Below are positions 1 through 64,000 of a stretch of 64,000 nucleotides of DNA, one piece after another. The DNA is from Shigella phage ESh36. A program made the translations under genes and the position numbers. Below the pieces are notes generated by a model. The model did not search any database, was not told the DNA's origin, and worked only from the letters and a program-made list of their open reading frames with translations. The DNA is taken from the sequence record ON528746; one strand, 5' to 3'. Positions within the stretch are counted from its first letter, which is position 1; each line of letters opens with the position of its first letter.

Positions 1-1729
1 AATCATAGTAACGGAAATGAATATTACCAAGAGCACCATAAAGACTGTTAATAAGAATTTTACGGTTCAACTGATTTGTGTTAGCAAGCGTAGCTGCTTT
101 TTCACATTCTTCGATCAGACTATTAAGAACAGATTCAGTGTAATTCGATAATTCGTTTAAGAAATCATCACTGAACTTAACATATCGTTCAACTTCTGGT
201 TTAGTTGAACAAGACCCTGCACCTTTCATAATAATCTTTTTAATAGCTTCGGCATTCATTTCTTCCGCGAACATTTTCTTTTTCCAATCTTTACGCTGGA
301 AAAATACTTTAGCGATTTCCTTTGGAATGATACCTTCTTGGTGCTTATCATACATCCATCCATTCGGAGAGCAAGAATATTCATCACTTGGCTTAGGAGC
401 TGTTCCTGCGATATATTCATGAATTGGATGAACTTTAAACTGCCCACGAATAGTCTCAGGACTAATGTTAACCTGACGAATAATGCTAGGATACAGAGAC
501 GTCAAGTCAAAACTCATAATGTATCGACGAGCAATCGGTTTAGGTTCAAACACAAATGCACCTGGAAAACTCTGTTTAACGTGCGAACCTTGTTGAGGAA
601 TAACCTTATGTTCACCTTTCAGTGAGTTAAAAATAATAGCATCCCAAGTTTTAATAGGACTCATTACACCAGAAAAAGGCATTTTAGCGTAATAAGACAT
701 ACTTAAAACTAGATCGATAAACCCACGAATTTTATCAATTGCTTGAACTGATTCTACGTCAATGATGTTATAACTAATGTATCGTTGATGATTAGTCTCA
801 CGAAGTTTATTAATAGGACCATCGTACGGCAATTTACCTTTTTTGGTTTCATGTTGAGCAACTGATTCCAAAGAGAACGATGGCAAATTAGTAAATGCGA
901 ATTTCTTGTACAAATCTAAATAATCAAGAATAGATACGCCATCAATAGAATAAATTTCTTTGCTACCGTACATATTTTGAATTAGTTTAGATTTTACTCG
1001 ACCGATTGGAGAGAAGCGTTTCATACTACGTTCACCGAGAACCATTTTAACGCGATTCATGATATACGGAACGTCAAATCCCTCAATATTCCAACCAGTA
1101 AAAATAGCAGGTCGTTTCTGTTCCCAAAGATTGATATATTCCATGAGCATATCACGCTCATTATCGAATGGCATATAAATTACTCGGTCAAGAATTTCTT
1201 GAGGAACTTCATCACCACCTTCACAGTCAAGCTTAGCAGCTAACTTTGCATCCCATTTTGATACTGAACCGTACATTGAATTCAACAAATCAAAGACGTA
1301 AAAACGATCGTCAATTGAATCATAATGAGTGATAGCATCAATTTCATATTCAGCTTTCATTGGGTCAGGAAATTTATCACCAGTAACCTCAATGTCACAG
1401 TTAGCTACACGAACAAATTTTCGGTCATAAACAATTTCTGAACCATATGTATCACTGATATAAGCGAGTTTAAAATCGTTCATACCGAGAGCTTCGAGAC
1501 CAATGTCTTCCATTCGTTTCATCCAGTCTCGTGCATCTTTCATTGATGGAAATTTTTGAGGAGCGCAGTTTTTACCATAGATGTCTTTGTACTTTGACTC
1601 TTCCTTACAGTGCCTAAACATAGTCGGAAGATATTCTACTTCACGAGTACGTTCCTTTCCGTTTTCATCAATATAACGTTCAACAATGTTATTTCCGACT
1701 GTTTCAATAGAGATATAAAATTCTTTCAT
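1..1729 (-). CDS. 43: DNA polymerase gp43, N-terminal ~576 codons (partial; 3' end lies beyond window start)
   Basis: ATG at 1729 with SD; translation begins MKEFYISIETVGNNIVERYIDENG and contains the exonuclease motif VANCDIEVTG; matches T4 gp43 N-terminus. Confidence 0.9.
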   Translation of the reverse strand, partial: MKEFYISIETVGNNIVERYIDENGKERTREVEYLPTMFRHCKEESKYKDIYGKNCAPQKFPSMKDARDWMKRMEDIGLEALGMNDFKLAYISDTYGSEIVYDRKFVRVANCDIEVTGDKFPDPMKAEYEIDAITHYDSIDDRFYVFDLLNSMYGSVSKWDAKLAAKLDCEGGDEVPQEILDRVIYMPFDNERDMLMEYINLWEQKRPAIFTGWNIEGFDVPYIMNRVKMVLGERSMKRFSPIGRVKSKLIQNMYGSKEIYSIDGVSILDYLDLYKKFAFTNLPSFSLESVAQHETKKGKLPYDGPINKLRETNHQRYISYNIIDVESVQAIDKIRGFIDLVLSMSYYAKMPFSGVMSPIKTWDAIIFNSLKGEHKVIPQQGSHVKQSFPGAFVFEPKPIARRYIMSFDLTSLYPSIIRQVNISPETIRGQFKVHPIHEYIAGTAPKPSDEYSCSPNGWMYDKHQEGIIPKEIAKVFFQRKDWKKKMFAEEMNAEAIKKIIMKGAGSCSTKPEVERYVKFSDDFLNELSNYTESVLNSLIEECEKAATLANTNQLNRKILINSLYGALGNIHFRYYD

Positions 1730-1768
1730 AGATATTCCTTAGTTTATAGCCCGAGTTATTAGGCTCTT
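1730..1768 (-). promoter_or_regulatory. Gene 43 translational operator: 5-bp stem/8-nt loop hairpin (AGCCU-AAUAACUC-GGGCU) next to the SD
   Basis: Hairpin at 1748-1765 immediately 5' of the gene 43 SD/ATG; matches the remembered T4 gp43 autoregulatory operator layout. Confidence 0.55.
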
Positions 1769-1787
1769 GATATATTATACTCCAAAT

Positions 1788-1805
1788 AAGGGGCCGAAGC
1801 CCCTT
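1788..1805 (-). other. Intercistronic C(UUCG)G-type RNA hairpin after regA
   Basis: Plus strand AAGGGGC-CGAA-GCCCCTT, i.e. GGGGC-UUCG-GCCCC on the transcribed strand. Confidence 0.6.
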
Positions 1806-1807
1806 GC

Positions 1808-2176
1808 TTAATTACCAATCGTATATTTTGGAACGAGTTTCCATTCATGTTTTTGTTTAAAAGAAATAACTCGGAAGTTATTAGTTAAATCTTTCATAAA
1901 AGTTCTTTGACCAGGAGCGATTTCAATCAGTCCCCAATCTTCTAACAGCCATGCAATCGAATCACGACGAACTTCATCTTCTTCTGTCATTTCAACTTGG
2001 CGACCATCCATACGAAGCATTTCTTTAAAATGAACGATATAGTATAGTCCTTTTTTCTGAAGAATATGACAGGACTGATACAGAACTTTATCTTTATTAT
2101 TAGCAATTCCCATACGAGTCAAAGTTTCTTTTACTTTCAGAAAATCTTCAGGTTTTTTAAGAGTAATTTCAATCAT
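1808..2176 (-). CDS. regA: Translational repressor RegA
   Basis: 122 aa ORF; length, sequence and position (after 62, before 43) match T4 RegA. Confidence 0.9.
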   Translation of the reverse strand: MIEITLKKPEDFLKVKETLTRMGIANNKDKVLYQSCHILQKKGLYYIVHFKEMLRMDGRQVEMTEEDEVRRDSIAWLLEDWGLIEIAPGQRTFMKDLTNNFRVISFKQKHEWKLVPKYTIGN

Positions 2177-2177
2177 T

Positions 2178-2741
2178 TTACCATTCCAATGCTAGTTTTT
2201 TGAGTTGTTTCTGTTCTTTTACGTTCTTAGTCACTTCTTTCAAAAAATCATCCGTGACTAAACCTTTTAGTTCTTTTAATACTAAAGGAAGTTTTCCATT
2301 TTTAGTAAGAATTGATTTATAGTTAATTGCATCATTTGTATTAACTTGATACCGCTTAGCAAGTAACTTAATAATCAATACTTCAGTAGAATCTTCGACC
2401 AGTTTTGCCCATTTACTATATCTTTTACCCCGAGGAACAGCAGCCATCAGATAATTAAAATGGGCTTCATCGCTTAAACCTGATCCAATTAAATTCATAG
2501 CATATACAGCTGGCATGCATTCAGGAAATTGCGATAATGCATTCTCAACCATGTATTTTGAATAATCTTTTTGAGCAATAGAGCATTTAGTTTTATTATT
2601 AATAGCTCCAATTATTTCAAAAAACTCATTTTCAGCTTTTTCCTTAAAAGAATCAGCAGCAGATTGGACAGCTGTCCAATCTTTTGAATACCAAGCAACT
2701 TGATGCTCGTTTAATTGAATATCATCTTCAAATAAGCTCAT
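2178..2741 (-). CDS. 62: Clamp loader small subunit gp62
   Basis: 187 aa ([20 protein letters not shown]...); adjacent to 44 and regA; matches T4 gp62. Confidence 0.88.
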
Positions 2742-2742
2742 A

Positions 2743-3702
2743 TCACTTCCACTGCATTTCGCATGCTAATTGAATGAAAAGATATGCTAAATGTAATTCC
2801 GTATTAGCCGCAATTCCATGATACTGGTTATTTTCACCAACAATTTCATACATACGAATAATACTTTGCGGAGTTACGCGTGTATAGATTTCTTCGGCAA
2901 GCTTACCAACGAACCACGAATAATCAGCTGCATATTTTGGTGCTAAAGCTCTGAGTTGTTTAACATCTTTATTTTTGAGAGACTCAAGAACATCATCAAT
3001 AGCACCACGATCGTTAGTAACCAGTGATAAAATACCAGCATCCAAAACACCTTTAGATGAATAACTATCGAGCTCACCAATAGTTTTACGAAAATCAGGA
3101 AAATTCTTTTTAACCAAAGCTGCTACAACTTTCATATCAGCTATAGCAATTCCTTCATGCTTACAGATTTCAGTCAACCGACGAATCATCTGCTTCATCA
3201 TTTCAATTTTATCTTCATCGGTCGGTTGACCGAACGTAATAACTCGGCAGCGTGACTGAAGCGGTTTAATAATACCATCAATATTGTTAGCAGTAATAAT
3301 AATACTGCAGTTTGAACTATAAGCTTCCATAAAGGAACGAAGATGCCGCTGAGACTCTGCTAATCCTGAACGGTCAAATTCATCAATAACAATTACTTTT
3401 TGACGACCATCAAATGAAGCTGCACTAGCAAAATTAGTCAAAGGACCACGAACGAAATCAATTTTACAATCTGACCCATTCACAAACATCATATCAGCAT
3501 TTACATCATGACACAATGCTTTTGCTACAGTTGTTTTACCTGTTCCTGGAGAAGGAGAATGAAGAATAATATGTGGAATTTTACCTTTACTTGTAATAGA
3601 TTTAAAGGTTTCTTTATCAAAGGCGGGAAGAATACATTCATCGATAGTAGATGGACGATATTTCTGTTCAAGAATGTGTTCTTTTTCATTTACAGTAATC
3701 AT
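2743..3702 (-). CDS. 44: Clamp loader ATPase gp44
   Basis: 319 aa from the ATG at 3702 (MITVNEKEH...); Walker A GTGKTT; the ORF-track start at 3717 is a TTG extension. Confidence 0.9.
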
Positions 3703-3733
3703 AATTTCCTCATTCAAGTTTTAGTGTAAATTT

Positions 3734-3749
3734 AAGGGCCGAAGCCCTT
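3734..3749 (-). other. Intercistronic C(UUCG)G-type hairpin between 45 and 44
   Basis: AAGGGC-CGAA-GCCCTT on plus strand, directly after the gene 45 stop. Confidence 0.55.
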
Positions 3750-3751
3750 TA

Positions 3752-4438
3752 TTAAAAATCGTGGGTAGAATCAGCTTCAAGAGCTACTACATAATTCGCG
3801 TGTTCACCTTCAAATTTAGCAGCACCTTGTTTACCTTTTGCCCAGAGCAGAAGTTTATAATTTCCTGGTTGCATTTTCATATTTGCCATATTGATAATGA
3901 AATTAAATGTATTTTCACCGTCATAATCACCAAGAGTCAAAGAATATTTAACACGGGTCAAAGCAGAATCTTCTACTTTATTAAAACCGTTAATTACGAT
4001 TTTACCTTCTTTTATTGTGATAGCAATTGTATCAATCTGCAGACCACGAGATACACGCAACAGTTGTTGAAGGTCTTCAGCTTTAATTTCAGTAACAACA
4101 GATGCTACCGGGAATGGAATTGGTTTATTAGGAGCCACTACTGTGCTCGGATCAGCTGCTGGCCAAAAAATTGTTGAACGAGCATCAGCAATTTTAATAT
4201 TTCCATCTTCTGACTGGGAAATTTCTGCATCGTCATTAACTAGGGACAGAATACCGAGAAAACCGTTCAAATCGTAAATTGCTACATCAAAATCAATAGT
4301 GTCAGAAATATTTGCTTCCGCATAAGTTGTACCATTAACTGCGCGAGTCATAATAAATTGACCAGATTTAAGCATAATACCAGAGTTAATAGTAGCGAAA
4401 TTTTTAAGCAGAGCAGTAGTATCTTTAGACAGTTTCAT
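3752..4438 (-). CDS. 45: Sliding clamp gp45
   Basis: 228 aa; MKLSKDTTALLKNFATINSGIMLK... matches T4 gp45. Confidence 0.9.
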   Translation of the reverse strand: MKLSKDTTALLKNFATINSGIMLKSGQFIMTRAVNGTTYAEANISDTIDFDVAIYDLNGFLGILSLVNDDAEISQSEDGNIKIADARSTIFWPAADPSTVVAPNKPIPFPVASVVTEIKAEDLQQLLRVSRGLQIDTIAITIKEGKIVINGFNKVEDSALTRVKYSLTLGDYDGENTFNFIINMANMKMQPGNYKLLLWAKGKQGAAKFEGEHANYVVALEADSTHDF

Positions 4439-4493
4439 GTAATTTCCTTCAATTCAAATGAGATTTAATTTTATAACTAATTTAATAAAGCAA

Positions 4494-4883
4494 TTAACGA
4501 TTAAAATCAGAAGCAATTGTTTCCGCAACAATTTGAGCAGCAACAATTAGACGTTCATCTGCATTACCGCAATAATCATCTTCAAGGCGTTCACCACATG
4601 AAGTCATAATAAATTTAGCACCAGCATTTAAAGATTCTGTCGTATGTTTGCGCATTAGTTCAATCCATTTATTACTTACTTCACGATCGATAGCTTCATA
4701 ATACGCATGACGAGCAGGTGCAGATTTAATTTTATTCTGAATAACTTCCATTGCGTTATCAGAAAGAGACAAAACCCATGCTCGACGAATTTTATTTTGG
4801 TTTTGTGGATTTGAATCAGAACGCACGTGTTTTGGCTGAATATCTTTTACATCAACAGTATAATTCACAGTAATTTTAGTCAT
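4494..4883 (-). CDS. rpbA: RNA polymerase-binding protein RpbA (by synteny)
   Basis: 129 aa ORF between 45 and 46, the size and position of T4 rpbA. Confidence 0.5.
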
Positions 4884-4892
4884 AATACACCT

Positions 4893-5081
4893 TTAGTCAT
4901 AATAATCAGTAACAGTCCAAGCTTCATTTCTGTTGGACATTATTTTCGTATATTCTGCTTTAAATGCATTCTTAAGCATAGATTCAGTAACTATATGCTC
5001 TTCATTAGAAAAATTATTTCTCAGAATATATCGTTTTATTTCAGGAATAGTTAATAGATGCTGTCCAGTTGAATATTCCAT
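4893..5081 (-). CDS. Hypothetical protein (T4 45.2 position)
   Basis: 62 aa ORF between rpbA and gene 46. Confidence 0.4.
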   Translation of the reverse strand: MEYSTGQHLLTIPEIKRYILRNNFSNEEHIVTESMLKNAFKAEYTKIMSNRNEAWTVTDYYD

Positions 5082-5136
5082 GTTTTTCCTCCATAGAGAT
5101 TATACTCTAATAAATTAAAGCATAATCTCTTATAAA

Positions 5137-6819
5137 TTAAACCATTACAGTAAATCGACCAACTTTCTTCATTTGAAGATGCTGACCATATGCTTGCGGG
5201 TCGTGGTCTCTATGTGAAATAACAAAAACATTAGTATTTTTTAAACTATCTAAAATAGTTGAAATAGCTTTTACACCTTCAACATCAGTTGCTGAATCAA
5301 AAACTTCATCGAGAATTAGTGTGTTTATTTTAACACCTGAAACTTTTTCAGCAATATCACGCCAAGTAAATAGAAGAGCAATATCAATTCGTGCTTTTTC
5401 GCCTTGACTGAATGAAGCATAACTAAAATCTTCACGACCACGGGATTTAATTGTCTCATTAAATTCTTCATCTAATGTAAACACATAATCCGCTTCCATT
5501 ATTTTAAGATAATGGTTAATCTGCTTATTAAATAATGGAATGTACTTTTTAATAATAGCACCTTTAATACCAGAATCTTTGAGCATATCAGTCAAAATTC
5601 CTCTGTGGTATTTTTCCATTACTAAATTAGTTTTTGTCTTAACAATTTTATCAAGTTCTTCTTGAAGCAGTGCTATTTCATCAGCATGGTCAATAAACTC
5701 GGATGATGCTTTTTCTATAGCTGCTTTAACTTTTTTAGCTTTATCTACAGTCGTGATTAGAGATTGCTTTTTATTGCGAATATCATTTGCCAACGTCTGT
5801 TGGGTTTTAATATTATCTCGGTATTCATCAACGAGAACTTTTAAATTATCACGATGTGTTGAAAGCTGTTCAAACGAATGCGTGCATTCAGAAACTTTAT
5901 CTTTAATTTTAGAAACAACTTTATCACCGGAACTTAATTGTGACAAACAGGTTGGACATAATCCACCTTCGTGATACATATTAATGACTTTATTATACGA
6001 GTCAATTTTTGATTTAATTAAAAATGCTTCTTGGCCGATTTTATTAAATGCATCAGTCGGGTCTTCATCCAAAACAATATTAACTAATCTTTCATTAGCT
6101 TCTTCTATTTCCGATTTTAGCGTTCTAGCTTCTTTTGCCAAATCATCATACATATTCTGTAGACGAGTAAGGTTATCACCAGTTAATTTTTTCTGGCGTT
6201 CAACGTTATCATTATATATTTTAATTTGTTGGATAATACTATCTTTTTTAACATCAAGCACTTGGTTTTGTGAATTTAATTCACGTATTAGTGCTTTATT
6301 AAGCTTATCCATTTCAGCTAATGTTCCTACCTCGAGCAGGTCTTCCACAAGCTTTCTTCGTGCAGGGGTCGACAAACCCATGAAAGGGGTATACCCTGCT
6401 GTACCAAGGACAACAATCTGCTTGAAACTGGCATATGACATTCCGATAAGCTGTTCAAATTCTGCTTGGAAATCTTTACTGCTGGCAGATTCATTAAGAC
6501 GTGTACCGTTAACGGTGATTTCGAAAACGTTTGGTTTTTGCCCTCTTTTGATATAGTACTTTTTCTCATCATATTCCATCCACAGTTCAACTAAAAGTTC
6601 TTTCTTATTTGTGCTGTTTATTAATTGACCTTTCTTTACATCACGAAATGGCTTGCCAAAAAGCCCAAATGTGATGGCTTCTAACATAGTAGACTTACCA
6701 CCACCATTTCGTCCAGTAATAAGAGTTTTTTGAACCTTATCTAGTTGAATGTCAATAGGATTTCCACCTACTGACATTATATTTTGATACCTAACTCGGT
6801 TTAGTTTAAAATTCTTCAC
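5137..6819 (-). CDS. 46: Recombination nuclease ATPase subunit gp46 (SbcC/Rad50-like)
   Basis: 560 aa; Walker A GRNGGGKST; long coiled-coil middle; matches T4 gp46. Confidence 0.9.
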   Translation of the reverse strand: MKNFKLNRVRYQNIMSVGGNPIDIQLDKVQKTLITGRNGGGKSTMLEAITFGLFGKPFRDVKKGQLINSTNKKELLVELWMEYDEKKYYIKRGQKPNVFEITVNGTRLNESASSKDFQAEFEQLIGMSYASFKQIVVLGTAGYTPFMGLSTPARRKLVEDLLEVGTLAEMDKLNKALIRELNSQNQVLDVKKDSIIQQIKIYNDNVERQKKLTGDNLTRLQNMYDDLAKEARTLKSEIEEANERLVNIVLDEDPTDAFNKIGQEAFLIKSKIDSYNKVINMYHEGGLCPTCLSQLSSGDKVVSKIKDKVSECTHSFEQLSTHRDNLKVLVDEYRDNIKTQQTLANDIRNKKQSLITTVDKAKKVKAAIEKASSEFIDHADEIALLQEELDKIVKTKTNLVMEKYHRGILTDMLKDSGIKGAIIKKYIPLFNKQINHYLKIMEADYVFTLDEEFNETIKSRGREDFSYASFSQGEKARIDIALLFTWRDIAEKVSGVKINTLILDEVFDSATDVEGVKAISTILDSLKNTNVFVISHRDHDPQAYGQHLQMKKVGRFTVMV

Positions 6820-7079
6820 AAAAGATTCCTTTTAATGTATCTTTTAGACCATTCTATCATATCATCATAATCTAAAAAGTATTCATCAAATTCAGCCATG
6901 CAAACAACACCTTGTGCTGATTTTGATGTGATATAAATTATTCCAACATATCTAGAATCTTCTTCGGTGTAATCAATATTTGCTATGAATTCATCGTTAA
7001 TGTCAAATGTCGAAAACTTCACAGTATGCATCCTTAATACAAGATACAGCCATATCTTGTAATGATTTAGGTGTGTCAT
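6816..7079 (-). CDS. Hypothetical protein (46.1 position); start uncertain
   Basis: 87 aa ORF overlapping the next ORF; an internal ATG at 7031 (MHTVKF...) may be the true start. Confidence 0.35.
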   Translation of the reverse strand: MTHLNHYKIWLYLVLRMHTVKFSTFDINDEFIANIDYTEEDSRYVGIIYITSKSAQGVVCMAEFDEYFLDYDDMIEWSKRYIKRNLL

Positions 7080-7266
7080 TATCTAAAATGTTGAAGTTAA
7101 AAGATACAGCCCAGTCAGTGCAGACCGTAACCTTTTTAATACAATTATCTTCAACCTCTAGCGGTTCAAACCAATATTCAATAATTTCTTTATGCCCAAT
7201 ATCATCTTTTACTTCGCATTCAAAATGCTGACTCATCATAACATTTTTAAATTCATCAAAAGTCAT
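7003..7266 (-). CDS. Hypothetical protein (46.2 position)
   Basis: 87 aa ORF, 4-nt overlap with the gene 47 stop. Confidence 0.4.
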   Translation of the reverse strand: MTFDEFKNVMMSQHFECEVKDDIGHKEIIEYWFEPLEVEDNCIKKVTVCTDWAVSFNFNILDNDTPKSLQDMAVSCIKDAYCEVFDI

Positions 7267-8282
7267 TGTGTTGCCTCTACATATAACTGATTTGCATATT
7301 GAATAAGTGCTTCGCGATCAGAATCAGTGATGTCTGGAATTGCATTAATGTATTCTTCCATCAATGTCTGAAGAGATTGAACTTCAACTTCTTCACTATC
7401 ATCTGACTCGACAGAGTTATCAATCTTTGACACAACTCGTAATGAATGCACAACTTTTTCTAGTTCAGATTCGAACTTCGTTAGATTTTTGTCTACTTCA
7501 GTTACTATAACACGTACTGATAGATTTGTAAAATCTTTATAGTCAATTTTTCCCTTAAATGGATATTGAATTCGACGATGCCAGGTAGTGTTGTTTGGAA
7601 TAAATTCCATTCGTTCTGTTTCTGTATCAAACATCCAGAACCCGCGAGGGTCATTCTCGTCACCTGCAGTTAGTGTCCATGGTGTCCCAATATATCTGAC
7701 ATTAGCAGCCTCAGAGATAGTATGGAAGTGACCAGACCACACCTCTTTATAAGTCTTAAGGAAATCAGGTTCAAGACCGTGAGATTTCATTCCTTTATAA
7801 AAATAAAATCCATTCAGTTCCCAGTGACCAACACAAAAAGAAGCAGATGAAGTTTTGATATGTTCAAGAATTTCACCAGTATTTTCTTCACACATCCAAG
7901 GAATTAAATCAATCAAACATCCGTCAAAATCTACTGTAGTAGGCTTATCATATACTTTAACATTAGGATATTTAGCCAAAAGCTCAGTAGAAGCATTTGG
8001 ATGCATTACATTTTTGTAGTGGAGATCGTGATTTCCTACAATAGTATGTAATGTGATTCCAGCGTCATCAAGCATTTGAACTATTTCACGGGCAAACTCC
8101 ATTGTTTTATGCGTGATCGCTTTTCGCACATCAAAAATATCACCATATTGAATCCATACCGTAATTCCATTTTTCTTAGAATATTCTATCGCTTGCTTAA
8201 TTCCATCAATTTGAATACCGCGAATCCACTCATCATCAGCTTTAACGCCTAAATGCCAATCACCCAAGTTTAGTATTTTCAT
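7263..8282 (-). CDS. 47: Recombination nuclease subunit gp47 (SbcD/Mre11-like)
   Basis: 339 aa; phosphoesterase motifs GDWHLG, GDIFD, GNHD; matches T4 gp47. Confidence 0.9.
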   Translation of the reverse strand: MKILNLGDWHLGVKADDEWIRGIQIDGIKQAIEYSKKNGITVWIQYGDIFDVRKAITHKTMEFAREIVQMLDDAGITLHTIVGNHDLHYKNVMHPNASTELLAKYPNVKVYDKPTTVDFDGCLIDLIPWMCEENTGEILEHIKTSSASFCVGHWELNGFYFYKGMKSHGLEPDFLKTYKEVWSGHFHTISEAANVRYIGTPWTLTAGDENDPRGFWMFDTETERMEFIPNNTTWHRRIQYPFKGKIDYKDFTNLSVRVIVTEVDKNLTKFESELEKVVHSLRVVSKIDNSVESDDSEEVEVQSLQTLMEEYINAIPDITDSDREALIQYANQLYVEATQ

Positions 8283-8392
8283 GATGTCTTTTCCATCCTA
8301 ATTTAGCTGCTTTTGAAACCAGTTCTTTAATTTTTCCTTTTGCCCATTCAGGACCAGGAGGTTCATGACATAACATTTGCTTAACTCCGTTA

Positions 8393-8884
8393 TTATACCA
8401 TTTTTTTACCTTTATTATGTGATGAAGCTTTAAATTTATTTGACCTTCCTTTTACATAACCTTCTGGAATATAAGGTAAAAAGGCAGATTTTCCTGTTAA
8501 TGGATCATGTGAATGTATATTTCCTTTACAATTATGAGAACCATATAATGGATGATTTTGTCCTTTATTATCTCTTCCAAATGAACCTTTTGGAGCAGCA
8601 TATGACATATTAAAGAATAATGGATTTTTAACTGCATCATGCAATCGTTGATAATATAACTCGCATTTAATAGCTTCTTCACGCGTATCAAATTCAGCTA
8701 AAATGCATGAATCAAATAAGTGAGGATTATCTGAAAGCTCTTTATTATAAATTTTCTTATACTTTTTAGATAAAACTGAACCATGATATCCAGCTAAATG
8801 CCTATCTAAAGACGTAGATCCAATATAAAAAGGAGGAAGTTTATCTCCACTATATATTGTTAAATAAGTTATATATTTTTTCAT
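8393..8884 (-). CDS. GIY-YIG nuclease-domain protein (Seg/I-TevI-like catalytic domain, short form)
   Basis: 163 aa; N-terminal TIY-x8-YIGST then R and FDSCILAEF...REEAIKCELYYQRL, paralleling I-TevI GIY-x10-YVGSA...FECSILEEI...ERENFWIKEL. Confidence 0.5.
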   Translation of the reverse strand: MKKYITYLTIYSGDKLPPFYIGSTSLDRHLAGYHGSVLSKKYKKIYNKELSDNPHLFDSCILAEFDTREEAIKCELYYQRLHDAVKNPLFFNMSYAAPKGSFGRDNKGQNHPLYGSHNCKGNIHSHDPLTGKSAFLPYIPEGYVKGRSNKFKASSHNKGKKMV

Positions 8885-9044
8885 ATATCAAGAACCGTCA
8901 TTGAAATGCAAAATAAAATTATTGAAATAAATCCATCTGGAGTGCTAAAGAACCCAATCCAACACGCTCTAGTGAATAGATAAAACGCTAGAAAAAGTAT
9001 CACATATCCAAGAAATATCATTATATCAAACTCCGTATAAAGCT

Positions 9045-9062
9045 AAAGGGCCGAAGCCCTTT
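9045..9062 (-). other. C(UUCG)G-type hairpin at the 3' end of a-gt
   Basis: AAAGGGC-CGAA-GCCCTTT overlapping the a-gt stop codon. Confidence 0.55.
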
Positions 9063-10263
9063 ATTTTGTAATAATGTCAAATTGTTCTTTAAAGCAGAAG
9101 CTTGAATCTTGATGCTGATACAAAAATTCATAAGCTTTTTCGCGTTCGCGGTCATAAAGAGCTCGGTCAGATGACAGTTCTTTAATACGTTCAAATGTTG
9201 ATTCCATGTCATTTTCATCAAACCAAACGATACCGCTATCATGAGAAATTAACGGAGTATTATCAACACGAAATTTTAAATTTTCGCCAGTAGATTTCCA
9301 AAATACTGGAATTGTTCCGCATGCACCAAGCTCTAGATGAGTATATTCTAAAGAACGTTGTAGATATTTTTTATCTAATTTACTCAGCTGATAACCAAAT
9401 CCGGATTTACTCATGCGTTCAAGCATTTCACTATTTACATAACGGTCAAGAATTTGCGTTGGCAAATTAGGAGCAATTTTAATTTGGTCTACTTGATGAA
9501 GACGATAATACTCATATGGAATTCCTTTTTCTTTAATAGGAATGAACGCTGGAGAACGTTCCAGACCTTCCATAATAGTACTTAGTCCTGCAGGTTTAAG
9601 ATGTTTTTCGTGAAAATCAAACATCTGATAAAAACCTTTCCATGTAGTCGTACGACCAATCCAACGGTTGACATTCATATTAATTTCAGAAACATCTTTC
9701 CAGTATGTTGATCGAACCTTCGCAATATCCATAGGAGGCTGAAAGTTGTATACAGTCGGTGCTTCTTCAATATCATCAAACAGAGAAACTGTTTCTGGAT
9801 ACCATTCTTTCATCAAAACTTTATTAAAATCGCCATTATCAGAATGGCTAAAAATAACATCAGCTCGACGAACAGTTTCTTCTAATCCCAAATTTCGGCG
9901 CAAAGAAAGAGAAGAATGGTCATGTTGATAAACTACAACACGAACCGAAGGTTTAATGTTATCAATAATTTTTTTATAGTTATTAATAGTGTCTTCTTCG
10001 ACTGAAGTAGCAGGAACTGAATTGATAATTAGAATATCACAATCATTTACCAGCTTAAGTGTTTTATCGTATTCTTTTGCCAATAAAACCGGAATTGAAA
10101 ATGATTTATAATCATGCGCGCAATTACGAGTAAATGATTTATCTTTAGCATAAACCAAAGTTACTTCATGACCATTTTTAATAAACCAATCACGCTGCTC
10201 GAGAGAAAATTTAGTTACGCCGCAACCTTCAAGACCTCGAGCCATAAAAATGCATACTTTCAT
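9061..10263 (-). CDS. a-gt: DNA alpha-glucosyltransferase
   Basis: 400 aa; near-identical to remembered T4 a-gt (…FMARGLEGCGVTKFSLEQRDWFIKNGHEVTLVYAKDKSF...). Confidence 0.9.
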   Translation of the reverse strand: MKVCIFMARGLEGCGVTKFSLEQRDWFIKNGHEVTLVYAKDKSFTRNCAHDYKSFSIPVLLAKEYDKTLKLVNDCDILIINSVPATSVEEDTINNYKKIIDNIKPSVRVVVYQHDHSSLSLRRNLGLEETVRRADVIFSHSDNGDFNKVLMKEWYPETVSLFDDIEEAPTVYNFQPPMDIAKVRSTYWKDVSEINMNVNRWIGRTTTWKGFYQMFDFHEKHLKPAGLSTIMEGLERSPAFIPIKEKGIPYEYYRLHQVDQIKIAPNLPTQILDRYVNSEMLERMSKSGFGYQLSKLDKKYLQRSLEYTHLELGACGTIPVFWKSTGENLKFRVDNTPLISHDSGIVWFDENDMESTFERIKELSSDRALYDREREKAYEFLYQHQDSSFCFKEQFDIITK

Positions 10264-10312
10264 TTAATATCCTCATTGTTTTGGTTTATTTTACCAAAAA
10301 TTTATAAAGCAA

Positions 10313-10332
10313 TATAGGAGCCGAAGCTCCTA
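10313..10332 (-). other. C(UUCG)G-type hairpin upstream of a-gt
   Basis: TAGGAGC-CGAA-GCTCCTA palindrome. Confidence 0.5.
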
Positions 10333-10446
10333 TCCGCATAATACACCATACAGAGGCTCATTAGAGCTTCTAAATTTTATACGTTTATGTGTTATAGTTC
10401 CTTCTGCTTTAGCTTTATCGTGAGCCTCTTTAAAGCGTCTCATCAT
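10330..10446 (-). CDS. Possible small ORF (38 aa), below the ORF-track cut-off
   Basis: ATGATG...TAG frame read manually (MMRRFKEAHDKAKAEGTITHKRIKFRSSNEPLYGVLCG); stop sits inside the hairpin; weak SD. Confidence 0.2.
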   Translation of the reverse strand: MMRRFKEAHDKAKAEGTITHKRIKFRSSNEPLYGVLCG

Positions 10447-10506
10447 TTCTACTTTAGAGGAACGAATTTTATTATAATCTATTTCAGAAGTCTGGGTGTT
10501 CATCTT

Positions 10507-10713
10507 TCACAGTTGCCACCATTTTTTGACTTGATAAGAATCAACCCACACTTTCATATTAGGGTCTGCTCTTACAATAGGAGGATTAACTTCTTTAATT
10601 GAACTATCATGGTATTCTTTTTCAGAAATTTTCACACAAAGATGACCATTCAAAGATTCAGTAAATCCTGCATTAATTTTAAGACGCTTGAATTTTACGT
10701 GTGTAAGCATCAA
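10507..10713 (-). CDS. Hypothetical protein
   Basis: 68 aa ORF in the early-gene orientation; overlaps the next ORF. Confidence 0.3.
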   Translation of the reverse strand: MMLTHVKFKRLKINAGFTESLNGHLCVKISEKEYHDSSIKEVNPPIVRADPNMKVWVDSYQVKKWWQL

Positions 10714-10996
10714 TCATATCCTCAATCTGCGATCTAGTAGTCTTCCAAAGAATACTAATGAGTTCATCGTTATATGGCTGTTTTAGAATATCCCGACTTT
10801 TCTTGATAGCATATTCGTATTGAGCAAAATTATTGTTTTCAGCTGCAATTTGAGCGTGTTTATAAAGACGGTTCAGTTCGCGTTTATTTTTAGACAATAA
10901 CTTATTTGCTTTTCTTTCTGCTTCAAGACGGTTCTTTTCTTCAATAGAAGAAATAAGCTTTTCCACTTCATCATTAATTTCGGGTTTATCAGTCAT
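10679..10996 (-). CDS. Hypothetical protein (coiled-coil)
   Basis: 105 aa ORF; compact packing with neighbours. Confidence 0.45.
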   Translation of the reverse strand: MTDKPEINDEVEKLISSIEEKNRLEAERKANKLLSKNKRELNRLYKHAQIAAENNNFAQYEYAIKKSRDILKQPYNDELISILWKTTRSQIEDMIDAYTRKIQAS

Positions 10997-10997
10997 A

Positions 10998-11216
10998 TTA
11001 TTTCTCTAATATAATATAAAAATCATCATCTGTTAAATGATACCGATAGTTTAATTCTACACCATTAGATTTAAAAGCGGTATCATACGGATTTTCTGGA
11101 TCAATATCAATGTCAAGAGCTAAAACTTCCCTGAGATACATTTTAAGTAAATAGGGAATAGCTTCAACTTCAGGTATTTCTTCCAAGAATCCGGAGAGGT
11201 TAATCGTTAGCCTCAT
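10998..11216 (-). CDS. Hypothetical protein
   Basis: 72 aa ORF immediately downstream of gene 55. Confidence 0.45.
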
Positions 11217-11757
11217 ATAAAAAATCCAAACTAGGAGAATCGTCTACAACACTTTTCTTTTCAGCCCCCGGTGTTCTATAGGTTGATTCTTCGTAATGCG
11301 TCATTTTATCGTAGATGTCTTGAATAAAAGTTTCATCTACTAACGCAACCATATCGTCGTCACGACTGTCATAGACATTGTGAACGAAGTAACTATATTT
11401 CTTTGCAACTTCCTTACGTTCTTTTTTAATACGTTGGACGAATGCATTAAAACAAGCTTGAGTTATATATGCATGTGGGTTTTTATATTTCGTTTCATCA
11501 AAATTATGAAGCCCCTTAATAGAAGCTTCTATACCATCTGCAATCATTTCTTGTTTCCAGGATTGGGTGTATCCTGAAAAGTTGAAACGTTTAGATAAGC
11601 CTTCTGCAATAAGCATAATGGCTAATCCGATAGTATCATTCTGACGAACTACTTTATTTGGGTCTTTATTATTTGCTAATTCTGTTTTCCAATCAATAAT
11701 AGCTTGTAAAAGCTCTTTATTGTTTACGTAATTATATTTAGGCTTAGTTTCTGACAT
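11200..11757 (-). CDS. 55: Late-transcription sigma factor gp55
   Basis: 185 aa from the ATG at 11757 ([24 protein letters not shown]...); matches T4 gp55. Confidence 0.9.
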
Positions 11758-11835
11758 TTTCACCTCTTAGCTCAATTCATAGATCTATTATATCATAATA
11801 TTTGAATATCTATCTTAAAGCATAGAGGATATCAG

Positions 11836-12105
11836 TTATCTAAGTAAACAGTATGCTTGGAACACTTTCTCCATCATCTTTTTAAATTCATGAATATCTA
11901 TATAATGACTAGTTAAATCAGCATGATATAAAAAGTCTAAAAACTTTTCATGTGTGCTAACATATTCGCTTTCATTTAATTCAGAAACATGGCTTTCCCA
12001 ATATCCAACACCAGTCTTATTTGGGAAAAATGAAATTTTCATGCATTGGTCAACATAGAAAATACCAAAATTTTCAATAGCAATAGAAATATTAATTAAT
12101 TTCAT
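11836..12105 (-). CDS. Hypothetical protein (55.x series)
   Basis: 89 aa ORF. Confidence 0.4.
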   Translation of the reverse strand: MKLINISIAIENFGIFYVDQCMKISFFPNKTGVGYWESHVSELNESEYVSTHEKFLDFLYHADLTSHYIDIHEFKKMMEKVFQAYCLLR

Positions 12106-12323
12106 ACATTCATCAACTTAGCCGCTTCAAGAGCTGCATCTAGTGAATCAAACTGGTCAACGTATTCAATCAATTCGCCATAATTAGCGTATAACCACCA
12201 TTGGCTAAATTCATACTCAAGGATGAATCCATTTCCTTCAATTTGAGTTAAACCAATGCCATTTGTATTTACTTCATATCCGGCAAGACGTAAATCGTTA
12301 ATAAGAGCTTCGTTCATATTCAT
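12102..12323 (-). CDS. Hypothetical protein (55.x series)
   Basis: 73 aa ORF; 4-nt overlap with neighbour. Confidence 0.45.
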   Translation of the reverse strand: MNMNEALINDLRLAGYEVNTNGIGLTQIEGNGFILEYEFSQWWLYANYGELIEYVDQFDSLDAALEAAKLMNV

Positions 12324-12646
12324 ACCTTAGCAATTTTCAGATCAGCAAATTTTTTCTTGCGTTGATTTTTCATACGACGAATAGTTTTATCGGAAATTTC
12401 ATGCTTTTGATAAGCTTTAGATTCTACGCCAAAAGCTTTAACATCAAATTCTGACAAGATATATTGAACCAACAATTCACGGACAGTATTGCGCCCAATC
12501 TTCTGATCATTCTGTTTCATCGTCTGATGAAGCTCTTTTTCCCATTTATCCAAAATTTGAGGAGTTACAATATCGCCTTTTTCTAGCAAAGAAACTACTT
12601 TATCATATGCGTAAGAATTGATGGCGTTTTTAATTTGAATAGTCAT
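12320..12646 (-). CDS. Hypothetical protein (55.x series)
   Basis: 108 aa ORF; 4-nt overlap. Confidence 0.45.
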   Translation of the reverse strand: MTIQIKNAINSYAYDKVVSLLEKGDIVTPQILDKWEKELHQTMKQNDQKIGRNTVRELLVQYILSEFDVKAFGVESKAYQKHEISDKTIRRMKNQRKKKFADLKIAKV

Positions 12647-12684
12647 ACATTATCCTCAATTGCGTTAAAATTTTATTATCCAAA

Positions 12685-12700
12685 AAGGGCCGAAGCCCTT
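12685..12700 (-). terminator. C(UUCG)G hairpin followed by a U-run (intrinsic terminator candidate)
   Basis: AAGGGC-CGAA-GCCCTT, then TTTTATTATCCAAAA on plus = U-rich tract on the transcript. Confidence 0.55.
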
Positions 12701-12899
12701 AGCTAAACTGTTTGGCACCCTTCCAGCCTTCGTACATCATTGCGACTGATATTAATATTGCTCCTGCGCATTTTGAATATTTGTGATTCCAAAACCAGTT
12801 CAGAAAAACTTCGTCATCAATACCTTGGGCTATCATATTTTCAAAGAACTGACGACGAGCTTCAGCAATTCGTTGTGATAATTTAGATTCAGGATTCAT
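12699..12899 (-). CDS. Hypothetical protein
   Basis: 66 aa ORF. Confidence 0.4.
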   Translation of the reverse strand: MNPESKLSQRIAEARRQFFENMIAQGIDDEVFLNWFWNHKYSKCAGAILISVAMMYEGWKGAKQFS

Positions 12900-13031
12900 T
12901 TAAATTTTCCAGTTACCATTTTCATCAATAAATTTAATCCAATCATTTACTGACCACTTGGTCGTATCGCCTTTTGGAGCAACATTTAAAGTGTATAATC
13001 CTTGTTTAAAAAGCATGCGTTTGATATTCAT
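12900..13031 (-). CDS. Hypothetical small protein; start placed at the internal ATG
   Basis: ORF-track 12900..13115 overlaps its neighbour; ATG at 13031 (MNIKRMLFKQ...) gives 43 aa. Confidence 0.3.
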   Translation of the reverse strand: MNIKRMLFKQGLYTLNVAPKGDTTKWSVNDWIKFIDENGNWKI

Positions 13032-13038
13032 ATTTTCC

Positions 13039-13332
13039 TCAGCTGTAACGATAGCACTCGTTTGATTTACGCTTAGCAACTCGTTGAGAAGTATTGTAAT
13101 CAAAATCATCGTCAATGTAAACTGATTTTTTCAACTTTCTTACTTCACCACGTAATTGGCGATTTAACTCATCTTTAACTTCTGAATCAATGCCTTTCAT
13201 TCTACGCCATTTATCAGAGCGAAAAATGTTTTCGACCATATCTTTATGACTTACACCATCAGGAGCTTTACGCTTTCCAAAATAGTCATAATCACGCACT
13301 TTTAAATCTTTACGACGATACGTTTTACCCAT
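13039..13332 (-). CDS. Hypothetical basic protein
   Basis: 97 aa from the ATG at 13332 with SD (MGKTYRRKDLKVRDYDYFGKRK...). Confidence 0.4.
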   Translation of the reverse strand: MGKTYRRKDLKVRDYDYFGKRKAPDGVSHKDMVENIFRSDKWRRMKGIDSEVKDELNRQLRGEVRKLKKSVYIDDDFDYNTSQRVAKRKSNECYRYS

Positions 13333-13529
13333 GGAGTTTAATTTCCTTAGCAACTGAACTAAATACAGCACGATCACAAATCAAGCGTTTATTCCATTTA
13401 AGTAAAGTATAGTGAACCTCAAAATCATCTACTGCTGTAACAATAACAATATGTCCGTTAACACGATAATACTGATCTCTTTTAATCTCTTTATCAACCA
13501 TATCAATTCCTCAAAGGCAATTCATGTGT

Positions 13530-13563
13530 TAATAATACCACAGTTTGAACTTCTTGTAAACAA
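13530..13563 (-). promoter_or_regulatory. T4-type early promoter
   Basis: On the transcribed strand: GTTTAC, 18 bp spacer, TATTAT, with AT-rich upstream tract. Confidence 0.6.
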
Positions 13564-13629
13564 CTTTGTGAAAATTATTTTAGGGAATGATAAGAAGGGA
13601 ACGATAGTTAGAATGGTAATATACAGAAT

Positions 13630-13654
13630 GTGAGAAAGAAAGGCCCAGAGGGCC
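13630..13654 (-). terminator. Intrinsic terminator downstream of nrdH
   Basis: GGCCC-AGA-GGGCC hairpin followed on the transcript by UUUCUUUCUC. Confidence 0.6.
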
Positions 13655-13658
13655 CATC

Positions 13659-13967
13659 TTAGTCTTCTATGATATCTCTATCATATCCAAGTGAAATGAG
13701 AGTTTCTTTGAAGTGTTTAATGTTCTTTTGTCTAGAATCATTGATGAAAATGACTGGATAACGAATGTTAAGAGATGTGAATCCAGCGCGTTTAGCAAGA
13801 GATACAATCAGTGGACGATCATACTCAATCTTACCATTATTTGTAAGAACTTTATAGAAAGTAAAAGGAGCATTGAGCTCCTTTAGAAGTTTTGTAACTG
13901 ATTGACATCCAGGACAACGACCTACTTCATCTGGAATTCCATAGACTTCAATCTTGTTCTGTTTCAC
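13659..13967 (-). CDS. nrdH: Glutaredoxin-like redoxin NrdH
   Basis: 102 aa; CPGC active-site motif near the N-terminus; position upstream of nrdG/nrdD as in T4. Confidence 0.6.
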   Translation of the reverse strand: MKQNKIEVYGIPDEVGRCPGCQSVTKLLKELNAPFTFYKVLTNNGKIEYDRPLIVSLAKRAGFTSLNIRYPVIFINDSRQKNIKHFKETLISLGYDRDIIED

Positions 13968-13969
13968 AA

Positions 13970-14182
13970 CTATTCCTTACTAAGAGCAGCATTCAGCTTA
14001 TTAGTAATTTTATCCAGACGCTCATTGAACTCGCTAGAAGACAGTCCTTTTTCTGGAGAAATCAAACTAATCACGAAAAATATAGCAATAAAAGGAATAA
14101 GGAAAATAGCTCCAACTGCCATAAACAGAAAGAATGTTACAGTTGTAAGAAAATCAGCTAAACCTTTGCGAAATTTATACAT
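13970..14182 (-). CDS. Small membrane protein
   Basis: 70 aa; one long hydrophobic segment (FLFMAVGAIFLIPFIAIFFVISLI). Confidence 0.4.
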   Translation of the reverse strand: MYKFRKGLADFLTTVTFFLFMAVGAIFLIPFIAIFFVISLISPEKGLSSSEFNERLDKITNKLNAALSKE

Positions 14183-14297
14183 ATTTTACCCTTAATTGAT
14201 TAACCAAGCATTGATAAGCACTAAACTATATTGCGAATAAAATTCTGGACCAAAATGAAAAATCATATCATTTATAGTGTCCATAATATAATTCAAT

Positions 14298-14768
14298 TTA
14301 ATCATGTTTCCACACCCCATCGGTATTTGACCAAAGTCGCTGATTATCTGATCCTCGCCACAGCTTTTTAGTCGGAAGATTTTTCTCATACTTCCCATCA
14401 ATAATAACATCAACATATTTAAGCATTTCTAGTTGTTTAATATCCTCAAACTTATATCCTGTCCACAACCAAATGCTTTTATTTGGATAAAGATTTTTTA
14501 CTGTTTGAACAATGCAATGAATAACATCTCGGTTATCAGGATAGAGAGGGTCTCCTCCAGTTATAGTCAATCCTTCTATATAATCATTATTCAAACATTC
14601 AATTAATTGTTCCAGTGTTTCACCAGTGAATGGAACGCCATTTCTAGCATTCCATGTTGATTTATTATAACACCCTTCGCATTTATGCAAACAACCTGTG
14701 ACGAAAAGAACGACCCTGCATCCAGGGCCATTCACAAAATCACAAGGATAAAATCTATCATAATTCAT
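14298..14768 (-). CDS. nrdG: Anaerobic ribonucleotide reductase activating protein NrdG (radical SAM)
   Basis: 156 aa; radical-SAM-like cysteine cluster CLHKCEGC; 4-nt overlap with nrdD. Confidence 0.85.
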   Translation of the reverse strand: MNYDRFYPCDFVNGPGCRVVLFVTGCLHKCEGCYNKSTWNARNGVPFTGETLEQLIECLNNDYIEGLTITGGDPLYPDNRDVIHCIVQTVKNLYPNKSIWLWTGYKFEDIKQLEMLKYVDVIIDGKYEKNLPTKKLWRGSDNQRLWSNTDGVWKHD

Positions 14769-16582
14769 TGGTGTTTAACCCTACGCATGATTTCTTTATT
14801 TTTTCCAAGATTAAATCCGCGTTCGTTCGGATTTCCCAAATAACCACAAGTTCTTCTTATTGTGTTCATCTTTTTAGGATCAGTTTCTCCACAAATAGAA
14901 CAAACAAATCCGTTTTCAGTAGGAGTCATTTCATGAGTACTTCCACACGTAAAACATTTATCTACTGGCATATTAACACCAAAATAATCTAAATGTTGTG
15001 CAGCATAATCCCATACAGCCTCAAGACCTTTTAGGTTATTTTTCATATCAGGAAGTTCAACATAAGAAATGTGACCACCTGTCGCAATGAAATGATATGG
15101 TGCTTCGCGAGAAATCTTTTCAAACGGAGTGATATTTTCTTCTACTGAAACATGGAAACTGTTAGTGTACCATCCTTTATCAGTAACATCTTTTACACTT
15201 CCATATTTTTCAGTATCAAGTTTACAGAAGCGATAACAAAGGTTTTCAGCAGGTGTAGAATACAAACTAAAAGCAAAACCGGTTCTTTCAGTCCACTGCT
15301 TAAGACGAGCATTCATTTTAGTTAAAATTTCCTGTCCAATATCACGACCGACAAGAATATTCAATTCGTGAATACCAATGTATCCCAAAGACACTGAACT
15401 TCTACCGTTTTTAAATAACTCAATTATGTCGTCATCAGGTTTAAGACGAACCCCGAATGCACCTTCTTGGTAAAGAATAGGAGCAACAGTCGCTTTAACT
15501 CCTTTTAAGGAACTAATTCTACACATCAAAGCTTCAAAGCATAAATCCATTCGCTCATTGAACAATTCGGCAAATTTTTGTTCATTGAACTGTGTTCCAA
15601 TATAAGAATCTAACGCAATGCGAGGAAGATTCAGTGTTACAACACCAAGATTATTACGTCCATCAAGAATTTCATTACCAGTCGAATCTTTCCATACGCT
15701 TAAGAAACTACGGCAACCCATTGGAGAAACAGGAATAGATGAACCAGTGATAGCTTTATTGTTCTTAGCTGAAATAATATCAGGATACATTCTTTTGCTT
15801 GCACACTCTAGAGCAAGCTGCTTAATATCATAGTTCGGATCATCTTTATAAAGATTAACACCTTCTTCAACGAACATAACAAGCTTAGGGAAAATAGGAG
15901 TTATCCCATCGCGACCAAGACCTTTAATACGATTTTTCAGAATTGCTTTCTGAATCATTCGTTCAGTCCAGTCAGTTCCCGTACCAAATGTAATTGTTAC
16001 AAAAGGCGTTTGTCCGTTTGAACTAAAAAGAGTATTTACTTCATATTCATAAGCTTGGAATGCATCGTATACGTCTTTTTCTGTTTTAGATTGAGCATAA
16101 TTCAACGCATCAGCGATTTGCCATTTTTCTGCGTCCTCAATATGTTTTGCGTAGGTACGTTTAACATAAGGAGAAAGTACTTTATCTACATTCGCAAAGG
16201 TCGTTCCGCCATATTGATGGGAAGCAACCTGTGCAGTAATTTGTGCCATAATTGCAGTAGCAACGCCAATTGATTTAGGAGTTTCAATCTGTGCATTACC
16301 GAGCTTAAATCCGTTCTCAAGCATTCCTTTTAAATCTACTAAACAGCAATTAGTAAATGGAAGAGCAGGGGAATAATCAATATCATGGAAATGAATAATT
16401 CCGCTTTCATGCGCTTTCATAATAAAAGACGGGACCATATTTTTGGCAATGTGTTTAGACACAATACCAGCCATAAGGTCCCGTTGAGTTGGAAAAACAC
16501 GAGAATCTTTATTAGCATTCTCGTTTAAAAGGTCTTTATTAGTTTTATGAATCAATCCTTCAATTTCTTTTTCAATTGTCAT
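14765..16582 (-). CDS. nrdD: Anaerobic ribonucleoside-triphosphate reductase NrdD, uninterrupted
   Basis: 605 aa continuous ORF; C-terminal glycyl-radical motif RRTCGYLG and Cys cluster CFTCGS...CSICG. Confidence 0.9.
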   Translation of the reverse strand: MTIEKEIEGLIHKTNKDLLNENANKDSRVFPTQRDLMAGIVSKHIAKNMVPSFIMKAHESGIIHFHDIDYSPALPFTNCCLVDLKGMLENGFKLGNAQIETPKSIGVATAIMAQITAQVASHQYGGTTFANVDKVLSPYVKRTYAKHIEDAEKWQIADALNYAQSKTEKDVYDAFQAYEYEVNTLFSSNGQTPFVTITFGTGTDWTERMIQKAILKNRIKGLGRDGITPIFPKLVMFVEEGVNLYKDDPNYDIKQLALECASKRMYPDIISAKNNKAITGSSIPVSPMGCRSFLSVWKDSTGNEILDGRNNLGVVTLNLPRIALDSYIGTQFNEQKFAELFNERMDLCFEALMCRISSLKGVKATVAPILYQEGAFGVRLKPDDDIIELFKNGRSSVSLGYIGIHELNILVGRDIGQEILTKMNARLKQWTERTGFAFSLYSTPAENLCYRFCKLDTEKYGSVKDVTDKGWYTNSFHVSVEENITPFEKISREAPYHFIATGGHISYVELPDMKNNLKGLEAVWDYAAQHLDYFGVNMPVDKCFTCGSTHEMTPTENGFVCSICGETDPKKMNTIRRTCGYLGNPNERGFNLGKNKEIMRRVKHQ

Positions 16583-17052
16583 TTTAAACTCTTTCTAAGC
16601 TGCTTCTTAAATGAAGCTATTAATTGTGTTTTAGTGTCAGATTCATTATATTCAAATCCTCTTTGAAGCATCTCAGCCATCATTTCCTCTTTTCCTAAAC
16701 GAGAAAATTCCTTTGATTTATCTCCAACGAAGTTAGGGTGAATATTATTTTGGGTGTAATCGGATTTTAAATAAGTAAGTAAATTTTCTAACCATTCAAG
16801 ATAATCAACACCTTGTCCCTTTAAGCCAGAACGATTAAATTTGTGTTTCATTTGACCTTCTGCAGCATTGCAGAGATTACAGAGCAATCCACGTACCTTT
16901 CCAGCTTTCGGTCCATTTAATTCATGGTCATGGTCAAGATGATTAGCTTGAACATCAGGATTTAATTCTCGTTGGCAAATTAAGCATTTACCGTTTTGTG
17001 CATTATAAAATTTCTGTTTTTCTTCTTTATATAATTTGCCAGTCAATAACAT
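16579..17052 (-). CDS. 49: Endonuclease VII (Holliday junction resolvase) gp49
   Basis: 157 aa; MLLTGKLYKEEKQKFY...HLDHDHELNGPKAGKVRGLLCNLCN matches T4 EndoVII. Confidence 0.9.
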   Translation of the reverse strand: MLLTGKLYKEEKQKFYNAQNGKCLICQRELNPDVQANHLDHDHELNGPKAGKVRGLLCNLCNAAEGQMKHKFNRSGLKGQGVDYLEWLENLLTYLKSDYTQNNIHPNFVGDKSKEFSRLGKEEMMAEMLQRGFEYNESDTKTQLIASFKKQLRKSLK

Positions 17053-17100
17053 AATAAACCCTTACCTTAAATAGATAAGGGTATTTATTATTTTCAAGTA

Positions 17101-17565
17101 TTAAAACGCTCGGTCAGAAAAAGAAATTTGAGTTTCAAGCCATTCAATATATTCTGCCGCAGCTTGCATTAAATTTCCTTCATAGCCATCGTTGTTTTCT
17201 TGTGCAGCTAATTTAGCTAATGCATATGAAATGCGTTCACCTTGAAAAGCGGCTTTAGGTTTATGAATAGCTTGATCAACTCGTTCTACAACTTCTTCAA
17301 TTTCGCCATTTTCTACTGATTCAGTGTTCCACAAGCACCAATACGTAATTGGCTTATCGTAAATGTTAATAACCTTTCCGCCAGAAAGTTCAATTTCAAT
17401 AATTCCAGTATCAGGTTCTATATCATCTTCGCATTCTTTTGCAAGTTCACGAACTTTAAAGACAGTACCTGCACTAAGTTCCGGCCAGTAATTACATAGC
17501 CCTTTATCAGCACGATTAATTCTAAACCACTTATCTACTGCAATCATATCCCATCTCCATATCAA
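17101..17565 (-). CDS. Hypothetical protein at the position of T4 pin (protease inhibitor); identity not verified
   Basis: 154 aa ORF immediately after gene 49. Confidence 0.35.
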   Translation of the reverse strand: MIWRWDMIAVDKWFRINRADKGLCNYWPELSAGTVFKVRELAKECEDDIEPDTGIIEIELSGGKVINIYDKPITYWCLWNTESVENGEIEEVVERVDQAIHKPKAAFQGERISYALAKLAAQENNDGYEGNLMQAAAEYIEWLETQISFSDRAF

Positions 17566-17670
17566 TTAAGTCATTTATCGTTGGTTCATTATATACTGTT
17601 TCTTCATCAGTGTAAACCGGTTCTTCCGGCTCTGGCTCTACAGTTTCCCATCTAGCCGCCCACCAAGGTT

Positions 17671-18018
17671 TTATAGCGTAATCCATTCTCGTATTGTCTG
17701 AGTTACTACACGTTCACGAGGTTCGACTAATTCAACAGTCGGAACTGCATAATACCAATCAGAATGGTAAGAACCTGAGCGAGATTCATTTACGGAAACA
17801 TGCACATTATGTTTTGGACTAAAATAAACACACTGACGATATTGGCATTTGCCGTCTTGCACCCAGTCTTCTATTTCGACAGGTTTAAGATAATCCGAAA
17901 AATCGAAATCATAGTTTTCTGAAAATGCATCATGGTCTTCGATGATTTCACTCAGAACTGCATCAACATCGTAAATCATATTTACCCCAATTTGACCATA
18001 CAATCGCCGTATTTCCAT
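17671..18018 (-). CDS. Hypothetical protein (49.x)
   Basis: 115 aa ORF. Confidence 0.4.
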   Translation of the reverse strand: MEIRRLYGQIGVNMIYDVDAVLSEIIEDHDAFSENYDFDFSDYLKPVEIEDWVQDGKCQYRQCVYFSPKHNVHVSVNESRSGSYHSDWYYAVPTVELVEPRERVVTQTIREWITL

Positions 18019-18197
18019 TTAGAAATAGACTTTTCACCATTAGAATAATAAACTTCGAGTTTAGCGCGGCCATTTTTAATTTGAATAACCTTTGCTGTCA
18101 TCAAAGTTCCATACCCATAATAAACTGCAACCTCATCACCCACATATACCGCGCTTCCGCGGTAGTCATGGATATAATCAGTTCCTTCGAGCATCAT
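17982..18197 (-). CDS. Hypothetical protein (49.x)
   Basis: 71 aa ORF; overlaps neighbours. Confidence 0.35.
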   Translation of the reverse strand: MMLEGTDYIHDYRGSAVYVGDEVAVYYGYGTLMTAKVIQIKNGRAKLEVYYSNGEKSISKWKYGDCMVKLG

Positions 18198-18457
18198 TTA
18201 AAGTATTCCCGCAATTGGTCAAATCCACCAATATGACTTCCATCAGGAGCAAATACCTGAGGCATCGTCAATCCAATTTGAGTATCACGACCCAGTTTCG
18301 TCAGAAGCTCAGCGATTTTCTCATCATCAAAAACACCTTTTTCCGGCATAATGTTGATAAATTCAAACGGCTGTTTCTTCACAGTCAAAAGACGTTTTGC
18401 ATTATCGCAATACACACATTTGTGGATGTTGCTATCATAACCATATACTTTAAACAT
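18194..18457 (-). CDS. nrdC: Thioredoxin/glutaredoxin NrdC
   Basis: 87 aa; CVYC active site; MFKVYGYDSNIHKCVYCDNAKRLL... matches T4 NrdC. Confidence 0.88.
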   Translation of the reverse strand: MFKVYGYDSNIHKCVYCDNAKRLLTVKKQPFEFINIMPEKGVFDDEKIAELLTKLGRDTQIGLTMPQVFAPDGSHIGGFDQLREYFK

Positions 18458-18458
18458 A

Positions 18459-18716
18459 TTATTCCTTAATTCCTAGTACTTGTTTAAAAGTCTCGTCGTA
18501 ATCAAGACTTTGGCCCGTTTGTTCTTTATGTTTGTATATAATATCACTTACTTCTGATAGCATATTTTTATATGAACGAGTTAAAGCAGATTTAAGCACG
18601 CTGTATCTATCAGGAAATTTACCATGTTCATTATAATAAGCTATTGCTAATTCACGGACTGCTTTTTCAGCAATCTCCATATATTCTTTACGCTTTTTCA
18701 TTTTCTTCTCGGTCAA
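18459..18716 (-). CDS. Hypothetical protein (nrdC.1 position)
   Basis: 85 aa ORF. Confidence 0.45.
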
Positions 18717-19002
18717 ATCGGTGTTTACAATGACGACATTTATAACGAAGATTACTAGTCTGCCAATGAACTAATTGAACCTGTTCAGTTCCACATTCAG
18801 GGCAATTAGGAACGTTTTTAGAAGCCCTTTCGCGACGTTCAACCATGACCATTACAGAATCCCAATTAATAGGGCTGCTATAATCATCACAACCGTGAAT
18901 CTTTCCACGCATTTCCAGATCGTCTTCTTCACCAGCCATAATAATTTTAATTAGACTAGAATTACTTGAAGCTGCAATGTCTTCTAATAGACGCTTTTTC
19001 AT
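18688..19002 (-). CDS. Hypothetical Cys-rich protein (zinc-ribbon-like; nrdC.2 position)
   Basis: 104 aa; CPECGTEQ...CRHCKH. Confidence 0.45.
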
Positions 19003-19925
19003 TTCAATACCTCAATAGCATTGCGTAAACCATTTGCTTTGGCGGTTAAAGCCTTAAGAACTTTAGTATGCTCTTCAATTTGTTTTTCAACTTCAATCAA
19101 ACGAGCATTGAGATATTCGCGTTCTTCTTTCATAGTATCATTTCCATGATTGGATTTTGGTGTAGGTTTAAATTCACTAGGGTCCTTTAATTTAATAACA
19201 AATTTAGTTTCAAACAGTGAAAGACCATAATTCGTATTATCATCAAAGGATTTGACTACATCCATATCAGATAATAACACGCGCAAATTATAAGCCAAAG
19301 AACTAATAGTTTCATTGTGTTTATTAGCTTCGCGTGGTTTCATATACGGAAGATTTTTATATATTTCATGCGGAGCACAAACAATAATTGACAATTCAAA
19401 TTGCCCATTCTGGGACGATGGAGTGAATTTAGCCGTAACCCAGTCTTTTACATTCACATTAATAGTACGGTTATCACCATGACAAAACAGTCTACGAGAA
19501 TGCTTAAAAAGCATATTCACGTTATTATTGAATTCGTGTGAAAATTCACTAGCAAATTTTTCTTTACTATCTTTAGAAAACCATTCTTCTAAATAAGTTC
19601 TTTTCACGTCGTTAATAATATTAAATGTAACAACACTAGCATTTGATACATTAGTCTCAATGTAGCTTGGATACATAAATTTTTTAACATTATTAACAGC
19701 TATCACAGAAGATAGTAATCGGGAACGTTTGAACCACTCGAGCAAAGAACCAAGAGAATGTGAATACGCATTTTGTGTATCTTTACAAATATGGTTTTCC
19801 CATCCAATATAGTCTAAAAAATCACGAAGAATATTATTGATTACTGCTCTGTGTCCGATCTGATAATTACGGTGTTTAGTAATAAGACTGTCAAAATAAT
19901 CAATATAATGTTTACGAGTTTTCAT
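18999..19925 (-). CDS. Hypothetical protein with C-terminal coiled coil (nrdC.3 position)
   Basis: 308 aa; K/P-rich linker then helical heptad tail ...[24 protein letters not shown]. Confidence 0.5.
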   Translation of the reverse strand: MKTRKHYIDYFDSLITKHRNYQIGHRAVINNILRDFLDYIGWENHICKDTQNAYSHSLGSLLEWFKRSRLLSSVIAVNNVKKFMYPSYIETNVSNASVVTFNIINDVKRTYLEEWFSKDSKEKFASEFSHEFNNNVNMLFKHSRRLFCHGDNRTINVNVKDWVTAKFTPSSQNGQFELSIIVCAPHEIYKNLPYMKPREANKHNETISSLAYNLRVLLSDMDVVKSFDDNTNYGLSLFETKFVIKLKDPSEFKPTPKSNHGNDTMKEEREYLNARLIEVEKQIEEHTKVLKALTAKANGLRNAIEVLK

Positions 19926-19977
19926 GTTCTTCTCACTTGGTTAATGATTTATACTCCGAGCCATCCTTGGCTTTAAA

Positions 19978-20979
19978 TTACTTAATTAACTGTAAAGCTT
20001 GTTCCAAACGATCAAGGCGATTAACAGATTCTTCCCAAATCCTTTTAGCACTTTCATATTCTTTTTCTGCTTTATTTTTAATTTCTAAAGCTTCTTTATA
20101 AGCTTTTTCTAGTGCAATAACTTCTGGACGAATTTCTATTGGCTCAGGAGAATCATCGAGCCAATCCATCAATTCTTCAAGTGTGGTTTCTTCTTTAGGA
20201 GCATTCACAATTTCTTCACATTTCTTCTGATGAATTTCTTTATCTGTTAGTGAATAAGTACATTTCACTTCACGAAGACTAACTACAATTTTATATCCTT
20301 CCCAACCGCATATATTCTTAAAAGGATATGTATGAATATTTTCTACTGTTTCCATACAAAGTAGTGCAGTCTCTAATTGACGAGTTATATCGCTAGCAAT
20401 TGAGAAAAATTTATTGATGTTCTTTTGATTAGCTTCTGGTGTAAAAAATTCATAATTCACAAAAATAGCTGCTTTATTTTTATCAAGTTCATATTCTTTT
20501 ATGATAATCATATCAGAAGCCCAAGGATGAATTTGACGATAATCGCCATAACATAATTTAGAAGCTGATTTTAGAATCTGTCCTTTGAAAAGTCTGAAAT
20601 TACTGATCCAACGACGAGTAAAAATATTCTCAGGGTCTTCTTTATTATTAAGATGATATGAATTAACATCACCGAACCAATTATATCCTACTACATCTTT
20701 AGTTCGTTTAATTTCTTTCCCAAATTTACCAAGAATATCTTGGTTAACTAAATATGAAAGAAGACGAGACCCTTTAAAGGTTTCCTTAATATCATCTTTA
20801 TATTCGCGACTAGAAATTTTATGAACTTCATGAATAAATTTGCTGGAAGAAACAATACTTGCATCAGTATTATTGAGCCATTGATTGATAATGGAAATAA
20901 CGCTATTCTGACTAGACACAGGTTTAACTTTATCATCAATAACGCTATTGAATGATTTGATATATTCGTTACGAGTCAT
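19978..20979 (-). CDS. Hypothetical protein with C-terminal coiled coil (nrdC.4 position)
   Basis: 333 aa from the ATG at 20979 with strong SD; the ORF-track start at 21030 lies inside the promoter. Confidence 0.5.
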   Translation of the reverse strand: MTRNEYIKSFNSVIDDKVKPVSSQNSVISIINQWLNNTDASIVSSSKFIHEVHKISSREYKDDIKETFKGSRLLSYLVNQDILGKFGKEIKRTKDVVGYNWFGDVNSYHLNNKEDPENIFTRRWISNFRLFKGQILKSASKLCYGDYRQIHPWASDMIIIKEYELDKNKAAIFVNYEFFTPEANQKNINKFFSIASDITRQLETALLCMETVENIHTYPFKNICGWEGYKIVVSLREVKCTYSLTDKEIHQKKCEEIVNAPKEETTLEELMDWLDDSPEPIEIRPEVIALEKAYKEALEIKNKAEKEYESAKRIWEESVNRLDRLEQALQLIK

Positions 20980-21005
20980 ATTAATCTCCTCAGTAGAAAG
21001 TAAGA

Positions 21006-21039
21006 ACATTATACCACATCCTTGTGGCAAAGTAAACTA
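21006..21039 (-). promoter_or_regulatory. T4-type early promoter
   Basis: Transcribed strand GTTTAC-18 bp-TATAAT. Confidence 0.6.
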
Positions 21040-22059
21040 GTTTAGTGCATTTAGTGCATTGTTCAGTTTAGAACGTTGCTTTGTCAGATTTTGAACCCTT
21101 GACTGAGCTTGTTCTAACACCTTTTCAGTTTCTAGCACTTCATTGGTCGCTTTAACGAGTTCATCATCTACTGCCTTAAGAGACTTCTCAATCGCGTCAG
21201 CGTGCCATTTTTCTACAGGTTTAAAATTTGAATTTTCAGTAGGAAGAAAACTCACTTTATTAAGTTTACATGCATCTATATTGCTTGAGCTATACATCCA
21301 AAATTTAGGATCGTTTGATGAGTAATTGGATAAATTTAAGATATCTTGCACTTCCTGCTTTTTCTCTTGCGGGACTTCGTCCTTTCTCAAAAAATCGTAT
21401 TTAAATGAAACGAACATATCAAGTTCATATGTTGTTGTGTCTAATTTAAATCGTTCGAAATGCTGTGAAATCTTAGACTGAACAGTGGCAACAACATCCA
21501 TATACTTAAATGCTTCTGTCAACTGCGATTTAAGGCATTCGCAAATTGAAAGAGAATTTTTTGTATTAGGTTTAAAGCTAATTCGCGCAGTTCTGTTATT
21601 TTCTTTTAATGGTCTTACTTCCATCTGAAGAGTATAACCATCAAATTTCAGGTTCTTTAAGTTAATGTCAGAACCTTTTAATCGACTAGCAGTCGACAAA
21701 ATTTGCTTTAATTGTCTACGGAACAGAGCAATAAATCTCCATTCAATACGATAATGATTTGGATTGAAAAATCCAGATGATAAATCGACCTTACTTTGAC
21801 CAACACCTTGAACAAATAGAGGATTTTTATAATCAATAGTTTTACAGAAATCGGTGAGCTGTTCACGAGCAGTCATTTGAGTAATATACCCAGCTTCATT
21901 AAAATTACGCACCCATTCACTGCTGTTCAGATGTTTAAAGGCGTGAATGGAACAATTAACTTTATCAGGGTCTAAATTATTTTCACACAAAAATGTCATA
22001 ACATTACGAGTATCGCTGGCAGTACGAACCATATCTTCAATTTGAGAACGAGTTTTCAT
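21037..22059 (-). CDS. Hypothetical protein with C-terminal coiled coil (nrdC.5 position)
   Basis: 340 aa; tail ...VLEQAQSRVQNLTKQRSKLNNALNALN. Confidence 0.5.
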   Translation of the reverse strand: MKTRSQIEDMVRTASDTRNVMTFLCENNLDPDKVNCSIHAFKHLNSSEWVRNFNEAGYITQMTAREQLTDFCKTIDYKNPLFVQGVGQSKVDLSSGFFNPNHYRIEWRFIALFRRQLKQILSTASRLKGSDINLKNLKFDGYTLQMEVRPLKENNRTARISFKPNTKNSLSICECLKSQLTEAFKYMDVVATVQSKISQHFERFKLDTTTYELDMFVSFKYDFLRKDEVPQEKKQEVQDILNLSNYSSNDPKFWMYSSSNIDACKLNKVSFLPTENSNFKPVEKWHADAIEKSLKAVDDELVKATNEVLETEKVLEQAQSRVQNLTKQRSKLNNALNALN

Positions 22060-22067
22060 GGTATTCC

Positions 22068-22976
22068 TTAAGATTTAAGTAAATCGACAATTTTAATTAA
22101 CTTTTCACGCTCAGATTTAGCTTTACTACTCAGTCCAGATAGTCTGAAAATTTCATCATCATATTGTTGAATAGAAATATTCAGCTCTTCAATTTGCTTA
22201 TTAAAATAATCAATTTGTTCAGAATGTTTTTCGTTACTACGAACTGGTGCAGGTTTTGTAGGCAATTTAGTTGAACTGGATTCATCCGGGCGATAAATTA
22301 AAATACAACTTGAACCAATCGGACATTTAGCACCAGACACATATTCTAATGTTCCGGCTTCTTTTAAAACTTCAAAAGCTAAACAGAGATGATGCCCCAT
22401 ATTGACATAATCTGTAGAGTGAGCTCTGATGTAATAATCATCTCCGCGAATACTAAATTTAAAGCATTTAAGGTCTTCTGTATTATTGGTCTTAAAAATC
22501 ATTTGTTTATCTAGACCTTTAGCTAATCGAGCGCCCAATGCTAATAATCGTCGTTGATTTTCCCACAAATCCGCAATCATTTGGTCAAATGATAATTTCG
22601 GCATTAGTCGACCATAAAGGTCATATCCTTTATTATAATTACGAAGGATTTCACTCGCGTTAATACGAGACAACGCTCCAATTTTATTAAGGGCTTTCAT
22701 AATGCGATTAGATAAAAGCATTCCAGACCCGTTTGTTCGTTGTAAATGTTTTTCTAATCCAAATCCAATATCAACTTTAAACTTATCTAAAATTTCAGCA
22801 TGAACATCTCTGTCAATAACATTCAAATCCAAAGTTGGGTTAAATCTATGAAAAAATTTATCTGGCTCTCCACGACGAAGTACAGTCCATTCATTTGATT
22901 TTTTATTAACTAAAGATTTAATTACTGCATTGACATTATTAATTACTACTGACATATTTTCCTCACTCAATTTCAA
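22068..22976 (-). CDS. Hypothetical protein with C-terminal coiled coil (nrdC.6 position)
   Basis: 302 aa; tail ...EIFRLSGLSSKAKSEREKLIKIVDLLKS. Confidence 0.5.
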   Translation of the reverse strand: MKLSEENMSVVINNVNAVIKSLVNKKSNEWTVLRRGEPDKFFHRFNPTLDLNVIDRDVHAEILDKFKVDIGFGLEKHLQRTNGSGMLLSNRIMKALNKIGALSRINASEILRNYNKGYDLYGRLMPKLSFDQMIADLWENQRRLLALGARLAKGLDKQMIFKTNNTEDLKCFKFSIRGDDYYIRAHSTDYVNMGHHLCLAFEVLKEAGTLEYVSGAKCPIGSSCILIYRPDESSSTKLPTKPAPVRSNEKHSEQIDYFNKQIEELNISIQQYDDEIFRLSGLSSKAKSEREKLIKIVDLLKS

Positions 22977-23370
22977 TTTTACTAAATATACAGAATAAGA
23001 TGGAACAGACTATATAAGCACCACACACAGATTGAACTAATACCATTCCAAAGAACCAAACAATATTATCAAACAATGTCTGTTTTACGTCGAAAGGACG
23101 TAAACTTACAGTAATATTATCACCTTTTTCTATTGAAGAATACATCTCTGGGGAAATATATTCACTAAATCTATAACCGTCTTTTAGTTCATATACGGCA
23201 ATAAACGATAAACTAGACCCTTTTCCTTGTGTTCCTGTAATGGTATTAACTACAGTAACATCATAATCTTTATAATGCATATAATCATTAATTGCGTAAT
23301 AACCATATGCAACTACTACACATAAACAACATATCAATAAATTCAATCTTTTAATTATCAACCGTTTCAT
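22963..23370 (-). CDS. Membrane protein (nrdC.7 position)
   Basis: 135 aa; N- and C-terminal hydrophobic segments. Confidence 0.45.
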   Translation of the reverse strand: MKRLIIKRLNLLICCLCVVVAYGYYAINDYMHYKDYDVTVVNTITGTQGKGSSLSFIAVYELKDGYRFSEYISPEMYSSIEKGDNITVSLRPFDVKQTLFDNIVWFFGMVLVQSVCGAYIVCSILFCIFSKIEIE

Positions 23371-23425
23371 AATAATCTCAATTAAAAGGGCTTAGAACCA
23401 TTATACCATCCTTGGTATAAAGCGG

Positions 23426-23953
23426 TTATGCGAGTACCGTCTTTAACCGTTCTTCAAACTTCCGAAGAGTATTTTGGCGTTCAGCTCTTTGCTTTTTGTA
23501 AGTTTCAATACGCTCTGAAATGAGAGTGTATCGTTCATTTACCGATTCTTTCATAAAATCAGGAATTTCACGAGAAGCTTTAATCTCGTCAAATTTATCA
23601 ATAACAGCTTGTTCTTCAGCAATTAAGTTATCATACATTAAAATATCTTTCTTGATGAACTCAATATCTTCTTGAGTTACACGAGATAATTTAGATGCTT
23701 TATCCTTTTTGTACTGTTCGTTAGTATCACGAGACCAGTGTAATGTACGATTTTTATTCGTATTCTTGTAAATTTCTACAATACCAATCTCATCAATAAT
23801 AACGATCCAATTCCAACGGGATTTGTAAATTTGTCCTCCATCAACAGTGATTTCACCTCCGATTGAGATGTCATTAAAGAACTTGCTTTGTGCTTCAGAT
23901 TTAAATTTACCATCGTTGTAATTTACCAAGTTGAAAATATCTTTAGCGTTCAT
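23426..23953 (-). CDS. Hypothetical protein (nrdC.8 position)
   Basis: 175 aa; SD GGAGG before ATG; early promoter immediately upstream. Confidence 0.5.
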   Translation of the reverse strand: MNAKDIFNLVNYNDGKFKSEAQSKFFNDISIGGEITVDGGQIYKSRWNWIVIIDEIGIVEIYKNTNKNRTLHWSRDTNEQYKKDKASKLSRVTQEDIEFIKKDILMYDNLIAEEQAVIDKFDEIKASREIPDFMKESVNERYTLISERIETYKKQRAERQNTLRKFEERLKTVLA

Positions 23954-23979
23954 TTTCTGTTCCTCCGTAGTTGATAGTT

Positions 23980-24013
23980 GTATAGTACCACAGAGGAACA
24001 GTCTTGTAAACCA
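23980..24013 (-). promoter_or_regulatory. T4-type early promoter
   Basis: GTTTAC-18 bp-TACTAT on transcribed strand. Confidence 0.6.
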
Positions 24014-24328
24014 CTAAAAGAAACTTCTTTCACAATTTTTTCCACTGAACCAGGCGCTCACTGCTTTCTTAGTCTCAGGAGCAGTGTTATCCATAAACCA
24101 TTCAAAGGCAGCCTTTTTATGATTCTGGAGGGCTTCTCGGGCTTTAATCTGCTCACGGTCTATTAACACTAACATATGAGCCTTTCTTGTCACCATGGGC
24201 TTCTTATGATTTTTTGAATACTCCCAGTCATTTGTCCATCGCATTGTCGTTGCGAACTTAAATACTGCTTCTTTAATTTTAGTTTCGTAAATTTCACGAG
24301 CCTTTGAGTATAACATCATTACCTCCAT
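24014..24328 (-). CDS. Hypothetical protein (nrdC.9 position)
   Basis: 104 aa ORF. Confidence 0.45.
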   Translation of the reverse strand: MEVMMLYSKAREIYETKIKEAVFKFATTMRWTNDWEYSKNHKKPMVTRKAHMLVLIDREQIKAREALQNHKKAAFEWFMDNTAPETKKAVSAWFSGKNCERSFF

Positions 24329-24417
24329 TCACCAGTTTAATTCTAGTCATCTTTTTAATGGCAATCCATATAATCTATTTCTGAACTGCCTTTTTGTCAT
24401 AGAAGTCCTCTTATGAA

Positions 24418-25404
24418 TTATTTCAGAAGAGTAACCTCAGCAATTTCTTCCCAACCGTTTTTGTCGGTCATAATAAAGTCAGCAAGATAAAGAGCAGTAC
24501 GCAGTGAAACATTGCGTAAACGATTAACATTAACTTTCATCCATGATAATGCTTTATAAGTTTCTTCATCAGAAAGACCGCGCTTTTGCATCATGTCAGT
24601 TGAAAGAATAACATCTTCAACCCTGACCATAATTTCTTCATTAGTGTGAACACCCAAATCTAAATAAACTGAGCGGGACACTAATGCTTGTAAATGTGGA
24701 GCAAGTTTAGTACCACGGTCTAATTCGCGGTCAATGTCAACGTTTGTGATAAAAACAATCGTTCCTTTAAATTCAAACTCACGCTCAATGCCTTTTTCTT
24801 CTAAGTAAGAAGATGCAGTGCTCCAGCAGACTTTACGGGTCTCTCCGGTGTCCAGAGCGGCTTTTAGAAGATTAAGAATGTCCATATCAGAGAAAACATC
24901 CACATCATCAATCAAAAGGACAGAATTCTCTTCACGATTATTCCAGAGCTGTTCATAAAGACCAATACCAGAGATTTTACCGTTAATGCTTTTATATTCA
25001 ATGTATCCCTTATCATTTGCTTTATTCAAAGCTTTATCTAAAGAATACGTTTTACCAATACCCGCCGCACCAGAGATAATTAATGAACGAATGTTTCCGT
25101 TAATAATACCATTCGTCATCATTCCCATAACATTAAATCTTTTATTAATGCGGGTTTTCATATCTTCATATGATTCTTTAACTTCTTCAACTTTTACACC
25201 ATCATATGAAATGTCTGATTTGTAAACCCAAACACCGCGACGCTTACCGTCAATTTCAACAAAAACTTTACCATCTCCTTGTGCATCTACCGGAGCATTA
25301 TCTGGGAACCATTCACCTAAGAGCTCAAAAGTTCCAGAGATTTCTTTACCGAAGTAGATACCCTTATTGATAGTTACAGTTTTCATTTTATTCTCCAATC
25401 TCAC
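24418..25404 (-). CDS. P-loop ATPase (AAA-like; nrdC.10 position)
   Basis: 328 aa; Walker A GAAGIGKTY and Walker B-like LLIDDVD. Confidence 0.55.
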   Translation of the reverse strand: MRLENKMKTVTINKGIYFGKEISGTFELLGEWFPDNAPVDAQGDGKVFVEIDGKRRGVWVYKSDISYDGVKVEEVKESYEDMKTRINKRFNVMGMMTNGIINGNIRSLIISGAAGIGKTYSLDKALNKANDKGYIEYKSINGKISGIGLYEQLWNNREENSVLLIDDVDVFSDMDILNLLKAALDTGETRKVCWSTASSYLEEKGIEREFEFKGTIVFITNVDIDRELDRGTKLAPHLQALVSRSVYLDLGVHTNEEIMVRVEDVILSTDMMQKRGLSDEETYKALSWMKVNVNRLRNVSLRTALYLADFIMTDKNGWEEIAEVTLLK

Positions 25405-25420
25405 ATTTGTTTTGATAGGG

Positions 25421-25454
25421 TAATAGTATCACACTACTACCCTTCTGTAAACAA
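25421..25454 (-). promoter_or_regulatory. T4-type early promoter
   Basis: GTTTAC-18 bp-TACTAT. Confidence 0.6.
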
Positions 25455-25455
25455 T

Positions 25456-25719
25456 TTATTTTAACGTTCGCCAAATTTTTACTGCTTCACGGCGAGATAC
25501 TTCTACAGCTCCAAGTTCTATAGCTTTTTGGCGTCGGCGAGCGTGTAAGTCATAATGTTTAATGCGTTTATCTTGAAACCAAGAACGTTTCATTCCTATT
25601 GCTTCTGCCATTTCATGAAGCTCTTCAATATCTCCATCAGTGAACATATGACAATTTTTAGTTGGATGACCGCGAAGTTTCCATCCATGATTCATTAAAA
25701 CATCTACGTAAACTGTCAT
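25456..25719 (-). CDS. Hypothetical protein (nrdC.11 position)
   Basis: 87 aa ORF. Confidence 0.45.
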   Translation of the reverse strand: MTVYVDVLMNHGWKLRGHPTKNCHMFTDGDIEELHEMAEAIGMKRSWFQDKRIKHYDLHARRRQKAIELGAVEVSRREAVKIWRTLK

Positions 25720-25865
25720 TGATTCTTCTCCAAATAAGTTTCGATAATTTTCTGAGCGAGATAAACCGCGTTATCTTCAGTTGCGTCTTCTAAGAAACTT
25801 TCAAAACACTCTGAAATTTCTTCTGTGTCAATCAACTTTTTTACTTCAATTGGTGTAATTTTCAT
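25716..25865 (-). CDS. Hypothetical small protein; start moved to the ATG downstream of the promoter
   Basis: ORF-track 25716..25982 runs through the promoter; ATG at 25865 with GGAG SD gives 49 aa (MKITPIEVKK...). Confidence 0.35.
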   Translation of the reverse strand: MKITPIEVKKLIDTEEISECFESFLEDATEDNAVYLAQKIIETYLEKNQ

Positions 25866-25897
25866 TTTATTCTCCAAATCCGTATCAGTTGATAGTT

Positions 25898-25931
25898 GTA
25901 TAGTACCATAAAGCTTTATGCTTGTAAACCA
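25898..25931 (-). promoter_or_regulatory. T4-type early promoter
   Basis: GTTTAC-18 bp-TACTAT with AT-rich UP-like tract. Confidence 0.6.
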
Positions 25932-25959
25932 CTTTGTGAAAAATTTTTGAAATAAAAAA

Positions 25960-25975
25960 GGAGCCCGAAGGCTCC
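25960..25975 (-). terminator. Intrinsic terminator after the nucleotidyltransferase-fold gene
   Basis: GGAGCC-CGAA-GGCTCC hairpin followed on the transcript by UUUUUUAUUUC. Confidence 0.65.
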
Positions 25976-25978
25976 CTA

Positions 25979-26989
25979 TCATTTATAATAACTTCGGTGG
26001 TTTTCAAGATAAACCCTCTCAAGGAAGTCATCCCAAAAACCCATGTCTACTTTTTGCTGCATACCGTTCTTAGAAGCTTCAGTAGATGCTGCTTCTACTT
26101 GATCGACCACATCTTCCAAAAACTCTTGAACCGTTTTAAATGGATGCTTACCCAACTTCACGTCGAGAATAAAGGGAGCATCTTGGAGTGGATAAATCAA
26201 GTCGCCAGTTTTGTAAATTTCCAATAGTTGAAGTCCACCACGACAAGCATGGCTCAGAGCTTTCCAGTCAATGCCTTCGTTGGCTTCGGCTTTACGAGCA
26301 CGTTCACCGTATTCAGCATCTAATTTGTTCAGTGACTGCTTAAGCTCAATAAGAGAAAGCGTTGTCTGATATTTACGACCCAACACAGTGTAGAACGTTT
26401 GTGGACCTGTTTTCTCATGATTATGGAATACCCATTCACAGAATTCGTTCTCTGGAAGACGATGCTTAATATCTTCAACTTTAGTACGACGCTGCTTAAT
26501 GGAACCGTCTTCTTGGTAATCAATCCACTGCTCAGGGATTTGATTAACTACTTTCAATACATCACGTAATGCAGCCAAACGAGAACCCTTAACGCCGTAT
26601 TTAGAAGCTTGCTTGCGAACATATCCTAAATAGGATTTCATGTTAGTCGTATAAAAACGAGAACGGTTGTCTTGAATAAACTTCCACACATCAGGCAAAT
26701 CAGATTTAACCACTAGTTCAGGTGGAGTGTGAAGCATATCTAATGCTACAGTTTCACCATCTGCTGCTAATTTAAAGAAATATTTAAGACTGTATAGTTC
26801 ATGGTCAATATCATCTTTAGTGTTTTTAGATGATGTGTTGTTAGTATTTTTACTCATGTGCTCTTTAACATTTCCAATAAGAATATCGCGAGCAGGAGGA
26901 ACAAAGATTTCTTTAAAATCTACATCAGATTCTGGAGTAGAAGTTCCATAAAGATGACTACCAAAATAAGACTTAACTACAGTTTTCAT
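25979..26989 (-). CDS. Polymerase-beta-type nucleotidyltransferase-fold protein (function unknown)
   Basis: 336 aa; N-terminal GS-x9-DxD motif (YFGSHLYGTSTPESDVDF) with a downstream acidic residue (ALDMLH); ~230 aa helical C-terminal region; TAATG-coupled to the upstream membrane gene. Confidence 0.6.
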   Translation of the reverse strand: MKTVVKSYFGSHLYGTSTPESDVDFKEIFVPPARDILIGNVKEHMSKNTNNTSSKNTKDDIDHELYSLKYFFKLAADGETVALDMLHTPPELVVKSDLPDVWKFIQDNRSRFYTTNMKSYLGYVRKQASKYGVKGSRLAALRDVLKVVNQIPEQWIDYQEDGSIKQRRTKVEDIKHRLPENEFCEWVFHNHEKTGPQTFYTVLGRKYQTTLSLIELKQSLNKLDAEYGERARKAEANEGIDWKALSHACRGGLQLLEIYKTGDLIYPLQDAPFILDVKLGKHPFKTVQEFLEDVVDQVEAASTEASKNGMQQKVDMGFWDDFLERVYLENHRSYYK

Positions 26990-27462
26990 TATTCAGCCTT
27001 ATATTCAATAACAGGACATACTTTAGCTTTACGAGCTTTTAAAAATTCAACGATAATCGATTTCTTGGGTTGAATAGGAGGTAAACCTTTATACGCCCTA
27101 TCAATATTTTCTATGTGTAAAGCATAATCCTTTTTCCATTTATAATCTTTATATTTTTCATACAAATGCGCAGGAATAACAAATGAACCGATAATAAGTA
27201 AAACAACCAAAAGCGCAAGTATAAATGCTGATGGAAGAAGAGTCCATAAACTACCGAAAATAAGCCAACGTTGTAGGCTTTCTGCACAAATAATTGTTAG
27301 ACCTGCGAGTATAGTACATCCGAAAAAAGAAACGAAAAATGTAGGGATAACAATAGACCAAAAGTATGCACACAGTGTCTTAGGTCGTTTCCATTCATCG
27401 TTAAACAGTTTGAATAATTTATAGTGCCAAGAGTTTTCATTAATAATCATAATTATAATCAT
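26989..27462 (-). CDS. Two-TM membrane protein
   Basis: 157 aa; two long hydrophobic segments then a K-rich tail; overlaps both neighbours by 1-4 nt. Confidence 0.5.
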   Translation of the reverse strand: MIIIMIINENSWHYKLFKLFNDEWKRPKTLCAYFWSIVIPTFFVSFFGCTILAGLTIICAESLQRWLIFGSLWTLLPSAFILALLVVLLIIGSFVIPAHLYEKYKDYKWKKDYALHIENIDRAYKGLPPIQPKKSIIVEFLKARKAKVCPVIEYKAE

Positions 27463-27980
27463 CCTTTCATTGAAGGTGTAACAGTTGTTAAATACTTAAT
27501 CATAGCCTCAGCTTCTGATTTTGATAATGAAATTTCTTCATTGTTTTGACGAATAGAAATAAAATCCGGATGACGGTCACCACCAGCTTTTAAAACACAC
27601 ATATAAGTATCAGTTTCATCTTCAATATTTGAAATGATTGAAGCAGTTCCACATGAATGCGGTTTTTGATAAATCAATACAGCTTTTCTTCCGCCATTTG
27701 ACTGTTCATAAACTTTTAACACATCAAACAAATCGCTTCTTTTATCAATAGCTAAGATGTTGTTTTCATCTTCAATATTAAATCCTTCGGATACTTCATA
27801 AAGTGTCACCCATAAATCACCAATATCAATAACAGCGTTCACTTTTCCATGACTTTCAAGAGCATTACAAATTTTCTTAATTTCATCATAACTCATTTTA
27901 ATAATATCATCTCCTTGAATAAGGAAGATGTCATTTTTAAATTCAACACGAATTAAACCACTTCCACTTGAAATAAACAT
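27459..27980 (-). CDS. Hypothetical protein, paralogue A
   Basis: 173 aa; shares EGFNIEDENNILAID and C-terminal SKSEAEAMIKYLTTV with the adjacent 184-aa ORF. Confidence 0.5.
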   Translation of the reverse strand: MFISSGSGLIRVEFKNDIFLIQGDDIIKMSYDEIKKICNALESHGKVNAVIDIGDLWVTLYEVSEGFNIEDENNILAIDKRSDLFDVLKVYEQSNGGRKAVLIYQKPHSCGTASIISNIEDETDTYMCVLKAGGDRHPDFISIRQNNEEISLSKSEAEAMIKYLTTVTPSMKG

Positions 27981-27986
27981 ATTTCC

Positions 27987-28541
27987 TCACTTTGAAATCA
28001 TAATTGGAATGACAGAATCGAGATAAGTCTTTAGCGCAATAGCTTCGTCTTTGGTAAATGTGACAATATACGATCGAAAATCATCAATTTGACGAATAGT
28101 TAAGACATCACCATCTTCATAGCATTTTGAAACATTTAAAATAGTTTCATCATTCTGATTACAGGAGTTAGTAATAATAGCATTACATTTTTTAAACCAT
28201 TTTAAATTATGTTTTCTTTTAGTAGAATCATAAAAATATTTAATGTTAGTTATAAAATTATCCCAATTATTAATTGATAAGCACATTGACTCGCTTTTAA
28301 TATTAAATCCTGGGCATGAAGAATAAAAATTAATTTTATGCTCATCATTAATGCTTACAATTTTATCAGTGTAAGCATATTCAATTTGGGTTAAACGAAC
28401 AATTTCACTAAACGTAAAATATAACATATCGTCTTCTTGCGTCAAACGATACATGTTATTTACTTTTTCTATAGCCAATTCACCAAAAAGCGGACTAACT
28501 TCTAATACTAATCGTTTCATATTAATCCTTTTTATTGGCAC
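27987..28541 (-). CDS. Hypothetical protein, paralogue B
   Basis: 184 aa; PGFNIKSESMCLSINN and TKDEAIALKTYLDSV motifs parallel paralogue A. Confidence 0.5.
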   Translation of the reverse strand: MPIKRINMKRLVLEVSPLFGELAIEKVNNMYRLTQEDDMLYFTFSEIVRLTQIEYAYTDKIVSINDEHKINFYSSCPGFNIKSESMCLSINNWDNFITNIKYFYDSTKRKHNLKWFKKCNAIITNSCNQNDETILNVSKCYEDGDVLTIRQIDDFRSYIVTFTKDEAIALKTYLDSVIPIMISK

Positions 28542-28800
28542 GAATTTGTTCTAAAATTTTAGAGTATTCCTTTGTATCAGATTTACGTACAATCGATACA
28601 CTATACGGCATACTATCGGTGTCTTTTATAAAGCGTTCCAAATGACATTCTAATAAAATTTCTGGATTATAAATCGTGTACATCAAATTACCTGTTGCTC
28701 CACGATATTGACAGACTTCTACTGATTGAACACCATTCCATAATTTTGTTAAGACCAAATCACCTACTTCTAATTTAGGAAAGCCCATGTTATTCACCAA
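28522..28800 (-). CDS. Hypothetical protein
   Basis: 92 aa ORF overlapping neighbours. Confidence 0.4.
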   Translation of the reverse strand: MVNNMGFPKLEVGDLVLTKLWNGVQSVEVCQYRGATGNLMYTIYNPEILLECHLERFIKDTDSMPYSVSIVRKSDTKEYSKILEQIRANKKD

Positions 28801-28975
28801 TTAAAGTTTCAATATAAGAATCAAGATTTACTTTAGCTTCTTCCATAAGAGTTTTGTATTTAATCTTGTTAGCATGTCCGGAGAAAGCTGATTCATCAAT
28901 AACTGTTGCTGTATGAACAGCTTTGCTATATGTTTCAATTAATTCTTTTAATTTAAAAGCCTGCTCACTTGTCAT
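28790..28975 (-). CDS. Hypothetical small protein (first gene after the promoter)
   Basis: 61 aa ORF. Confidence 0.4.
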   Translation of the reverse strand: MTSEQAFKLKELIETYSKAVHTATVIDESAFSGHANKIKYKTLMEEAKVNLDSYIETLIGE

Positions 28976-29105
28976 TACATACTCCTTTGAATAATATCAA
29001 TAATGTTGTTCACCAGATTATAAGTAAACATTGGGTAATTATATTGAATCATCACATACACAACAAACAAAACTTTCATTCTCTTCTCCTTGGCAGTTGA
29101 CAAGA

Positions 29106-29139
29106 TTACTATACCATAACCTTGCCAACTTGTAAACCA
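29106..29139 (-). promoter_or_regulatory. T4-type early promoter
   Basis: GTTTAC-18 bp-TATAGT. Confidence 0.6.
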
Positions 29140-29313
29140 TTAAATGACGTTTTCAATAAAATTCTGAAGCTTTGTGTGAGCATCAACCATGATTTTCATT
29201 TCTTCTTTTGCGAAAGCTGTACCTCTTTCACGAGAAGAACATTCATAGTCAGAAACTGCATTAGCATATTCTTCAATTAGCTTCATTAAAAACATCTGCT
29301 TTTCAGTTTTCAT
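29140..29313 (-). CDS. Small ORF (57 aa) missed by the ORF track
   Basis: Manual read: MKTEKQMFLMKLIEEYANAVSDYECSSRERGTAFAKEEMKIMVDAHTKLQNFIENVI; stop abuts the promoter -35. Confidence 0.35.
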   Translation of the reverse strand: MKTEKQMFLMKLIEEYANAVSDYECSSRERGTAFAKEEMKIMVDAHTKLQNFIENVI

Positions 29314-29497
29314 TATTCCACCTAATCATTTCAAGATATTGAACTAACTTAGCTTTAGATTTATCCAAATCCTTTTTAGCTGCTTCTATACCATCGTATG
29401 AATATCCTTCACAATGCTCAACTGCTAATTGATATGAATCTATTTCAATATCACGTGCTAATTTAATGATTTTTTCAAACTGTTCGCGTGTTAGCAT
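29303..29497 (-). CDS. Hypothetical small acidic protein
   Basis: 64 aa ORF. Confidence 0.4.
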   Translation of the reverse strand: MLTREQFEKIIKLARDIEIDSYQLAVEHCEGYSYDGIEAAKKDLDKSKAKLVQYLEMIRWNNEN

Positions 29498-29499
29498 AC

Positions 29500-29739
29500 T
29501 TACACTCTCGTATTATGATCGATAATTTCATCAAGAAACATATCTAACGCTTCTATAGCATTATCCACTTTAGTTTCAAAGTCTTTAATGCCTTTATTCG
29601 AAATACCCGATGAATACCAAGCAAAGTCAATCAGCTCTTCATCTGCTTTACGAATTGAAGCCACTAATTCCTTGATTTTATCTGCTTGCTCTATACTAAT
29701 CATTATTCCACCACATATGACAGAGAGAATATTGCACAC
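29500..29739 (-). CDS. Hypothetical small protein
   Basis: 79 aa ORF. Confidence 0.4.
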
Positions 29740-29879
29740 GCCATGTGAATTGCAACTTCATCACACATATCATAACGTTTCTTAAGAAGTTCTACAAGTT
29801 CTTCACTAGTGACTTCATCCATGTCGACGAAAAAATCACCATTAATGATGACATAGCGATTAAGTGCTTCAATTTTCAT
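29703..29879 (-). CDS. Hypothetical small protein; start moved to the ATG after the promoter
   Basis: ATG at 29879 with GGAG SD gives 58 aa ([17 protein letters not shown]...); the ORF-track start at 29924 is inside the promoter. Confidence 0.4.
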
Positions 29880-29905
29880 GATGTTCTCCTCTTTATCCGA
29901 TGGTT

Positions 29906-29939
29906 GTATAGTACCACAGCTCAAACGTAAAGTAAACCG
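29906..29939 (-). promoter_or_regulatory. T4-type early promoter
   Basis: GTTTAC-18 bp-TACTAT. Confidence 0.6.
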
Positions 29940-29952
29940 GTAAAATGAAAAA

Positions 29953-29970
29953 AGTCTCCCGAAGGAGACT
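29953..29970 (-). terminator. Intrinsic terminator (UUCG-loop hairpin plus U-run)
   Basis: AGTCTCC-CGAA-GGAGACT; transcript continues UUUUUUCAUUUU. Confidence 0.65.
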
Positions 29971-29974
29971 AACG

Positions 29975-30361
29975 TTATTCGAGGGAAAGAAGATACTTAC
30001 TCTGGTAAAACATTCCAGTAATATCATCTATCGTGCTTTGGATGGCTGGAGGCATTTCTTTATAAATGCTGTTAGATTGGTCTAGTATGCGATCAATCAT
30101 TTTAATTGTGTCGGTAGGAAGTTTACTAGCATCTGGAATTGAAGGTGTGTATTTTCTACCAGAATACCCCAAATATTGCTCACCAAATTTATCAATCAAA
30201 TCTGGCAACTCGGAGAAAATAAAATCGTATGCTTTGTGTCTAGCATAACTTTTAGTTTCAAAATGCGCAGAATGAAAATAAGCTTGTGCAGCCATTAATA
30301 AACCTAAGTATTCATCTGCCTTTGAAGGTTTTCCACTTTGTGAAAAGTCGCTGAATTTCAT
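29975..30361 (-). CDS. Hypothetical protein (rI.-1 position)
   Basis: 128 aa ORF; 4-nt overlap with rI. Confidence 0.45.
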
Positions 30362-30651
30362 TCAGTCTCCAATTTAATGTTCATAATTCTAGCGTATGAT
30401 TGTGCCATCTCCGCGCCTCGCTCTATACATTCAAAATCGGAAGAGCACGGGTCATTTTTATAAGTCGTTCGCATAAAACTATAGAACTGTTCAGATGATT
30501 CTACGCTTTTATTTTCAAAAAGCATATAAACGTGTCTAATACCAGATTCCATAAATTTATCAAAATGAGGATCGACATTCGCTTCAATTGGTGGAGATAA
30601 AGCAAACGCTAATCCTAGCATGGCAAATAGTGCCGTTGCTTTTAAGGCCAT
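30358..30651 (-). CDS. rI: Lysis inhibition regulator RI
   Basis: 97 aa; MALKATALFAMLGL...ANVDPHFDKFMESGIRHVYMLFENKSVESSEQF... matches T4 RI (signal anchor). Confidence 0.88.
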   Translation of the reverse strand: MALKATALFAMLGLAFALSPPIEANVDPHFDKFMESGIRHVYMLFENKSVESSEQFYSFMRTTYKNDPCSSDFECIERGAEMAQSYARIMNIKLETE

Positions 30652-30663
30652 AAAGGCCTCCTA

Positions 30664-30876
30664 TCATTTTTGTCCTGTATTTACTTTATGCCGATGCACG
30701 GCCTTAACTTTATCAAGGTATTTTTCAAAATTTCGCAATCTAGTATAGTCTGCCGGAGATTGGTTGAGTGATACTTCTCGACGCAAAGCTGAAATGATAT
30801 TTCCAACTTCCCTACGAATTTCATCTAATTGAAGAACAGTAAGATTGCGAAGTTGCTTTTCAGTTAATTGTAGCAT
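30664..30876 (-). CDS. Hypothetical protein (rI.1 position)
   Basis: 70 aa ORF. Confidence 0.45.
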
Positions 30877-30918
30877 ATATACCCCTTTAGTTAGATAAAC
30901 CTATTTATAACTTTTGCA

Positions 30919-31500
30919 CTAACCGAGCTTTTTAGTTAATTCATTCCAATGTTTTCTACACAAAGAAACATAAATTTCATCACCAATACAGATTTGATTA
31001 CCTTCTTTAACTGGTGTTCCATCTTCCATTAATCGAGCTGTCATAATAGCTTTTTTACCACAATGACAAACTGCCTTTAGTTCAATAAGTTTATCTGCAA
31101 TCGCCAAAAGTTCTTTAGAACCTTCAAACAATTTTCCAGCGAAATCAGTCCTTAGCCCATAAGCCATAACAGGAACATTATATGTATCAACAATTCGACT
31201 TAATTGATGCACCTGTTCAGTTTTTAAAAACTGAGCTTCATCTACAAATACACAATGAATATCTTTTTGTGCTTCAGCCCATTTATAGAACTCAAAAATA
31301 TCCATATCATCCGTAATAATATTCGCTTCCTGCTTAATTCCAATGCGAGAAACGACTTCACAGACAGAATCGCGAGTATCAATAGCAGGCTTAAGAACTA
31401 ATACACTCATTCCGCGTTCTTTATAATTATGTGCAGCAGTCAAAAGAGAAGCAGATTTTCCAGCATTCATTGCTGCGTAAGTAAAAATTAAACTCGCCAT
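30919..31500 (-). CDS. tk: Thymidine kinase
   Basis: 193 aa; P-loop AAMNAGKSASLL; matches T4 Tk. Confidence 0.9.
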   Translation of the reverse strand: MASLIFTYAAMNAGKSASLLTAAHNYKERGMSVLVLKPAIDTRDSVCEVVSRIGIKQEANIITDDMDIFEFYKWAEAQKDIHCVFVDEAQFLKTEQVHQLSRIVDTYNVPVMAYGLRTDFAGKLFEGSKELLAIADKLIELKAVCHCGKKAIMTARLMEDGTPVKEGNQICIGDEIYVSLCRKHWNELTKKLG

Positions 31501-31509
31501 ATCACCTTC

Positions 31510-31695
31510 TTAAAGCATATTCACATAAGCTATTAATTCGTTTTCTTTCTTATCAAACCGATCAGCAAATTCTTCCTGCTGTTCAGGAGATAGCGGGCCG
31601 TATTCATCATAAAAGGTGTTTGCTTCTGTATGCTCATCTAGAAGTTCATGGATAAGCTCAAACAATTTATCTTTTTGTTCTTTACTCAGACTCAT
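31510..31695 (-). CDS. Hypothetical small acidic protein (tk.1 position)
   Basis: 61 aa ORF. Confidence 0.4.
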   Translation of the reverse strand: MSLSKEQKDKLFELIHELLDEHTEANTFYDEYGPLSPEQQEEFADRFDKKENELIAYVNML

Positions 31696-31861
31696 GTATT
31701 AATTTCCAGGAGTTTTAAAATAATTCGCTTTTGCTTAAATATTTCCATGGTTAAATGACCAGTATCTTTTTGACCGATTCCAATGGCAAAACCTTTATTG
31801 ACAGCGAGTTCAATTAAATTATCAAGCTCACGTAACACTTCATATTGTAACTCAAAACTAT

Positions 31862-32089
31862 TCATTTTGGTTTACCTTCTTTAACGAAATCAGGATAAGG
31901 ATAAAATCCTGAATAAAATCCTTCACCTTTATGATTGATGCATCCTTTATTAGAACAATAGCACCAATAATCGAAATCACAAGCCATTTCATCATTACAT
32001 AAAGCAAAAACAACCGGCCATTCACACTTTTCGCAGTGGGCATTTTTAAGAATACTTGTTTGGCTCATAACCATGTAACCTTTAAACAA
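31862..32089 (-). CDS. Cys-rich small protein (tk.2 position)
   Basis: 75 aa with 9 Cys (CEKCEW...CNDEMACDFDYWCYCSNKGC). Confidence 0.4.
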   Translation of the reverse strand: MFKGYMVMSQTSILKNAHCEKCEWPVVFALCNDEMACDFDYWCYCSNKGCINHKGEGFYSGFYPYPDFVKEGKPK

Positions 32090-32277
32090 TATTCTTCTAC
32101 GTGTTGTTTACGACCTTTCTTATCAATAAAGGTATATTCAACGAATGTTCCAATATAGTCTTTATCTACATCATGAGGACTATTAATTGGGCATTTAGTA
32201 CGGCAAATGCGTTCCCATTGACGAATAATTTCCACTTTGTTTTTAGGATCAAACGGATGCGGGTAATGTACTTTCAT
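32065..32277 (-). CDS. Hypothetical protein (tk.3 position)
   Basis: 70 aa ORF. Confidence 0.4.
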   Translation of the reverse strand: MKVHYPHPFDPKNKVEIIRQWERICRTKCPINSPHDVDKDYIGTFVEYTFIDKKGRKQHVEEYCLKVTWL

Positions 32278-32728
32278 AATCCACCACTATTAAATCAATA
32301 TCAGGAGTAAACATGTCGATTAATTTAGAAACCTTATCCCAATCGCCGCCAGCAATACCGCAACCTATGCGTGGAATGTAAATTACTGGTTTAAACAAAA
32401 GGGTTTCTGCCTGTAGATTTAATTCTATCATGCAGTTTACTAAAGCACCATAATCAAGATTAGGACCCGGTTCATATTGCGTATACAGGTTATAGCATAT
32501 ACCAAATCCTGTAGGATTATGTTTAAAAACAATAGACATATCGCCTAATTTATCACGAGAACCGTACTCGGTAGTGGTTTTATCTATTTCTAAAATTTTG
32601 GGATAGGCTCTTGCTAATTGACCTGCTACGCCAGAGCCCATTGTGTGGAAGCAATTGCACCCGTGCGCAATAATATTACCTTGAAGAAATAGGGCGACAA
32701 TATCGCCCTTGATATATTTTACAATCAT
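32249..32728 (-). CDS. Macro-domain-like protein (ADP-ribose binding/processing fold; tk.4 position)
   Basis: 159 aa; N-x2-N...GxGVAG segment (IAHGCNCFHTMGSGVAGQLARAYP) and later GCGIAGG, as in macro domains. Confidence 0.45.
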   Translation of the reverse strand: MIVKYIKGDIVALFLQGNIIAHGCNCFHTMGSGVAGQLARAYPKILEIDKTTTEYGSRDKLGDMSIVFKHNPTGFGICYNLYTQYEPGPNLDYGALVNCMIELNLQAETLLFKPVIYIPRIGCGIAGGDWDKVSKLIDMFTPDIDLIVVDYESTLPASV

Positions 32729-33072
32729 CTAGTACTCAATCCTCGATTATAAGAATCTACTAAACGGTCAACCATTGAATGACAAGCGGCTTTATCTTTC
32801 TCCTCCGCAACTGAACATTCTAAGGTATTCCACTTTTTAGCATATCGTTTTAACAATGTATCATTTTTGTATCTGCTTGATTTATCTCTTTCTCCGTCTT
32901 TATATGCATATATTAATTTCTGTGCAAATTCAGCTTGGCATGCTTTATTTTTCCCGCAATAATCCGCGGCAGTACGATTTACATACTCTCTAATTTCAGT
33001 ATATGATGTATCTGCTGATGCAGAAGCAGAAAATGAAATTAATCCTATACATAAAACCAAAATTTTAGTCAT
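32725..33072 (-). CDS. Secreted/periplasmic small protein at the vs position
   Basis: 115 aa; N-terminal signal peptide (MTKILVLCIGLISFSASASA); several Cys. Confidence 0.45.
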   Translation of the reverse strand: MTKILVLCIGLISFSASASADTSYTEIREYVNRTAADYCGKNKACQAEFAQKLIYAYKDGERDKSSRYKNDTLLKRYAKKWNTLECSVAEEKDKAACHSMVDRLVDSYNRGLSTR

Positions 33073-33610
33073 TTACTATTTCCAAAAGTTTATTATTTTT
33101 AAGGTAATTAGCCTTTTCTAGGACTTCAGAAGCATATTTAGAACCTGCTTTAACATTCCATCCCGAATTATAAGAGGATATTGCTTTTCTTATATCGCCC
33201 TTATGTATATTTAACCAATAAGAAAGTTCAATGTACGCCCAGGAAGCTGAATTGGACCGTTTATTCAACATTCTTTTTATTTCAGCATCGGTCATATTAT
33301 AACCAAGTTCCTTAACTCTTGCTCGCATAGTTGGCAAATAATTTTGGAACATTCCATAGGCATGATGCTTTGGTTTAGATTTTAAATTAACTCCGGCAGA
33401 GCTTTCTTGCCACAAAATAGCAGCCATTATATGACCCAATCCGCTCTTGTGGATATTTTTGTGTGTTTTATATTTTCCATCCTTAGAAAATTGTTCCCCG
33501 AATTGATATGCGTAACGCATGTTATCGAGTTGGACATTACTGAAAGTATGCTCGGAGCTATGCGCCATCATTGAAATGGCCAATAGACCAGCGAGTAGTG
33601 CTTTTCTCAT
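33065..33610 (-). CDS. Lytic transglycosylase-like protein with signal peptide (vs.1 position)
   Basis: 181 aa; signal peptide; SLT-type segment AAILWQESSAG...YGMFQ. Confidence 0.55.
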   Translation of the reverse strand: MRKALLAGLLAISMMAHSSEHTFSNVQLDNMRYAYQFGEQFSKDGKYKTHKNIHKSGLGHIMAAILWQESSAGVNLKSKPKHHAYGMFQNYLPTMRARVKELGYNMTDAEIKRMLNKRSNSASWAYIELSYWLNIHKGDIRKAISSYNSGWNVKAGSKYASEVLEKANYLKNNKLLEIVND

Positions 33611-33617
33611 GCTTACC

Positions 33618-34079
33618 TCATTGAGTTTTAATTACTGCTTTAGAAGCCTTTCCTGGTAAACGACGACTGTTGATAATTGCCATCCTGCATTGAAGCGACG
33701 GGTCTTTGAACTTCGCATTAGGTTTACAAACTGTAAATCCAAGCCAAAGATTTCCATCTGTAATTTCTAAACGTCCAGGACGGTATTCAACCCCATCAAT
33801 AAAATCCTCGTCAATGTCAGGACGCGGAGGCATACTCAGGAATTCATTAACTTCTAAAACATGGTCTTTTATTTTGTGGAATAATTCAAAAACATATGTC
33901 TCATCAATCTCCCGTTGAATTGCACGATCAAGAAGATGCTGAGAATATTTTAGATGAAACGATGAGACCCCTGCTGCTTTTGATGCCTCACGAATCTCAT
34001 TGTTAATTTGACGAAACTCCGACTCAAAGTGACGACGAAGCTTATTTCGACGGATAAAAACTTCTGTGTTGATAGTCAT
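33618..34079 (-). CDS. regB: Endoribonuclease RegB
   Basis: 153 aa; MTINTEVFIRRNKLRRHFESEFRQINNEIREASKAAGV... matches T4 RegB. Confidence 0.88.
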   Translation of the reverse strand: MTINTEVFIRRNKLRRHFESEFRQINNEIREASKAAGVSSFHLKYSQHLLDRAIQREIDETYVFELFHKIKDHVLEVNEFLSMPPRPDIDEDFIDGVEYRPGRLEITDGNLWLGFTVCKPNAKFKDPSLQCRMAIINSRRLPGKASKAVIKTQ

Positions 34080-34104
34080 GTTATTCTCCTCTTAACTGAT
34101 AGAA

Positions 34105-34138
34105 AAATTATACCACAGTCAAGAGGAAAAGTAAACAG
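34105..34138 (-). promoter_or_regulatory. T4-type early promoter (regB)
   Basis: GTTTAC-18 bp-TATAAT ~25 nt upstream of the regB ATG. Confidence 0.65.
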
Positions 34139-34417
34139 TTATTCTTTAAATCTAATCAATTTATTCATAGACTTTGAAACTTCTGCACGGACCTCATGCA
34201 GGTTTTTAAGCTGTTCAAGACGTTGCTCATAGTAAGCAATTTCATCTTCTTCAAGACAGTCCTGTGAATCTTCTTTAAGATAACGCGCATAGTCCTGGAA
34301 AGCTTTACGGACTACTTCTTGGAAGTCATCAAGACTTTGAATTTTCTTAGGAGCAACAGATACACGACGAGGGGCAGTATAATACTCATAACCAAACCCT
34401 GCGCTTAATTGAGCCAT
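34139..34417 (-). CDS. Hypothetical protein (vs.3 position)
   Basis: 92 aa from the ATG at 34417 ([13 protein letters not shown]...), overlapping the stop of the upstream gene. Confidence 0.4.
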
Positions 34418-34683
34418 TAATATTTTTCCTCTGGTTGGAACACAGCACGACAAGCCCACATACTGGCTTCTTTGAGTTTCGTTTTAGCAATAGTTAACTG
34501 ATCGAGGCTTTCAGCATAATTCTTCGCGAATTCACAGTCTTCACAATTATCTAGTGCTTCCCAAAATTCATCGTATAAAGCGTCAAAGATAAGTCCTAAA
34601 CGAACTTCAGCATCTTTGATAGCATTCACTTTACTGATTTTATCGTCAGTATGTGGCTTATAACCTTTAATATCTTCAATCAT
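34417..34683 (-). CDS. Candidate Acb2 (anti-CBASS cyclic-oligonucleotide sponge; vs.4 position)
   Basis: 88 aa from the ATG at 34683 with GAGGAAG SD; position equals T4 vs.4, which I recall as Acb2; sequence not independently verified. Confidence 0.4.
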
Positions 34684-34897
34684 ATTTGACTTCCTCACCA
34701 GTACATAAATCATATTCAACTAAACGAATAGGTTCATGAATGCCATATCCTTGAACAGAAATTTCTGTCGTAGGATAAATTCCATCAATATCACCCATGG
34801 TCCATGCTTCATTAAATTGCTGTTCGCCTGAATTACTAAACCACTCGGCGAAAGCATTTAACACATCTTTAGAACCTTCAATAATTATCTTTGCCAT
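34676..34897 (-). CDS. Hypothetical protein (vs.5 position)
   Basis: 73 aa ORF. Confidence 0.4.
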   Translation of the reverse strand: MAKIIIEGSKDVLNAFAEWFSNSGEQQFNEAWTMGDIDGIYPTTEISVQGYGIHEPIRLVEYDLCTGEEVKYD

Positions 34898-35259
34898 TAC
34901 AAGCTCTCAGTAAAGGTACGAGCGATAACGTCGCGCTGCTGTTCCGGAGTCAGAGAGTTAAAGCGAACTGCATAACCGGATACACGGATGGTCAGCTGCG
35001 GATATTTTTCCGGATGCTTAACTGCATCTTCCAGAGTTTCACGACGCAGAACGTTAACGTTCAGGTGCTGACCACCTTCAATTTTAACGGTAGGCTGTGA
35101 TTCAATTTCAATTTCACGGGCATGCAAACCGTAGAAAATTTCTGGGTCTACAAAAGAGTCCTCTTTAAAGGTTTTAGAAACAATAATTCGTGCTTGAATA
35201 CCATCTTCAAAATAAATAGTACCTTTATGTGTGCCTTCAAGAATTTGATATGCTTTCAT
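34897..35259 (-). CDS. Autonomous glycyl radical cofactor GrcA/YfiD homologue (vs.6 position)
   Basis: 120 aa; C-terminal ~60 aa (...[59 protein letters not shown]) matches E. coli GrcA as remembered; glycyl radical motif RVSGY. Confidence 0.8.
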
Positions 35260-35265
35260 ATAACC

Positions 35266-35646
35266 TCAATTAGAAAATAAATTTATCCAAGATTGTTCTT
35301 TAATTAAAAATGGCTCAGAATCATATGCCATTAAACTTTGTGTGATTAGTCCTTTAAAAGGCCCATCAATAAATTCCATGGTAAAATATGGAATTTTATT
35401 CATTAATCTTGCATTAGGAGCAGTACACAAAACTCTGCATCCTTTGAATACACCTTTTTGTAATTTGTATTGCTTAGGATAAAATTCGCTCAAGACGTTG
35501 TTATTTGCCAAAATTTCAAAATGATTCACCAATTTATTTTTAATAGTTTTTGGTGAAAAATAAAGATATTCGAAAAGTTGCGTGTCTGTCATCATTGCAT
35601 TCCAATCACAAAAAATTGAGGACGAGTAATACCGCCAATGCAGCAT
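35266..35646 (-). CDS. Hypothetical protein (vs.7 position)
   Basis: 126 aa ORF. Confidence 0.4.
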   Translation of the reverse strand: MLHWRYYSSSIFCDWNAMMTDTQLFEYLYFSPKTIKNKLVNHFEILANNNVLSEFYPKQYKLQKGVFKGCRVLCTAPNARLMNKIPYFTMEFIDGPFKGLITQSLMAYDSEPFLIKEQSWINLFSN

Positions 35647-36098
35647 TTACTATTGCAGCAGTGTTGCACAGTTTCAATATGAATATCATAAATTTTATCC
35701 ATATCAGGAGATTTAACAGGCTCATCGATTATATACAAAATCCGCGAAAGCGATAAACCTCTGAACTTGCTACCTCTATTACCAACAAAACTACGGATAG
35801 AATCGGTAAATAAGCGGAATCGAATATCATCGCTAGAATAACGAGAAAATTCTTTTTTAATGTGGCCCGCAGAAATTTTAGCGTAAGCTGAAGTATTAGA
35901 AAGAACAATAACTGTTCCACCATTATACAGCCAATTAGCAGCAAAGTTAGTCACAGCAGTTGATTTACCTGATTGACGTCCACCATCTAAACGAAGTGTA
36001 CAATATTCTTTAAATAAATGTGACGAATAAGGTACATAAAATCCACTATTACAAATTTCTTCTACTCTAGCATCAGAATGGTGTGTAAAAGCATTCAT
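35592..36098 (-). CDS. Small P-loop NTPase-like protein (vs.8 position)
   Basis: 168 aa; Walker A GGRQSGKST and Walker B-like ILYIIDEP. Confidence 0.45.
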   Translation of the reverse strand: MNAFTHHSDARVEEICNSGFYVPYSSHLFKEYCTLRLDGGRQSGKSTAVTNFAANWLYNGGTVIVLSNTSAYAKISAGHIKKEFSRYSSDDIRFRLFTDSIRSFVGNRGSKFRGLSLSRILYIIDEPVKSPDMDKIYDIHIETVQHCCNSKCCIGGITRPQFFVIGMQ

Positions 36099-36286
36099 CA
36101 GGATAGATAAGGACCAGTTAAAAATGTTCTCATTTTATTCTCTCTAAATTTGGGCCATTCCATGGCACATGAATTGTCCATTTCTGTATTTACCCATTAC
36201 CGCACTTGGGCTCGACCTTATTACAGGTTGGCGGGAATCCCTCATAGAATCATGAGGTCCAGCTTGTTCCCATATTTCTTATTTGC

Positions 36287-36760
36287 TTATTTGAATGATT
36301 TGACGTACTGAATAGAGCCTTTGCTATTCACGAAAGCGATTTTACCATTTTTGTTATACATGGTAGCAGTACGCTGATAACCATAAGTTTGTTTACCAGA
36401 TTGATAACCAACTAATGCGAAATTATCTTCACCCATTTTATTCTGCTTCGCGCGGATACGTTCATGACCATGTGCCATAAGAACCTTAGCGTCGCCAGTT
36501 GCAATGGATCTACGAGTTTTTTCATCTTCAACTGTATTAACAAAGTCGTCAAATGAATCAAATTTAGCGTGAGATTTATTATACAGTTTTCCATCTACTG
36601 CATAATTATATCCCTGTACATCCATCTCAACTTCTGTACCATCATCCAATACAGCAGTGATTTTTTGACCTTTTTTAAATTTCAAAAGATCAGTAAAAGA
36701 TTCAGCGATAATTTGAGAATTAATAGCTGCTTCAGTGATAAATTCTTGATATGTTTTCAT
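36287..36760 (-). CDS. Head internal protein (IP family) with capsid targeting sequence
   Basis: 157 aa; N-terminal MKTYQEFITEA leader typical of T4 internal proteins (cleaved after the Glu by the prohead protease). Confidence 0.6.
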   Translation of the reverse strand: MKTYQEFITEAAINSQIIAESFTDLLKFKKGQKITAVLDDGTEVEMDVQGYNYAVDGKLYNKSHAKFDSFDDFVNTVEDEKTRRSIATGDAKVLMAHGHERIRAKQNKMGEDNFALVGYQSGKQTYGYQRTATMYNKNGKIAFVNSKGSIQYVKSFK

Positions 36761-36769
36761 GTGTTTCCT

Positions 36770-37186
36770 TTAAATGTAAATAGTTTTACCGTAGTATTTA
36801 TACCAGTGTGGCTTCATTAAAATTTTTTCATCGAGTCGTTGTTGACTCAACTTAATAGCTGATTTGCATGGATTATAATCATTTTTCCATTCTGCTGAAA
36901 TATCGCTGATGTCAGGAACTTCAGTATCTTTTATACTGAACCCACGTTTTAAGCATTCCGTTATAATGTCTGATTGACGCTTTCGCAAAAATTCTAACTT
37001 ATCGTAAAAGAACGTAACATGACCAGAACCTAAAATAAACTCGGAAGATATTTTAAAATCTTTAACCCGTTTACCATTTGCCACATGTTTACGAACTATA
37101 CCAAAAACACGTGGCAATTCACGGTATTCTGCGATTAAATGTTGATCAGCAAGTTCAGATACTAAAGTCAAATTAATACGAGTCAT
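36770..37186 (-). CDS. denV: Endonuclease V (pyrimidine dimer DNA glycosylase)
   Basis: 138 aa; [17 protein letters not shown]...[11 protein letters not shown]...; matches T4 DenV. Confidence 0.9.
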
Positions 37187-37209
37187 TTTATCCCTCCAAG
37201 TAATTGTGA

Positions 37210-37243
37210 ATATACTATCACAATTCTAGGAGAAAGTAAACAA
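37210..37243 (-). promoter_or_regulatory. T4-type early promoter (denV)
   Basis: GTTTAC-18 bp-TAGTAT. Confidence 0.6.
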
Positions 37244-37245
37244 CT

Positions 37246-37776
<531 letters not shown>

Positions 37777-38232
37777 TTAAAAGAGGCTGTTCATTATTCG
37801 GTAAAGTGAAGGACCCATCACATATTGCCACTGAGTGCGAGGAATAAGAGCAAAAGCATCCATCTCTGGAATCATAACTCCATCTTTATTTTCAAAATAG
37901 GACTCGCAATGGCAATTTCTAAACATCTCATGCTCTACCGGAATCGTATAATAAAATAACTGTAAGTCTTTATTACTGGAATATTTAAATACACCTAGGT
38001 CTTCTAGAAGGTCTGGATTATAATTGCTAAAGCCAGTCTCTTCTAAACATTCTCTTTTTGCAGCTTCCAGTGCGCTTAAGTCAGAACTTTCTACACGGCC
38101 CTTTGGAATATCCCAGCGATGTGCCATCATTCCAGGCTTACGAGAACCAGTAACCCGACCCATAAATAAATCTTTATCTTCTGTCATAAAGATAATACCA
38201 GCTGATAATGTTTTCATTTTAATTTCCTGCAT
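37777..38232 (-). CDS. nudE: Nudix hydrolase NudE (e.1)
   Basis: 151 aa; Nudix box GRVESSDLSALEAAKRECLEETGF. Confidence 0.85.
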   Translation of the reverse strand: MQEIKMKTLSAGIIFMTEDKDLFMGRVTGSRKPGMMAHRWDIPKGRVESSDLSALEAAKRECLEETGFSNYNPDLLEDLGVFKYSSNKDLQLFYYTIPVEHEMFRNCHCESYFENKDGVMIPEMDAFALIPRTQWQYVMGPSLYRIMNSLF

Positions 38233-38702
38233 TCAGTGATAAAGTTATTTAAATTTTGAGCATATTTCTTTTCATCATAAATCTTTTGCTGTCTGCGTAA
38301 ACGCCATGGCATTTCAATGAACGTGTACCATATCCCAGATAATATTGCTGCTGTAAAAATATTAACAAGTATGGTTAAAATAATCCAATCTCCCGTTCTG
38401 TCTACTGGACTTTCTCCAAAGAAGCAAAATACAAATGATGTCACAGGAAAACTAATAATATACCACAGAATCATAATCTTATCTGTGAACCAATCAGTGT
38501 TCGTTAATTTAGCGCGACCGTTATGAATACACACGAATTTATCGTCTGTTATAGTAGATGGCTTAACTGGTTGATATCCCATTCTAAACTCCCTAATCAA
38601 CAAATTTTTCATATCTTCGGAACAGCCATTCCAGTCAACTCTATCAACTGAAATGCCATCATCCCCATCATCTAAATCATACCAGCGAGTTTTTAAAATC
38701 AT
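38214..38702 (-). CDS. Membrane protein (e.2 position)
   Basis: 162 aa; two adjacent hydrophobic segments in the C-terminal half. Confidence 0.45.
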   Translation of the reverse strand: MILKTRWYDLDDGDDGISVDRVDWNGCSEDMKNLLIREFRMGYQPVKPSTITDDKFVCIHNGRAKLTNTDWFTDKIMILWYIISFPVTSFVFCFFGESPVDRTGDWIILTILVNIFTAAILSGIWYTFIEMPWRLRRQQKIYDEKKYAQNLNNFITECRKLK

Positions 38703-39061
38703 TTGATTTTCCTACAATCATTCACGAATTCTTTCATTGATTCATTTTCAATATAAGACATGTAGTTATTATATTCTTTTAATTGTATTTTGTAATCCTT
38801 TTTTCTTTGCCAATTTATTTTAAAATTATCATAATGAAAATATAAAATAATACCAAAGAATGAAAATAATGAAATAATTTTAGTATAACAAAGCTCACTC
38901 CAAACTTCTGTTATATTTACTGTGCCGTCGATGTTTAAAATAAGACAGTCAATTAACAATCCAAAAAGACTACCCGCAAGAGCTGCAGCCAACGCTACAG
39001 CAAAAATTAAAAATGACTCAGAAAACGAATATTTGACTTTATTTAGTTTTGGCTTTTGCAT
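38699..39061 (-). CDS. Membrane protein (e.3 position)
   Basis: 120 aa; two TM-like segments. Confidence 0.45.
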   Translation of the reverse strand: MQKPKLNKVKYSFSESFLIFAVALAAALAGSLFGLLIDCLILNIDGTVNITEVWSELCYTKIISLFSFFGIILYFHYDNFKINWQRKKDYKIQLKEYNNYMSYIENESMKEFVNDCRKIK

Positions 39062-39456
39062 CGTGATTCCTTAACAAATTTCATAATTTCATTAAATTCA
39101 TACATATCAAGTTTAAGCTGGTGTTCCTTTTTAATCTTTTCACACTGTGCTTTCCAATCACGTACACGTTTACGATAATGTCTTCCTTGATACCAATATC
39201 CTATCCAATTTACAGGTACTAATAAAAGTGGAACTATTAATGGAAGAATTAGCATTAACACAAGTATTTCGCCAGAATCAATATCAGTCATAACATCTAA
39301 AACACCTCCAATAATCAATAGAATTACAAATGATATGAGTATAACAGGACCTATTAACACATCAGTAGAAATTATCTGGCGCTTTAATTCATACTTTAAG
39401 GGTTTACTTGGAAGATACATTGATGGCTTTGACATATTCTCTACATTCCTTAACAA
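39043..39456 (-). CDS. Membrane protein (e.4 position)
   Basis: 137 aa; two TM-like segments; 3' end RCKSQN resembles the CRKLK/CRKIK ends of e.2/e.3. Confidence 0.45.
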   Translation of the reverse strand: MLRNVENMSKPSMYLPSKPLKYELKRQIISTDVLIGPVILISFVILLIIGGVLDVMTDIDSGEILVLMLILPLIVPLLLVPVNWIGYWYQGRHYRKRVRDWKAQCEKIKKEHQLKLDMYEFNEIMKFVKESRCKSQN

Positions 39457-40012
39457 ATTTTTCTAGTAATAAATCGCTTTCAAAACTAGGATTTTCCACG
39501 AATTTATCAAAAAGATCATCAACAATAGTTAAGATATTCTTTTTACTAAGAATACGTTTATTTTCATGCTTTGTTTCAGAATCAATTATAAGAGTAAAGA
39601 AATATTTCTTTCCCTGAAATTTTACCGTAGTATCAATATAGAACAAATTTGACTTTTGTAAATTACGTTTAAACCATGCGTCACTTAAACTATAAACGCC
39701 AAGATAATCATAATCGTCATTTAAATAACAAACCGTCCATTCAGGAGAAATGAAATCAGTAAATTCAACATCAAAATCACACGTCAATGAATGAATTGAT
39801 TCAATACTGTTAATGAGTATTCCAGGACGTATTAAAGACTTTTTACCTCTAGAAAATCTTCCAGAAAGACTTTCAACAGTTTCATATGAAGAACCCCAAT
39901 AATAATTACGTCCTTCTGCCATACGTTTAAGAGCATTTAATAATTGGTCTGGAACATCAACCTGTCTTTGGAACTCTTCAAACATTGAATTGAAATCACT
40001 TTGCATTTTCAT
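39404..40012 (-). CDS. Hypothetical protein (e.5 position)
   Basis: 202 aa ORF. Confidence 0.45.
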   Translation of the reverse strand: MKMQSDFNSMFEEFQRQVDVPDQLLNALKRMAEGRNYYWGSSYETVESLSGRFSRGKKSLIRPGILINSIESIHSLTCDFDVEFTDFISPEWTVCYLNDDYDYLGVYSLSDAWFKRNLQKSNLFYIDTTVKFQGKKYFFTLIIDSETKHENKRILSKKNILTIVDDLFDKFVENPSFESDLLLEKFVKECREYVKAINVSSK

Positions 40013-40032
40013 TCCTACTTACTCCAAGTAAT

Positions 40033-40048
40033 AGGGGCCGAAGCCCCT
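40033..40048 (-). other. C(UUCG)G-type hairpin between e.6 and e.5
   Basis: AGGGGC-CGAA-GCCCCT. Confidence 0.55.
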
Positions 40049-40053
40049 TATCA

Positions 40054-40647
40054 TTATTTCAGAGAATTAATATATTCCTGAACATCGGCAGAGGTAGTTT
40101 CAACCCCAGAAATATTACCATTAAAGGTTTCAACTCGAGCAAGAGTATCTTCAATATCAACCTTAGTCAGTGCTGCAATTTCAACTACATCATCAGCAGT
40201 ACTAATTCCAAGGGCATTCGCGGCGCGAGTTTCACGGATATATTCCAATTTAACTGCAAGTTCTTGGCGAGCATCATCTAACTCAACTACTTTCTTGGCA
40301 ATTTCAATTCGCATTTCAGCATAACCATCAGCTTTAGTAGTCAACTGCTCAGCTGTTCGACGATATAGTAAGCCGAGTTTAGCATGCATTGTTACATCTT
40401 GACCTTCGGAAAGAAGCTTGCGAATTTCACGCTCTTTTGATTCAGCCTGTTTATTCTTTTCAATAACAAGTTCACGAATACGCTTTTCTTCATTAATAGA
40501 TTTAACAGAAGCGGTTTTTAGATCTTTAATTTTATCAAGTAGTTTTGCTGCTGCAGCAGTATACTGTTCTTCAACAGATAGATTTTTAGCCATAGCAGAA
40601 CCAAGTTTAGTGCGAATAAACTCAACAATTTTCTTCAGTGTGTTCAT
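40054..40647 (-). CDS. Coiled-coil protein (e.6 position)
   Basis: 197 aa; largely helical/coiled-coil composition. Confidence 0.45.
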
Positions 40648-40672
40648 AGTATTTCCTTAGGTTGGTATAATT

Positions 40673-40705
40673 AGATAATATCACGTTTTAATAGATGGTA
40701 AACTT
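40673..40705 (-). promoter_or_regulatory. T4-type early promoter
   Basis: GTTTAC-17 bp-TATTAT. Confidence 0.55.
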
Positions 40706-41039
40706 ATTCTTCGTCTAGCTCGTCGATAAAGACGTTGATGGCCTCGATAACGGCATCATTGATAGCTAATAAAATAAAATCATCGTCAGTACCTTTAGAA
40801 GATTCTAAAGCATTGATATATGCTTGGTTGGCGAGTTCCCAAGCCTTTTTAAAATAAGGAGCTTCATCATCAGGACAAATATCCCGCACGCCTTCAAAGA
40901 TACGTTTGGCATAATCTAACACCCATTGTACAGGCATGTTTTGAGAACGTTCGTTAAACTCTTTAAAGTCCTTAGATTCAAAAAGCTCTTCAGGATAATT
41001 ATTTCTATTACAAAAAGCTTTACTAAAGTTACGTTTCAT
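40704..41039 (-). CDS. Hypothetical acidic protein (e.7 position)
   Basis: 111 aa ORF. Confidence 0.45.
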   Translation of the reverse strand: MKRNFSKAFCNRNNYPEELFESKDFKEFNERSQNMPVQWVLDYAKRIFEGVRDICPDDEAPYFKKAWELANQAYINALESSKGTDDDFILLAINDAVIEAINVFIDELDEE

Positions 41040-41095
41040 AATGTTTTCCTCATTTGTATAGGCTCATAATATCTCAGTCATGAGCCTATGTAAAC

Positions 41096-41359
41096 TTATT
41101 TCATATTATTGAAATATTCTTCTGCGATTTCGTCGTTATCATGGTAAACTTTAGAAGACAGTTTAACATAACCTTCAGCAGTGAACATGTTAATCACAAC
41201 CTTTACAGTATACCACTGACCGTCTTCATTACCCATTACTGCATAAGTTTCAAACATCGGATGGTCAGGACCGATAACTTTAATATCATTCACTGTACGA
41301 CCAAAATCTTCTGAAACACATTTCATAAAGAAGTTGAACAGTTCACCGTAATTATCCAT
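41096..41359 (-). CDS. Hypothetical protein (e.8 position); start moved downstream of the promoter
   Basis: ATG at 41359 with GGAG SD gives 87 aa (MDNYGELFNFF...); the ORF-track N-terminus is translated promoter. Confidence 0.45.
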   Translation of the reverse strand: MDNYGELFNFFMKCVSEDFGRTVNDIKVIGPDHPMFETYAVMGNEDGQWYTVKVVINMFTAEGYVKLSSKVYHDNDEIAEEYFNNMK

Positions 41360-41400
41360 TTCATTCTCCAAGTTGTTTTCTGTATCAGTAGTTGATAGTT

Positions 41401-41434
41401 GTATAGTACCATGGAAGAACAGAGATGTAAACAG
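41401..41434 (-). promoter_or_regulatory. T4-type early promoter
   Basis: GTTTAC-18 bp-TACTAT. Confidence 0.6.
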
Positions 41435-41554
41435 TTTTGTGAAAAAATTTTTAGGGAATTCTAGGGCAGGGATGGGCAATTAAAGGATAGGATAATATAT
41501 TATAAAGGGTATAAACTAAATGATGCCTAGAGAGGCCCGGAAAGGCCTAGATAC

Positions 41555-41580
41555 CAAAAAGCCCTATCATTTAGATAGGG
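41555..41580 (-). terminator. Intrinsic terminator downstream of the internal-protein gene
   Basis: CCCTATC-ATTTA-GATAGGG hairpin followed on the transcript by CUUUUU. Confidence 0.6.
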
Positions 41581-41588
41581 ATTTAAAA

Positions 41589-42152
41589 TTATTTACCTAG
41601 TTTACTTATTATAGCTTCTGCAGCAGCTTTTAGCTTAGATGCAGTGTTAATACGATTTTTAATTTCAGTATACGCATCGCCAAGAACATCAAGGCTATCA
41701 GAATAAACACTTACACTATTGCGTTCGCTATTTGAAATAGAACCTTTAGTTTTGCGGTCAAAATCGGTGTACACGTCTTGAAGATCGCGGGCTGCCTTCT
41801 TTGCATCATCCAATGCATCAAGAGCTTTATTCAAAGCATTAACGTATTTTTTAGTGTCGAACATATTCTTAGAAATTTTAACAGGTGCGCGTTCAGGAGT
41901 AGCTAACACAGATTTAGGAACCTGAGCGCCAGATGCCAATTTCTTAGAAATTTTGAAAAATGCTTTATTGAATTTATTTTCTTGACTCATTGTAAAAGAA
42001 CTATTATCGATGTTGTACATTTCAATAGCTTTAGCTTTCCACTTAAGAAAATCGCCGCGGTCTTTTGGGTCCAATTGGAAGAATACTTTAGTAAGATCTG
42101 CTTCAGATGGTAATTTTGCTGCTTCGGTTAAAAATTCGGCATAGGTTTTCAT
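41589..42152 (-). CDS. Head internal protein (IP family) with capsid targeting sequence
   Basis: 187 aa; N-terminal MKTYAEFLTEA leader. Confidence 0.6.
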   Translation of the reverse strand: MKTYAEFLTEAAKLPSEADLTKVFFQLDPKDRGDFLKWKAKAIEMYNIDNSSFTMSQENKFNKAFFKISKKLASGAQVPKSVLATPERAPVKISKNMFDTKKYVNALNKALDALDDAKKAARDLQDVYTDFDRKTKGSISNSERNSVSVYSDSLDVLGDAYTEIKNRINTASKLKAAAEAIISKLGK

Positions 42153-42242
42153 TTAAAATCCTTGAAATAATTTATCGGTTGGTTATTAATTATTTATTAC
42201 TTTGTTACTATCCGTAACAGCGTTATCCGAGTGATTCAAACT

Positions 42243-42270
42243 AAAAAGCCCCAACCTTTCGGTCGGGGCT
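42243..42270 (-). terminator. Strong intrinsic terminator ending the tRNA/small-RNA transcription unit
   Basis: 10-bp stem AGCCCCGACC/GGUUGGGGCU with GAAA loop, followed by UUUUU on the transcript. Confidence 0.7.
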
Positions 42271-42272
42271 AA

Positions 42273-42586
42273 GCCTTGCGGCAACCTTGTCGGGGTTCCA
42301 CCTGCTAAGGCAAGTGTTTGTACGAAACGCCGGGACTTGAACCCGGTTATTAAGTAGTTGACGCTACTCAATATTTTTAAAAGGCCATATCTCGACCATA
42401 TCCGAACGTTCCGTCAAAAACGCTACTCGGCTTACGGCAAAGATATTTCCTCGAATCGATAATTCGGTGCGCCGTTTCTGCTGTGATATAAGGGGACATT
42501 AACAAAACATAAAGATTTATTAATGCCAGTCCTTAAACAGGGAACATCAGTCCGACGACTTACCGGTAGCGACCCGGTTTCTTGTC
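42273..42586 (-). ncRNA. Candidate stable small RNA(s) between tRNA-Arg and the terminator (T4 species 1/2 position)
   Basis: No credible ORF; lies inside the tRNA operon before its terminator; contains a T-arm-like CCGGG-UUCAAGU-CCCGG element; boundaries not determined. Confidence 0.3.
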
Positions 42587-42662
42587 TGGTCGAGGCAGTA
42601 GGGATCGAACCTACGACCCAGGACTTAGAAGGTCCTTGCTCTTCCTTCTGAGCTATGCCTCG
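42587..42662 (-). tRNA. tRNA-Arg (anticodon UCU)
   Basis: Manual cloverleaf: acceptor CGAGGCA, anticodon loop CUUCUAA, T-loop GGTTCGATCC, CCA encoded. Confidence 0.85.
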
Positions 42663-42666
42663 TATT

Positions 42667-42741
42667 TGGCGGACGTGATAGGATTCGAACCTATAACCAA
42701 TCGCTTAACAGGCGATCGCTCTGCCATTGAGCTACACATCC
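42667..42741 (-). tRNA. tRNA-Asn (anticodon GUU)
   Basis: Manual cloverleaf: D-stem GCTC/GAGC, anticodon stem ATCGC/GCGAT, loop CUGUUAA, T-arm ATAGG-TTCGAAT-CCTAT, CCA encoded. Confidence 0.8.
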
Positions 42742-42745
42742 AAAT

Positions 42746-42832
42746 TGGTGGGGAGTGATGGAGTCGAACCACCCGAGTCGCAATGACAATGAATTTACAG
42801 TCCACACCGCTACCTCTACGGGATAACTCCCC
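42746..42832 (-). tRNA. tRNA-Tyr (anticodon GUA), type II with long variable arm
   Basis: 87 nt; anticodon loop CUGUAAA; variable arm GTC-ATTGC-GAC; T-loop GGTTCGACTCC; CCA encoded. Confidence 0.75.
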
Positions 42833-42845
42833 TTAATTCTTAATT

Positions 42846-42920
42846 TGGTGGCCCTGGGTGGAATTGAACCACCATCTGGCGATTATGAGTCGCTTGCTTG
42901 AACCTTCCAGCTACAGGGCC
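42846..42920 (-). tRNA. tRNA-Ile (anticodon CAU, Ile2/lysidine type; Met not excluded)
   Basis: Anticodon arm GCGAC-UCAUAAU-CGC as in E. coli tRNA-Ile2; acceptor GGCCCTG/CAGGGCC; unusual short D-stem. Confidence 0.7.
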
Positions 42921-42921
42921 T

Positions 42922-42997
42922 TGGTGCTGATTGACGGAATCGAACCGCCGACCTTCTCATTACAAGTGAGTTGCTCTACCTACTGAGCTAAATCAGC
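42922..42997 (-). tRNA. tRNA-Thr (anticodon UGU)
   Basis: Canonical cloverleaf; anticodon loop CUUGUAA; CCA encoded. Confidence 0.85.
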
Positions 42998-43002
42998 AAA
43001 AC

Positions 43003-43092
43003 TGGCGGAGGCGATAGGATTTGAACCTATGAGTCGCCGGAGCGACTGCCGGTTTTCAAGACCGGTGCATTAAACCACTCTGCCACGCCTCC
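43003..43092 (-). tRNA. tRNA-Ser (anticodon UGA), type II
   Basis: 90 nt; matches remembered T4 tRNA-Ser; anticodon loop CUUGAAA; long variable arm. Confidence 0.88.
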
Positions 43093-43094
43093 AG

Positions 43095-43168
43095 TCTCCA
43101 TACAAGGATTTGAACCTTGGACCTCCTGATCCCAAATCAGGCGCTCTACCAAACTGAGCTACACGGAG
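43095..43168 (-). tRNA. tRNA-Pro (anticodon UGG); 3' CCA not encoded
   Basis: Anticodon loop UUUGGGA; followed by CU and then the tRNA-Ser 5' end (Pro-Ser dimeric precursor arrangement). Confidence 0.85.
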
Positions 43169-43178
43169 TAAATTAAAT

Positions 43179-43252
<74 letters not shown>

Positions 43253-43257
43253 AAATT

Positions 43258-43344
43258 TGGTGCGAGAAGTGGGACTCGAACCCACAAGGAAATCATTCCG
43301 CAGCATTTTAAGTGCTGTGCCTTTACCAATTTGACCATTCTCGC
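43258..43344 (-). tRNA. tRNA-Leu (anticodon UAA), type II
   Basis: 87 nt; matches remembered T4 tRNA-Leu (GCGAGAAUGGUCAAAUUGGUAAAGGCACAGCACUUAAAAUGCUGCGG...). Confidence 0.9.
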
Positions 43345-43345
43345 G

Positions 43346-43418
43346 CTGGGAATAAAGGACTCGAACCTTTGCATCTAGCAGTCAAAGTGCTATGCCTTAC
43401 CAACTTGGCTAATTCCCA
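43346..43418 (-). tRNA. tRNA-Gln (anticodon UUG); 3' CCA not encoded
   Basis: Starts UGGGAAU; anticodon loop CUUUGAC; discriminator G then one C before the tRNA-Leu 5' end. Confidence 0.88.
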
Positions 43419-43504
43419 ATTATTAACAAAGGCTCTCAAACAAGAACCCTTGATGATAGAGGGTATTAATCAGTGCGATATGAGTTAATAATAACAAATA
43501 ATTC

Positions 43505-44020
43505 TTAAAGCAAATTAAACATTTTAACTGTCGGCAAAACAATTTCTTCTTCGATATAAGCAAATTCTACATGTTCAACTACACGCAAGAAATCATATTC
43601 ATAGTATTCAGAAGCATGACCAAGAATATCAATGAGGCCTTCAGATATCTTATTACCATTCACAAAGAATAAGTCAAATACACGTTCTTCATCTTCTTCG
43701 GATTTATTACCAAGGTCAACTTCTATATCAAAAACTTTTTTAATGAATTCTGGATAAAGTTGGTCTGAGAACAGTCCTTCAACCAAATATTCATATATAA
43801 AAAGCTCCTGCTCGCTGAACAAACCATTACCACAATAACGGTCAGCTTTAGTGCTAGAATGACGACTCTTAAACTTCTTCAAGAGATATTTAAATTGCTG
43901 GAGCTCATGCTCTTCTACACCAAATAGTGTTTTGGTTTTATAGTTGTCACCATCATTTTCATAGGTAGTGACATCAATTACGTAGCCCTTAGGAATTGTG
44001 CTGCCTAAACGAATATACAT
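43505..44020 (-). CDS. Hypothetical acidic protein
   Basis: 171 aa ORF; first gene region upstream of the tRNA cluster. Confidence 0.45.
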   Translation of the reverse strand: MYIRLGSTIPKGYVIDVTTYENDGDNYKTKTLFGVEEHELQQFKYLLKKFKSRHSSTKADRYCGNGLFSEQELFIYEYLVEGLFSDQLYPEFIKKVFDIEVDLGNKSEEDEERVFDLFFVNGNKISEGLIDILGHASEYYEYDFLRVVEHVEFAYIEEEIVLPTVKMFNLL

Positions 44021-44316
44021 TTGCTCACCATATTAATGTAAGTATATTTAATACATTCAAGACCCAAAGGATTCTTGAAAATATCATATTCAAGAGGACC
44101 TTTTTCTGTTTCAATAAAGAAATCAAAATTTACTGTATTAAATTTGCGGTCTTCCTTTACTAATTTAACTTGAGAAGATGAACGGCCAATGTAAACCTTT
44201 TCAACTTCAAAATATGTTAAAATACCATAATCATCAATCAAGGATTTAGCTGCTTCTTGATCATATTTATATCCATTTTCAATGGATGATACTTTCGCAT
44301 AAAGAATCATTATCAA
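44005..44316 (-). CDS. Hypothetical protein
   Basis: 103 aa ORF; overlaps neighbours. Confidence 0.4.
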   Translation of the reverse strand: MIMILYAKVSSIENGYKYDQEAAKSLIDDYGILTYFEVEKVYIGRSSSQVKLVKEDRKFNTVNFDFFIETEKGPLEYDIFKNPLGLECIKYTYINMVSKCIFV

Positions 44317-44702
44317 CCTTCATCAACAATAGTGTGCGTATTGGCATTAACTATTTGCCACCAATCAAAGCGATTAGAACCATACATCGGTTTGTTTTCA
44401 TTTTCTTTGATAATGTCACGGAGTTCATCTTCGGTAGCGGCTTTCGCTATTAAATCAGCATATCCACCACGAGGATAATAATTATCACCTGCAAAAAGTA
44501 AAAAGTTTGGTTTAATGTTATTGAACTCTTCAAGAGTAATAACTTTTCCTGACGGTTGAACAATCTCTACATATTTATATCCCAATTTTTGAGCAGCATC
44601 TACTGCTTCAAGCAAAGTATCATGAGCCCATCCAATTTGACAACCTGGCTTTTCAGATGGATTCGCCTGATAATCCGCATACACTTTATACATTCTATTC
44701 AC
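44313..44702 (-). CDS. Hypothetical protein
   Basis: 129 aa ORF. Confidence 0.45.
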   Translation of the reverse strand: MNRMYKVYADYQANPSEKPGCQIGWAHDTLLEAVDAAQKLGYKYVEIVQPSGKVITLEEFNNIKPNFLLFAGDNYYPRGGYADLIAKAATEDELRDIIKENENKPMYGSNRFDWWQIVNANTHTIVDEG

Positions 44703-44880
44703 CTTTAGAAATTTTATCCATAACGATAGCGATTAAACCAATTAAAAATGCTACTACAAGTGAAAACACATTTTCTGCTGTAGTTAATAATCCACATATA
44801 AATCCAACAAACATTGAAAAACTAAAAGCAGAAGCAGAAATTGCAATAGCAACATTTCGAATTAATTCACAACGTTTCAT
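44695..44880 (-). CDS. Small membrane protein; start moved downstream of the promoter
   Basis: ATG at 44880 with GGAG SD gives 61 aa, mostly hydrophobic (…AISASAFSFSMFVGFICGLLT…VVAFLIGLIAIV). Confidence 0.45.
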   Translation of the reverse strand: MKRCELIRNVAIAISASAFSFSMFVGFICGLLTTAENVFSLVVAFLIGLIAIVMDKISKGE

Positions 44881-44907
44881 TTTTATTCTCCTCAGTAGTT
44901 GATAGGG

Positions 44908-44941
44908 TAATAGTATCACAACTAAAACCCTATGTAAACAA
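44908..44941 (-). promoter_or_regulatory. T4-type early promoter
   Basis: GTTTAC-18 bp-TACTAT. Confidence 0.6.
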
Positions 44942-44951
44942 CTTTGTGAAA

Positions 44952-45209
44952 TTATTTTAAATCTTCTAATCGTTTCTTCATCTTAGAACCATTTTTAGCA
45001 ATTTCTCCTGCATCGGAGCATAATGCTAAAAGCGCTTTAACTTTAGTTTGATCTCCTTTAAAAGACGAAGGATCGACTGCAGCAGCAAGTTCTTTAATAC
45101 GAGAGAAAAGACGCTCAGCTTCAGCTAAAGCCATTCCAAGCTTTACTTCCATACCGTGGGAAGATTCAATGATAGTAGTTTTTGTAGCAAACTCTTTGAA
45201 AGTTTTCAT
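44952..45209 (-). CDS. Head internal protein, IPI-position allele with capsid targeting sequence
   Basis: 85 aa; N-terminal MKTFKEFATKTTIIE leader; sits just upstream of 57B as T4 ipI does, but the mature part differs from remembered T4 IPI. Confidence 0.5.
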   Translation of the reverse strand: MKTFKEFATKTTIIESSHGMEVKLGMALAEAERLFSRIKELAAAVDPSSFKGDQTKVKALLALCSDAGEIAKNGSKMKKRLEDLK

Positions 45210-45237
45210 TTTATTTTCCTAATTAATTTTGATGAGA

Positions 45238-45271
45238 TAATAGTATCACTACCTCATCAGCATGTAAACAA
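45238..45271 (-). promoter_or_regulatory. T4-type early promoter (internal protein gene)
   Basis: GTTTAC-18 bp-TACTAT; ~30 nt upstream of the ATG. Confidence 0.6.
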
Positions 45272-45281
45272 CTTTGTGAAA

Positions 45282-45978
<697 letters not shown>

Positions 45979-45979
<1 letters not shown>

Positions 45980-46704
45980 TATAGTACCTTTAGTGTATTT
46001 TTAATTTTAGAAAAAAGTTCTTCAAGAGAACCATCGTTTGTAATTACTAAATCGCCATCACGAATTGGCAATCCAGCTTCTGTAATATGTGTATCATTGG
46101 ATTTTTGGCCAGGACGAACTACATGAATTACTGTAGCACCCATCGCCCTAGCCGCATCCATTTCATGATCTTGACGGGTATCAGGAACGATATAATAATC
46201 ATAACCTGAGTTAAATTTATCAAGATAATCTAAAGCAAATAATTTTACCCAGTACATGCGGTCGAAGTTATTAACAATCAAATCCGTACCTAGGGCTTGC
46301 ATCAGACGACGGACTGACCATTGATCTTCAATATTATTTATAACGTCAGCAATCTTATTAAATGCTACGAAAGTAACTGATTCTTTTCCTTCGTCATCAA
46401 AAACAAACACGCCTTTAATTGGGCTTTTACTATTAAGATAGCAAAATGCTTGTTCCATAATCGTAATTACTTCTAATTTAGTCAGATTTAAATTAGTCTC
46501 ACGATCATAATCAATTCCTTCAAACTCTTTACGAGTTAAGCAAGGATAATCATTGTTTGCTGCAAATACACCCCATGCATAAGCCAACGCATCTTTAATA
46601 GGACCAGCAAGTTGATATTTAGCTGCAGAATAATTATTCATGATAAAATCTGCAGTAGTATCTTTTCCACTACGCTTTACACCGCTTAAAAAGATTAGTT
46701 TCAT
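45979..46704 (-). CDS. 1: Deoxynucleoside monophosphate kinase gp1
   Basis: 241 aa from the ATG at 46704 (MKLIFLSGVKRSGKDTT...); P-loop; the ORF-track start is a 13-codon extension. Confidence 0.88.
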
Positions 46705-46753
46705 GTGTTTCTCCTCAAATTTAATTAAGATTATAACACACAAAACTGAAGCA

Positions 46754-47284
46754 TTAAACTTCTGCTATAATTTTTCCATCTTTTTCTACTTGAAAATAGG
46801 TGTAAGGAATCGTTGCAGTACATACTAAAGCCGGGTCTGAATCTTCCGTGTAGCTAAATTCTACTTCAGATAGGTCAGAAACCCAAGGCTTATAAAAATT
46901 TATTGACATCACGATTTCAGTTTTGCTATTATCTAAAATGTAAAGCGTAATGTATTCAGGACCTGTTTTTTGGGCAGTATTTTCACCTGTAAGATAGTTG
47001 CTAGTTCCTAGCATCCATTCATACATTCCTATCCACGACTTAAGCTCTTCATCAACTATAAATCTCACGATGAGTGGATCGTACTCAAATGTAACTCCTG
47101 GACGTTGTGCTCTGCCTAGTCCAAACGGCCCAGTCACGGTATCAGTAACAGGTATCCTAATTCCCGGAATAGGAACTGACTGAGCATTTAAAGTAAAAGC
47201 AGATGTAGTATTACTATGTGGTATTGATACTACAAAGTTAGTTGTATTTGCTTGGTTAAAAATTTGTTGCAGTGCTTGCGACAT
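46754..47284 (-). CDS. 3: Tail sheath stabiliser/tail completion protein gp3
   Basis: 176 aa from the ATG at 47284 (MSQALQQIFNQANTTNF...); order 1-3-2-4 as in T4. Confidence 0.8.
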   Translation of the reverse strand: MSQALQQIFNQANTTNFVVSIPHSNTTSAFTLNAQSVPIPGIRIPVTDTVTGPFGLGRAQRPGVTFEYDPLIVRFIVDEELKSWIGMYEWMLGTSNYLTGENTAQKTGPEYITLYILDNSKTEIVMSINFYKPWVSDLSEVEFSYTEDSDPALVCTATIPYTYFQVEKDGKIIAEV

Positions 47285-47390
47285 ATATTCCTCATAATGC
47301 TTTATAAATGTTGGTGGTATAATGGGTCTAAGTCCCTTCCATTCAATTCCAATTAGAACAAACAATAGAAAAGAATGGAAGATAATAGAA

Positions 47391-48215
47391 TTAGATATTT
47401 GACCAGACTTTGTTTGCAGAGAAACGTTTTCCTTTTGAAACGAACTGCTGAAGTGGCATTAACACAACGTTCGCCCAGTCTTTCGGGGCGATTTCAACAA
47501 GGCTACCCATAATATTACCGGGTATATATGCCTTAATCATTTGGTCTGCACCCCTAAATCCTTTCACTTGACTCCAATCAATTTTTAATTTCGTTTTATT
47601 AGTAATAGTAGGTGTATTTGAATATTGCTTTAAAAGCTCTTCTAGAAATTGCTGACGAGCTTTAGGTGGAATATAGTGCAAGTTCAATCCGTACATTAAA
47701 TTATGTTTACCTAAACCAAGGTAAATTATCAAAGGAAATTTATCCCAGTAAGGAAGAGTTTCCTTGTGTTTAGCATCATAAGCAAAAGCATATATTCGTC
47801 CCGGCTGCGGGCGAACAACCTTATGTCCTTTTACTTGCTTAATAGTTTCAGCAAACCACTTTCTGGTTTTATTATTAATTGCTGCGCCTTCATTACGAAT
47901 TTTATCGCGCAATGTTTGTCTGAATGAATTTATCATAAGCAGTTGTCTTTCTTGCTTATTGAGTTTATTCATTGGTTTTGATTCAAGCTTTTGAATCTTT
48001 TCAGCCGTTTTAATTCCTGAAGCATATTTTGACATTGCTGAAGTAAACGTAGAGTATTTGATTCCTCTTTCTTCAGCAAATTGCTTTCCTGTCATTCCTT
48101 TTGCTTTGGCCTTTTTATATTCAAGACCTATTTGAATCCATTTCTTTTCGTTTAATGATTGCTTAACCTTTGGAACTTGGGGAGTGCTTTCATTAATTAT
48201 TTGAAAAATAGCCAT
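47391..48215 (-). CDS. 2: DNA end protector protein gp2
   Basis: 274 aa; size and position match T4 gp2. Confidence 0.8.
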
Positions 48216-48667
48216 TATGCCCCCTTAAAGCCAAGAGCTCGTAATCCATCTTCTGTCAGAATTCTAAATTTTATTCCACGCTTTTCAGCTAAAGCTTGCG
48301 CTGCTTTCCATTTGTCGGTATTAACAGAATATGTATAAATTTCATTCATAAATCTTTTCTTCGCTGCGGTTGTTAGATGTGCTGGTTTAACTGGTGGTTG
48401 TGTTTCTTTTTTAGGTTTTATTTCAATAAAAAATTCTTGTCCAGAAGAATCTTTCATCCAAATATCCATGAAGTATCTACGTTTTTTCCCTTCTGCATTA
48501 CAAAAATAAGGAATTACTGCTGTTTCACTACCCCATGCAATAATTTCTGGATTTTTATCTAACCATTCAAAAAAGAATTTTTCCCAATTTGATCTATACG
48601 TAATTTTTTTAGGGTCACCTCTATACTTTGATATATTTTTAGGAACCCATTTTCCAGAATATGCCAT
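48215..48667 (-). CDS. 4: Head completion protein gp4
   Basis: 150 aa; overlaps the gene 2 start by 1 nt. Confidence 0.8.
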
Positions 48668-48678
48668 TGGATTCTCCT

Positions 48679-48686
48679 TATAAATA
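48679..48686 (+). promoter_or_regulatory. Late promoter (TATAAATA) for gene 53
   Basis: Exact TATAAATA ~29 nt upstream of the gene 53 ATG, followed by SD AGGAGG. Confidence 0.65.
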
Positions 48687-48693
48687 GATAATA

Positions 48694-48701
48694 TATTTAT
48701 A
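48694..48701 (-). promoter_or_regulatory. Late promoter (TATAAATA on the minus strand) for gene 4
   Basis: Plus-strand TATTTATA = minus-strand TATAAATA, ~27 nt upstream of the gene 4 ATG. Confidence 0.55.
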
Positions 48702-48714
48702 AACAGGAGGGCCC

Positions 48715-49305
48715 ATGCTCTTTACATTTTTTGATCCGATTGAATATGCGGCCAAAACGGTGAATAAAAACGCGCCGACTATTCCTATGACAGATATTTT
48801 TAGAAACTATAAAGACTATTTTAAACGCGCTCTTGCGGGATACCGCTTACGTACTTATTATATCAAAGGTTCACCACGCCCGGAAGAATTAGCAAATGCT
48901 ATATATGGAAATCCACAGTTGTATTGGGTTTTATTGATGTGTAATGATAATTATGATCCGTATTATGGATGGATTACTTCGCAAGAAGCTGCTTATCAAG
49001 CATCTATACAAAAATACAAAAACGTAGGTGGAGACCAAATAGTATATCATGTGAATGAAAACGGTGAAAAATTTTATAATTTAGTATCATATGATGATAA
49101 TCCATATGTTTGGTATGACAAAGGCGATAAAGCTAGAAAATATCCTCAATATGAAGGAGCACTTGCTGCGGTCGATACGTATGAAGCTGCTGTTCTTGAA
49201 AATGAAAAACTTCGTCAAATAAAAATAATAGCAAAATCAGACATCAATTCATTTATGAACGACCTTATACGTATAATGGAGAAATCTTATGGAAATGATA
49301 AGTAA
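48715..49305 (+). CDS. 53: Baseplate wedge protein gp53
   Basis: 196 aa; size and position match T4 gp53. Confidence 0.85.
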   Translation: MLFTFFDPIEYAAKTVNKNAPTIPMTDIFRNYKDYFKRALAGYRLRTYYIKGSPRPEELANAIYGNPQLYWVLLMCNDNYDPYYGWITSQEAAYQASIQKYKNVGGDQIVYHVNENGEKFYNLVSYDDNPYVWYDKGDKARKYPQYEGALAAVDTYEAAVLENEKLRQIKIIAKSDINSFMNDLIRIMEKSYGNDK

Positions 49306-51019
49306 TAACCTTAATTGGTTTGTTGGTGTTGTTGAAGATAGAATGGACCCATTAAAATTAGGTCGTGTTCGTGTTCGTGTAGTTGGTCTGCATCCACCTC
49401 AAAGAGCACAAGGCGACGTAATGGGTATTCCAACCGATAAATTACCATGGATGTCAGTTATTCAACCCATAACTTCCGCAGCAATGTCTGGAATTGGAGG
49501 CTCCGTTACTGGTCCAGTAGAAGGAACTAGAGTTTATGGTCATTTTTTAGACAAATGGAAAACTAACGGAATTGTTCTTGGCACGTACGGTGGAATAGTT
49601 CGCGAAAAACCGAATAGACTTGAAGGATTTTCTGACCCAACTGGACAGTATCCTAGACGTCTAGGAAATGATACTAACGTATTAAACCAAGGCGGAGAAG
49701 TAGGATATGATTCGTCTTCTAACATTATCCAAGATAGTAACTTAGACACTGCAATAAATCCTGATGATAGACCGCTATCAGAGATTCCAACTGATGATAA
49801 TCCAAATATGTCAATGGCTGAAATGCTTCGCCGTGATGAAGGATTAAGACTAAAAGTTTATTGGGATACTGAAGGATATCCGACAATTGGTATTGGTCAT
49901 CTTATCATGAAGCAACCAGTTCGTGATATGACCCAAATTAATAAAGTTTTATCAAAACAAGTTGGTCGTGAAATTACCGGAAATCCAGGTTCTATTACAA
50001 TGGAAGAAGCGGTAGCTTTATTTGAACGTGATTTGGCTGATATGCAACGTGACATTAAATCGCATTCTAAAGTTGGCCCAGTTTGGCAAGCAGTTAATCG
50101 TTCTCGTCAAATGGCATTAGAAAATATGGCATTTCAGATGGGTGTTGGTGGTGTAGCTAAATTTAACACAATGTTAACTGCTATGTTAGCCGGAGATTGG
50201 GAAAAAGCATATAAAGCTGGTCGTGATTCATTGTGGTATCAACAAACAAAAGGCCGTGCATCCCGTGTTACCATGATTATTCTTACAGGGAATTTGGAAT
50301 CATACGGCATTGAAGTGAAAACACCGGCTAGGTCTTTGTCAGCAATGGCTGCTGCTGTAGCAAAGTCTTCTGATCCAGCTGACCCTCCTATTCCGAATGA
50401 TTCTAGAATTTTATTCAAAGAGCCTGTTTCTTCATATAAAGGTGAGTATCCGTATGTTCACACAATGGAAACTGAAAGCGGTCATATTCAGGAATTTGAT
50501 GATACCCCTGGGCAAGAACGATACAGATTAGTTCATCCGACTGGAACATATGAGGAAGTATCACCCTCAGGAAGAAGAACAAGAAAAACTGTTGATAATT
50601 TGTATGATATAACAAATGCTGATGGTAATTTTTTGGTAGCCGGTGATAAAAAGACTAACGTCGGTGGGTCAGAAATTTATTACAATATGGATAATCGTCT
50701 CCACCAAATAGATGGAAGCAATACAATATTTGTACGTGGCGATGAAACTAAGACAGTTGAAGGTAATGGAACTATCCTAGTTAAAGGTAATGTTACTATT
50801 GTAGTTGAAGGTAATGCTGACATTACAGTTAAAGGAGATGCTACCACTTTAGTTGAAGGTAATCAAACTAATACAGTAAATGGAAACCTTTCTTGGAAAG
50901 TTGCCGGGACAGTTGATTGGGACGTTGGTGGTGATTGGACAGAAAAAATGGCATCTATGAGTTCTATTTCATCTGGTCAATACACAATTGATGGTAGCCG
51001 TATAGACGTAGGTTTATAA
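49289..51019 (+). CDS. 5: Baseplate hub and tail lysozyme gp5
   Basis: 576 aa; internal lysozyme domain paralogous to e (MLRRDEGLRLKVYWDTEGYPTIGIGHL); C-terminal VEGN/VKGN beta-helix repeats. Confidence 0.92.
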   Translation: MEMISNNLNWFVGVVEDRMDPLKLGRVRVRVVGLHPPQRAQGDVMGIPTDKLPWMSVIQPITSAAMSGIGGSVTGPVEGTRVYGHFLDKWKTNGIVLGTYGGIVREKPNRLEGFSDPTGQYPRRLGNDTNVLNQGGEVGYDSSSNIIQDSNLDTAINPDDRPLSEIPTDDNPNMSMAEMLRRDEGLRLKVYWDTEGYPTIGIGHLIMKQPVRDMTQINKVLSKQVGREITGNPGSITMEEAVALFERDLADMQRDIKSHSKVGPVWQAVNRSRQMALENMAFQMGVGGVAKFNTMLTAMLAGDWEKAYKAGRDSLWYQQTKGRASRVTMIILTGNLESYGIEVKTPARSLSAMAAAVAKSSDPADPPIPNDSRILFKEPVSSYKGEYPYVHTMETESGHIQEFDDTPGQERYRLVHPTGTYEEVSPSGRRTRKTVDNLYDITNADGNFLVAGDKKTNVGGSEIYYNMDNRLHQIDGSNTIFVRGDETKTVEGNGTILVKGNVTIVVEGNADITVKGDATTLVEGNQTNTVNGNLSWKVAGTVDWDVGGDWTEKMASMSSISSGQYTIDGSRIDVGL

Positions 51020-51045
51020 ATTTACATCATTAGAGAATTCAACAA

Positions 51046-51582
51046 TTGGCTAATATACTTCCAATGAGCGCTGATTTAGGAGAATCCATGGAAGGTTCTT
51101 CTATCGACGTCACCTTTACCGCTCAATTAGAAACAGGTGAAACGTTAGTATCTATAAATATAACTAGTTACGAAGAAACTCCTGGGGTTTTAGTAGAAGA
51201 AAATCGCTTATATGGAACATATGAATCTGTATTTGGTTTCGGAAATGACGCGTTGAAATATCGTTTAGGCGATGAATTTAAAACTGCTGCTTCATGGGAA
51301 GAACTTCCAACTGATTCTAATACTCAGTTGTATTTGTGGAAAGCTCCTCAAAATCTCCAGAAGACATTCACTTACGAAGTAACATTAATATATGACTATC
51401 AAGAACAAAGTGAATCTGGAGGTTCTGGCAGTAATTCTAGGTCATCTTCTGATACTACTGAACCAACCGATCCTCCAGCTCCAATAAGAAAAACTCTTGT
51501 TAAAAATTACACAAAAACTATAGTTGGAAATTGGAGTCGTTGGGCTAATAAATTAAGAAGCTACGTGTATGAGAGGCAATAA
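51046..51582 (+). CDS. Hypothetical protein (5.1 position)
   Basis: 178 aa ORF between genes 5 and 5.4. Confidence 0.5.
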
Positions 51583-51876
51583 ATGTCAGGATTAAGTTAT
51601 GATAAGTGTGTTACTGCTGGCCATGAAGCGTGGCCTCCAACAGTTGTGAATGCTACACAAAGTAAAGTATTCACTGGAGGAATTGCTGTTCTCGTAGCAG
51701 GCGATCCAATTACAGAACATACAGAAATTAAAAAGCCATATGAAACACATGGCGGAGTGACACAACCTAGAACTTCTAAGGTATATGTCACAGGAAAGAA
51801 AGCTGTTCAAATGGCTGATCCAATATCATGCGGTGATACTGTGGCTCAGGCATCATCTAAAGTATTCATTAAATAG
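51583..51876 (+). CDS. 5.4: PAAR-repeat spike tip protein gp5.4
   Basis: 97 aa; PAAR-like protein ([20 protein letters not shown]...); size matches T4 gp5.4. Confidence 0.75.
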
Positions 51877-51884
51877 GATTTAAA

Positions 51885-53867
51885 ATGGCAAATACCCCTG
51901 TAAATTATCAATTAACAAGAACAGCAAATGCTATTCCCGAGATATTCGTCGGGGGTACATTTGCTGAAATAAAACAAAACCTCATTGAATGGCTTAATGG
52001 TCAAAATGAATTTTTGGATTATGATTTTGAAGGCTCAAGATTAAACGTTCTGTGCGACCTTTTGGCTTATAATACATTGTACATTCAGCAGTTTGGTAAT
52101 GCTGCCTTGTATGAAAGCTTTATGCGTACTGCTAATTTGCGTAGTTCAGTAGTTCAAGCTGCACAAGATAATGGATATTTACCTACTTCAAAATCAGCTG
52201 CTCAAACTGAAATTATGCTAACTTGCACAGACGCATTGAATAGAAATTACATTACTATTCCTCGTGGTACTCGCTTTTTAGCATATGCAAAAGATACTTC
52301 CGTTAATCCTTACAACTTTGTATCTACCGAAGATGTTATTGCTATTCGCGATAAAAATAACCAATATTTTCCGCGTTTAAAATTAGCCCAGGGACGTATA
52401 GTAAGAACTGAAATCATTTATGATAAATTAACACCTATTATCATTTATGATAAAAATATTGATAGAAACCAGGTTAAATTATACGTTGATGGAGCAGAAT
52501 GGATTAACTGGACAAGAAAGTCAATGGTTCATGCTGGTTCTACCTCGACAATTTACTACATGCGTGAAACTATTGATGGAAATACTGAATTCTATTTTGG
52601 TGAAGGTGAAATTTCTGTTAATGCTTCTGAAGGAGCATTGACTGCTAATTATATTGGAGGTCTTAAACCTACTCAGAACTCTACGATTGTTATTGAGTAC
52701 ATCAGTACTAACGGTGCGGATGCGAATGGCGCAGTCGGATTTTCATATGCAGATACATTAACAAATATAACTGTCATCAATATTAATGAAAATCCAAACG
52801 ATGACCCAGATTTTGTTGGGGCAGATGGCGGCGGCGATCCAGAAGATATTGAACGTATTCGCGAATTGGGTACTATTAAACGTGAAACCCAGCAACGCTG
52901 TGTAACTGCGACTGACTATGATACATTCGTTTCAGAGAGATTTGGTTCTATTATTCAAGCAGTTCAGACGTTCACTGATTCTACTAAACCTGGTTATGCA
53001 TTTATTGCTGCTAAACCTAAATCAGGATTGTATTTAACTACCGTACAGCGTGAAGATATTAAAAATTATCTCAAAGACTATAATTTAGCTCCTATTACGC
53101 CATCAATTATTTCTCCTAATTATCTTTTTATTAAGACTAATTTAAAAGTCACATATGCTTTAAATAAGCTGCAAGAATCCGAACAGTGGCTCGAAGGTCA
53201 AATAATTGATAAAATTGATCGTTATTATACCGAAGACGTAGAAATTTTTAATTCATCTTTCGCTAAATCTAAGATGTTGACATATGTAGATGATGCAGAT
53301 CATTCTATCATTGGCTCATCAGCGACAATTCAAATTGTTCGTGAAGTACAAAACTTCTATAAAACGCCTGAAGCAGGTATTAAATACAATAATCAAATAA
53401 AAGATCGTTCTATGGAATCTAATACGTTTTCATTTAATTCTGGACGAAAGGTTGTAAATCCTGATACTGGTTTAGAAGAAGATGTATTATATGACGTTCG
53501 CATAGTATCAACAGACCGAGATTCTAAAGGAATTGGTAAAGTTATTATTGGTCCATTTGCTTCTGGCGATGTTACAGAAAATGAAAACATTCAGCCATAT
53601 ACAGGCAACGATTTTAACAAATTAGCAAATTCTGATGGACGCGACAAATACTATGTTATCGGTGAAATAAATTATCCAGCTGATGTGATTTATTGGAATA
53701 TCGCTAAAATTAATTTAACATCTGAAAAATTTGAAGTTCAGACCATCGAATTATATTCTGACCCAACCGATGATGTTATCTTTACTCGCGACGGTTCACT
53801 GATTGTATTTGAAAATGACTTACGTCCACAATACTTAACTATCGATTTGGAGCCTATATCACAATGA
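51885..53867 (+). CDS. 6: Baseplate wedge protein gp6
   Basis: 660 aa; size and order match T4 gp6. Confidence 0.88.
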   Translation: MANTPVNYQLTRTANAIPEIFVGGTFAEIKQNLIEWLNGQNEFLDYDFEGSRLNVLCDLLAYNTLYIQQFGNAALYESFMRTANLRSSVVQAAQDNGYLPTSKSAAQTEIMLTCTDALNRNYITIPRGTRFLAYAKDTSVNPYNFVSTEDVIAIRDKNNQYFPRLKLAQGRIVRTEIIYDKLTPIIIYDKNIDRNQVKLYVDGAEWINWTRKSMVHAGSTSTIYYMRETIDGNTEFYFGEGEISVNASEGALTANYIGGLKPTQNSTIVIEYISTNGADANGAVGFSYADTLTNITVININENPNDDPDFVGADGGGDPEDIERIRELGTIKRETQQRCVTATDYDTFVSERFGSIIQAVQTFTDSTKPGYAFIAAKPKSGLYLTTVQREDIKNYLKDYNLAPITPSIISPNYLFIKTNLKVTYALNKLQESEQWLEGQIIDKIDRYYTEDVEIFNSSFAKSKMLTYVDDADHSIIGSSATIQIVREVQNFYKTPEAGIKYNNQIKDRSMESNTFSFNSGRKVVNPDTGLEEDVLYDVRIVSTDRDSKGIGKVIIGPFASGDVTENENIQPYTGNDFNKLANSDGRDKYYVIGEINYPADVIYWNIAKINLTSEKFEVQTIELYSDPTDDVIFTRDGSLIVFENDLRPQYLTIDLEPISQ

Positions 53868-56800
53868 CAGTAAAAGCACCTTCAGTCACTAGTCTCAGAA
53901 TTTCCAAGTTATCCGCAAATCAGGTGCAAGTACGCTGGGATGACGTTGGTGCTAATTTCTACTATTTTGTAGAAATCGCTGAGACAAAAACGAACTCGGG
54001 GGAAAATCTCCCGAGTAATCAATACAGATGGATTAACTTAGGATATACTGCAAATAACAGCTTCTTTTTTGATGATGCTGACCCATTGACATCATACATT
54101 ATCAGAGTAGCTACAGCTGCGCAAGATTTTGAGCAGTCTGATTGGATTTATACCGAAGAGTTTGAAACTTTTGCTACAAATGCTTATACATTTCAAAACA
54201 TGATTGAAATGCAATTAGCCAATAAATTCATTCAGGAAAAATTTACTCTTAATAATTCTGATTATGTTAATTTTAACAATGACACTATAATGGCTGCATT
54301 GATGAATGAATCATTTCAATTCAGCCCATCGTATGTTGATGTTTCATCAATAAGTAATTTTATTATTGGTGAAAATGAGTATCATGAAATACAAGGTTCT
54401 ATTCAGCAAGTATGTAAGGATATTAACCGAGTTTATTTGATGGAATCAGAAGGAATTCTATATCTTTTTGAGCGCTATCAACCTGTAGTTAAAGTATCCA
54501 ATGATAAAGGACAAACCTGGAAAGCCGTAAAGCTCTTCAATGACCGTGTAGGATATCCTTTATCTAAGACAGTATATTACCAATCTGCGAGCACAACATA
54601 CGTTCTAGGATACGACAAGATTTTCTATGGCCGTAAATCGACTGACGTTAGATGGTCAGCAGATGATGTCAGATTCAGTTCGCAGGATATAACATTTGCT
54701 AAACTTGGCGACCAGTTACATTTAGGATTTGATGTAGAAATCTTTGGTACTTATGCTACATTACCTGCAAATGTATATCGTATAGCTGAAGCCATTACTT
54801 GTACGGATGATTATATCTATGTTGTTGCCAGAGATAAAGTTAGATATATAAAAACGAGCAATGCACCTATAGATTCTGATCCATTATCTCCAACATATTC
54901 GGAAAGGCTATTTGAACCTGATACAATGACTATAACTGGAAATCCTAAAGCAGTATGCTATAAAATGGATTCTATTGGTGATAAAGTTTTTGCTCTTATT
55001 ATCGGTGAAGTTGAAACATTAAATGCTAATCCTAGAACGTCAAAAATAATTGATTCTGCTGATAAAGGAATATATGTTTTAAATCATGACACAAAAACGT
55101 GGAAAAGAGTTTTTGGCAACACTGAAGAAGAAAGAAGACGTATTCAACCTGGATATGCGAATATGTCAACTGATGGTAAATTAGTTTCTCTGTCTTCGAG
55201 TAATTTTAAATTTTTAAGTGATAACGTTGTTAATGACCCTGAAACTGCAGCGAAATATCAGTTAATCGGTGCTGTTAAATATGAATTTCCTCGTGAATGG
55301 CTAGCCGATAAGCATTATCATATGATGGCATTTATAGCAGATGAAAAATCTGATTGGGAAACTTTTACACCTCAGCCAATGAAATACTACGCAGAACCGT
55401 TCTTTAACTGGTCTAAAAAATCTAACACACGGTGCTGGATAAACAACTCTAATAGAGCTGTAGTAGTTTATGCTGATTTAAAATACACTAAAGTTATAGA
55501 AAATATTCCGGAAACATCGCCAGATAGATTAGTTCATGAATACTGGGATGATGGTGATTGTACGATAGTAATGCCAAATGTTAAATTCACAGGATTTAAA
55601 AAATATGCGTCTGGGATGCTTTTTTATAAATCTTCTGGTGAAATAATTTCTTACTATGATTTTAACTATCGAGTGAGAGACACGGTTGAAATAATTTGGA
55701 AGCCAACTGGAATATTTTTAAAAGCATTTTTACAAAACCAAGAGCGTGAAACTCCTTGGTCACCAGAAGAAGAGCGTGGATTAGCTGACCCTGATTTAAG
55801 ACCATTGATTGGCACAATGATGCCTGATTCTTATTTACTACAAGATTCGAATTTTGAGGCATTTTGCGAAGCATATATTCAATATCTTTCTGATGGATAT
55901 GGAACTCAGTATAACAATTTACGAAATTTAATTCGTAACAAATATCCACGAGAAGAGCATGCATGGGAATATTTGTGGTCAGAGATATATAAAAGAAACA
56001 TTTATTTAAATGCTGACAAACGTGATGCTGTTGCAAGATTTTTCGAATCACGTAGCTATGATTTTTATTCTACTAAAGGAATTGAAGCATCATACAAATT
56101 TCTTTTTAAAGTTCTTTATAATGAAGAGGTTGAAATTGAAATTGAATCTGGGGCTGGTACTGAATATGATATAATCGTTCAATCTGATTCTTTGACTGAA
56201 GATTTAGTAGGACAAACGATTTATACAGCCACAGGAAGATGTAATGTTACTTATATAGAAAGAAGTTATTCTAATGGTAAATTGCAATGGACCGTAACTA
56301 TTCATAATCTTTTGGGAAGATTAATTGCTGGTCAAGAAGTTAAAGCAGAAAGACTCCCTAGTTTTGAAGGCGAAATTATTCGTGGAGTTAAAGGAAAGGA
56401 TTTGCTTCAAAACAATATAGACTATATTAATAGAAGTAGATCATACTATGTAATGAAAATTAAATCCAATTTACCTTCTTCCCGCTGGAAATCTGACGTT
56501 ATTCGTTTTGTTCATCCAGTAGGATTTGGATTTATAGCAATTACCCTTTTAACGATGTTTATTAATGTTGGTTTAACTCTTAAACATACAGAGACTATAA
56601 TTAATAAATACAAAAACTATAAATGGGATTCTGGATTGCCTACTGAATATGCTGATAGAGTAGCTAAATTAACTCCAACCGGTGAAATTGAGTATGATTC
56701 AGTAACAGGCGAAGCAATTTATGAACCTGGCCCAATGGCTGGTGTAAAATATCCTCTTCCTGATGACTATAATGCTGAAAATAATAATTCAATATTTCAA

Positions 56801-56962
56801 GGTCAATTGCCATCTGAACGACGTAAATTAATGAGTCCTCTATTTGATGCATCTGGAACAACATTTGCACAATTTAGGGATTTAGTTAATAAACGTCTAA
56901 AAGATAATATAGGAAATCCAAGAGACCATGAAAATCCAACACAGGTTAAAATAGATGAATGA
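53864..56962 (+). CDS. 7: Baseplate wedge protein gp7
   Basis: 1032 aa; ATGA overlap with gene 6; size matches T4 gp7. Confidence 0.88.
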   Translation: MTVKAPSVTSLRISKLSANQVQVRWDDVGANFYYFVEIAETKTNSGENLPSNQYRWINLGYTANNSFFFDDADPLTSYIIRVATAAQDFEQSDWIYTEEFETFATNAYTFQNMIEMQLANKFIQEKFTLNNSDYVNFNNDTIMAALMNESFQFSPSYVDVSSISNFIIGENEYHEIQGSIQQVCKDINRVYLMESEGILYLFERYQPVVKVSNDKGQTWKAVKLFNDRVGYPLSKTVYYQSASTTYVLGYDKIFYGRKSTDVRWSADDVRFSSQDITFAKLGDQLHLGFDVEIFGTYATLPANVYRIAEAITCTDDYIYVVARDKVRYIKTSNAPIDSDPLSPTYSERLFEPDTMTITGNPKAVCYKMDSIGDKVFALIIGEVETLNANPRTSKIIDSADKGIYVLNHDTKTWKRVFGNTEEERRRIQPGYANMSTDGKLVSLSSSNFKFLSDNVVNDPETAAKYQLIGAVKYEFPREWLADKHYHMMAFIADEKSDWETFTPQPMKYYAEPFFNWSKKSNTRCWINNSNRAVVVYADLKYTKVIENIPETSPDRLVHEYWDDGDCTIVMPNVKFTGFKKYASGMLFYKSSGEIISYYDFNYRVRDTVEIIWKPTGIFLKAFLQNQERETPWSPEEERGLADPDLRPLIGTMMPDSYLLQDSNFEAFCEAYIQYLSDGYGTQYNNLRNLIRNKYPREEHAWEYLWSEIYKRNIYLNADKRDAVARFFESRSYDFYSTKGIEASYKFLFKVLYNEEVEIEIESGAGTEYDIIVQSDSLTEDLVGQTIYTATGRCNVTYIERSYSNGKLQWTVTIHNLLGRLIAGQEVKAERLPSFEGEIIRGVKGKDLLQNNIDYINRSRSYYVMKIKSNLPSSRWKSDVIRFVHPVGFGFIAITLLTMFINVGLTLKHTETIINKYKNYKWDSGLPTEYADRVAKLTPTGEIEYDSVTGEAIYEPGPMAGVKYPLPDDYNAENNNSIFQGQLPSERRKLMSPLFDASGTTFAQFRDLVNKRLKDNIGNPRDHENPTQVKIDE

Positions 56963-57959
56963 TTCAAGTGTTATCTATCGTGCGATAGTTACTTCAAAAT
57001 TTAGAACAGAAAAAATGTTGAATTTTTATAATTCAATTGGAAGTGGTCCGGATAAAAACACTATCTTTATTACATTTGGAAGATCAGAACCGTGGTCATC
57101 AAACGAAAATGAGGCGGGATTTGCCCCACCTTATCCCACCGATTCTGTGTTAGGTGTAACTGACATATGGACGCATATGATGGGAACAGTAAAGGTTCTT
57201 CCATCAATGCTTGATGCAGTTATTCCTCGTCGAGATTGGGGAGATACTAGATATCCGGATCCGTATACATTTAGAATTAACGATATTGTAGTGTGTAACT
57301 CAGCTCCTTACAACGCTACTGAATCAGGCGCAGGCTGGTTAGTATATCGTTGTTTAGATGTTCCTGATACTGGAATGTGTTCAATCGCATCTTTAACTGA
57401 TAAGGATGAATGCCTTAAATTAGGCGGAAAATGGACACCTTCTGTTAGGTCAATGACTCCTCCTGAAGGTCGAGGAGATGCTGAAGGAACAATTGAACCT
57501 GGGGACGGGTATGTATGGGAATATCTTTTTGAGATTCCACCCGATGTATCTATAAATAGATGCACGAATGAATATATCGTGGTTCCTTGGCCTGAGGAAT
57601 TAAAAGAAGATCCAACTAGATGGGGGTATGAAGATAATCTCACTTGGCAACAAGATGATTTTGGATTAATTTACCGGGTTAAGGCAAATACTATCCGTTT
57701 TAAAGCATATTTAGATTCAGTTTACTTTCCTGATGCTGCATTGCCAGGAAATAAAGGATTTAGACAAATATCAATAATCACAAATCCTCTTGAAGCTAAA
57801 GCTCATCCAAATGACCCAAATGTTAAAGCTGAAAAGGATTATTATGATCCAGAAGATTTAATGAGGCATTCGGGCGAAATGATTTATATGGAAAATAGGC
57901 CACCTATTATCATGGCAATGGATCAAACAGAAGAAATCAATATTCTGTTTACATTTTAA
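56955..57959 (+). CDS. 8: Baseplate wedge protein gp8
   Basis: 334 aa; size and order match T4 gp8. Confidence 0.88.
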   Translation: MNDSSVIYRAIVTSKFRTEKMLNFYNSIGSGPDKNTIFITFGRSEPWSSNENEAGFAPPYPTDSVLGVTDIWTHMMGTVKVLPSMLDAVIPRRDWGDTRYPDPYTFRINDIVVCNSAPYNATESGAGWLVYRCLDVPDTGMCSIASLTDKDECLKLGGKWTPSVRSMTPPEGRGDAEGTIEPGDGYVWEYLFEIPPDVSINRCTNEYIVVPWPEELKEDPTRWGYEDNLTWQQDDFGLIYRVKANTIRFKAYLDSVYFPDAALPGNKGFRQISIITNPLEAKAHPNDPNVKAEKDYYDPEDLMRHSGEMIYMENRPPIIMAMDQTEEINILFTF

Positions 57960-57964
57960 ATTAA

Positions 57965-57990
57965 GGGAGCCCATGGGCTCCCTTTTTCTT
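57965..57990 (+). terminator. Intrinsic terminator after gene 8
   Basis: Perfect palindrome GGGAGCC-CATG-GGCTCCC followed by TTTTTCTT. Confidence 0.7.
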
Positions 57991-57998
57991 TATAAATA
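57991..57998 (+). promoter_or_regulatory. Late promoter (TATAAATA) for gene 9
   Basis: Exact TATAAATA ~25 nt upstream of the gene 9 ATG. Confidence 0.65.
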
Positions 57999-58022
57999 CT
58001 ATAAACTCATAAGGAAACCGCT

Positions 58023-58889
58023 ATGTTCATTCAAGAACCAAAGAAATTGATTGATACCGGCGAAATTGGTAACGCTTCTACTGGTGATATCTTATTCGAC
58101 GGTGGTAATAAAATTAATAGTGATTTTAACGCAATTTATAATGCGTTTGGCGATCAGCGCAAAATGGCAGTAGCAAATGGCACTGGAGCAGATGGCCAAA
58201 TTATTCATGCTACGGGATATTATCAAAAACATTCTATAGCAGAGTACGCAACTCCAGTAAAAGTTGGCACTAGGCATGATATTGATACCTCTACTGTAGG
58301 TGTTAAAGTTATCATTGAAAGAGGCGAACTTGGTGACTGTGTTGAATTTATTAACTCAAATGGATCTATATCAGTTACTAATCCTTTAACGATTCAAGCA
58401 ATTGATTCAATTAAAGGTGTTTCAGGCAATTTAGTAGTAACTAGCCCATATAGTAAAGTAACTTTACGCTGTATTTCATCTGATAATTCTACATCGGTTT
58501 GGAATTATTCTATTGAAAGTATGTTTGGACAAAAGGAATCACCAGCTGAAGGTACATGGAATATTTCTACATCCGGATCAGTTGATATTCCATTATTTCA
58601 TCGTACTGAATACAACATGGCTAAATTGCTAGTTACGTGCCAATCAGTAGATGGAAGAAAAATTAAAACAGCAGAAATAAATATTCTTGTAGATACCGTT
58701 AATTCAAAGGTCATTTCTTCTGAATATGCTGTCATGCGGGTCGGCAATGAAACCGAAGAAGATGAAATCGCTAATATTGCATTTAGTATTAAAGAAAATT
58801 ATGTAACAGCGACTGTAAGTTCTTCTACTGTTGGCATGAGAGCAGCAGTTAAAGTTATCGCTACGCAGAAAATCGGGGTGGCTCAATAA
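58023..58889 (+). CDS. 9: Baseplate long-tail-fibre socket protein gp9
   Basis: 288 aa; size and order match T4 gp9. Confidence 0.88.
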   Translation: MFIQEPKKLIDTGEIGNASTGDILFDGGNKINSDFNAIYNAFGDQRKMAVANGTGADGQIIHATGYYQKHSIAEYATPVKVGTRHDIDTSTVGVKVIIERGELGDCVEFINSNGSISVTNPLTIQAIDSIKGVSGNLVVTSPYSKVTLRCISSDNSTSVWNYSIESMFGQKESPAEGTWNISTSGSVDIPLFHRTEYNMAKLLVTCQSVDGRKIKTAEINILVDTVNSKVISSEYAVMRVGNETEEDEIANIAFSIKENYVTATVSSSTVGMRAAVKVIATQKIGVAQ

Positions 58890-60694
58890 TGAAACAAAAT
58901 ATTAATATCGGTAATGTTGTAGATGATGGTACCGGTGACTACCTGCGTAAAGGTGGTATAAAAATAAATGAAAACTTTGATGAACTTTATTATGAGCTTG
59001 GTGATGGGAATGTTCCATATTCAGCCGGTGCCTGGAAAACTTATAATGCTTCATCTGGGCAAACACTAACGGCAGAATGGGGGAAATCATACGCTATTAA
59101 TACTTCGTCTGGGAGAGTAACACTACAACTTCCTAAAGGAACTGTTAATGATTACAACAAGGTAATTAGAGCTAGAGACGTATTCGCTACATGGAACATC
59201 AATCCAGTTACTTTAGTAGCTGCTTCCGGAGATACAATTAAAGGGTCGTCATCGTCAGTTGAAATTAATATTCAATTTAGTGATTTGGAGCTAGTTTATT
59301 GTGCTCCAGGACGTTGGGAATATGTCAAAAATAAGCAAATTGACAAAATTACCAGTTCAGACATTAGTAATGTAGCTCGTAAAGAATTTTTAGTTGAAGT
59401 TCAAGGACAAACTGACTTTTTAGATGTTTTCAATGGAACTAGTTATAATGTTAATAACATCAGAGTAAAACACCGCGGTAATGAATTGTATTACGGCGAT
59501 GTTTTTAGCGAAAACAGTGACTTTGGCTCTCCGGGCGAAAATGAAGGCGAATTAGTTCCTCTTGATGGATTTAATATTCGATTAAGACAGCCTTGTAATA
59601 TTGGTGACACTGTTCAAATTGAAACATTTATGGATGGTGTATCACAATGGAGAAGTTCATATACAAGACGCCAAATAAAAGTACTGGATTCAAAACTAAC
59701 ATCAAAGACTTCTTTAGAAGGAAGCATTTATGTTACTGATTTATCGGCGATGAAATCAATTCCATTTTCTGCATTTGGATTAATTCCTGGTGAACCAATT
59801 AATCCGAACTCTCTTGAGGTTCGTTTTAATGGAATTTTGCAGCAGCAGGCTGGAACAGCTGGATATCCTCTGTTTTTGTGTGAAGGCGCTAATTCAGATA
59901 CGCAAGAAGGATGTATATCTCTTGGTGGCGAATGGAAAGAATCAAACACCGATTATTCTATAGAATATGAAGACGGAAAACCTATCAGTCTTTTATTTGA
60001 TAGAAAATTTGAATCCGGTGACATTATCGTTATAACATGGTTCAATAATGATTTAGGAACTCTTTTAGAAAAAGATGACATTATTGAATTAACTGATGAC
60101 CGTTATGTTAGTAAAGGATCATCTACTGAAGTTACTGGTGATGTAGCCTTAACAGATTTTGATAAAATCGGTTGGCCAAATGTTGAAAAAGTTGATTCTT
60201 ATACTAGAACGTATAATTCAATATCATCTATTTTCGATAGCATTTATCCCGTAGGTTCAATTTATGAAAATGCTATAAACCCAAATAATCCGGTGACTTA
60301 TATGGGATTTGGTTCATGGAAATTATTTGGTAAAGGACAAGTTTTAGTAGGATGGAATGATGATGTTACGGATCCAAACTTTGCTTTAAACAATAATGAT
60401 TTAGATTCTAGCGGAAATCCTTCACATACGGCAGGTGGAACGGTTGGAACAACATCAGTAACGCTTGAAAACGCAAATCTTCCTGCAACTAAAACCGACG
60501 AAAGAGTTTTAATTGAAGACGAAAATGGATCGGTTATTATTGGAGGTTGCCAATATGACCCAGATGAAACTGGTCCTATATATACAAAATATCGTGAAGA
60601 TTACGCAACAACAAACTCTTCACATACTCCTCCTGCTAATATTAGTAATATTCAACCGTCTATTACTGTATACCGTTGGATAAGGATTGCATAA
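58889..60694 (+). CDS. 10: Baseplate wedge/short-fibre attachment protein gp10
   Basis: 601 aa; size and order match T4 gp10. Confidence 0.88.
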
Positions 60695-61353
60695 TGAGTT
60701 TACTTAATAATAAAGCGGGAGTTATTTCCCGCTTAGCAGATTTTCTTGGTTTTAGAACTAAGAAAAATGATATTTCGGTTATGAATAATCAGCCAGTAGG
60801 TGCTGTAACAATTTCACAAATAGCAAAAGGGTTTTATGACCCAAATGTAGAATCTGCTATTAATGATGTTAGAAATATGGCAGAGCAACAGGTTGGAGCT
60901 GTATTAGTTAATATAAGTGGCGTATCTCCTACTGGCGTGCAGCAAACAGACTATTGGTCATTTGAAGGAACTGTTACTGATACTTCAGCCAAACCAGGTG
61001 ACCCAGTTATTGTTAACATGTTTGGTATTCCAGTTAAAGCTACTAATGGAATGACTTCAATCGAATTCACGAGTGCCGTTAGAACAGCTCTACAGGAAAT
61101 GGTTGCAAAATTTATTGCAATTGATTCATTTGAAGACCATCCTACTATAGGAAATAAAATACAAGTTAAGTATTTAGATAACCAAGAACATATCTTAGAA
61201 CAATACTCTGATAAAGGAATTACTTTCAAACAAGAAATAATTTCTCCTTCTAAACCTGGGTATGGAACTTGGCAATTATTAGGTGCGCAAACTGTTACGC
61301 TAGATAGTCACACACAACCTACAGTATTTTATTATTTTGAGAGAATAGCATGA
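60694..61353 (+). CDS. 11: Baseplate wedge protein gp11
   Basis: 219 aa from the ATG at 60694 ([20 protein letters not shown]...), matching the T4 gp11 N-terminus; the ORF-track start is an upstream extension. Confidence 0.88.
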
Positions 61354-62900
61354 GTAACAATACATATCAGCACGTATCAAATGAATCAAAATATGTTAAA
61401 TTCGATCCTACTGGATCGAATTTTCCTGACACTGTCACGACAGTGCAGTCTGCATTATCAAAAATAAGTAATATTGGCGTAAATGGTATTCCTGATGCAA
61501 CTATGGAAGTTAAAGGAATAGCAATGATTGCGTCAGAACAAGAGGTTTTAGATGGAACTAATAATTCTAAAATCGTTACACCAGCTACATTAGCAACAAG
61601 ATTATTGTATCCAAATGCTACTGAAACTAAATATGGTTTAACGCGTTATTCAACAAATGAAGAAACATTAAAAGGCTCAGATAATAATTCATCAATAACA
61701 CCACAAAAACTGAAATACCACACTGACGATGTGTTCAAAAATAGATATTCGTCTGAGTCATCAAACGGGGTTATTAAAATATCATCTACACCTGCAGCTT
61801 TGGCTGGAGTTGATGATACTACTGCGATGACTCCGCTAAAAACCCAAAAACTTGCAATAAAATTAATTTCGCAAATAGCTCCTTCAGAAGACACTGCAAC
61901 AGAATCGGTGAGAGGAGTAGTTCAATTATCTACTGTTGCACAAATTCGTCAAGGAACTCTTCGCGAAGGATATGCAATTTCTCCGTATACCTTTATGAAT
62001 TCTGTTGCAACACAAGAATATAAGGGTGTTATACGTTTAGGAACACAATCGGAAATTAACAGTAATTTAGGAGATGTTGCAGTAACAGGTGAAACATTAA
62101 ATGGTCGAGGAGCTACTGGTTCTATGCGCGGTGTAGTAAAATTAACGACGCAAGCCGGTATTGCCCCCGAAGGTGATGGCTCTGGAGCATTAGCATGGAA
62201 CGCAGATGTAATTAATACTCGCGGTGGACAAACTATTAACGGTTCTTTAAATTTAGACCATCTTACAGCAAATGGAATTTGGTCACGCGGCGGTATGTGG
62301 AAAAATGGCGATCAACCTGTTGCCACTGAAAGATATGCGTCTGAAAGGGTTCCAGTTGGAACTATTATGATGTTTGCAGGTGATTCTGCACCTCCAGGTT
62401 GGATTATGTGCCATGGTGGAACCGTGTCAGGAGATCAATATCCTGATTATAGAAACACAGTTGGAACAAGATTTGGTGGTGATTGGAATAACCCTGGCAT
62501 TCCTGATATGCGAGGTCTTTTCGTCAGAGGAGCTGGCACAGGAGGTCATATTTTAAATCAACGAGGACAAGATGGTTATGGAAAGGATAGACTTGGCGTA
62601 GGATGTGACGGAATGCATGTTGGCGGTGTTCAAGCACAACAAATGTCATACCATAAACATGCTGGTGGCTGGGGAGAATACCAAAGACATGAAGCTCCAT
62701 TTGGCGCGTCCGTTTATCAAGGATATCTTGGAACTAGAAAATATGCCGACTGGGATAACGCTTCATACTTCACTAATGATGGATTTGAATTAGGTGGACC
62801 GAGAGATGCCCTTGGTACACTTAATCGTGAAGGATTAATTGGTTATGAAACTAGACCATGGAATATATCATTAAACTATATTATTAAAATTCATTACTAA
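61350..62900 (+). CDS. 12: Short tail fibre protein gp12
   Basis: 516 aa; position after gene 11; T4 gp12 is slightly longer. Confidence 0.85.
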
Positions 62901-62909
62901 GGATTACAA

Positions 62910-64000
62910 ATGATTGAATTAAAAGAGTTACCTTTTGTTGATAGCGTTCCTGACGAAGGTCAGGAACGTATTTCATGGATTAAAAATGGTGAAGAAATAT
63001 TAGGAGCTAGTACTAAGTATGGAAATGATGGATCAATGAATAGACCAATTGTTTCCGTGTTTAAAAACGTCGAAGTTCTTGATGAAAATGTGGGAATTCT
63101 TAAAACTGCCATTGAAACATCACAGAAAGATATTAAAACAATTCAAGGAGTTTTAGATGTATCAGGAGATATAGAAGCGCTATCACAGATCAGCGTTAAT
63201 AAAAATGATATATCAAGTTTAAAGACGCTCACAAGTGAACATACTGATATATTAAATGGTACAAATACTACGGTTGATAATATTCTTTCTGATATTGGTC
63301 CATTTAATTCGCAAGCAAATTCAGTTTATAGAACAATTAGAAATGATTTATTGTGGATTAAACAGGAATTAGGACAATATTCTGGCCAAGACATTAACGG
63401 TCTTCCTGTTGTTGGTAATGCTAGCACAGGAATGAAGCACCGTATCATTAATAATACAGATGCTATAACTTCCCAAGGAATACGTCTAAGTGATTTGGAA
63501 GAAAAATTTATTGAATCTGATGTAGGTTCGCTTACAATCGAAGTAGGAAATCTTAGACAGGAATTAGGACAAAGACCGCCTTCATTTAGTGAAAGTATAT
63601 ATTCACGTGTGCATAATTTAGATCAATCACAAATTAATCTTAATTCCGAAATTAAATCTATCAAAACTTCTATTGGATATCCAGGAAATACTTCAATAAT
63701 CACAGATGTTAACACTAATACACGAGAAATTTCAGCTTTAACTGATGAGCTAAATAAAAGCGGAGGTGTTAAACAGCGATTAACTGTCATTGAAACATCA
63801 ATTGGCTCAGATGATATTCCTTCTAGTATTAAAGGTAAAATTAAAGATAATACAACATCTATTGAGTTTTTAAATGGAATTGTTGGTGAAAACACTTCAT
63901 CTGGACTACGAGCAAACGTTTCGTGGTTAAACCAAATTGTTGGAACTGATTCTAGCGGTGGACAACCTTCTCCTCCTGGGTCTCTTTTAAATAGAGTTTC
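62910..64000 (+). CDS. wac: Fibritin (whisker antigen control), N-terminal ~363 codons (partial; continues past window end)
   Basis: Open frame from ATG 62910; ...ISWIKNGEEILGA...NGLPVVGN...SWLNQIVGTDSSGGQPSPPGSLLNRV matches T4 fibritin; N-terminal residues diverge. Confidence 0.85.
   Translation, partial: MIELKELPFVDSVPDEGQERISWIKNGEEILGASTKYGNDGSMNRPIVSVFKNVEVLDENVGILKTAIETSQKDIKTIQGVLDVSGDIEALSQISVNKNDISSLKTLTSEHTDILNGTNTTVDNILSDIGPFNSQANSVYRTIRNDLLWIKQELGQYSGQDINGLPVVGNASTGMKHRIINNTDAITSQGIRLSDLEEKFIESDVGSLTIEVGNLRQELGQRPPSFSESIYSRVHNLDQSQINLNSEIKSIKTSIGYPGNTSIITDVNTNTREISALTDELNKSGGVKQRLTVIETSIGSDDIPSSIKGKIKDNTTSIEFLNGIVGENTSSGLRANVSWLNQIVGTDSSGGQPSPPGSLLNRV

Follow-up and report, generated by a model that had tools for sequence, protein, structure and literature searches.

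A free-standing SegE-like GIY-YIG homing endonuclease gene, probably directed at gene 47, and its frameshifted copy in Shigella phage ESh36

The question raised by the region upstream of gene 47 in Shigella phage ESh36 (sequence record ON528746) is what kind of gene is represented there by a short open reading frame (ORF) with the features of a nuclease, and why its product is so short. The stretch of DNA analysed, referred to below as the window, comprises 64,000 nucleotides. A sequence-only reading had described the ORF as containing a GIY-YIG catalytic core in a protein much shorter than the Seg and I-TevI endonucleases, and had offered three possible identities for it: a truncated remnant of a homing endonuclease, a domesticated nuclease or a free-standing homing element that marks a mobile insertion. 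The explanation that we consider probable is that the ORF, referred to here as seg, is a frameshifted and likely inactive copy of a free-standing, SegE-like GIY-YIG homing endonuclease gene for which gene 47 is the probable target. The gene is of a well-known kind, although itself unnamed and uncharacterised; a literature search returned no paper that names or tests it, and no cleavage or inheritance data for the protein or its close homologues.

Position of the gene and its GIY-YIG domain

The seg-like ORF is located at 8393–8884 on the minus strand and encodes, according to the ORF list, 163 amino acids followed by a TAA stop. A GIY-YIG catalytic domain (approximately residues 1–95) is followed by a linker and then by the first C-terminal repeat. 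The neighbouring genes were named by comparison with the annotated T4 record. Upstream is gene 47.1 (8881–9021, minus strand), which encodes a predicted membrane protein of 46 residues, with a-gt (9061–10263) further upstream still; downstream is gene 47 (7263–8282, minus strand), encoding the 339-residue Mre11/SbcD-like subunit of the recombination nuclease. The start codon of seg overlaps the stop codon of 47.1 as ATGA, and the 3′ end of the intact, 207-residue allele found in other phages overlaps the start of gene 47, such that its TGA is located within gene 47 codons 7–8. A promoter scan found sigma-70-like sites to be no commoner than in shuffled sequence, and the sole convincing terminator hairpin in the scan is that after a-gt (9044–9063). 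As judged from the sequence, seg appears to have neither a promoter nor a strong ribosome-binding site of its own. In seg-less genomes, the stop codon of 47.1 and the start codon of 47 overlap directly as ATGA (13 of the 13 examined). The seg ATG replaces this stop/start overlap, by which 47.1 is predicted to be coupled to 47, because the two copies of a seven-nucleotide direct repeat, ATGAAAA, constitute the start of seg (8878–8884, minus strand, overlapping the TGA of 47.1) and the start of gene 47 (8276–8282, minus strand). A search of the 64-kb window for paralogues, using both a family hidden Markov model (HMM) and a GIY...YIG regular expression, returned just this ORF and its own C-terminal remnant. 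As a separate observation, the 46.1 ORF of the window (6816–7079) has 87 codons compared with the 68–71 residues annotated in T4 and its relatives, which probably reflects an upstream in-frame start.

The motifs on which the sequence-only reading had relied are present in the window sequence. Residues 4–84 match the Pfam GIY-YIG family (PF01541) with E = 1.3e-4 and a score of 22.7 bits, for which the gathering threshold is 22.6; taken alone, this is marginal, but the assignment is made firmer by several further results. The ORF matches phrog_10820 of the PHROG collection with E = 2e-79; the database contains 171 homologues, many of them with NUMOD3; and, amongst 54 aligned relatives, 17 match PF01541 independently and 23 match NUMOD3. 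An AlphaFold model was built not on the truncated ORF of the window but on an intact 207-residue allele (P0001), which is 99% identical to the intact protein of phage Lutter and is the same as the window ORF over residues 1–161 apart from D66N. The mean pLDDT of the model is 87, and the value exceeds 95 at residues 1–90; the predicted fold is that of a three-stranded sheet with flanking helices, as in I-TevI or the N-terminal domain of UvrC. Foldseek comparison with viral models returned Seg-like and NUMOD3 homing endonucleases. The proposal of a GIY-YIG nuclease domain is thereby confirmed. Searches of PDB chain sequences, both with the single protein and with a profile of the 54 sequences, found no nuclease, and a search of NCBIfam gave nothing meaningful.

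For the catalytic residues expected of a GIY-YIG nuclease (two Tyr, Arg, Glu and Asn), the window copy has Y7/Y11, Y20, R28, E75 and N92 as candidates. Across the 54 aligned sequences, E75 and N92 never vary, and conservation is 90% or more for each of Y7, Y11 and Y20. The column that corresponds to the catalytic Arg27 of I-TevI varies within the family; it is occupied by arginine in the window copy and by K, R, N or Q elsewhere. Database labels for the gene range from ‘HNH endonuclease’ (RefSeq) and ‘putative homing endonuclease’ (BASEL phages) to ‘hypothetical protein’, and in the output of annotation pipelines the frameshifted copy appears as a pair of separate hypothetical proteins. ‘HNH endonuclease’ is the wrong family, both for this GIY-YIG/Seg-type protein and for its topoisomerase-associated relatives. 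The misannotated RefSeq records include NC_054924, NC_054911, NC_054919, NC_018855 and NC_028820, amongst others.

The frameshift in the window copy

The short length of the window ORF is explained by a single nucleotide. When the window was aligned with phage vB_EcoM_Lutter, whose annotation gives the gene as a CDS of 624 nt, the sole difference in length was in a homopolymer run at 8401–8407 (minus strand), which is A7 on the coding strand (T7 on the plus strand) in the window and A6 in intact alleles. Owing to the extra A, reading slips out of frame at codon 162 and ends two codons on, which leaves 163 residues rather than the 207 of the intact protein; of the identities suggested earlier, that of a truncated remnant fits this copy. 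The description ‘much shorter than Seg’ holds for the 163-residue copy and does not extend to the intact protein, which is of normal Seg size (SegE, SegG and SegC have 205, 210 and 140 residues, respectively).

The C-terminal half of the intact protein consists of two ‘xNG...P(E/D)G(F/W)xKG’ units, which correspond to two beta-hairpins in the model, and the frameshift falls exactly at the beginning of the second. The truncated product retains the catalytic domain and the first repeat, and has just part of the presumed DNA-binding region because the second repeat of the SegE type and the terminal helix are gone. The earlier suspicion that a DNA-binding domain might be missing was thus correct in part: the complete C-terminal region is absent from the window copy, while being present in the 207-residue allele of other phages, and the first repeat has been kept. 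The lost portion persists as an out-of-frame remnant (8260–8400, minus strand) that comprises the second ‘WYNNG...PEW.KG’ repeat and the terminal helix. Within it is a 38-codon ORF (8260–8376, minus strand), with a GGAG 8 nt upstream of its ATG and a TGA inside gene 47 codons 7–8, which weakly matches the tail of phrog_10820 and that of the family HMM. If this ORF is translated, its stop codon in the first codons of gene 47 could preserve termination–reinitiation coupling despite the frameshift. The start of the remnant ORF (window 8370–8400, minus strand) is ATG in the window and TTG in Lutter.

The A7 allele also occurs in ESh16, ESh34 and ZCEC15; at three of 68 records, it is rare. The ESh36 protein record is identical to the 163-residue protein. 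The protein cluster contains another frameshift allele in which the same run has changed from A6 to A5, giving a product of 194 residues, and the KMB22 allele has a shift in a later run of A, which gives a different 194-residue product. Could the extra A at 8401–8407 be a sequencing or assembly error, such that the real phage has an intact 207-residue enzyme? A one-base change in a run of six to seven A residues is a classic site for such an error, the two further alleles in the cluster also differ by one-base changes in runs of A, and ESh16, which is flagged UNVERIFIED, and ESh34 are named in the same ESh series. However, the same A7 is present in all four phages, the seg gene of ZCEC15 differs from that of the window at other sites, and ESh16, the nearest record in the phage collection, shares just 98.6% identity with the window across 25 kb, which makes the latter a separate genome. 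Its occurrence in several genomes favours a genuine frameshift, and we consider an artefact to be rather unlikely.

It should be noted that shortness alone is no proof of inactivity because SegC of T4 is annotated at only 140 residues and yet is listed as active (PMC2988022). The 163-residue protein might still be a working nuclease, by itself with relaxed specificity, together with the 38-residue peptide or as a full-length product made by slippage at A7; its catalytic domain and first repeat are untouched, and the 38-codon ORF has the upstream GGAG mentioned above. Runs of A are known slippage sites, but the RNA downstream of the A7 run forms no stable structure (z = 0.07 relative to shuffled sequence), and so there is no support for programmed frameshifting. 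Furthermore, the rarity of the A7 allele does not favour a functional variant; the lost part comprises one of two repeats that are conserved with SegE, along with a confidently modelled helix; and 64 of the 68 listed records have neither frameshift (three have A7 and KMB22 has the different one), with the frame having been verified in five copies that were aligned and translated. Continued activity in any of these forms, including a working split enzyme made up of the 163- and 38-residue products, is therefore quite improbable. We infer that the 163-residue product would be inactive or poorly targeted. The frameshifted copy is most likely an inactive or crippled allele, of the sort expected for the decay phase of the homing-endonuclease life cycle.

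Presence and absence of the gene amongst Tequatrovirus genomes

A megablast search with 7900–9500 of the window retrieved 521 records, essentially all Tequatrovirus, of which 68 (~13%) cover the full query. The remaining records are without ~600 bp, and T4, T2, T6 and RB14 are amongst those that lack seg. The segment absent from T4-type genomes is located at 8283–8884 (minus strand) and is 602 bp in length in the window and 601 bp in intact alleles, with boundaries that are ambiguous by 7 nt owing to the flanking ATGAAAA repeat. Because scanning IMG/VR with gp47 gave few Tequatrovirus loci, none of which was seg-positive, the population comparisons were drawn from GenBank records. Seven seg-positive genomes (the window, Lutter, ESh16, a51, AndreasVesalius, GiZh and fPS-90) were compared with a set of 13 seg-less genomes (T4, T2, T6, RB14, ECML-134, AugustSocin, Ec_YwIITB1 and six IMG/VR loci). 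The inserted segment in this comparison is exactly 601 bp (602 bp with the extra A). Thus, there is both an intergenic, intron-less site between conserved genes and a presence/absence polymorphism at that site; the junction is polymorphic in T-even genomes, and does not contain an identical ORF in all relatives. The precise 601/602-bp polymorphism is what was anticipated by the proposal of a free-standing homing element marking a mobile insertion, which we adopt. A 124-bp internal deletion in KNP1 and KNP5 was considered as evidence of decay and rejected, as it is a run of N (an assembly gap); in KNP5 (NC_055713; L048, ~520–620), the N run in seg mimics a 124-bp deletion in the BLAST output.

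Four synonymous substitutions in codons 3–6 of gene 47 (8274, 8273, 8268 and 8265; minus strand) are linked to the presence of seg. The seg-type codons are ATA CTA AAC TTG, compared with ATT TTA AAT TTA in the T4 type, and all four substitutions are present in 7/7 seg-positive and 1/13 seg-less genomes (Fisher p = 1e-4). The seg-less carrier is Ec_YwIITB1; RB14 has one of the four. Over 1.4 kb to each side, no further site shows so strong a linkage to seg. Since the four positions are inside the overlap of seg with gene 47, they may be mere parts of the cassette and not a determinant of immunity. When a 76-nt uninterrupted junction with the seg-type haplotype was run against the phage collection, the uninterrupted junction was found in 435 records; in all, 422 records match at just 90–95% identity and are of the T4 type. 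Full matches come from approximately eight distinct phages, seven at 100% and UGKSEcP2 at 98.7%; the seg-less phages with the seg-type haplotype are YwIITB1, SHFML-26, UGKSEcP1, UGKSEcP2, EPIMAM01, PBM-1, BCPEco_001 and BCPSen_003. These junctions may represent precise losses via the ATGAAAA repeat, the state before insertion or immune alleles.

The seg gene is nearly uniform in the genomes that carry it (12 variable sites in 625 nt), and the a-gt flanks of the same genomes differ by up to 9%, which is consistent with a recent spread of seg onto diverged backgrounds. In the first 300 bp of gene 47, diversity is 0.3–3.4% in seg-positive genomes versus 5–11% in seg-less genomes, with no such contrast upstream of the insertion; the difference is suggestive only, being partly due to a divergent T6-type haplotype in the seg-less set. 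Pairwise differences between seg alleles are synonymous and non-synonymous in almost equal number (46:48), which suggests weak constraint. Nothing was found in support of the domesticated nuclease suggested earlier, and a gene that regulates or protects the 47/46 operon, or excludes competitors, instead of homing selfishly is very unlikely: seg does occupy the translational-coupling slot of an essential recombination gene, and relatives hold the same position in four genera, but 87% of Tequatrovirus records, T4, T2 and T6 amongst them, lack it, its frameshift alleles recur, uninterrupted junctions with the seg-type haplotype exist in the phages listed above, and the alleles differ with the 46:48 ratio just given.

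Other endonuclease genes are found nearby. A second polymorphic homing endonuclease gene (855 nt, labelled ‘homing endonuclease’ or mob-like) is located between 46 and 46.1 in Lutter, T6 and ECML-134 (L001 1–420, L039 66–920, L040 66–920 and L038 68–920; the corresponding window junction is 6816–6819). In T2 this gene is divided into two ORFs, and the window, T4, RB14 and ESh16 lack it; it and the seg-like gene flank the 46/47 module on either side. The mobB gene of T4 (HNH endonuclease; L002 7886–8680), between a-gt and a-gt.2, is absent from the window (10264–10330) and from all other Tequatrovirus loci compared. The positions of seg, the 46/46.1 gene and mobB give three alternative endonuclease insertion sites within ~5 kb.

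Homologues, the likely target and comparison with the Seg proteins and I-TevI

The protein family was found by tblastn in 173 phage records. The closest homologues are 55–73% identical over their full length, and all are encoded directly upstream of gene 47; the carriers of such gene-47-adjacent homologues are Mosigvirus AV109, Jiaodavirus KP185 and the Aeromonas phage (Biquartavirus) L9-6. Two IMG/VR loci, with gp47 ~70% identical, have the same arrangement, with seg homologues that are ~61–64% identical. The upstream neighbour varies by genome (47.1, a-gt or hypothetical genes), gene 47 being the constant partner. Only two of ~22 non-Tequatrovirus loci contain seg, and most members of those genera are without the gene. 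These genera have in common a conserved start of gene 47 (ATGAAAAT), as well as a conserved sequence for MKIL..GDWHLGV. A sister clade (Nispero, HX01 and TG1) is found directly upstream of the gene for the large subunit of topoisomerase. Its members resemble seg in their N-terminal catalytic domain (46–66% identity) and in overlapping the start of a downstream essential gene, but differ in the site of insertion and in a C-terminal half composed of NUMOD3 repeats and a terminal domain. The combination of a common catalytic domain with an exchanged DNA-binding half at another site is the usual modular pattern of homing endonucleases. The gene-47-associated homologues P0005, P0012 and P0020 (267–278 residues; L042 1798–2601) have an extra C-terminal module of ~70 residues, with the pattern ‘..LW....SP..F...A...G.P..SY..I..KF’, which is also found in the topoisomerase-associated clade and not in the 207-residue Tequatrovirus form. 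In view of this module, even the intact Tequatrovirus allele may be a shortened derivative.

How, then, might such a gene spread? In T4, segA, segE and segG are located directly upstream of their reported targets, uvsX, uvsW and 32, respectively (Table 1 in PMC2988022). The analogy points to gene 47 as the likely target of the present enzyme. In a mixed infection, the intact 207-residue enzyme would cut seg-less genomes within or close to the conserved 5′ region of that gene, and repair of the break from a seg-positive genome would copy seg, along with adjacent gene 47 sequence, into the recipient; the donor could be shielded by the four linked substitutions, by the insertion itself or by both. 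Cleavage and transfer by repair are modelled in this scheme on SegA, SegE and SegG. In the window copy, the change from A6 to A7 truncates the protein to 163 residues, most likely leaving an inactive or crippled allele in decay. A wider proposal, which we put forward tentatively and with doubt, is that a Seg lineage has become specialised for the best-conserved portion of gene 47, towards its 5′ end, where the GDWHLG phosphoesterase motif of the Mre11-like nuclease is encoded, and so moves between Tequatrovirus, Mosigvirus, Jiaodavirus and Biquartavirus, with the four synonymous changes constituting a cleavage-immunity allele that has persisted after precise loss of seg in approximately eight phages. 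If this is true, a single genus would display all the stages of a cycle of invasion, decay, loss and the immune empty site.

Intact, frameshifted and cleanly lost states of the gene all exist in available phages, including Bas42 (AndreasVesalius; seg-positive) and Bas38 (seg-less) of the BASEL collection. These provide a natural system for the study of the homing-endonuclease life cycle and of target-site immunity, in addition to the correction of the annotation. The catalogue of Seg-type genes in T-even phages comprises seven sites in T4, together with SegH; the junction of 47.1 with 47 adds a ninth Seg-type insertion site, beside the essential recombination nuclease genes 46 and 47, which themselves act in double-strand-break repair.

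The SegA–G proteins were extracted from the T4 record and scored with the family HMM. SegE scores highest (36.7 bits), followed by SegG (23.7 bits), SegC (18.1 bits), SegD (15.9 bits), SegA (13.7 bits), SegB (11.5 bits) and SegF (6.6 bits); what we take to be the sequence of I-TevI scores 3.9 bits. Comparison by hhalign gave a probability of 94.6% for SegA (E = 7e-8) and no relationship with SegF. SegA and SegG are detectable homologues, and their genes are likewise immediately 5′ of their own targets, but they have other C-terminal modules, targets and genome positions. The ‘YIGSTS...GYHGS’ block of the present protein matches the ‘YIG.HST..L.DGYMGSG’ block of SegA–E, and it is this ‘GYxGS’ region, instead of the variable column of I-TevI Arg27, that the T4 Seg proteins have in common with it. 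With I-TevI, by contrast, there is no similarity by sequence profiles, hhalign aligning only a weak NUMOD3-like stretch. I-TevI is encoded within an intron (the td intron of T4) and has a zinc finger, NUMOD3 and a helix–turn–helix, whereas the present gene is free-standing, with repeats of the SegE type. The closest characterised relative appears to be SegE of T4. BLASTP of the 207-residue protein gave 28% identity over 193 residues, in an alignment that spans the catalytic domain and both C-terminal ‘xNG...P(E/D)G(F/W)xKG’ repeats; the two proteins are of almost the same length (205 and 207 residues) and share the signature ‘YIG.xS...GYxGS’, and both genes are directly upstream of a recombination or repair gene. 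They differ in their sites, which are inh/uvsW (with uvsW as the target) for SegE and 47.1/47 here, their identity is low and the copy in the window is frameshifted.

What the first reader, a model, noticed from the sequence alone, without database searches (positions are those of the whole stretch)
25979..28975. Translationally coupled early operon with a nucleotidyltransferase-fold protein and a two-TM membrane protein, where T4 carries mobD
Between nrdC.11 and rI, a known hyperplastic region, six minus-strand ORFs are packed with 1-4 nt overlaps (61, 92, 184, 173, 157 and 336 aa in transcription order), bounded by an early promoter at 29106-29139 and a terminator at 25960-25975. The last gene has the polymerase-beta-type GS-x9-DxD signature (GSHLYGTSTPESDVDF) plus a large helical C-terminal region, the architecture of CD-NTase/MNT/OAS-like enzymes. 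It is TAATG-coupled to a two-TM protein, and two of the upstream genes are paralogues. I do not recognise it as a characterised T-even gene. An NTase coupled to a membrane protein could be a nucleotide-signal synthase with an effector (exclusion or defence carried by the phage) or a counter-defence/host-takeover enzyme.
Basis: partly seen in the sequence, partly recalled or inferred. Interest (0 to 1): 0.8.

Follow-up and report, generated by a model that had tools for sequence, protein, structure and literature searches.

The report
T-even nrdC.11 RlaP-type RNA nucleotidyltransferase operon
The "unknown" enzyme gene is the already catalogued phage T4 gene nrdC.11, a member of the RlaP family of enzymes that add one or two nucleotides to broken RNA ends, so it most likely helps the phage repair tRNA rather than making an alarm signal for the neighbouring membrane protein.

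Summary
The sequence features are real. There is a tightly packed minus-strand early operon with a promoter-like site, a terminator, two paralogous genes, a two-TM protein and a pol-beta-type nucleotidyltransferase (NTase).

The gene map is wrong. The 336-aa NTase is T4 NrdC.11 itself (330/336 identical). The 328-aa ATPase downstream is nrdC.10. A seventh cistron, mobD.2 (34 aa), was missed. T4 carries the mobD homing endonuclease only in place of the 173-aa and 157-aa genes.

NrdC.11 passes the Pfam RlaP (PF10127) threshold and keeps GS, DxD and further acidic residues in 114 homologues. It models confidently as an NTase domain plus a helical region. No cGAS, OAS or CD-NTase appears among the listed fold matches.

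A 2025 preprint shows that RlaP enzymes add 1-2 NMP to RNA 3'-OH ends, and it names T4 NrdC.11 as a family member. In my scan, full-length bacterial homologues sit beside RtcB, Ro60, PNKP, Hen1 and RtcA. None sits beside a homologue of the membrane protein.

The NTase and the membrane gene are separable in phages: they are split by insertions, and the membrane gene is absent from T4.

Verdict: this is a known gene of a known family, with its phage function untested. The signal-synthase/effector idea is not supported.

The parts
29108..29136 (-). Promoter-like site (GTTTACA -35, TG-extended TATAGT -10), a probable T-even early promoter for the operon
   Evidence: 10/12 matches, TG before the -10; sequence read. 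Function as an early promoter is inferred, not shown.
28975..29079 (-). mobD.2 orthologue, 34 aa. It is the first cistron, is preceded by AAGGAG, and its stop overlaps the next start (TAATG).
   Evidence: 91% identical to T4 mobD.2, 100% to phage 107. No Pfam hit.
28790..28975 (-). 61-aa DUF7438 protein. It is one of four DUF7438 paralogues in this stretch and is absent from T4 at this position. The 'helicase loader' label in PHROGs and RefSeq is unverified.
28522..28788 (-). Phage_tudor (PF24144) protein, 88 aa from the ATG (92 aa from the upstream TTG at 28800). Absent from T4.
27987..28520 (-). mobD.1 orthologue, y05I-like two-domain protein. It is 177 aa from the ATG; the longest ORF is 184 aa from the GTG at 28541.
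   Evidence: T4_y05I_N E 3.5e-42, T4_y05I_C E 2.2e-18; 94% identical to T4 mobD.1.
27459..27980 (-). Second y05I-like protein, 173 aa, a paralogue of mobD.1. T4 has mobD in its place.
26989..27462 (-). 157-aa two-TM membrane protein (phrog_944) with basic N-terminus and basic C-terminal tail. ATGA-coupled upstream and TAATG-coupled to nrdC.11. T4 has mobD in its place.
25979..26989 (-). nrdC.11, a 336-aa RlaP-family (PF10127) pol-beta nucleotidyltransferase. It has G10-S11, D22-x-D24, D60/D62 and D84, a beta-rich insert at about 154-208 and a helical C-terminal region.
25958..25977 (-). Intrinsic-terminator-like hairpin (8 bp stem, 5 G-C pairs, UUCG-type loop, T-run), starting one base downstream of the nrdC.11 stop codon
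   Evidence: sequence. The stretch is conserved in T4.

Best explanation
The block is a T-even early accessory operon: mobD.2, DUF7438, tudor, mobD.1 (y05I), a y05I paralogue, a 2-TM protein and nrdC.11. Its last gene is the orthologue of T4 nrdC.11.

NrdC.11 is a long-form member of the RlaP family of pol-beta nucleotidyltransferases. It most likely works as a template-independent RNA 3'-end nucleotidyltransferase. Two metal ions held by D22/D24 and a third carboxylate (D62 or D60) would activate an RNA 3'-OH to attack an NTP, adding one or two nucleotides.

In the infected cell this would let the phage's own end-healing and sealing enzymes (Pnk, Rnl1/Rnl2, known from T4) restore tRNAs from which a host anticodon nuclease has removed a nucleotide. 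RloC-type wobble excision is the example.

The upstream genes, including the membrane protein, are co-transcribed accessory genes that vary between phages. They are not obligate partners of the enzyme.

Shown here: orthology, family membership, conserved acidic residues, NTase fold, the RNA-repair neighbourhood of cellular homologues, and the separability of the NTase and membrane genes. Inferred: RNA as the substrate, and the anti-ribotoxin role.
For: - Orthology: 330/336 identical to T4 NrdC.11, with conserved flanks.
- Family: Pfam RlaP PF10127 at 44 bits against a cutoff of 23; phrog_388 'nucleotidyltransferase' E 1e-135. Every listed homologue but one carries PF10127.
- Catalytic residues in 114 homologues down to 26% identity: G10, S11, D22, D24 and D84 invariant; D60 in 112/114; D62 always D or E.
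- Cellular context: 55 genome loci encode relatives (most at 25-45% identity, most covering nearly the whole protein). Of the 43 I could analyse, RtcB lies within 4 genes in 5, Ro60/TROVE in 3, PNKP kinase-phosphatase in 2, Hen1 in 1 and RtcA in 1. A canonical full-length RlaP lies directly downstream in 8.
- Phage context: in Vibrio phage 11895-B1 the homologue sits two genes downstream of a CCA-adding tRNA nucleotidyltransferase, with one 'hydrolase' gene between.
- Literature: PMC12776372 shows that Pseudomonas RlaPs add 1-2 NMP to RNA 3'-OH, prefer Mn2+, prefer nicked-tRNA mimics, do not act on DNA or protein, and restore aminoacylation of a tRNA missing one nucleotide. It places T4 NrdC.11 in the family (sequence-similarity-network cluster 5). 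PMC7824862 predicts the same role for phage RlaPs. PMC2610378 and PMC3458546 describe RloC wobble excision as a lesion expected to defeat T4 repair.
Against: - No assay exists for NrdC.11 or any member of its subfamily. The assayed enzymes are canonical RlaPs.
- NrdC.11 matches the Pfam model only over its N-terminal half (profile positions 24-142 of 249). Profile-profile alignment with canonical RlaPs covers residues 1-136 only, so the substrate-binding C-terminal region differs.
- In eight bacterial loci the NrdC.11-type gene is followed by a canonical RlaP. This suggests the two forms are not redundant.
- In T-even phages nrdC.11 is not adjacent to pseT, rnlA or rnlB.
- The T4 region nrdC.11-mobD.3 can be deleted without loss of viability on a laboratory host (PMC9825161). 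That fits an accessory role but gives no phenotype.
- About four fifths of the bacterial loci show no RNA-repair neighbour.
Confidence: 0.6

Rival explanations
1. One reading: NrdC.11 synthesises a nucleotide second messenger (CD-NTase/OAS-like) that is sensed by the translationally coupled 2-TM protein. The pair would be a phage-borne exclusion or abortive system.
For: The NTase and the 2-TM gene are TAATG-coupled in this phage. They are adjacent or near each other in several Straboviridae genera: Mosigvirus, Gaprivervirus, Jiaodavirus and Acinetobacter phage AbTZA1.
Against: - T4, Aeh1, PspYZU05 and Vibrio 11895-B1 keep the NTase without the membrane gene. Insertions separate the two genes in VR26 (mobD), Jiaodavirus (3 genes) and AbTZA1 (1 gene). 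The jumbo phage fHe-Yen9-04 has the membrane gene with no NTase in the 3 kb read on either side.
- 1572 phage records hold the NTase against 934 with the membrane protein.
- No membrane-protein homologue in 43 bacterial loci, and only 2 of 51 adjacent same-strand neighbours have two or more TM segments.
- The cytoplasmic tail of about 57 aa is small for a nucleotide sensor.
Confidence: 0.04
2. A HalB-like reading: NrdC.11 polymerises short free oligonucleotides, like the oligodeoxyadenylate made by the Hailong NTase HalB. These could act as a ligand or decoy, for example keeping a host HalA-type channel closed or feeding host or phage nucleases.
Against: - The similarity is at superfamily level (15% identity, rmsd 4.2 A). 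The family profile finds no HalB or HalA sequence in the PDB even at E 10.
- Pfam places the protein in RlaP.
- Neighbours of cellular homologues are RNA-repair genes, not channels.
- The crystal structure of the assayed RlaP is not in the PDB copy searched, so HalB ranks first partly by default.
Confidence: 0.05
3. NrdC.11 acts on RNA ends but not for anticodon-loop repair. It might top up damaged tRNA 3'-CCA ends or tail host or phage transcripts to alter their stability. It might also work only together with another factor, as the tandem pairing with canonical RlaP in bacteria hints.
For: In Vibrio phage 11895-B1 the homologue lies close to a CCA-adding enzyme. The C-terminal region is distinct from canonical RlaP. 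Tandem NrdC.11-type plus canonical RlaP pairs occur in 8 bacterial loci. Canonical RlaPs label many E. coli RNAs in vitro (PMC12776372).
Against: Nothing here separates this from the repair model; both predict RNA 3'-OH extension. The RtcB, PNKP, Hen1 and Ro60 neighbours point to break repair rather than mRNA tailing.
Confidence: 0.2
4. NrdC.11 nucleotidylylates a protein or small molecule, in the manner of MNT/MntA antitoxins, GlnE, DrrA or aminoglycoside NTases. For example, it could AMPylate a host defence toxin.
Confidence: 0.08

Closest known systems
Phage T4 NrdC.11 (NP_049709, T4 55435-56445)
   Same: 330/336 residues identical. Same position upstream of the same terminator and downstream flank. 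Same length.
   Different: Only the upstream neighbours differ. T4 has the mobD HNH homing endonuclease where this phage has the 2-TM gene and a second y05I-like gene. T4 also lacks the tudor and DUF7438 genes at this site.
RlaP family (Pfam PF10127); assayed members PfRlaP and PaRlaP (PMC12776372)
   Same: N-terminal pol-beta NTase domain with GS, DxD and a third carboxylate. HMM score above the Pfam threshold. NTase-plus-helical two-part build. Cellular homologues lie next to RtcB, PNKP, Hen1, RtcA and Ro60.
   Different: NrdC.11 is a long form (about 320-345 aa against about 255-290). It has a beta-rich insert (about residues 154-208) and a C-terminal region that neither the Pfam model nor hhalign aligns to canonical RlaP. 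It occurs in tandem with canonical RlaP in bacteria, so it is probably a distinct subfamily (cluster 5 of the preprint's network). It has never been assayed.
Hailong HalB nucleotidyltransferase (PDB 9dbh)
   Different: No detectable sequence similarity. HalB is 217 aa, makes DNA oligomers and works with the HalA channel. The 157-aa protein here shows no similarity to any PDB sequence, HalA included if deposited.
CD-NTases / cGAS / OAS
   Same: Same superfamily-level catalytic motif (GS ... DxD).
   Different: Absent from the listed structural matches. No CBASS-type HMM hit. No conserved effector partner.

Membership tests
T4 nrdC.11 orthologue group | High full-length identity to T4 NrdC.11 and conserved position between nrdC.10 and the mobD/mobD.1 region | tested here: met
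   98% identity over 336 aa. Flanks align to T4 at 95-97%. T4 annotation read.
RlaP (PF10127) | Match to the family HMM above Pfam's gathering score | tested here: met
   44 bits against a cutoff of 23, E 2.8e-11. Only residues 7-134 match profile positions 24-142 of 249. Bacterial NrdC.11-type homologues behave the same way.
RlaP (PF10127) | Conserved catalytic carboxylates of the pol-beta NTase fold (GS, DxD, third Asp/Glu) | tested here: met
   G10, S11, D22, D24 and D84 are invariant. D60 is present in 112/114 and D62 is D or E in 114/114 homologues. D62 aligns with an invariant Asp of canonical RlaPs.
RlaP (PF10127) | N-terminal NTase domain plus C-terminal helical domain homologous to that of canonical RlaP (PfRlaP crystal structure) | tested here: inconclusive
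   The AF2 model (pLDDT 88) has an NTase domain, a beta insert and long C-terminal helices. hhalign with canonical RlaPs aligns only residues 1-136. The PfRlaP structure is not in the PDB copy, and AFDB libraries were unavailable.
RlaP (PF10127) | Gene neighbourhood with RNA ligases or RNA-repair genes | tested here: met
   For cellular homologues: RtcB in 5 of 43 loci, Ro60 in 3, PNKP in 2, Hen1 in 1, RtcA in 1. In the phage window itself there is no adjacent ligase. T4-type phages encode Pnk, Rnl1 and Rnl2 elsewhere (established knowledge, not tested here).
RlaP (PF10127) | Adds 1-2 NMP to RNA 3'-OH ends, Mn2+-preferring | not testable with these tools
   Shown only for the Pseudomonas enzymes (PMC12776372).
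CD-NTase / cGAS / OAS signalling synthases | Structural or HMM similarity to cGAS/DncV-type NTases | tested here: not met
CD-NTase / cGAS / OAS signalling synthases | Conserved pairing with an effector gene | tested here: not met
   The membrane gene is absent from, or separated from, the NTase in many phages and is absent from all bacterial loci.
Hailong (HalB NTase + HalA channel) | Homology of the NTase to HalB | tested here: inconclusive
Hailong (HalB NTase + HalA channel) | Partner homologous to the HalA ion channel | tested here: not met
   The 157-aa protein has no PDB sequence match below E 1. Only a weak PADLOC hit to PDC-M39A was found (E 0.004, 14.8 bits).
MNT/MntA antitoxin NTases | Match to the MntA model above cutoff and a HEPN toxin partner | tested here: not met
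   NCBIfam MntA at 13 bits against a cutoff of 60. No HEPN neighbour.

The most novel reading that the evidence does not exclude
NrdC.11-type long-form RlaPs might not be plain RNA-end repair enzymes. They could be HalB-like makers of short oligonucleotides whose product acts on a membrane protein. The target could be the co-transcribed 2-TM protein, or a host Hailong-type channel that the phage keeps shut by replenishing its inhibitory ligand. Support is thin: HalB is the nearest solved fold, and the membrane gene stays syntenic with nrdC.11 across several Straboviridae genera.

A less radical but more likely novelty: NrdC.11 is the missing third activity of the T4 tRNA-repair pathway. It would let Pnk and Rnl1 reverse nucleotide-excising anticodon nucleases such as RloC, and it would be functionally distinct from canonical RlaP, with which it is paired in bacteria.
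Probability: 0.05. Interest if true: 0.8.

Novelty: already known. Interest (0 to 1): 0.25.

Why it matters
T4 tRNA repair (Pnk plus Rnl1 reversing PrrC cleavage) is the classic phage counter-defence. RloC-type nucleases remove a nucleotide as well as cutting, and this was proposed to make that repair futile.

An RNA 3'-end nucleotidyltransferase found in about 1,570 phage records, T4 included, is the obvious candidate for the missing step, and no one has assayed the T4 enzyme. That keeps some experimental interest alive.

As a scan finding, however, it is a re-discovery of an annotated gene of a described family. The proposed signalling-plus-effector system is not there.

Tried and rejected
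- Sequence searches of the PDB found nothing useful. I tried the protein, its 114-sequence profile, a canonical-RlaP profile and the membrane protein. The PfRlaP crystal structure is evidently not in that copy.
- The AFDB libraries were unavailable, so I could not compare the model with canonical RlaP models.
- BFVD returned other phage and giant-virus NTases and baculovirus HE65 proteins. This added little.
- The Hailong paper (PMC12360457) is not held. I used a review instead.
- Two contig look-ups for distant homologues gave only T4-like phage contexts with no informative neighbours.
- Pfam scans of immediate neighbours in distant phages (Aeh1, AbTZA1, PspYZU05, Vibrio 11895-B1) gave no hits.
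- PADLOC and NCBIfam gave nothing above threshold for any of the six proteins.
- Its distribution already answered the coupling question.
Full report

Mostly yes.

One search finds the best sigma-70-like site of the region on the minus strand at 29136-29108 (TTTACA, 17 nt, TATAGT, preceded by TG; 10/12 matches). It also finds a strong hairpin with a T-run at 25977-25958, which starts one base downstream of the stop codon of the 336-aa gene.

The 336-aa protein begins MKTVVKSYFGSHLYGTSTPESDVDF. The 157-aa protein has two hydrophobic segments (about 34-60 and 69-100), and its N-terminus and 57-residue C-terminal tail are both basic. The 173-aa and 184-aa proteins are paralogues (26% identity, E 2e-10). 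Both carry T4_y05I_N plus T4_y05I_C.

The junctions read are:
- TAATG between mobD.2 and the 61-aa gene, and between the 157-aa and 336-aa genes.
- ATGA between the 173-aa and 157-aa genes.
- A 6-nt spacer before the 173-aa gene.

The 92-aa and 184-aa lengths rest on TTG and GTG starts. The ATG starts annotated in the closest phage give 88 and 177 aa, each one base after the preceding stop.

**2. The gene map is wrong in one important respect.**

The annotated T4 region and a BLASTP comparison show that the 336-aa protein is T4 NrdC.11, with 330 of 336 residues identical.

A blastn map against T4 and tblastn of each operon protein give these correspondences:

| Window | T4 |
|---|---|
| 25859-26993 | nrdC.11 with its terminator |
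| 26994-27961 (2-TM gene plus the 173-aa y05I paralogue) | replaced by the mobD HNH homing endonuclease |
| 27962-28518 | mobD.1 |
| 28519-28963 (tudor and DUF7438 genes) | absent |
| 28964 onward | mobD.2 and the rest, up to rI |

So there is a seventh cistron, mobD.2 (34 aa, 29079-28975). It lies directly behind the promoter and has a good Shine-Dalgarno sequence. 'Where T4 carries mobD' is true only for two of the genes.

The block is not peculiar to this phage. 360 phage records hold at least 80% of it by megablast, and 599 hold part of it.

**3. What the enzyme is.**

*Family assignment.* Pfam places residues 7-134 in RlaP (PF10127) at 44 bits against a cutoff of 23. PHROGs gives phrog_388 'nucleotidyltransferase' at E 1e-135. 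PADLOC finds nothing. NCBIfam gives only a sub-threshold MntA hit.

*Family size.* The family is very large. There are 3393 representatives at 50% identity with E at most 1e-3, of which 824 are below 1e-30. Most of the listed best 150 align over nearly the full length.

*Conserved residues.* I aligned the protein with 113 homologues spanning 88% down to 26% identity. Invariant residues are G10, S11, D22, D24, N56, D84, H87, K130, Y131, K134, R230, D241, K243, H247 and R250. D60 is present in 112/114, and D62 is always Asp or Glu. The catalytic carboxylates are therefore intact.

*Predicted structure.* AlphaFold2 on this alignment gave a confident model (mean pLDDT 88, pTM 0.70). It has an N-terminal alpha/beta NTase domain, helices at 118-150, a beta-rich insert at about 154-208 and long helices at 213-335.

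*Fold comparison.*
- Foldseek against the PDB gave only weak matches.
- No cGAS, OAS or CD-NTase appears in either list.

**4. What is known about the family.**

A December 2025 preprint (PMC12776372) characterises two Pseudomonas RlaPs encoded between rtcB and rtcA.
- They add one or two NMPs (or dNMPs) to RNA 3'-OH ends.
- They prefer Mn2+.
- They prefer the 5' half of a nicked-tRNA mimic.
- They do not act on DNA or protein.
- They raise the aminoacylation of a repaired tRNA that had lost one anticodon-loop nucleotide.

The crystal structure is an NTase domain plus a helical domain, with the active site in the cleft between them. The paper states that T4 NrdC.11 belongs to the family, in cluster 5 of its similarity network. 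It proposes RlaP as the antidote to 'smart' ribotoxins such as RloC, which excise a nucleotide after cutting.

The same prediction for phage RlaPs is made in PMC7824862. RloC's wobble excision is described in PMC2610378 and PMC3458546.

Papers that mention nrdC.11 by name contain no functional work on the T4 protein. A genome-reduction study found the T4 segment nrdC.11-mobD.3 removable (PMC9825161).

**5. Independent context test.**

NrdC.11 matches only half of the Pfam model, so I asked whether its own subfamily is tied to RNA repair. A scan of one genome per prokaryotic species found 55 loci encoding relatives, most at 25-45% identity and most covering nearly the whole protein. I could analyse 43 of them by ORF calling, clustering of neighbours and Pfam scans.

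| Neighbour (RtcB and Ro60/TROVE: within four genes; others: within two same-strand genes) | Loci |
|---|---|
| RtcB | 5 |
| Ro60/TROVE | 3 |
| T4-Pnk-like PNKP kinase-phosphatase | 2 |
| Hen1 | 1 |
| RtcA | 1 |

These genes are normally single-copy or absent. Finding RtcB beside 12% of loci is therefore far above the roughly 0.3% expected by chance; this estimate is my own and was not simulated.

Eight loci have a canonical, full-length RlaP (235 bits, profile positions 2-247 of 249) immediately downstream of the NrdC.11-type gene. hhalign relates the two forms only over residues 1-136 (probability 93.5%). NrdC.11 is thus a distinct long-form subfamily that travels with RNA-repair genes but is probably not redundant with canonical RlaP.

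In the non-T4-like Vibrio phage 11895-B1 the homologue lies two genes downstream of a CCA-adding tRNA nucleotidyltransferase.

**6. Is the membrane protein a partner?**

tblastn finds NrdC.11 in 1572 phage records and the 157-aa protein in 934. The arrangements differ from phage to phage:

| Phage group | Arrangement |
|---|---|
| This phage, phage 107, Mosigvirus | adjacent and coupled |
| Gaprivervirus VR26 | mobD between the two genes |
| Klebsiella Jiaodavirus | three genes between |
| Acinetobacter phage AbTZA1 | one gene between |
| T4, Aeh1, PspYZU05, Vibrio 11895-B1 | no membrane gene |
| Jumbo phage fHe-Yen9-04 | membrane gene, no NTase within 3 kb on either side |

No bacterial locus has a homologue of the membrane protein or of any other operon gene. 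Only 2 of 51 adjacent same-strand neighbours have two or more predicted TM segments.

The pair shares an operon and some synteny, as much of the T-even early region does. It does not behave as an obligate two-gene system.

**7. Most likely mechanism.**

An early promoter drives a seven-gene message that ends at the hairpin after nrdC.11. NrdC.11 would use D22/D24 and a third carboxylate (D62, which aligns with an invariant Asp of canonical RlaPs, or D60) to bind two metal ions. It would transfer an NMP to an RNA 3'-OH, supplying the nucleotide that Pnk and Rnl1/Rnl2 cannot restore.

Orthology, family membership, residues, fold and context are shown here. The substrate and the anti-RloC role are inferred. 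I put this at about 0.6.

The rivals are:
- Another RNA-end role, such as CCA repair or tailing (0.2).
- Protein or small-molecule nucleotidylylation (0.08).
- A HalB-like oligonucleotide product (0.05).

**8. Verdict.**

The finding re-discovers an annotated gene of a described family. What remains open is the untested function of phage NrdC.11 and why bacteria pair this long form with a canonical RlaP. Interest 0.25; novelty: already known.

Noticed in passing
window 25399-25858: About 460 bp between nrdC.10 and nrdC.11 that T4 lacks. It holds an 87-aa DUF4031 protein (25456-25719, Pfam E 1e-21) and a small upstream ORF (88 aa as the longest ORF; 49 aa as annotated in phage 107). A promoter-like site lies at 25928-25900.
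   Followed up: partly
window 28790-28975 and 29140-29703: Four paralogous DUF7438 genes (61, 57, 64 and 67 aa; Pfam E 1e-15 to 1e-17) form a small array spanning the promoter. The three upstream copies lie where T4 has mobD.2a, mobD.3 and mobD.4. PHROGs and RefSeq label the 61-aa member 'helicase loader', which looks unfounded for a protein of about 60 aa.
   Followed up: partly
window 28975-29079: A 34-aa mobD.2 orthologue with a hydrophobic N-terminal half (MKVLFVVYVMIQ...). It is the first cistron after the promoter, is TAATG-coupled to the next gene and is conserved in T4, phage 107, Mosigvirus and Jiaodavirus.
   Followed up: partly
public records matched: Gene-name-driven misannotation is widespread. 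NrdC.11 homologues are often called 'thioredoxin' (from nrdC). mobD.x genes and the 2-TM protein are called 'molybdopterin-guanine dinucleotide biosynthesis protein MobD'. One NrdC.11 homologue is called 'HNH homing endonuclease'. rI.-1 (DUF5856) is called 'starvation-inducible transcriptional regulator'.
   Followed up: no
L028 1861-7781; L030 3709-7743; L045 1770-4895 (also L016, L027, L033, L048, L052): In bacteria the NrdC.11-type long RlaP is often followed directly by a canonical full-length RlaP. In L028, L030 and L045 this tandem pair lies downstream of RtcB (and of Ro60 in L028 and L030). This hints that the two forms have different, cooperating roles.
   Followed up: partly
L009 (phage VR26) 3007-5239, compared with L001 (T4) 11436-13209: mobD sits immediately upstream of nrdC.11 in both VR26 and T4. 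In VR26 the 2-TM gene is retained upstream of mobD. In T4 that gene and the y05I paralogue are gone. This suggests a homing site at the 5' end of nrdC.11 and a secondary deletion or co-conversion in the T4 lineage.
   Followed up: partly
L004 (Vibrio phage 11895-B1) 275-3921: A CCA-adding tRNA nucleotidyltransferase gene, split by an HNH-endonuclease-containing insertion, is followed by a 154-aa 'hydrolase' (no Pfam hit) and then the RlaP homologue. This may be a small RNA-end-repair cluster.
   Followed up: partly
window 24418-25404: nrdC.10 (328 aa) gives only weak, sub-threshold hits to AAA and STAND NTPase models (nSTAND3 E 8e-5, AAA_16, AAA_22). It is a P-loop NTPase of unknown role next to the repair-type NTase.
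   Followed up: no
PV648364.1 (Escherichia phage T2), hit H103: In this T2 record the 157-aa membrane gene matches in two pieces (81.6% identity), which suggests a frameshift or indel. PHROGs also has a separate family (phrog_22816) for just the C-terminal 73 residues.
   Followed up: no

Follow-up and report, generated by a model that had tools for sequence, protein, structure and literature searches.

Paralogous y05I-family proteins of Shigella phage ESh36 with a predicted Pur-alpha-like fold, encoded next to a membrane protein and an RlaP-family nucleotidyltransferase

Two adjacent genes on the minus strand of a 64,000-nucleotide stretch of Shigella phage ESh36 DNA (sequence record ON528746; hereafter, the window) encode proteins A and B, which are homologous and true paralogs. 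In our preferred interpretation, to which we assign a rough probability of 0.55, they are ancient MobD.1/y05I paralogs of Pur-alpha-like architecture that act as a dimeric adaptor or regulator of a membrane protein/nucleotidyltransferase (NTase) module for RNA repair or counter-defence. The paralogy itself is already on record, in the annotation of phage RB14, the matching gene name of phage RB51 and Pfam, and genome notes, Pfam and PHROGs all list the pair. The additions made here are modest and comprise the fold assignment, the block formed by the C-terminal repeat, the membrane protein and the RlaP-family NTase, and evidence against a recent duplication.

The relationship between the two proteins had been proposed in a preliminary description of this DNA on the basis of shared motifs (EGFNIEDENNILAID and PGFNIKSESMCLSINN; SKSEAEAMIKYLTTV and TKDEAIALKTYLDSV), which are present in the translations. 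A and B were aligned by BLASTP in register over almost their full length, with 26% identity, 49% positives and an E-value of 3e-10, and their Smith-Waterman score was 110, compared with 32.3±5.5 (maximum 59) for 2000 shuffles (z = 14). Chance similarity was ruled out by these BLASTP and shuffle scores, and the proposed paralogy was upheld, with a similarity far above the shuffled controls and Pfam and PHROG models common to both proteins. Both exceed the gathering thresholds of the two y05I domain models, in the order N then C, namely PF24449 (T4_y05I_N, cutoff 24.9), with 119.6 bits (E 1e-34) for A and 143.5 bits (E 3.5e-42) for B, and PF24448 (T4_y05I_C, cutoff 27), with 83.8 bits (E 1e-23) for A and 66.8 bits (E 2e-18) for B. 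They also match phrog_1502, with E-values of 4e-67 (A) and 6e-77 (B). None of the other open reading frames (ORFs) of at least 100 residues in the window scored above 52 against A or B by Smith-Waterman, and a search of all 940 six-frame ORFs of at least 30 residues with a hidden Markov model of the C-repeat found no family members in the window beyond these two.

The window belongs to a Tequatrovirus (T4-like) genome, and the 3.1 kb around the pair are 95–96% identical to more than 350 Tequatrovirus genomes. Its minus strand carries the T4 block nrdC.5 to nrdC.11, the mobD.x genes, rI.-1, rI, tk, tk.4 and vs. The features around the pair are collected in Table 1. After the promoter-like site, the unit comprises the mobD.2-like ORF, the DUF7438 gene, the Tudor gene, B, A, the membrane protein gene and nrdC.11 up to the terminator-like hairpin, with all genes tightly packed or overlapping, including overlaps at the junctions of the membrane gene with A and with the NTase gene. 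A terminator is annotated after the NTase at the equivalent spot of phage OE5505. No late-promoter box (TATAAATA) was found between 25.9 and 29.2 kb, and Rfam detected no structured RNA in the stretch of the pair, the only match in the window being the tRNA cluster at 42.6–43.4 kb. Pfam gave no match for the mobD.2-like ORF of 34 residues, and the corresponding 34-residue gene in locus L006 carries PF26864. A Tudor gene is also found upstream of the y05I gene in three distant loci (L010, L030 and L047).

Table 1. Features of the putative transcription unit containing genes A and B, listed from the promoter-like site to the terminator-like hairpin.
Feature	Position	Strand	Description
Promoter-like site, sigma-70/T4 early type	29136-29108	-	GTTTACA-17-TGgTATAGT: TTTACA, 17-nt spacer, TATAGT, TG extension with preceding G; consensus match only
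mobD.2-like ORF, 34 aa	28975..29079	-	First ORF past the promoter-like site; T4 mobD.2 lies at the equivalent position
DUF7438 protein, 61 aa	28790..28975	-	RefSeq and PHROGs name: 'helicase loader'; the window has five DUF7438 paralogs, this one included
Phage Tudor-domain protein, 88 aa from ATG	28522..28788	-	PF24144, E 3e-40; 92 aa if started at TTG 28800; adjoins mobD.1 upstream
Paralog B, mobD.1 orthologue, 177 aa from ATG	27987..28520	-	T4_y05I_N + T4_y05I_C; three predicted β-sheet-plus-helix repeats
Paralog A, 'RB32ORF097c' type, 173 aa	27459..27980	-	T4_y05I_N + T4_y05I_C; stop codon overlaps first ATG of the membrane gene (ATGA)
Small basic membrane protein, 153-157 aa depending on the start chosen	26989..27462	-	phrog_944
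NrdC.11, RlaP-family Pol-beta nucleotidyltransferase, 336 aa	25979..26989	-	PF10127, 44 bits (cutoff 23); phrog_388; last gene of the unit
Intrinsic-terminator-like hairpin	25977-25958	-	Strong; immediately past the stop codon of the NTase gene; stem of 8 pairs (5 G-C) with a T run behind it

As judged from the sequence, the early-type promoter, the terminator after the NTase gene and the close gene packing are consistent with the earlier proposal that the pair lies inside an NTase operon. Both ORFs exist on the minus strand at the positions described earlier, and the start of the 184-residue ORF assigned to B was corrected. The GTG at 28,541 lacks a ribosome-binding site and would entail an overlap of 20 nucleotides with the upstream gene. 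The ATG at 28,520, by comparison, has AGGA in front, lies one base past the upstream stop codon, and agrees with the N-termini of homologues and with RefSeq, and the likely product of B is the 177-residue protein starting there.

B corresponds directly, as an orthologue, to T4 MobD.1 (UniProt name Y05I_BPT4), with 97% identity in the N-domain and 88% in the C-domain. A is 94% identical to RB32ORF097c of phage RB14, which is annotated in the RB14 record as 'similar to mobD.1' and whose name is also carried by the gene of RB51. The same record states of the membrane gene that it 'replaces mobD', and mobD.1 is broken into separate N and C ORFs in RB14. In RefSeq, the product of mobD.1 goes by 'molybdopterin-guanine dinucleotide biosynthesis protein MobD', which is an artefact of the gene name. 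In the literature searched, mobD.1 turned up solely as a map position, y05I yielded no relevant paper, and the papers on nrdC.11 gave no function for the pair, while PADLOC and NCBIfam models returned no match for A or B. T4 mutants lacking the fragment from nrdC.11 to mobD.3 are viable (PMC9825161).

When 1.84 billion cluster representatives were searched with a profile, only 29 proteins were retrieved at E ≤1e-3, all of them from T4-like phages or from phage contigs. A small number span the full length (P0047, P0048 and P0062), and many are stand-alone proteins of 67–87 residues that consist of the C-terminal domain only and share the ending F-T-K-x-E-A-x-A-L-x-x-Y-L-N-S-V-I-P-T-M-K. The conserved core of the family is a C-terminal repeat of ~70 residues, which is a separate gene in most Tevenvirinae genera, where the N-domain is absent. 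The identity between A and B (22% in the N-domain and 33% in the C-domain) is no higher than that of either protein with relatives from other genera, and B shares 34% (N) and 54% (C) with the single-copy gene of Mosigvirus. In a neighbour-joining tree of C-domains, B, T4 MobD.1, the alternative B allele and the Mosigvirus gene were grouped with 100% bootstrap support, with A outside.

The local duplication followed by divergence that had been suggested for the pair stands in so far as the two genes are diverged paralogs. A recent local tandem event was rejected, since A and B are not each other's closest relatives in either the tree or the identity matrices. As B groups with the Mosigvirus gene to the exclusion of A, either the split is ancient or one of the copies was acquired laterally. 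Judged by its place beside the membrane gene, A is in the ancestral slot; sequence comparison makes B the orthologue of the single-copy genes that fill this slot elsewhere. On these comparisons, A would either have diverged very fast or have been inserted or acquired laterally.

Within Tequatrovirus, mobD.1 occurs as two alleles that are only 50% identical (N-domain 40%, C-domain 62%), and in the same loci with divergent mobD.1, A and the membrane protein are 93–95% identical and the NTase 97–99% identical in three of four cases and 88% in the fourth. Between alleles, the N-domain retains 38–39% identity compared with 63–79% for the C-domain, and it diverges faster in both lineages. In Shigella phage SP21535, where it is the only copy, and in metagenomic contigs, both genes give way to a natural fusion that joins the N-domain of B to the C-domain of A. 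The earlier idea of a specificity or recognition module fits one pattern, namely the fast N-domain divergence together with the two deep mobD.1 alleles.

Monomer models of A and B were computed with AF2, that of A with a deeper alignment. The mean pLDDT was 72.6 for B (~90 in the N-domain and, at low confidence, ~50 in the C-domain) and 85.2 for A (N-domain ~90), and the relative orientation of the domains was uncertain in both models (pTM 0.54–0.58). DSSP assigned the same succession of elements to each, namely four strands plus a helix, four strands plus a helix, and five strands plus a helix. The first two of these repeats span residues 1–107 in B and 1–94 in A and are predicted to constitute one domain (pLDDT ~90), T4_y05I_N, in which they pack intramolecularly; the third, T4_y05I_C, is partnerless in the monomer models. 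Profile-profile comparison related repeat 1 to repeat 3 with 93.6% probability (E 2e-7), and repeat 2 has diverged beyond recognition.

The models superpose significantly on solved members of the PC4-like/PUR/Whirly group, with Pur-alpha, MRP1/MRP2, p24, StWhy2 and PC4 as the top structural neighbours, and a BFVD fold search mainly returned members of the y05I family and gave no functional lead. A and B are shown by structure prediction to have a Pur-alpha-like, PC4/Whirly-type fold, a likeness that concerns the fold and its likely mechanics, not family membership. No sequence link to PUR, Whirly or PC4 was detected, as Pfam gave no PUR family at E ≤1 and a profile search of PDB sequences gave no PUR chain at E ≤10; the latter returned insignificant matches only, to AcrIIC5 (E 0.32) and CsoS1D. 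Pur-alpha builds a 'type I' PC4-like domain within the chain from its repeats I and II, and uses repeat III to associate with the same repeat of another molecule; Pur-alpha has been reviewed as the sole known protein combining both types, and Pur-alpha/Pur-beta heterodimers via repeat III have been proposed (PMC7549692).

The C-repeat is associated with the two downstream genes well beyond Tequatrovirus. In all Tevenvirinae genera examined except Karamvirus, the y05I_C gene, alone or within a full-length protein, abuts the membrane gene on its upstream side, with RlaP downstream; the junction was found in Tequatrovirus, Mosigvirus, Gaprivervirus, Tegunavirus, Jiaodavirus and Winklervirus and in metagenomic relatives, and in Karamvirus phage PG7 the C-like ORF at the membrane gene is no more than a degenerate one. 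The NTase gene follows the membrane gene at once or is separated from it by 0.4–1.2 kb occupied by inserted genes. Of 80 IMG/VR loci collected via an alignment of the membrane protein, an adjacent C-repeat gene was present in 31 of the 35 with RlaP downstream and in 1 of the 45 without; the corresponding Fisher statistic (p 1e-16) was not relied on because the loci share ancestry and are phylogenetically non-independent. One of the four remaining RlaP loci has a truncated and another a degenerate copy. Only Tequatrovirus has two copies of full length; a single such copy is found in 10 loci and C-only genes in 18–19, and two loci (L030 and L035) have tandem pairs of C-only genes. The two-cysteine membrane protein itself has invariant residues near its N-terminus (W8, H9, C27, Y29 and F30) and near its C-terminus (K143, C145 and P146), and this conservation at both ends suggests that the two termini may form a small cytoplasmic, possibly metal-binding, module.

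As to the NTase, a 2025 preprint reports that bacterial RlaP extends the 3'-OH of damaged RNA by 1–2 nucleotides and helps to restore tRNA function, and places T4 NrdC.11 in the RlaP family, cluster 5 (PMC12776372). The same role had been predicted for phages in earlier comparative work (PMC7824862).

In the mechanism that we favour, repeat 3 would pair with repeat 3 of another molecule, by analogy with repeat III of Pur-alpha and with single-repeat PC4-like proteins, so that A and B would form homo- or heterodimers. Through the conserved C-repeat, each protein would be linked with the membrane protein/NTase module, and the fast-evolving acidic N-domain would provide a variable recognition surface, whose target would more probably be a protein, or involve nucleic-acid mimicry, than be bound as in classical DNA or RNA recognition. 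The whole unit may be an early-transcribed accessory module, dispensable in the laboratory and probably devoted to RNA repair or counter-defence. Heterodimerisation and contact with the NTase or the membrane protein are reasonable hypotheses derived from the predicted fold and the gene neighbourhood. Adjacency is no proof of joint function, since T4-like phages generally keep their gene order and the loci share ancestry, and the parts are not strictly interdependent, given that T4 has neither the membrane gene nor A and that mobD.1 is split in RB14.

The two main rivals of this mechanism, each of which we consider unlikely, make the proteins either helpers of the NTase that bind RNA or acidic decoys that act independently. 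Under the former, A and B would bind single-stranded RNA or DNA in the manner of Pur-alpha, Whirly or MRP proteins; damaged RNA, for example the halves of a cleaved tRNA, would be held or annealed by them and its 3' end offered to NrdC.11. This would suit the top structural neighbours, all of which bind single-stranded nucleic acids (PMC7549692), as well as the position of the genes in the unit that also encodes an RNA 3'-end repair enzyme and the richness of the proteins in aromatic residues (13–22 F/W/Y). The composition points the other way, as the family is acidic throughout (pI 4.2–5.5, net charge −3 to −22) and the N-domains, which match PUR repeats I–II, are its most acidic part (pI 4.3–4.7, net charge −5 to −9). 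Moreover, the invariant columns are mostly hydrophobic or Q/E/T, the few Lys/Arg positions conserved in closer homologues are not invariant across the family, and conservation is lowest in the N-domain, which most genera lack; this would be odd for a substrate-binding domain beside a conserved enzyme. The acidic composition makes classical nucleic-acid binding less likely and argues against the label 'putative transcription factor'. The contrast between this acidic family and the best-known proteins of the fold, which are nucleic-acid binders, is also a point against the reading that we prefer.

If A and B were instead independent acidic decoys or inhibitors of a host nucleic-acid-binding protein, in anti-defence or host takeover, their proximity to the NTase gene would reflect T4-type synteny only. 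The tight junction between the C-repeat and the membrane gene, kept in at least six genera despite insertions elsewhere in the block, speaks against this, as do the lack of PADLOC or NCBIfam matches and the insignificance of the AcrIIC5 hit. A role as transcription factors is the least likely of the three and in our view highly improbable. It derives from the Pfam name 'y05I-like putative transcription factor' and from the description of Pur-alpha, p24 and PC4 as transcriptional regulators, but the Pfam label appears to have been transferred from the fold, Pfam and NCBIfam detected no helix-turn-helix or other DNA-binding motif in these acidic proteins, and the literature searched has y05I in no such sense and mobD.1 only as a map position.

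The T4 block from nrdC to tk is among the best-known stretches of unexplained genes in a model phage, and the results give testable handles on about five of its genes through the MobD.1 fold, a 70-residue repeat tied to a membrane protein and a terminal RNA 3'-end enzyme. Should the link between these genes be functional, they would constitute an extra module beside the tRNA-repair counter-defence of T4, in which polynucleotide kinase and RNA ligase oppose anticodon nucleases. If the link is not functional, the analysis still corrects widespread misannotations, namely the MobD name mentioned above, 'thioredoxin' and 'putative transcription factor'. A bolder extension of the preferred mechanism, which we regard as quite doubtful, is that y05I represents the first Pur-alpha architecture in a phage or prokaryotic virus, with a C-repeat heterodimer sitting on the cytoplasmic termini of a two-cysteine membrane protein and controlling or targeting NrdC.11, and with hypervariable acidic N-domains that sense or neutralise different RNA-cleaving defence nucleases of the host. 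If true, this would be an undescribed membrane-associated RNA-repair or counter-defence module of T-even phages.

Comparison with known systems places the ESh36 pair closest to the T4 mobD.1 region, with which it has in common the position between the mobD.2/Tudor genes and nrdC.11. Hundreds of Tequatrovirus genomes have an identical gene order, whereas T4 proper, which keeps mobD.1 and nrdC.11, carries the HNH homing endonuclease gene mobD in place of A and the membrane gene. The RtcB/RtcA/RlaP operons of Pseudomonas share the RlaP NTase with the last gene of the phage unit, but the partners in the described bacterial RlaP operons are RNA ligases and RtcA, unlike the y05I_C protein and small membrane protein of the phages.

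At the level of the fold, the predicted three-repeat architecture resembles that of Pur-alpha (PDB 3k44, 5fgo and 8chw), with PUR repeats I–II plus III as 'type I + type II'. The phage proteins differ from it in being acidic, in the absence of detectable sequence similarity, in the five predicted strands of the third repeat and in their phage-only distribution. For the dimerising single-repeat PC4-like proteins (Bpur of Borrelia, PDB 3n8b and 3nm7; PC4; and the phage T5 protein, 4bg7), the matches were obtained with the whole model, and the phage repeat has its own strongly conserved C-terminal motif, YLNSVIPTMK. Finally, the SsgA/SsgB proteins (PDB 3cm1) employ a Whirly-like fold for protein recruitment, with SsgB recruiting FtsZ (PMC8061694), although they have no sequence relationship to the phage pair and act in the context of actinobacterial cell division.

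Several variants of mobD.1 were found among the retrieved Tequatrovirus loci. Shigella phage SP21535, a viable isolated phage, carries a single 179-aa gene (protein P0022) in which the N-domain of mobD.1 is joined to the C-domain of paralog A, an arrangement that looks as if the two tandem genes had undergone unequal crossover. In phage RB14, mobD.1 is broken by a frameshift or stop into separate N-domain and C-domain ORFs, of which only the N-terminal piece bears the mobD.1 name in the annotation. Furthermore, two mobD.1 alleles that are just 50% identical circulate in Tequatrovirus; beside them, the flanking paralog A and membrane genes are 93–95% identical and the NTase gene 88–99%. This pattern is cassette-like allele replacement. 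Coordinates are summarized in the table below.

Features of the window and of related loci (L-numbers)
Feature	Position	Strand	Remarks
DUF4031 protein (87 aa) and 49-aa ORF	25456-25719 and 25716-25865	-	DUF4031 match, E 1e-21
Membrane protein gene	26989-27462	-	
mobD.1, window allele	27987-28520	-	
mobD.1, divergent allele	L006-L009 6001-6543		
mobD.1/paralog A fusion	L012 (SP21535) 2501-3040		
mobD.1, broken	L003 (RB14) 3530-3685 and 3679-4089		
Stand-alone C-repeat gene pair	L030 and L035 3491-3998		
DUF7189 proteins	L004 5773-5988; L010 989-1189 and 1543-1707		54-71 aa
DUF7438 paralogs	28790-28975, 29140-29313, 29303-29497, 29500-29703, 31510-31695	-	Pfam DUF7438
Sigma-70-like promoter match	28445-28418	-	TTGACG, 16-nt spacer, TATATT, with TG
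tRNA gene cluster (n = 9)	42590-43418	-	Rfam RF00005, 59-74 bits

Further y05I genes and candidate relatives occur outside this set of variants. Two loci (L030 and L035), which belong to another T4-like lineage, contain a tandem pair of stand-alone C-repeat genes directly upstream of the membrane gene, and this appears to be an independent tandem-pair case within the family. In distant relatives, small DUF7189 proteins are encoded just upstream of the y05I gene. Their motif, I-x-Q-x-x-D ... L-x-x-E-Q/A, resembles y05I repeats 1 and 3, and the paralog A C-domain gives a weak match to DUF7189 (E 7e-5); these proteins may be additional single-repeat relatives.

In the membrane protein, His9, Cys27 and Cys145 are invariant among 11 diverse homologues. 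These residues lie in the two termini, both presumably cytoplasmic, and their invariance hints at a putative metal site. Many phages encode distant homologues with neither y05I nor RlaP genes nearby (44 of 80 loci).

A good sigma-70-like promoter match falls inside the 5' part of mobD.1; the match may be due to chance, as the regional count of promoter-like sites is close to that of shuffled sequences. The GC skew turns from negative to positive near 49 kb, consistent with genes lying on the minus strand before that point and on the plus strand after it.

The matched RefSeq records call mobD.1 and mobD.4 [quoted passage not shown], a propagated mis-annotation derived from the gene symbol for a mobile endonuclease. 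Likewise, many GenBank records mis-annotate nrdC.11 as "thioredoxin", an error that has also propagated.

Five small paralogs (57–67 aa) of Pfam family DUF7438 are encoded inside 3 kb, a local array larger than the mobD.1/paralog A pair. The set comprises mobD.2a/3/4-type genes, one tk.1/tk.2-type gene and one 61-aa gene, the last of which RefSeq and PHROGs name "helicase loader".

With respect to T4, the nine-tRNA cluster, which sits in a local GC-rich patch (0.45), agrees in position with the T4 tRNA region. The genes nrdC.11 and nrdC.10 are separated in the window by the DUF4031 protein gene plus the 49-aa ORF, an insertion shared with some Tequatrovirus relatives (L006 and SP21535), whereas in T4 merely a 115-nt gap lies between them.

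Follow-up and report, generated by a model that had tools for sequence, protein, structure and literature searches.

A divergent Tk.4/AdfM allele in a T4-like Shigella phage: a predicted Gln-type macrodomain and probable ADP-ribosyl-DNA hydrolase countering DarTG2

The DNA analyzed here (the window) is a stretch of 64,000 nucleotides from Shigella phage ESh36 (sequence record ON528746). It derives from a Tequatrovirus, that is a T4-like phage, and the 2.2 kb surrounding the gene under study are 98-99.8% identical to many Tequatrovirus genomes, with Shigella phage ESh16 as the best match. The minus strand carries at 32249..32728 an ATG-to-stop open reading frame (ORF) that encodes a protein of 159 amino acids with a single macro domain. 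A first-pass annotation had described an ORF of this length and with exactly these boundaries in the interval between tk and vs, and it was right on both counts: the ORF is real, and according to the ORF coordinates tk lies at 30919-31500 and vs at 32725-33072. The neighbours in the window are tk, tk.3, vs, vs.1 and regB. Because the genome is T4-like and the ORF sits between tk.3 and vs, a slot that it has in common with T4 tk.4, it was identified as tk.4. The T4 protein aligns with the window protein without gaps (90 of 155 residues identical, 58%; E=1e-70), and the window ORF also matches PHROG 335 (E=1.6e-71), a family labelled 'phosphatase'. Full-length homology and synteny place it in the T4 Tk.4/AdfM orthologous group. 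The feature is already known: it is the T4-family tk.4, annotated as 'phosphatase; contains A1pp phosphatase motif' in the T4 record and as 'macro domain protein' or 'Poa1p_like family protein with Macro domain' in other phage records, and recently named adfM.

The genes are tightly packed at this locus. The stop codon of vs and the start codon of tk.4 overlap in the tetranucleotide ATGA (32725..32728, minus strand), as the ORF coordinates and the sequence indicate and as is likewise the case in T4. This overlap suggests that vs and tk.4 are co-transcribed and translationally coupled. At the other end of the gene, the 3' end of tk.4 and the start of tk.3 overlap by 29 nt (32249..32277, minus strand), compared with only 4 nt in T4, and the window allele is four amino acids longer. 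The opposite strand overlaps the gene with short ORFs only, such as 32101-32310 (69 aa, GTG start), none of which has any support. A consensus scan picked out a GC-rich, terminator-like hairpin in codons 7-13 of tk.4 (32691..32709, minus strand), which forms an 8-bp stem in the MFE fold and is 100% conserved with T4 and Yersinia phage fPS-2. The fPS-2 interval that matches window positions 32680-32719 is annotated 'terminator', and the divergence from T4 begins just 3' of the hairpin. The hairpin folds with a z-score of -1.55, too weak for an RNA element to be claimed at this site. The scan for promoter and terminator consensus sequences gave no more than shuffled sequence would, with 9 promoter-like sites where 13.8 were expected, and a search of positions 30000-35000 against Rfam returned zero matches even at E<=1.

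Comparison with T4 revealed an uneven distribution of sequence identity. The window Tk.4 is 58% identical to its T4 counterpart, yet the flanking proteins are 93-100% identical, with 192 of 193 residues shared in Tk, 115 of 115 in Vs, 180 of 181 in Vs.1, 152 of 153 in RegB and 65 of 70 in Tk.3. Within Tk.4, identity falls from 42 of 50 in residues 1-50 (84%) to 25 of the following 50 and 23 of the last 55, which corresponds to 42-50% past residue 50. The phosphate-binding loop reads GAGIGKG in T4 and GCGIAGG in the window; both proteins have a one-domain architecture and agree at 16 of 16 family-invariant residues. The window-type allele is present in about 280 phage records (at least 90% DNA identity, full length), for example in phiD1, RB9, pSs-1 and FriedrichMiescher. 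Another group of about 258 records, including T4, T2, RB18 and wV7, matches approximately the first 150 nt of the gene only, at about 83%. The tk.1-tk.2 slot differs from T4 as well, the segment 31696-32063 having no T4 counterpart. With an identity of just 58%, and 42-50% past residue 50, functional equivalence of the window and T4 alleles is an extrapolation.

The assignment to the macro domain superfamily is based on both sequence and fold. Pfam Macro (PF01661) aligns with residues 22-136 over profile positions 2-117/118 and scores 33.1 bits (E=5.8e-8; gathering score 22 bits). In a phmmer search of the PDB sequences the significant matches were macrodomains and macrodomain-based designed proteins only; E-values were about 2e-10 for BT1257 (2afc/2fg1), 1.5e-9 for Poa1p (6lfu), 8.5e-8 for SCO6735 (5e3b), 4.8e-5 for DarG (5m3i) and about 0.01 for TARG1. 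When a 50-sequence family profile was used instead, macrodomains were again the only hits and the E-values improved to 1e-18 through 1e-11, with SCO6735 at 2.8e-15. An AlphaFold2 model computed from a 50-sequence alignment, from which the T4 sequence was left out, reached a mean pLDDT of 93.2 and a pTM of 0.88, and the last five residues (155-159) have a pLDDT below 50. The first ranks of a Foldseek search against the PDB were taken by TARG1, Poa1p, BT1257, DarG and SCO6735, each with a probability of 1.00 and a TM of 0.68-0.84, and 50 of the 50 matches listed are macrodomains or macrodomain-scaffold designs (TM 0.65-0.84). As judged from the model, window Tk.4 has the three-layer alpha/beta/alpha macro fold, and its 159 residues form one bare macro domain with no extra domain in Pfam or in AlphaFold2. 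The macro-domain likeness proposed in the first-pass annotation therefore stands far above chance, a macro-domain match and a related fold being found by Pfam, the structural model and Foldseek alike.

Both glycine-rich segments on which that proposal had been built are present, GxGVAG as GSGVAG (residues 31-36) and GCGIAGG unchanged (residues 122-128). The N-x2-N motif that had been read in front of the first segment is absent: in the stretch H22-G-C-N25-C the only Asn is N25, six positions ahead of G31, and N18 precedes N25 by seven residues. MacroD-type domains bear N-x2-N (NAAN) as their signature. Assignment to the MacroD/YmdB type was rejected on the absence of this motif and on a score of 16.7 bits, against a cut-off of 291, with the NCBIfam model of the YmdB-type O-acetyl-ADP-ribose deacetylase; by fold, YmdB occupied rank 42 in Foldseek. 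The conserved G8-D9, N25 and the loops G31-G36 and G122-G128 suggest that window Tk.4 binds ADP-ribose.

Active-site positions were deduced from an alignment with DarG, TARG1, BT1257 and PhiKZ gp104 (MAFFT, and hmmalign to the family profile), in which the numbering offset of the T. aquaticus DarG chain was checked against N22 and K80 as cited in PMC13309987. Alignment and family conservation delimit three elements, all on the minus strand. The first substrate-binding loop, H22-G36 (HGCNCFHTMGSGVAG; 32621..32665), contains H22, N25 and the first Gly-rich loop. The strand N80-L-Y-T-Q84 (32477..32491) places a Gln where DarG and TARG1 have the catalytic Lys, and the second Gly-rich or phosphate-binding loop extends from P119 to W130 (PRIGCGIAGGDW; 32339..32374). 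N25 aligns with N22 of T. aquaticus DarG, Q84 with K80 of DarG and K84 of TARG1, and A126 falls at the position of the catalytic D125 of TARG1. An exhaustive representative search retrieved 18,376 relatives at E<=1e-3, of which 1,191 reached E<=1e-30. Conservation was counted over 258 family representatives, whose median length of 156 aa indicates that the family consists mostly of stand-alone domains. Q84, D49 and Y82 are kept in 258 of 258, and near-invariance was seen for N80 (257), N25, G122 and G124 (256 each), C26 (255) and H22 (251); the position of K60 is occupied by Lys or Arg in 253. Neither D49 nor K60 has a counterpart in DarG, TARG1 or BT1257. With Gln84 at the Lys position, Asn25, H22 in the context H-x-x-N, the G122-x-G124 loop and both BT1257 and SCO6735 among the top sequence matches, the Tk.4 family is by its conserved residues of the SCO6735/BT1257 Gln type within the ALC1-like macrodomains and not of the DarG/TARG1 Lys type.

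Some information on function was sought in the surroundings of individual family members. A bacterial member (Pelagimonas P0096) has no DarT neighbour and lies in surroundings that look housekeeping; being one case, it carries little weight. In a protein of 472 aa (P0257), encoded on a probably viral contig whose genes are mostly unannotated, a Tk.4-type Macro occurs in one polypeptide with NADAR and DUF4326. Since NADAR serves DarG1 and AdfN as their domain for guanine-ADPr DNA hydrolysis (PMC11825919), a joint function of the fused domains in DNA de-ADP-ribosylation would fit this architecture. Another member (P0097) is located on a phage-like contig and adjoins Acb5 and nucleotide-metabolism genes, a setting that does not indicate the substrate. 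The isoelectric point does not discriminate DNA-acting macrodomains, with values of 5.05 for PhiKZ gp104, whose hydrolysis of ADPr on DNA is proven, and 5.03 for Tk.4, both equally acidic.

The biological context of tk.4 has been unveiled in T4 itself. T4 and T2 were known to keep their resistance to DarTG2 without adfN or adfA, and a further factor was predicted (PMC11825919). DarTG2 ADP-ribosylates thymidine in ssDNA, and when a T4 transposon library was analyzed on a DarTG2 host by HIDEN-SEQ, only tk.4 reached significance; T4 was sensitised to DarTG2 by a clean knockout of tk.4, and the gene was renamed adfM, for anti-DarT factor Macrodomain (bioRxiv 10.1101/2025.11.20.689424, a November 2025 preprint). 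Removal of ADP-ribose from DNA by T4 AdfM was inferred there solely from the structural similarity to M. tuberculosis DarG (bioRxiv 10.1101/2025.11.20.689424). The first-pass annotation had spoken of a regulatory or counter-defence enzyme, of which the counter-defence part agrees with the published T4 genetics, and no support was found for a regulatory one. Since tk.4 has long been catalogued as a macro/A1pp gene in T4 and its DarTG2 role was reported in 2025, the present analysis carries little weight as a discovery. Its modest additions are the Gln-type placement of T4-type AdfM and the dimorphism of tk.4 within Tequatrovirus, which should be heeded when T4 DarTG2 resistance is extended to therapeutic T4-like phages.

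An example of how a macrodomain of this type can act on DNA is provided by SCO6735, with which BT1257 has been grouped. Although SCO6735 lacks the catalytic residues of TARG1 and DarG, it surpasses both enzymes in the efficiency with which it releases thymidine-linked ADP-ribose from DNA, and it can rescue E. coli cells exposed to DarT (PMC9411070). Its activity is abolished by Q85A, nearly abolished by N27S, which affects a residue conserved in DarG homologues, and substantially reduced by G128E; the loss of activity in H24Y was ascribed by the authors to disrupted structure (PMC9411070). The mechanism proposed is water-mediated, with Gln85 holding the distal ribose in position (PMC9411070). 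By transitivity, His24, Asn27 and Gln85 of SCO6735 correspond to H22, N25 and Q84 of Tk.4, the match of N27 and N25 being supported by the identical H-x-x-N spacing as well, and direct alignment equates G126/G128 with G122/G124.

The window Tk.4 is probably a macrodomain hydrolase of the Gln type that acts on ADP-ribosylated DNA and counters DarTG2, a function extended here to an allele 58% identical to that of T4. The need for tk.4 in the face of DarTG2 is taken from the literature on the T4 allele and joined to the macro domain, orthology, synteny and conserved residues of the window protein, and hydrolysis of thymidine-linked ADP-ribose would follow by analogy with SCO6735 and PhiKZ gp104. 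The likely substrate is ADP-ribosylated DNA, rather than the small molecules put forward in the earlier annotation. As a stand-alone enzyme of about 18 kDa encoded in the early region, Tk.4 would bind the ADP-ribose put by host DarT2 on thymidine in single-stranded phage DNA and would then hydrolyse the ribose-thymine bond; replication could continue and the abortive defence by DarTG2 would be neutralised. H22, N25, Q84 and the G122-x-G124 loop would make up the active site. Given its Gln type, catalysis is expected to proceed via Gln84 rather than a Lys: Gln84, locked by Asn25, would position the distal ribose and a water molecule, with no nucleophilic or acid-base lysine taking part.

A different substrate comes into consideration at the N-terminal motif. 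The HGCNC of window Tk.4 resembles the HSCNC of Poa1p, the yeast ADP-ribose-1''-phosphate phosphatase (6lfq, 6lfr), and the wider segments read AHGCNC...GSGVA in Tk.4 and IHSCNC...GGGIA in Poa1p. This Poa1p-like motif accounts for the historical 'A1pp phosphatase' label. The substrate of Poa1p is a small-molecule by-product of tRNA splicing, and it is conceivable that Tk.4, like Poa1p, is a hydrolase of small-molecule ADP-ribose derivatives, either an Appr-1''-p phosphatase or an O-acetyl-ADP-ribose deacetylase, that acts on NAD-derived metabolites. The labels of T4 tk.4 and PHROG 335, the place of Poa1p among the best matches (phmmer E=1.5e-9; Foldseek E=4.4e-9) and the common H-x-C-N-C, a Poa1p H23A mutant structure having been deposited, all speak for such an enzyme. 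It is nevertheless very unlikely, as it would leave the DarTG2-specific fitness defect of T4 tk.4 mutants unexplained. Moreover, the likeness to Poa1p lies mainly in the N-terminal 80 residues and is weak past residue 80, and the invariant Q84, where Poa1p presumably carries a Ser, fits SCO6735 and BT1257. Small-molecule activities are common in vitro among macrodomains without being their physiological role.

The fold points in a further direction, towards human TARG1/OARD1 (4j5r, 4j5s). This enzyme is the best Foldseek match of Tk.4 (E=1.6e-9, TM 0.72-0.84) and has the His equivalent to H22, the G-x-G loop and the Trp (W130) in common with it. A TARG1-like fold would be compatible with a protein or RNA de-ADP-ribosylase that either tunes the marks set by the phage enzymes Alt, ModA and ModB or erases those of host ARTs, for example the mRNA marks of CmdT; in that case, protection from DarTG2 would be either a secondary activity or a property of the T4 allele alone. 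SCO6735, too, hydrolyses ADP-ribosylated proteins (PMC9411070), the mRNA ART system CmdTAC targets T-even phages (PMC11618068), and the divergence of the window allele from T4 leaves room for altered specificity. Against this stands the replacement of the TARG1 Lys84/Asp125 dyad, which deals with Glu/Asp esters, by Gln84 and Ala126 in Tk.4, where in addition Asn25 takes the place of a TARG1 Ser, and no genetic link between tk.4 and CmdTAC was found in the publications consulted. Arginine is the residue that Alt, ModA and ModB modify, and macrodomains are not known to act on the N-glycosidic bonds of Arg-ADPr; reversal of the Alt, ModA and ModB marks by Tk.4 received no support from the searches of sequence, fold and literature made here. 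A role on protein or RNA is distinctly unlikely.

The fast divergence of the allele between otherwise identical flanks is a pattern that could also arise from a protein-protein arms race. It would suit a non-catalytic Tk.4, an ADP-ribose reader or stoichiometric inhibitor that binds ADP-ribosylated DNA or DarT2 and protects without hydrolysis, all the more as SCO6735 is reported to neutralise DarT in part 'by interaction-inhibition in vitro' (PMC9411070) and DarG2 possesses a separate DarT-binding domain (PMC11825919). Such a mode of action is extremely improbable for a bare macro domain of 159 residues. ADP-ribosylated DNA that is merely bound would presumably still be unreplicable, and the invariance of the SCO6735-type catalytic residues over 258 divergent representatives speaks for selection acting on chemistry. 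Hydrolysis of small molecules, action on protein or RNA and non-catalytic binding are all less likely than hydrolysis of ADP-ribosylated DNA. That the two deeply diverged Tequatrovirus alleles of tk.4/adfM, the window type and the T4/T2 type, differ in function and mark a polymorphic arms-race locus is conceivable but unlikely. The alleles might then be tuned to different DarT2 variants by direct binding of the toxin, comparable to the in vitro inhibition by SCO6735, or alternatively might act on different ADP-ribosylated substrates such as other bases, RNA or protein.

Among the characterized macrodomains, SCO6735 of S. coelicolor (PDB 5e3b) shares about 25% identity with Tk.4. Its loop PRIGCGLAGGTW and the BT1257 loop PRIGCGLAGGKW are nearly identical to that of Tk.4, and both SCO6735 and Tk.4 stand alone, without an adjacent DarT gene. 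SCO6735 belongs to the housekeeping or DNA-damage-regulon genes of a bacterium, whereas tk.4 is a counter-defence gene of a phage. The two proteins also appear to differ in that the DNA-positioning Lys34 and Lys89 of SCO6735, together with its long, mobile basic loop, are not evident in Tk.4. The position equivalent to K34, at which SCO6735 was placed indirectly, is a Lys in BT1257 and DarG, appears to be S32 in Tk.4 and is an Ala in most family members, and no basic residue was seen in the Q84-N90 loop of Tk.4, where K89 of SCO6735 would fall. As far as the alignments tell, the apparent lack of conservation of these DNA-positioning lysines is the main structural caveat to an SCO6735-like action of Tk.4.

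The DarG macrodomains of T. aquaticus and M. tuberculosis (5m31, 5m3e, 5m3i) have a fold like that of Tk.4 (TM about 0.73) and the same Asn (N22, equivalent to N25). Membership of Tk.4 in the DarG antitoxins was considered and rejected, as the NCBIfam model NF048014 gave 27.8 bits, in the macro region only, against a cut-off of 250, and the PADLOC DarG model gave 27.7 bits. Tk.4 further differs from DarG by the Gln84 at the Lys80 position, invariant in 258 of 258 representatives, by the missing C-terminal DarT-binding domain and by its neighbours, which are vs and tk.3 and not darT. Mutation of K80 inactivates DarG (PMC8120803). PhiKZ gp104 was independently given the name AdfM as well (Cell Reports 2026; PMC13309987); it removes DarT2-installed ADP-ribose from a TNTC oligonucleotide in vitro, and its activity is reduced by N23A (PMC13309987). 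With the NCBIfam DarG model, gp104 scores 137.8 bits, compared with 27.8 for the window Tk.4 and 30.3 for T4 Tk.4. These scores, along with the Gln as opposed to the Lys type of active site, place T4-type AdfM and PhiKZ AdfM in different branches of the macrodomains. The two AdfM proteins would accordingly represent independent recruitments, probably with different chemistry, for a proposed job that Tk.4, DarG and PhiKZ gp104 have in common, the undoing of thymidine ADP-ribosylation by DarT2.

Compared at the sequence level, the interval between tk and vs (window positions 31500-32730, against 6345-7390 of the T4 sequence L001) is a plasticity island bounded by near-identical flanks. Within it, the macrodomain gene tk.4 (adfM; 32249-32728, minus strand) shares 58% identity with its T4 counterpart, and among Tequatrovirus records the window-type allele occurs in about 280 and the T4/T2-type allele in about 258. 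The ORF at 31510-31695 is identical to T4 tk.2 at only 33 of 61 positions. Two further minus-strand ORFs, of 57 aa (31692-31865) and 75 aa (31862-32089), match PHROG 3452 and PHROG 2306, respectively, both in the category of unknown function, and no counterpart of either was found at the tk-vs locus of T4. The 75-aa ORF carries a cysteine-rich sequence (CEKCEW...CDFDYWCYCSNKGC) and on this basis looks like a zinc-binding protein.

The divergence from T4 starts directly after a GC-rich 8-bp hairpin that is followed by a weak U-tract (32691-32709, minus strand, within 32680-32719) and occupies codons 7-13 of tk.4. The hairpin is 100% conserved with T4 and with the Yersinia phage fPS-2, in which a terminator is annotated over this region, and its folding signal is weak (z-score -1.55). 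Possible readings are an attenuator, a structure acting on the coupling of vs and tk.4, or a recombination boundary. At the other end of the gene, a minus-strand site within the 3' end of tk.4 and upstream of tk.3 (32288-32312) corresponds in position to a 'predicted early promoter' of the fPS-2 annotation; a sigma-70 consensus scan did not pick up this position. Outside the island, beyond vs, lies vs.1 (33065-33610, minus strand; 181 aa), which appears from its sequence to begin with a signal peptide and has weak PHROG matches to lytic tail proteins. It is annotated as an SLT-domain transglycosylase in one phage record and still as a 'hypothetical protein' in T4.

Relatives of Tk.4 also occur in fused form. 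A 472-aa protein encoded at 6001-7419 of contig L008, and also found on L009, combines a Tk.4-type macro domain with a NADAR domain and DUF4326, and a further relative, P0209, joins DUF4326 to a macro domain. The genes of the L008 contig are mostly without Pfam match, and the contig is probably viral. The 472-aa protein is in effect a fusion of AdfM with the NADAR-domain counter-defence protein AdfN, by which both thymidine- and guanine-linked ADP-ribose might be erased by one protein.

At two conserved positions the Tk.4 family differs from DarG, BT1257 and TARG1. D49 (numbering of the window Tk.4) is present in all 258 aligned family representatives, and position 60 is lysine or arginine in 253 of them. 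In contrast, DarG and BT1257 carry tyrosine at the equivalent of D49 and threonine or glutamine at that of K60, while TARG1 shows either a gap or leucine at the D49 equivalent, depending on the aligner.
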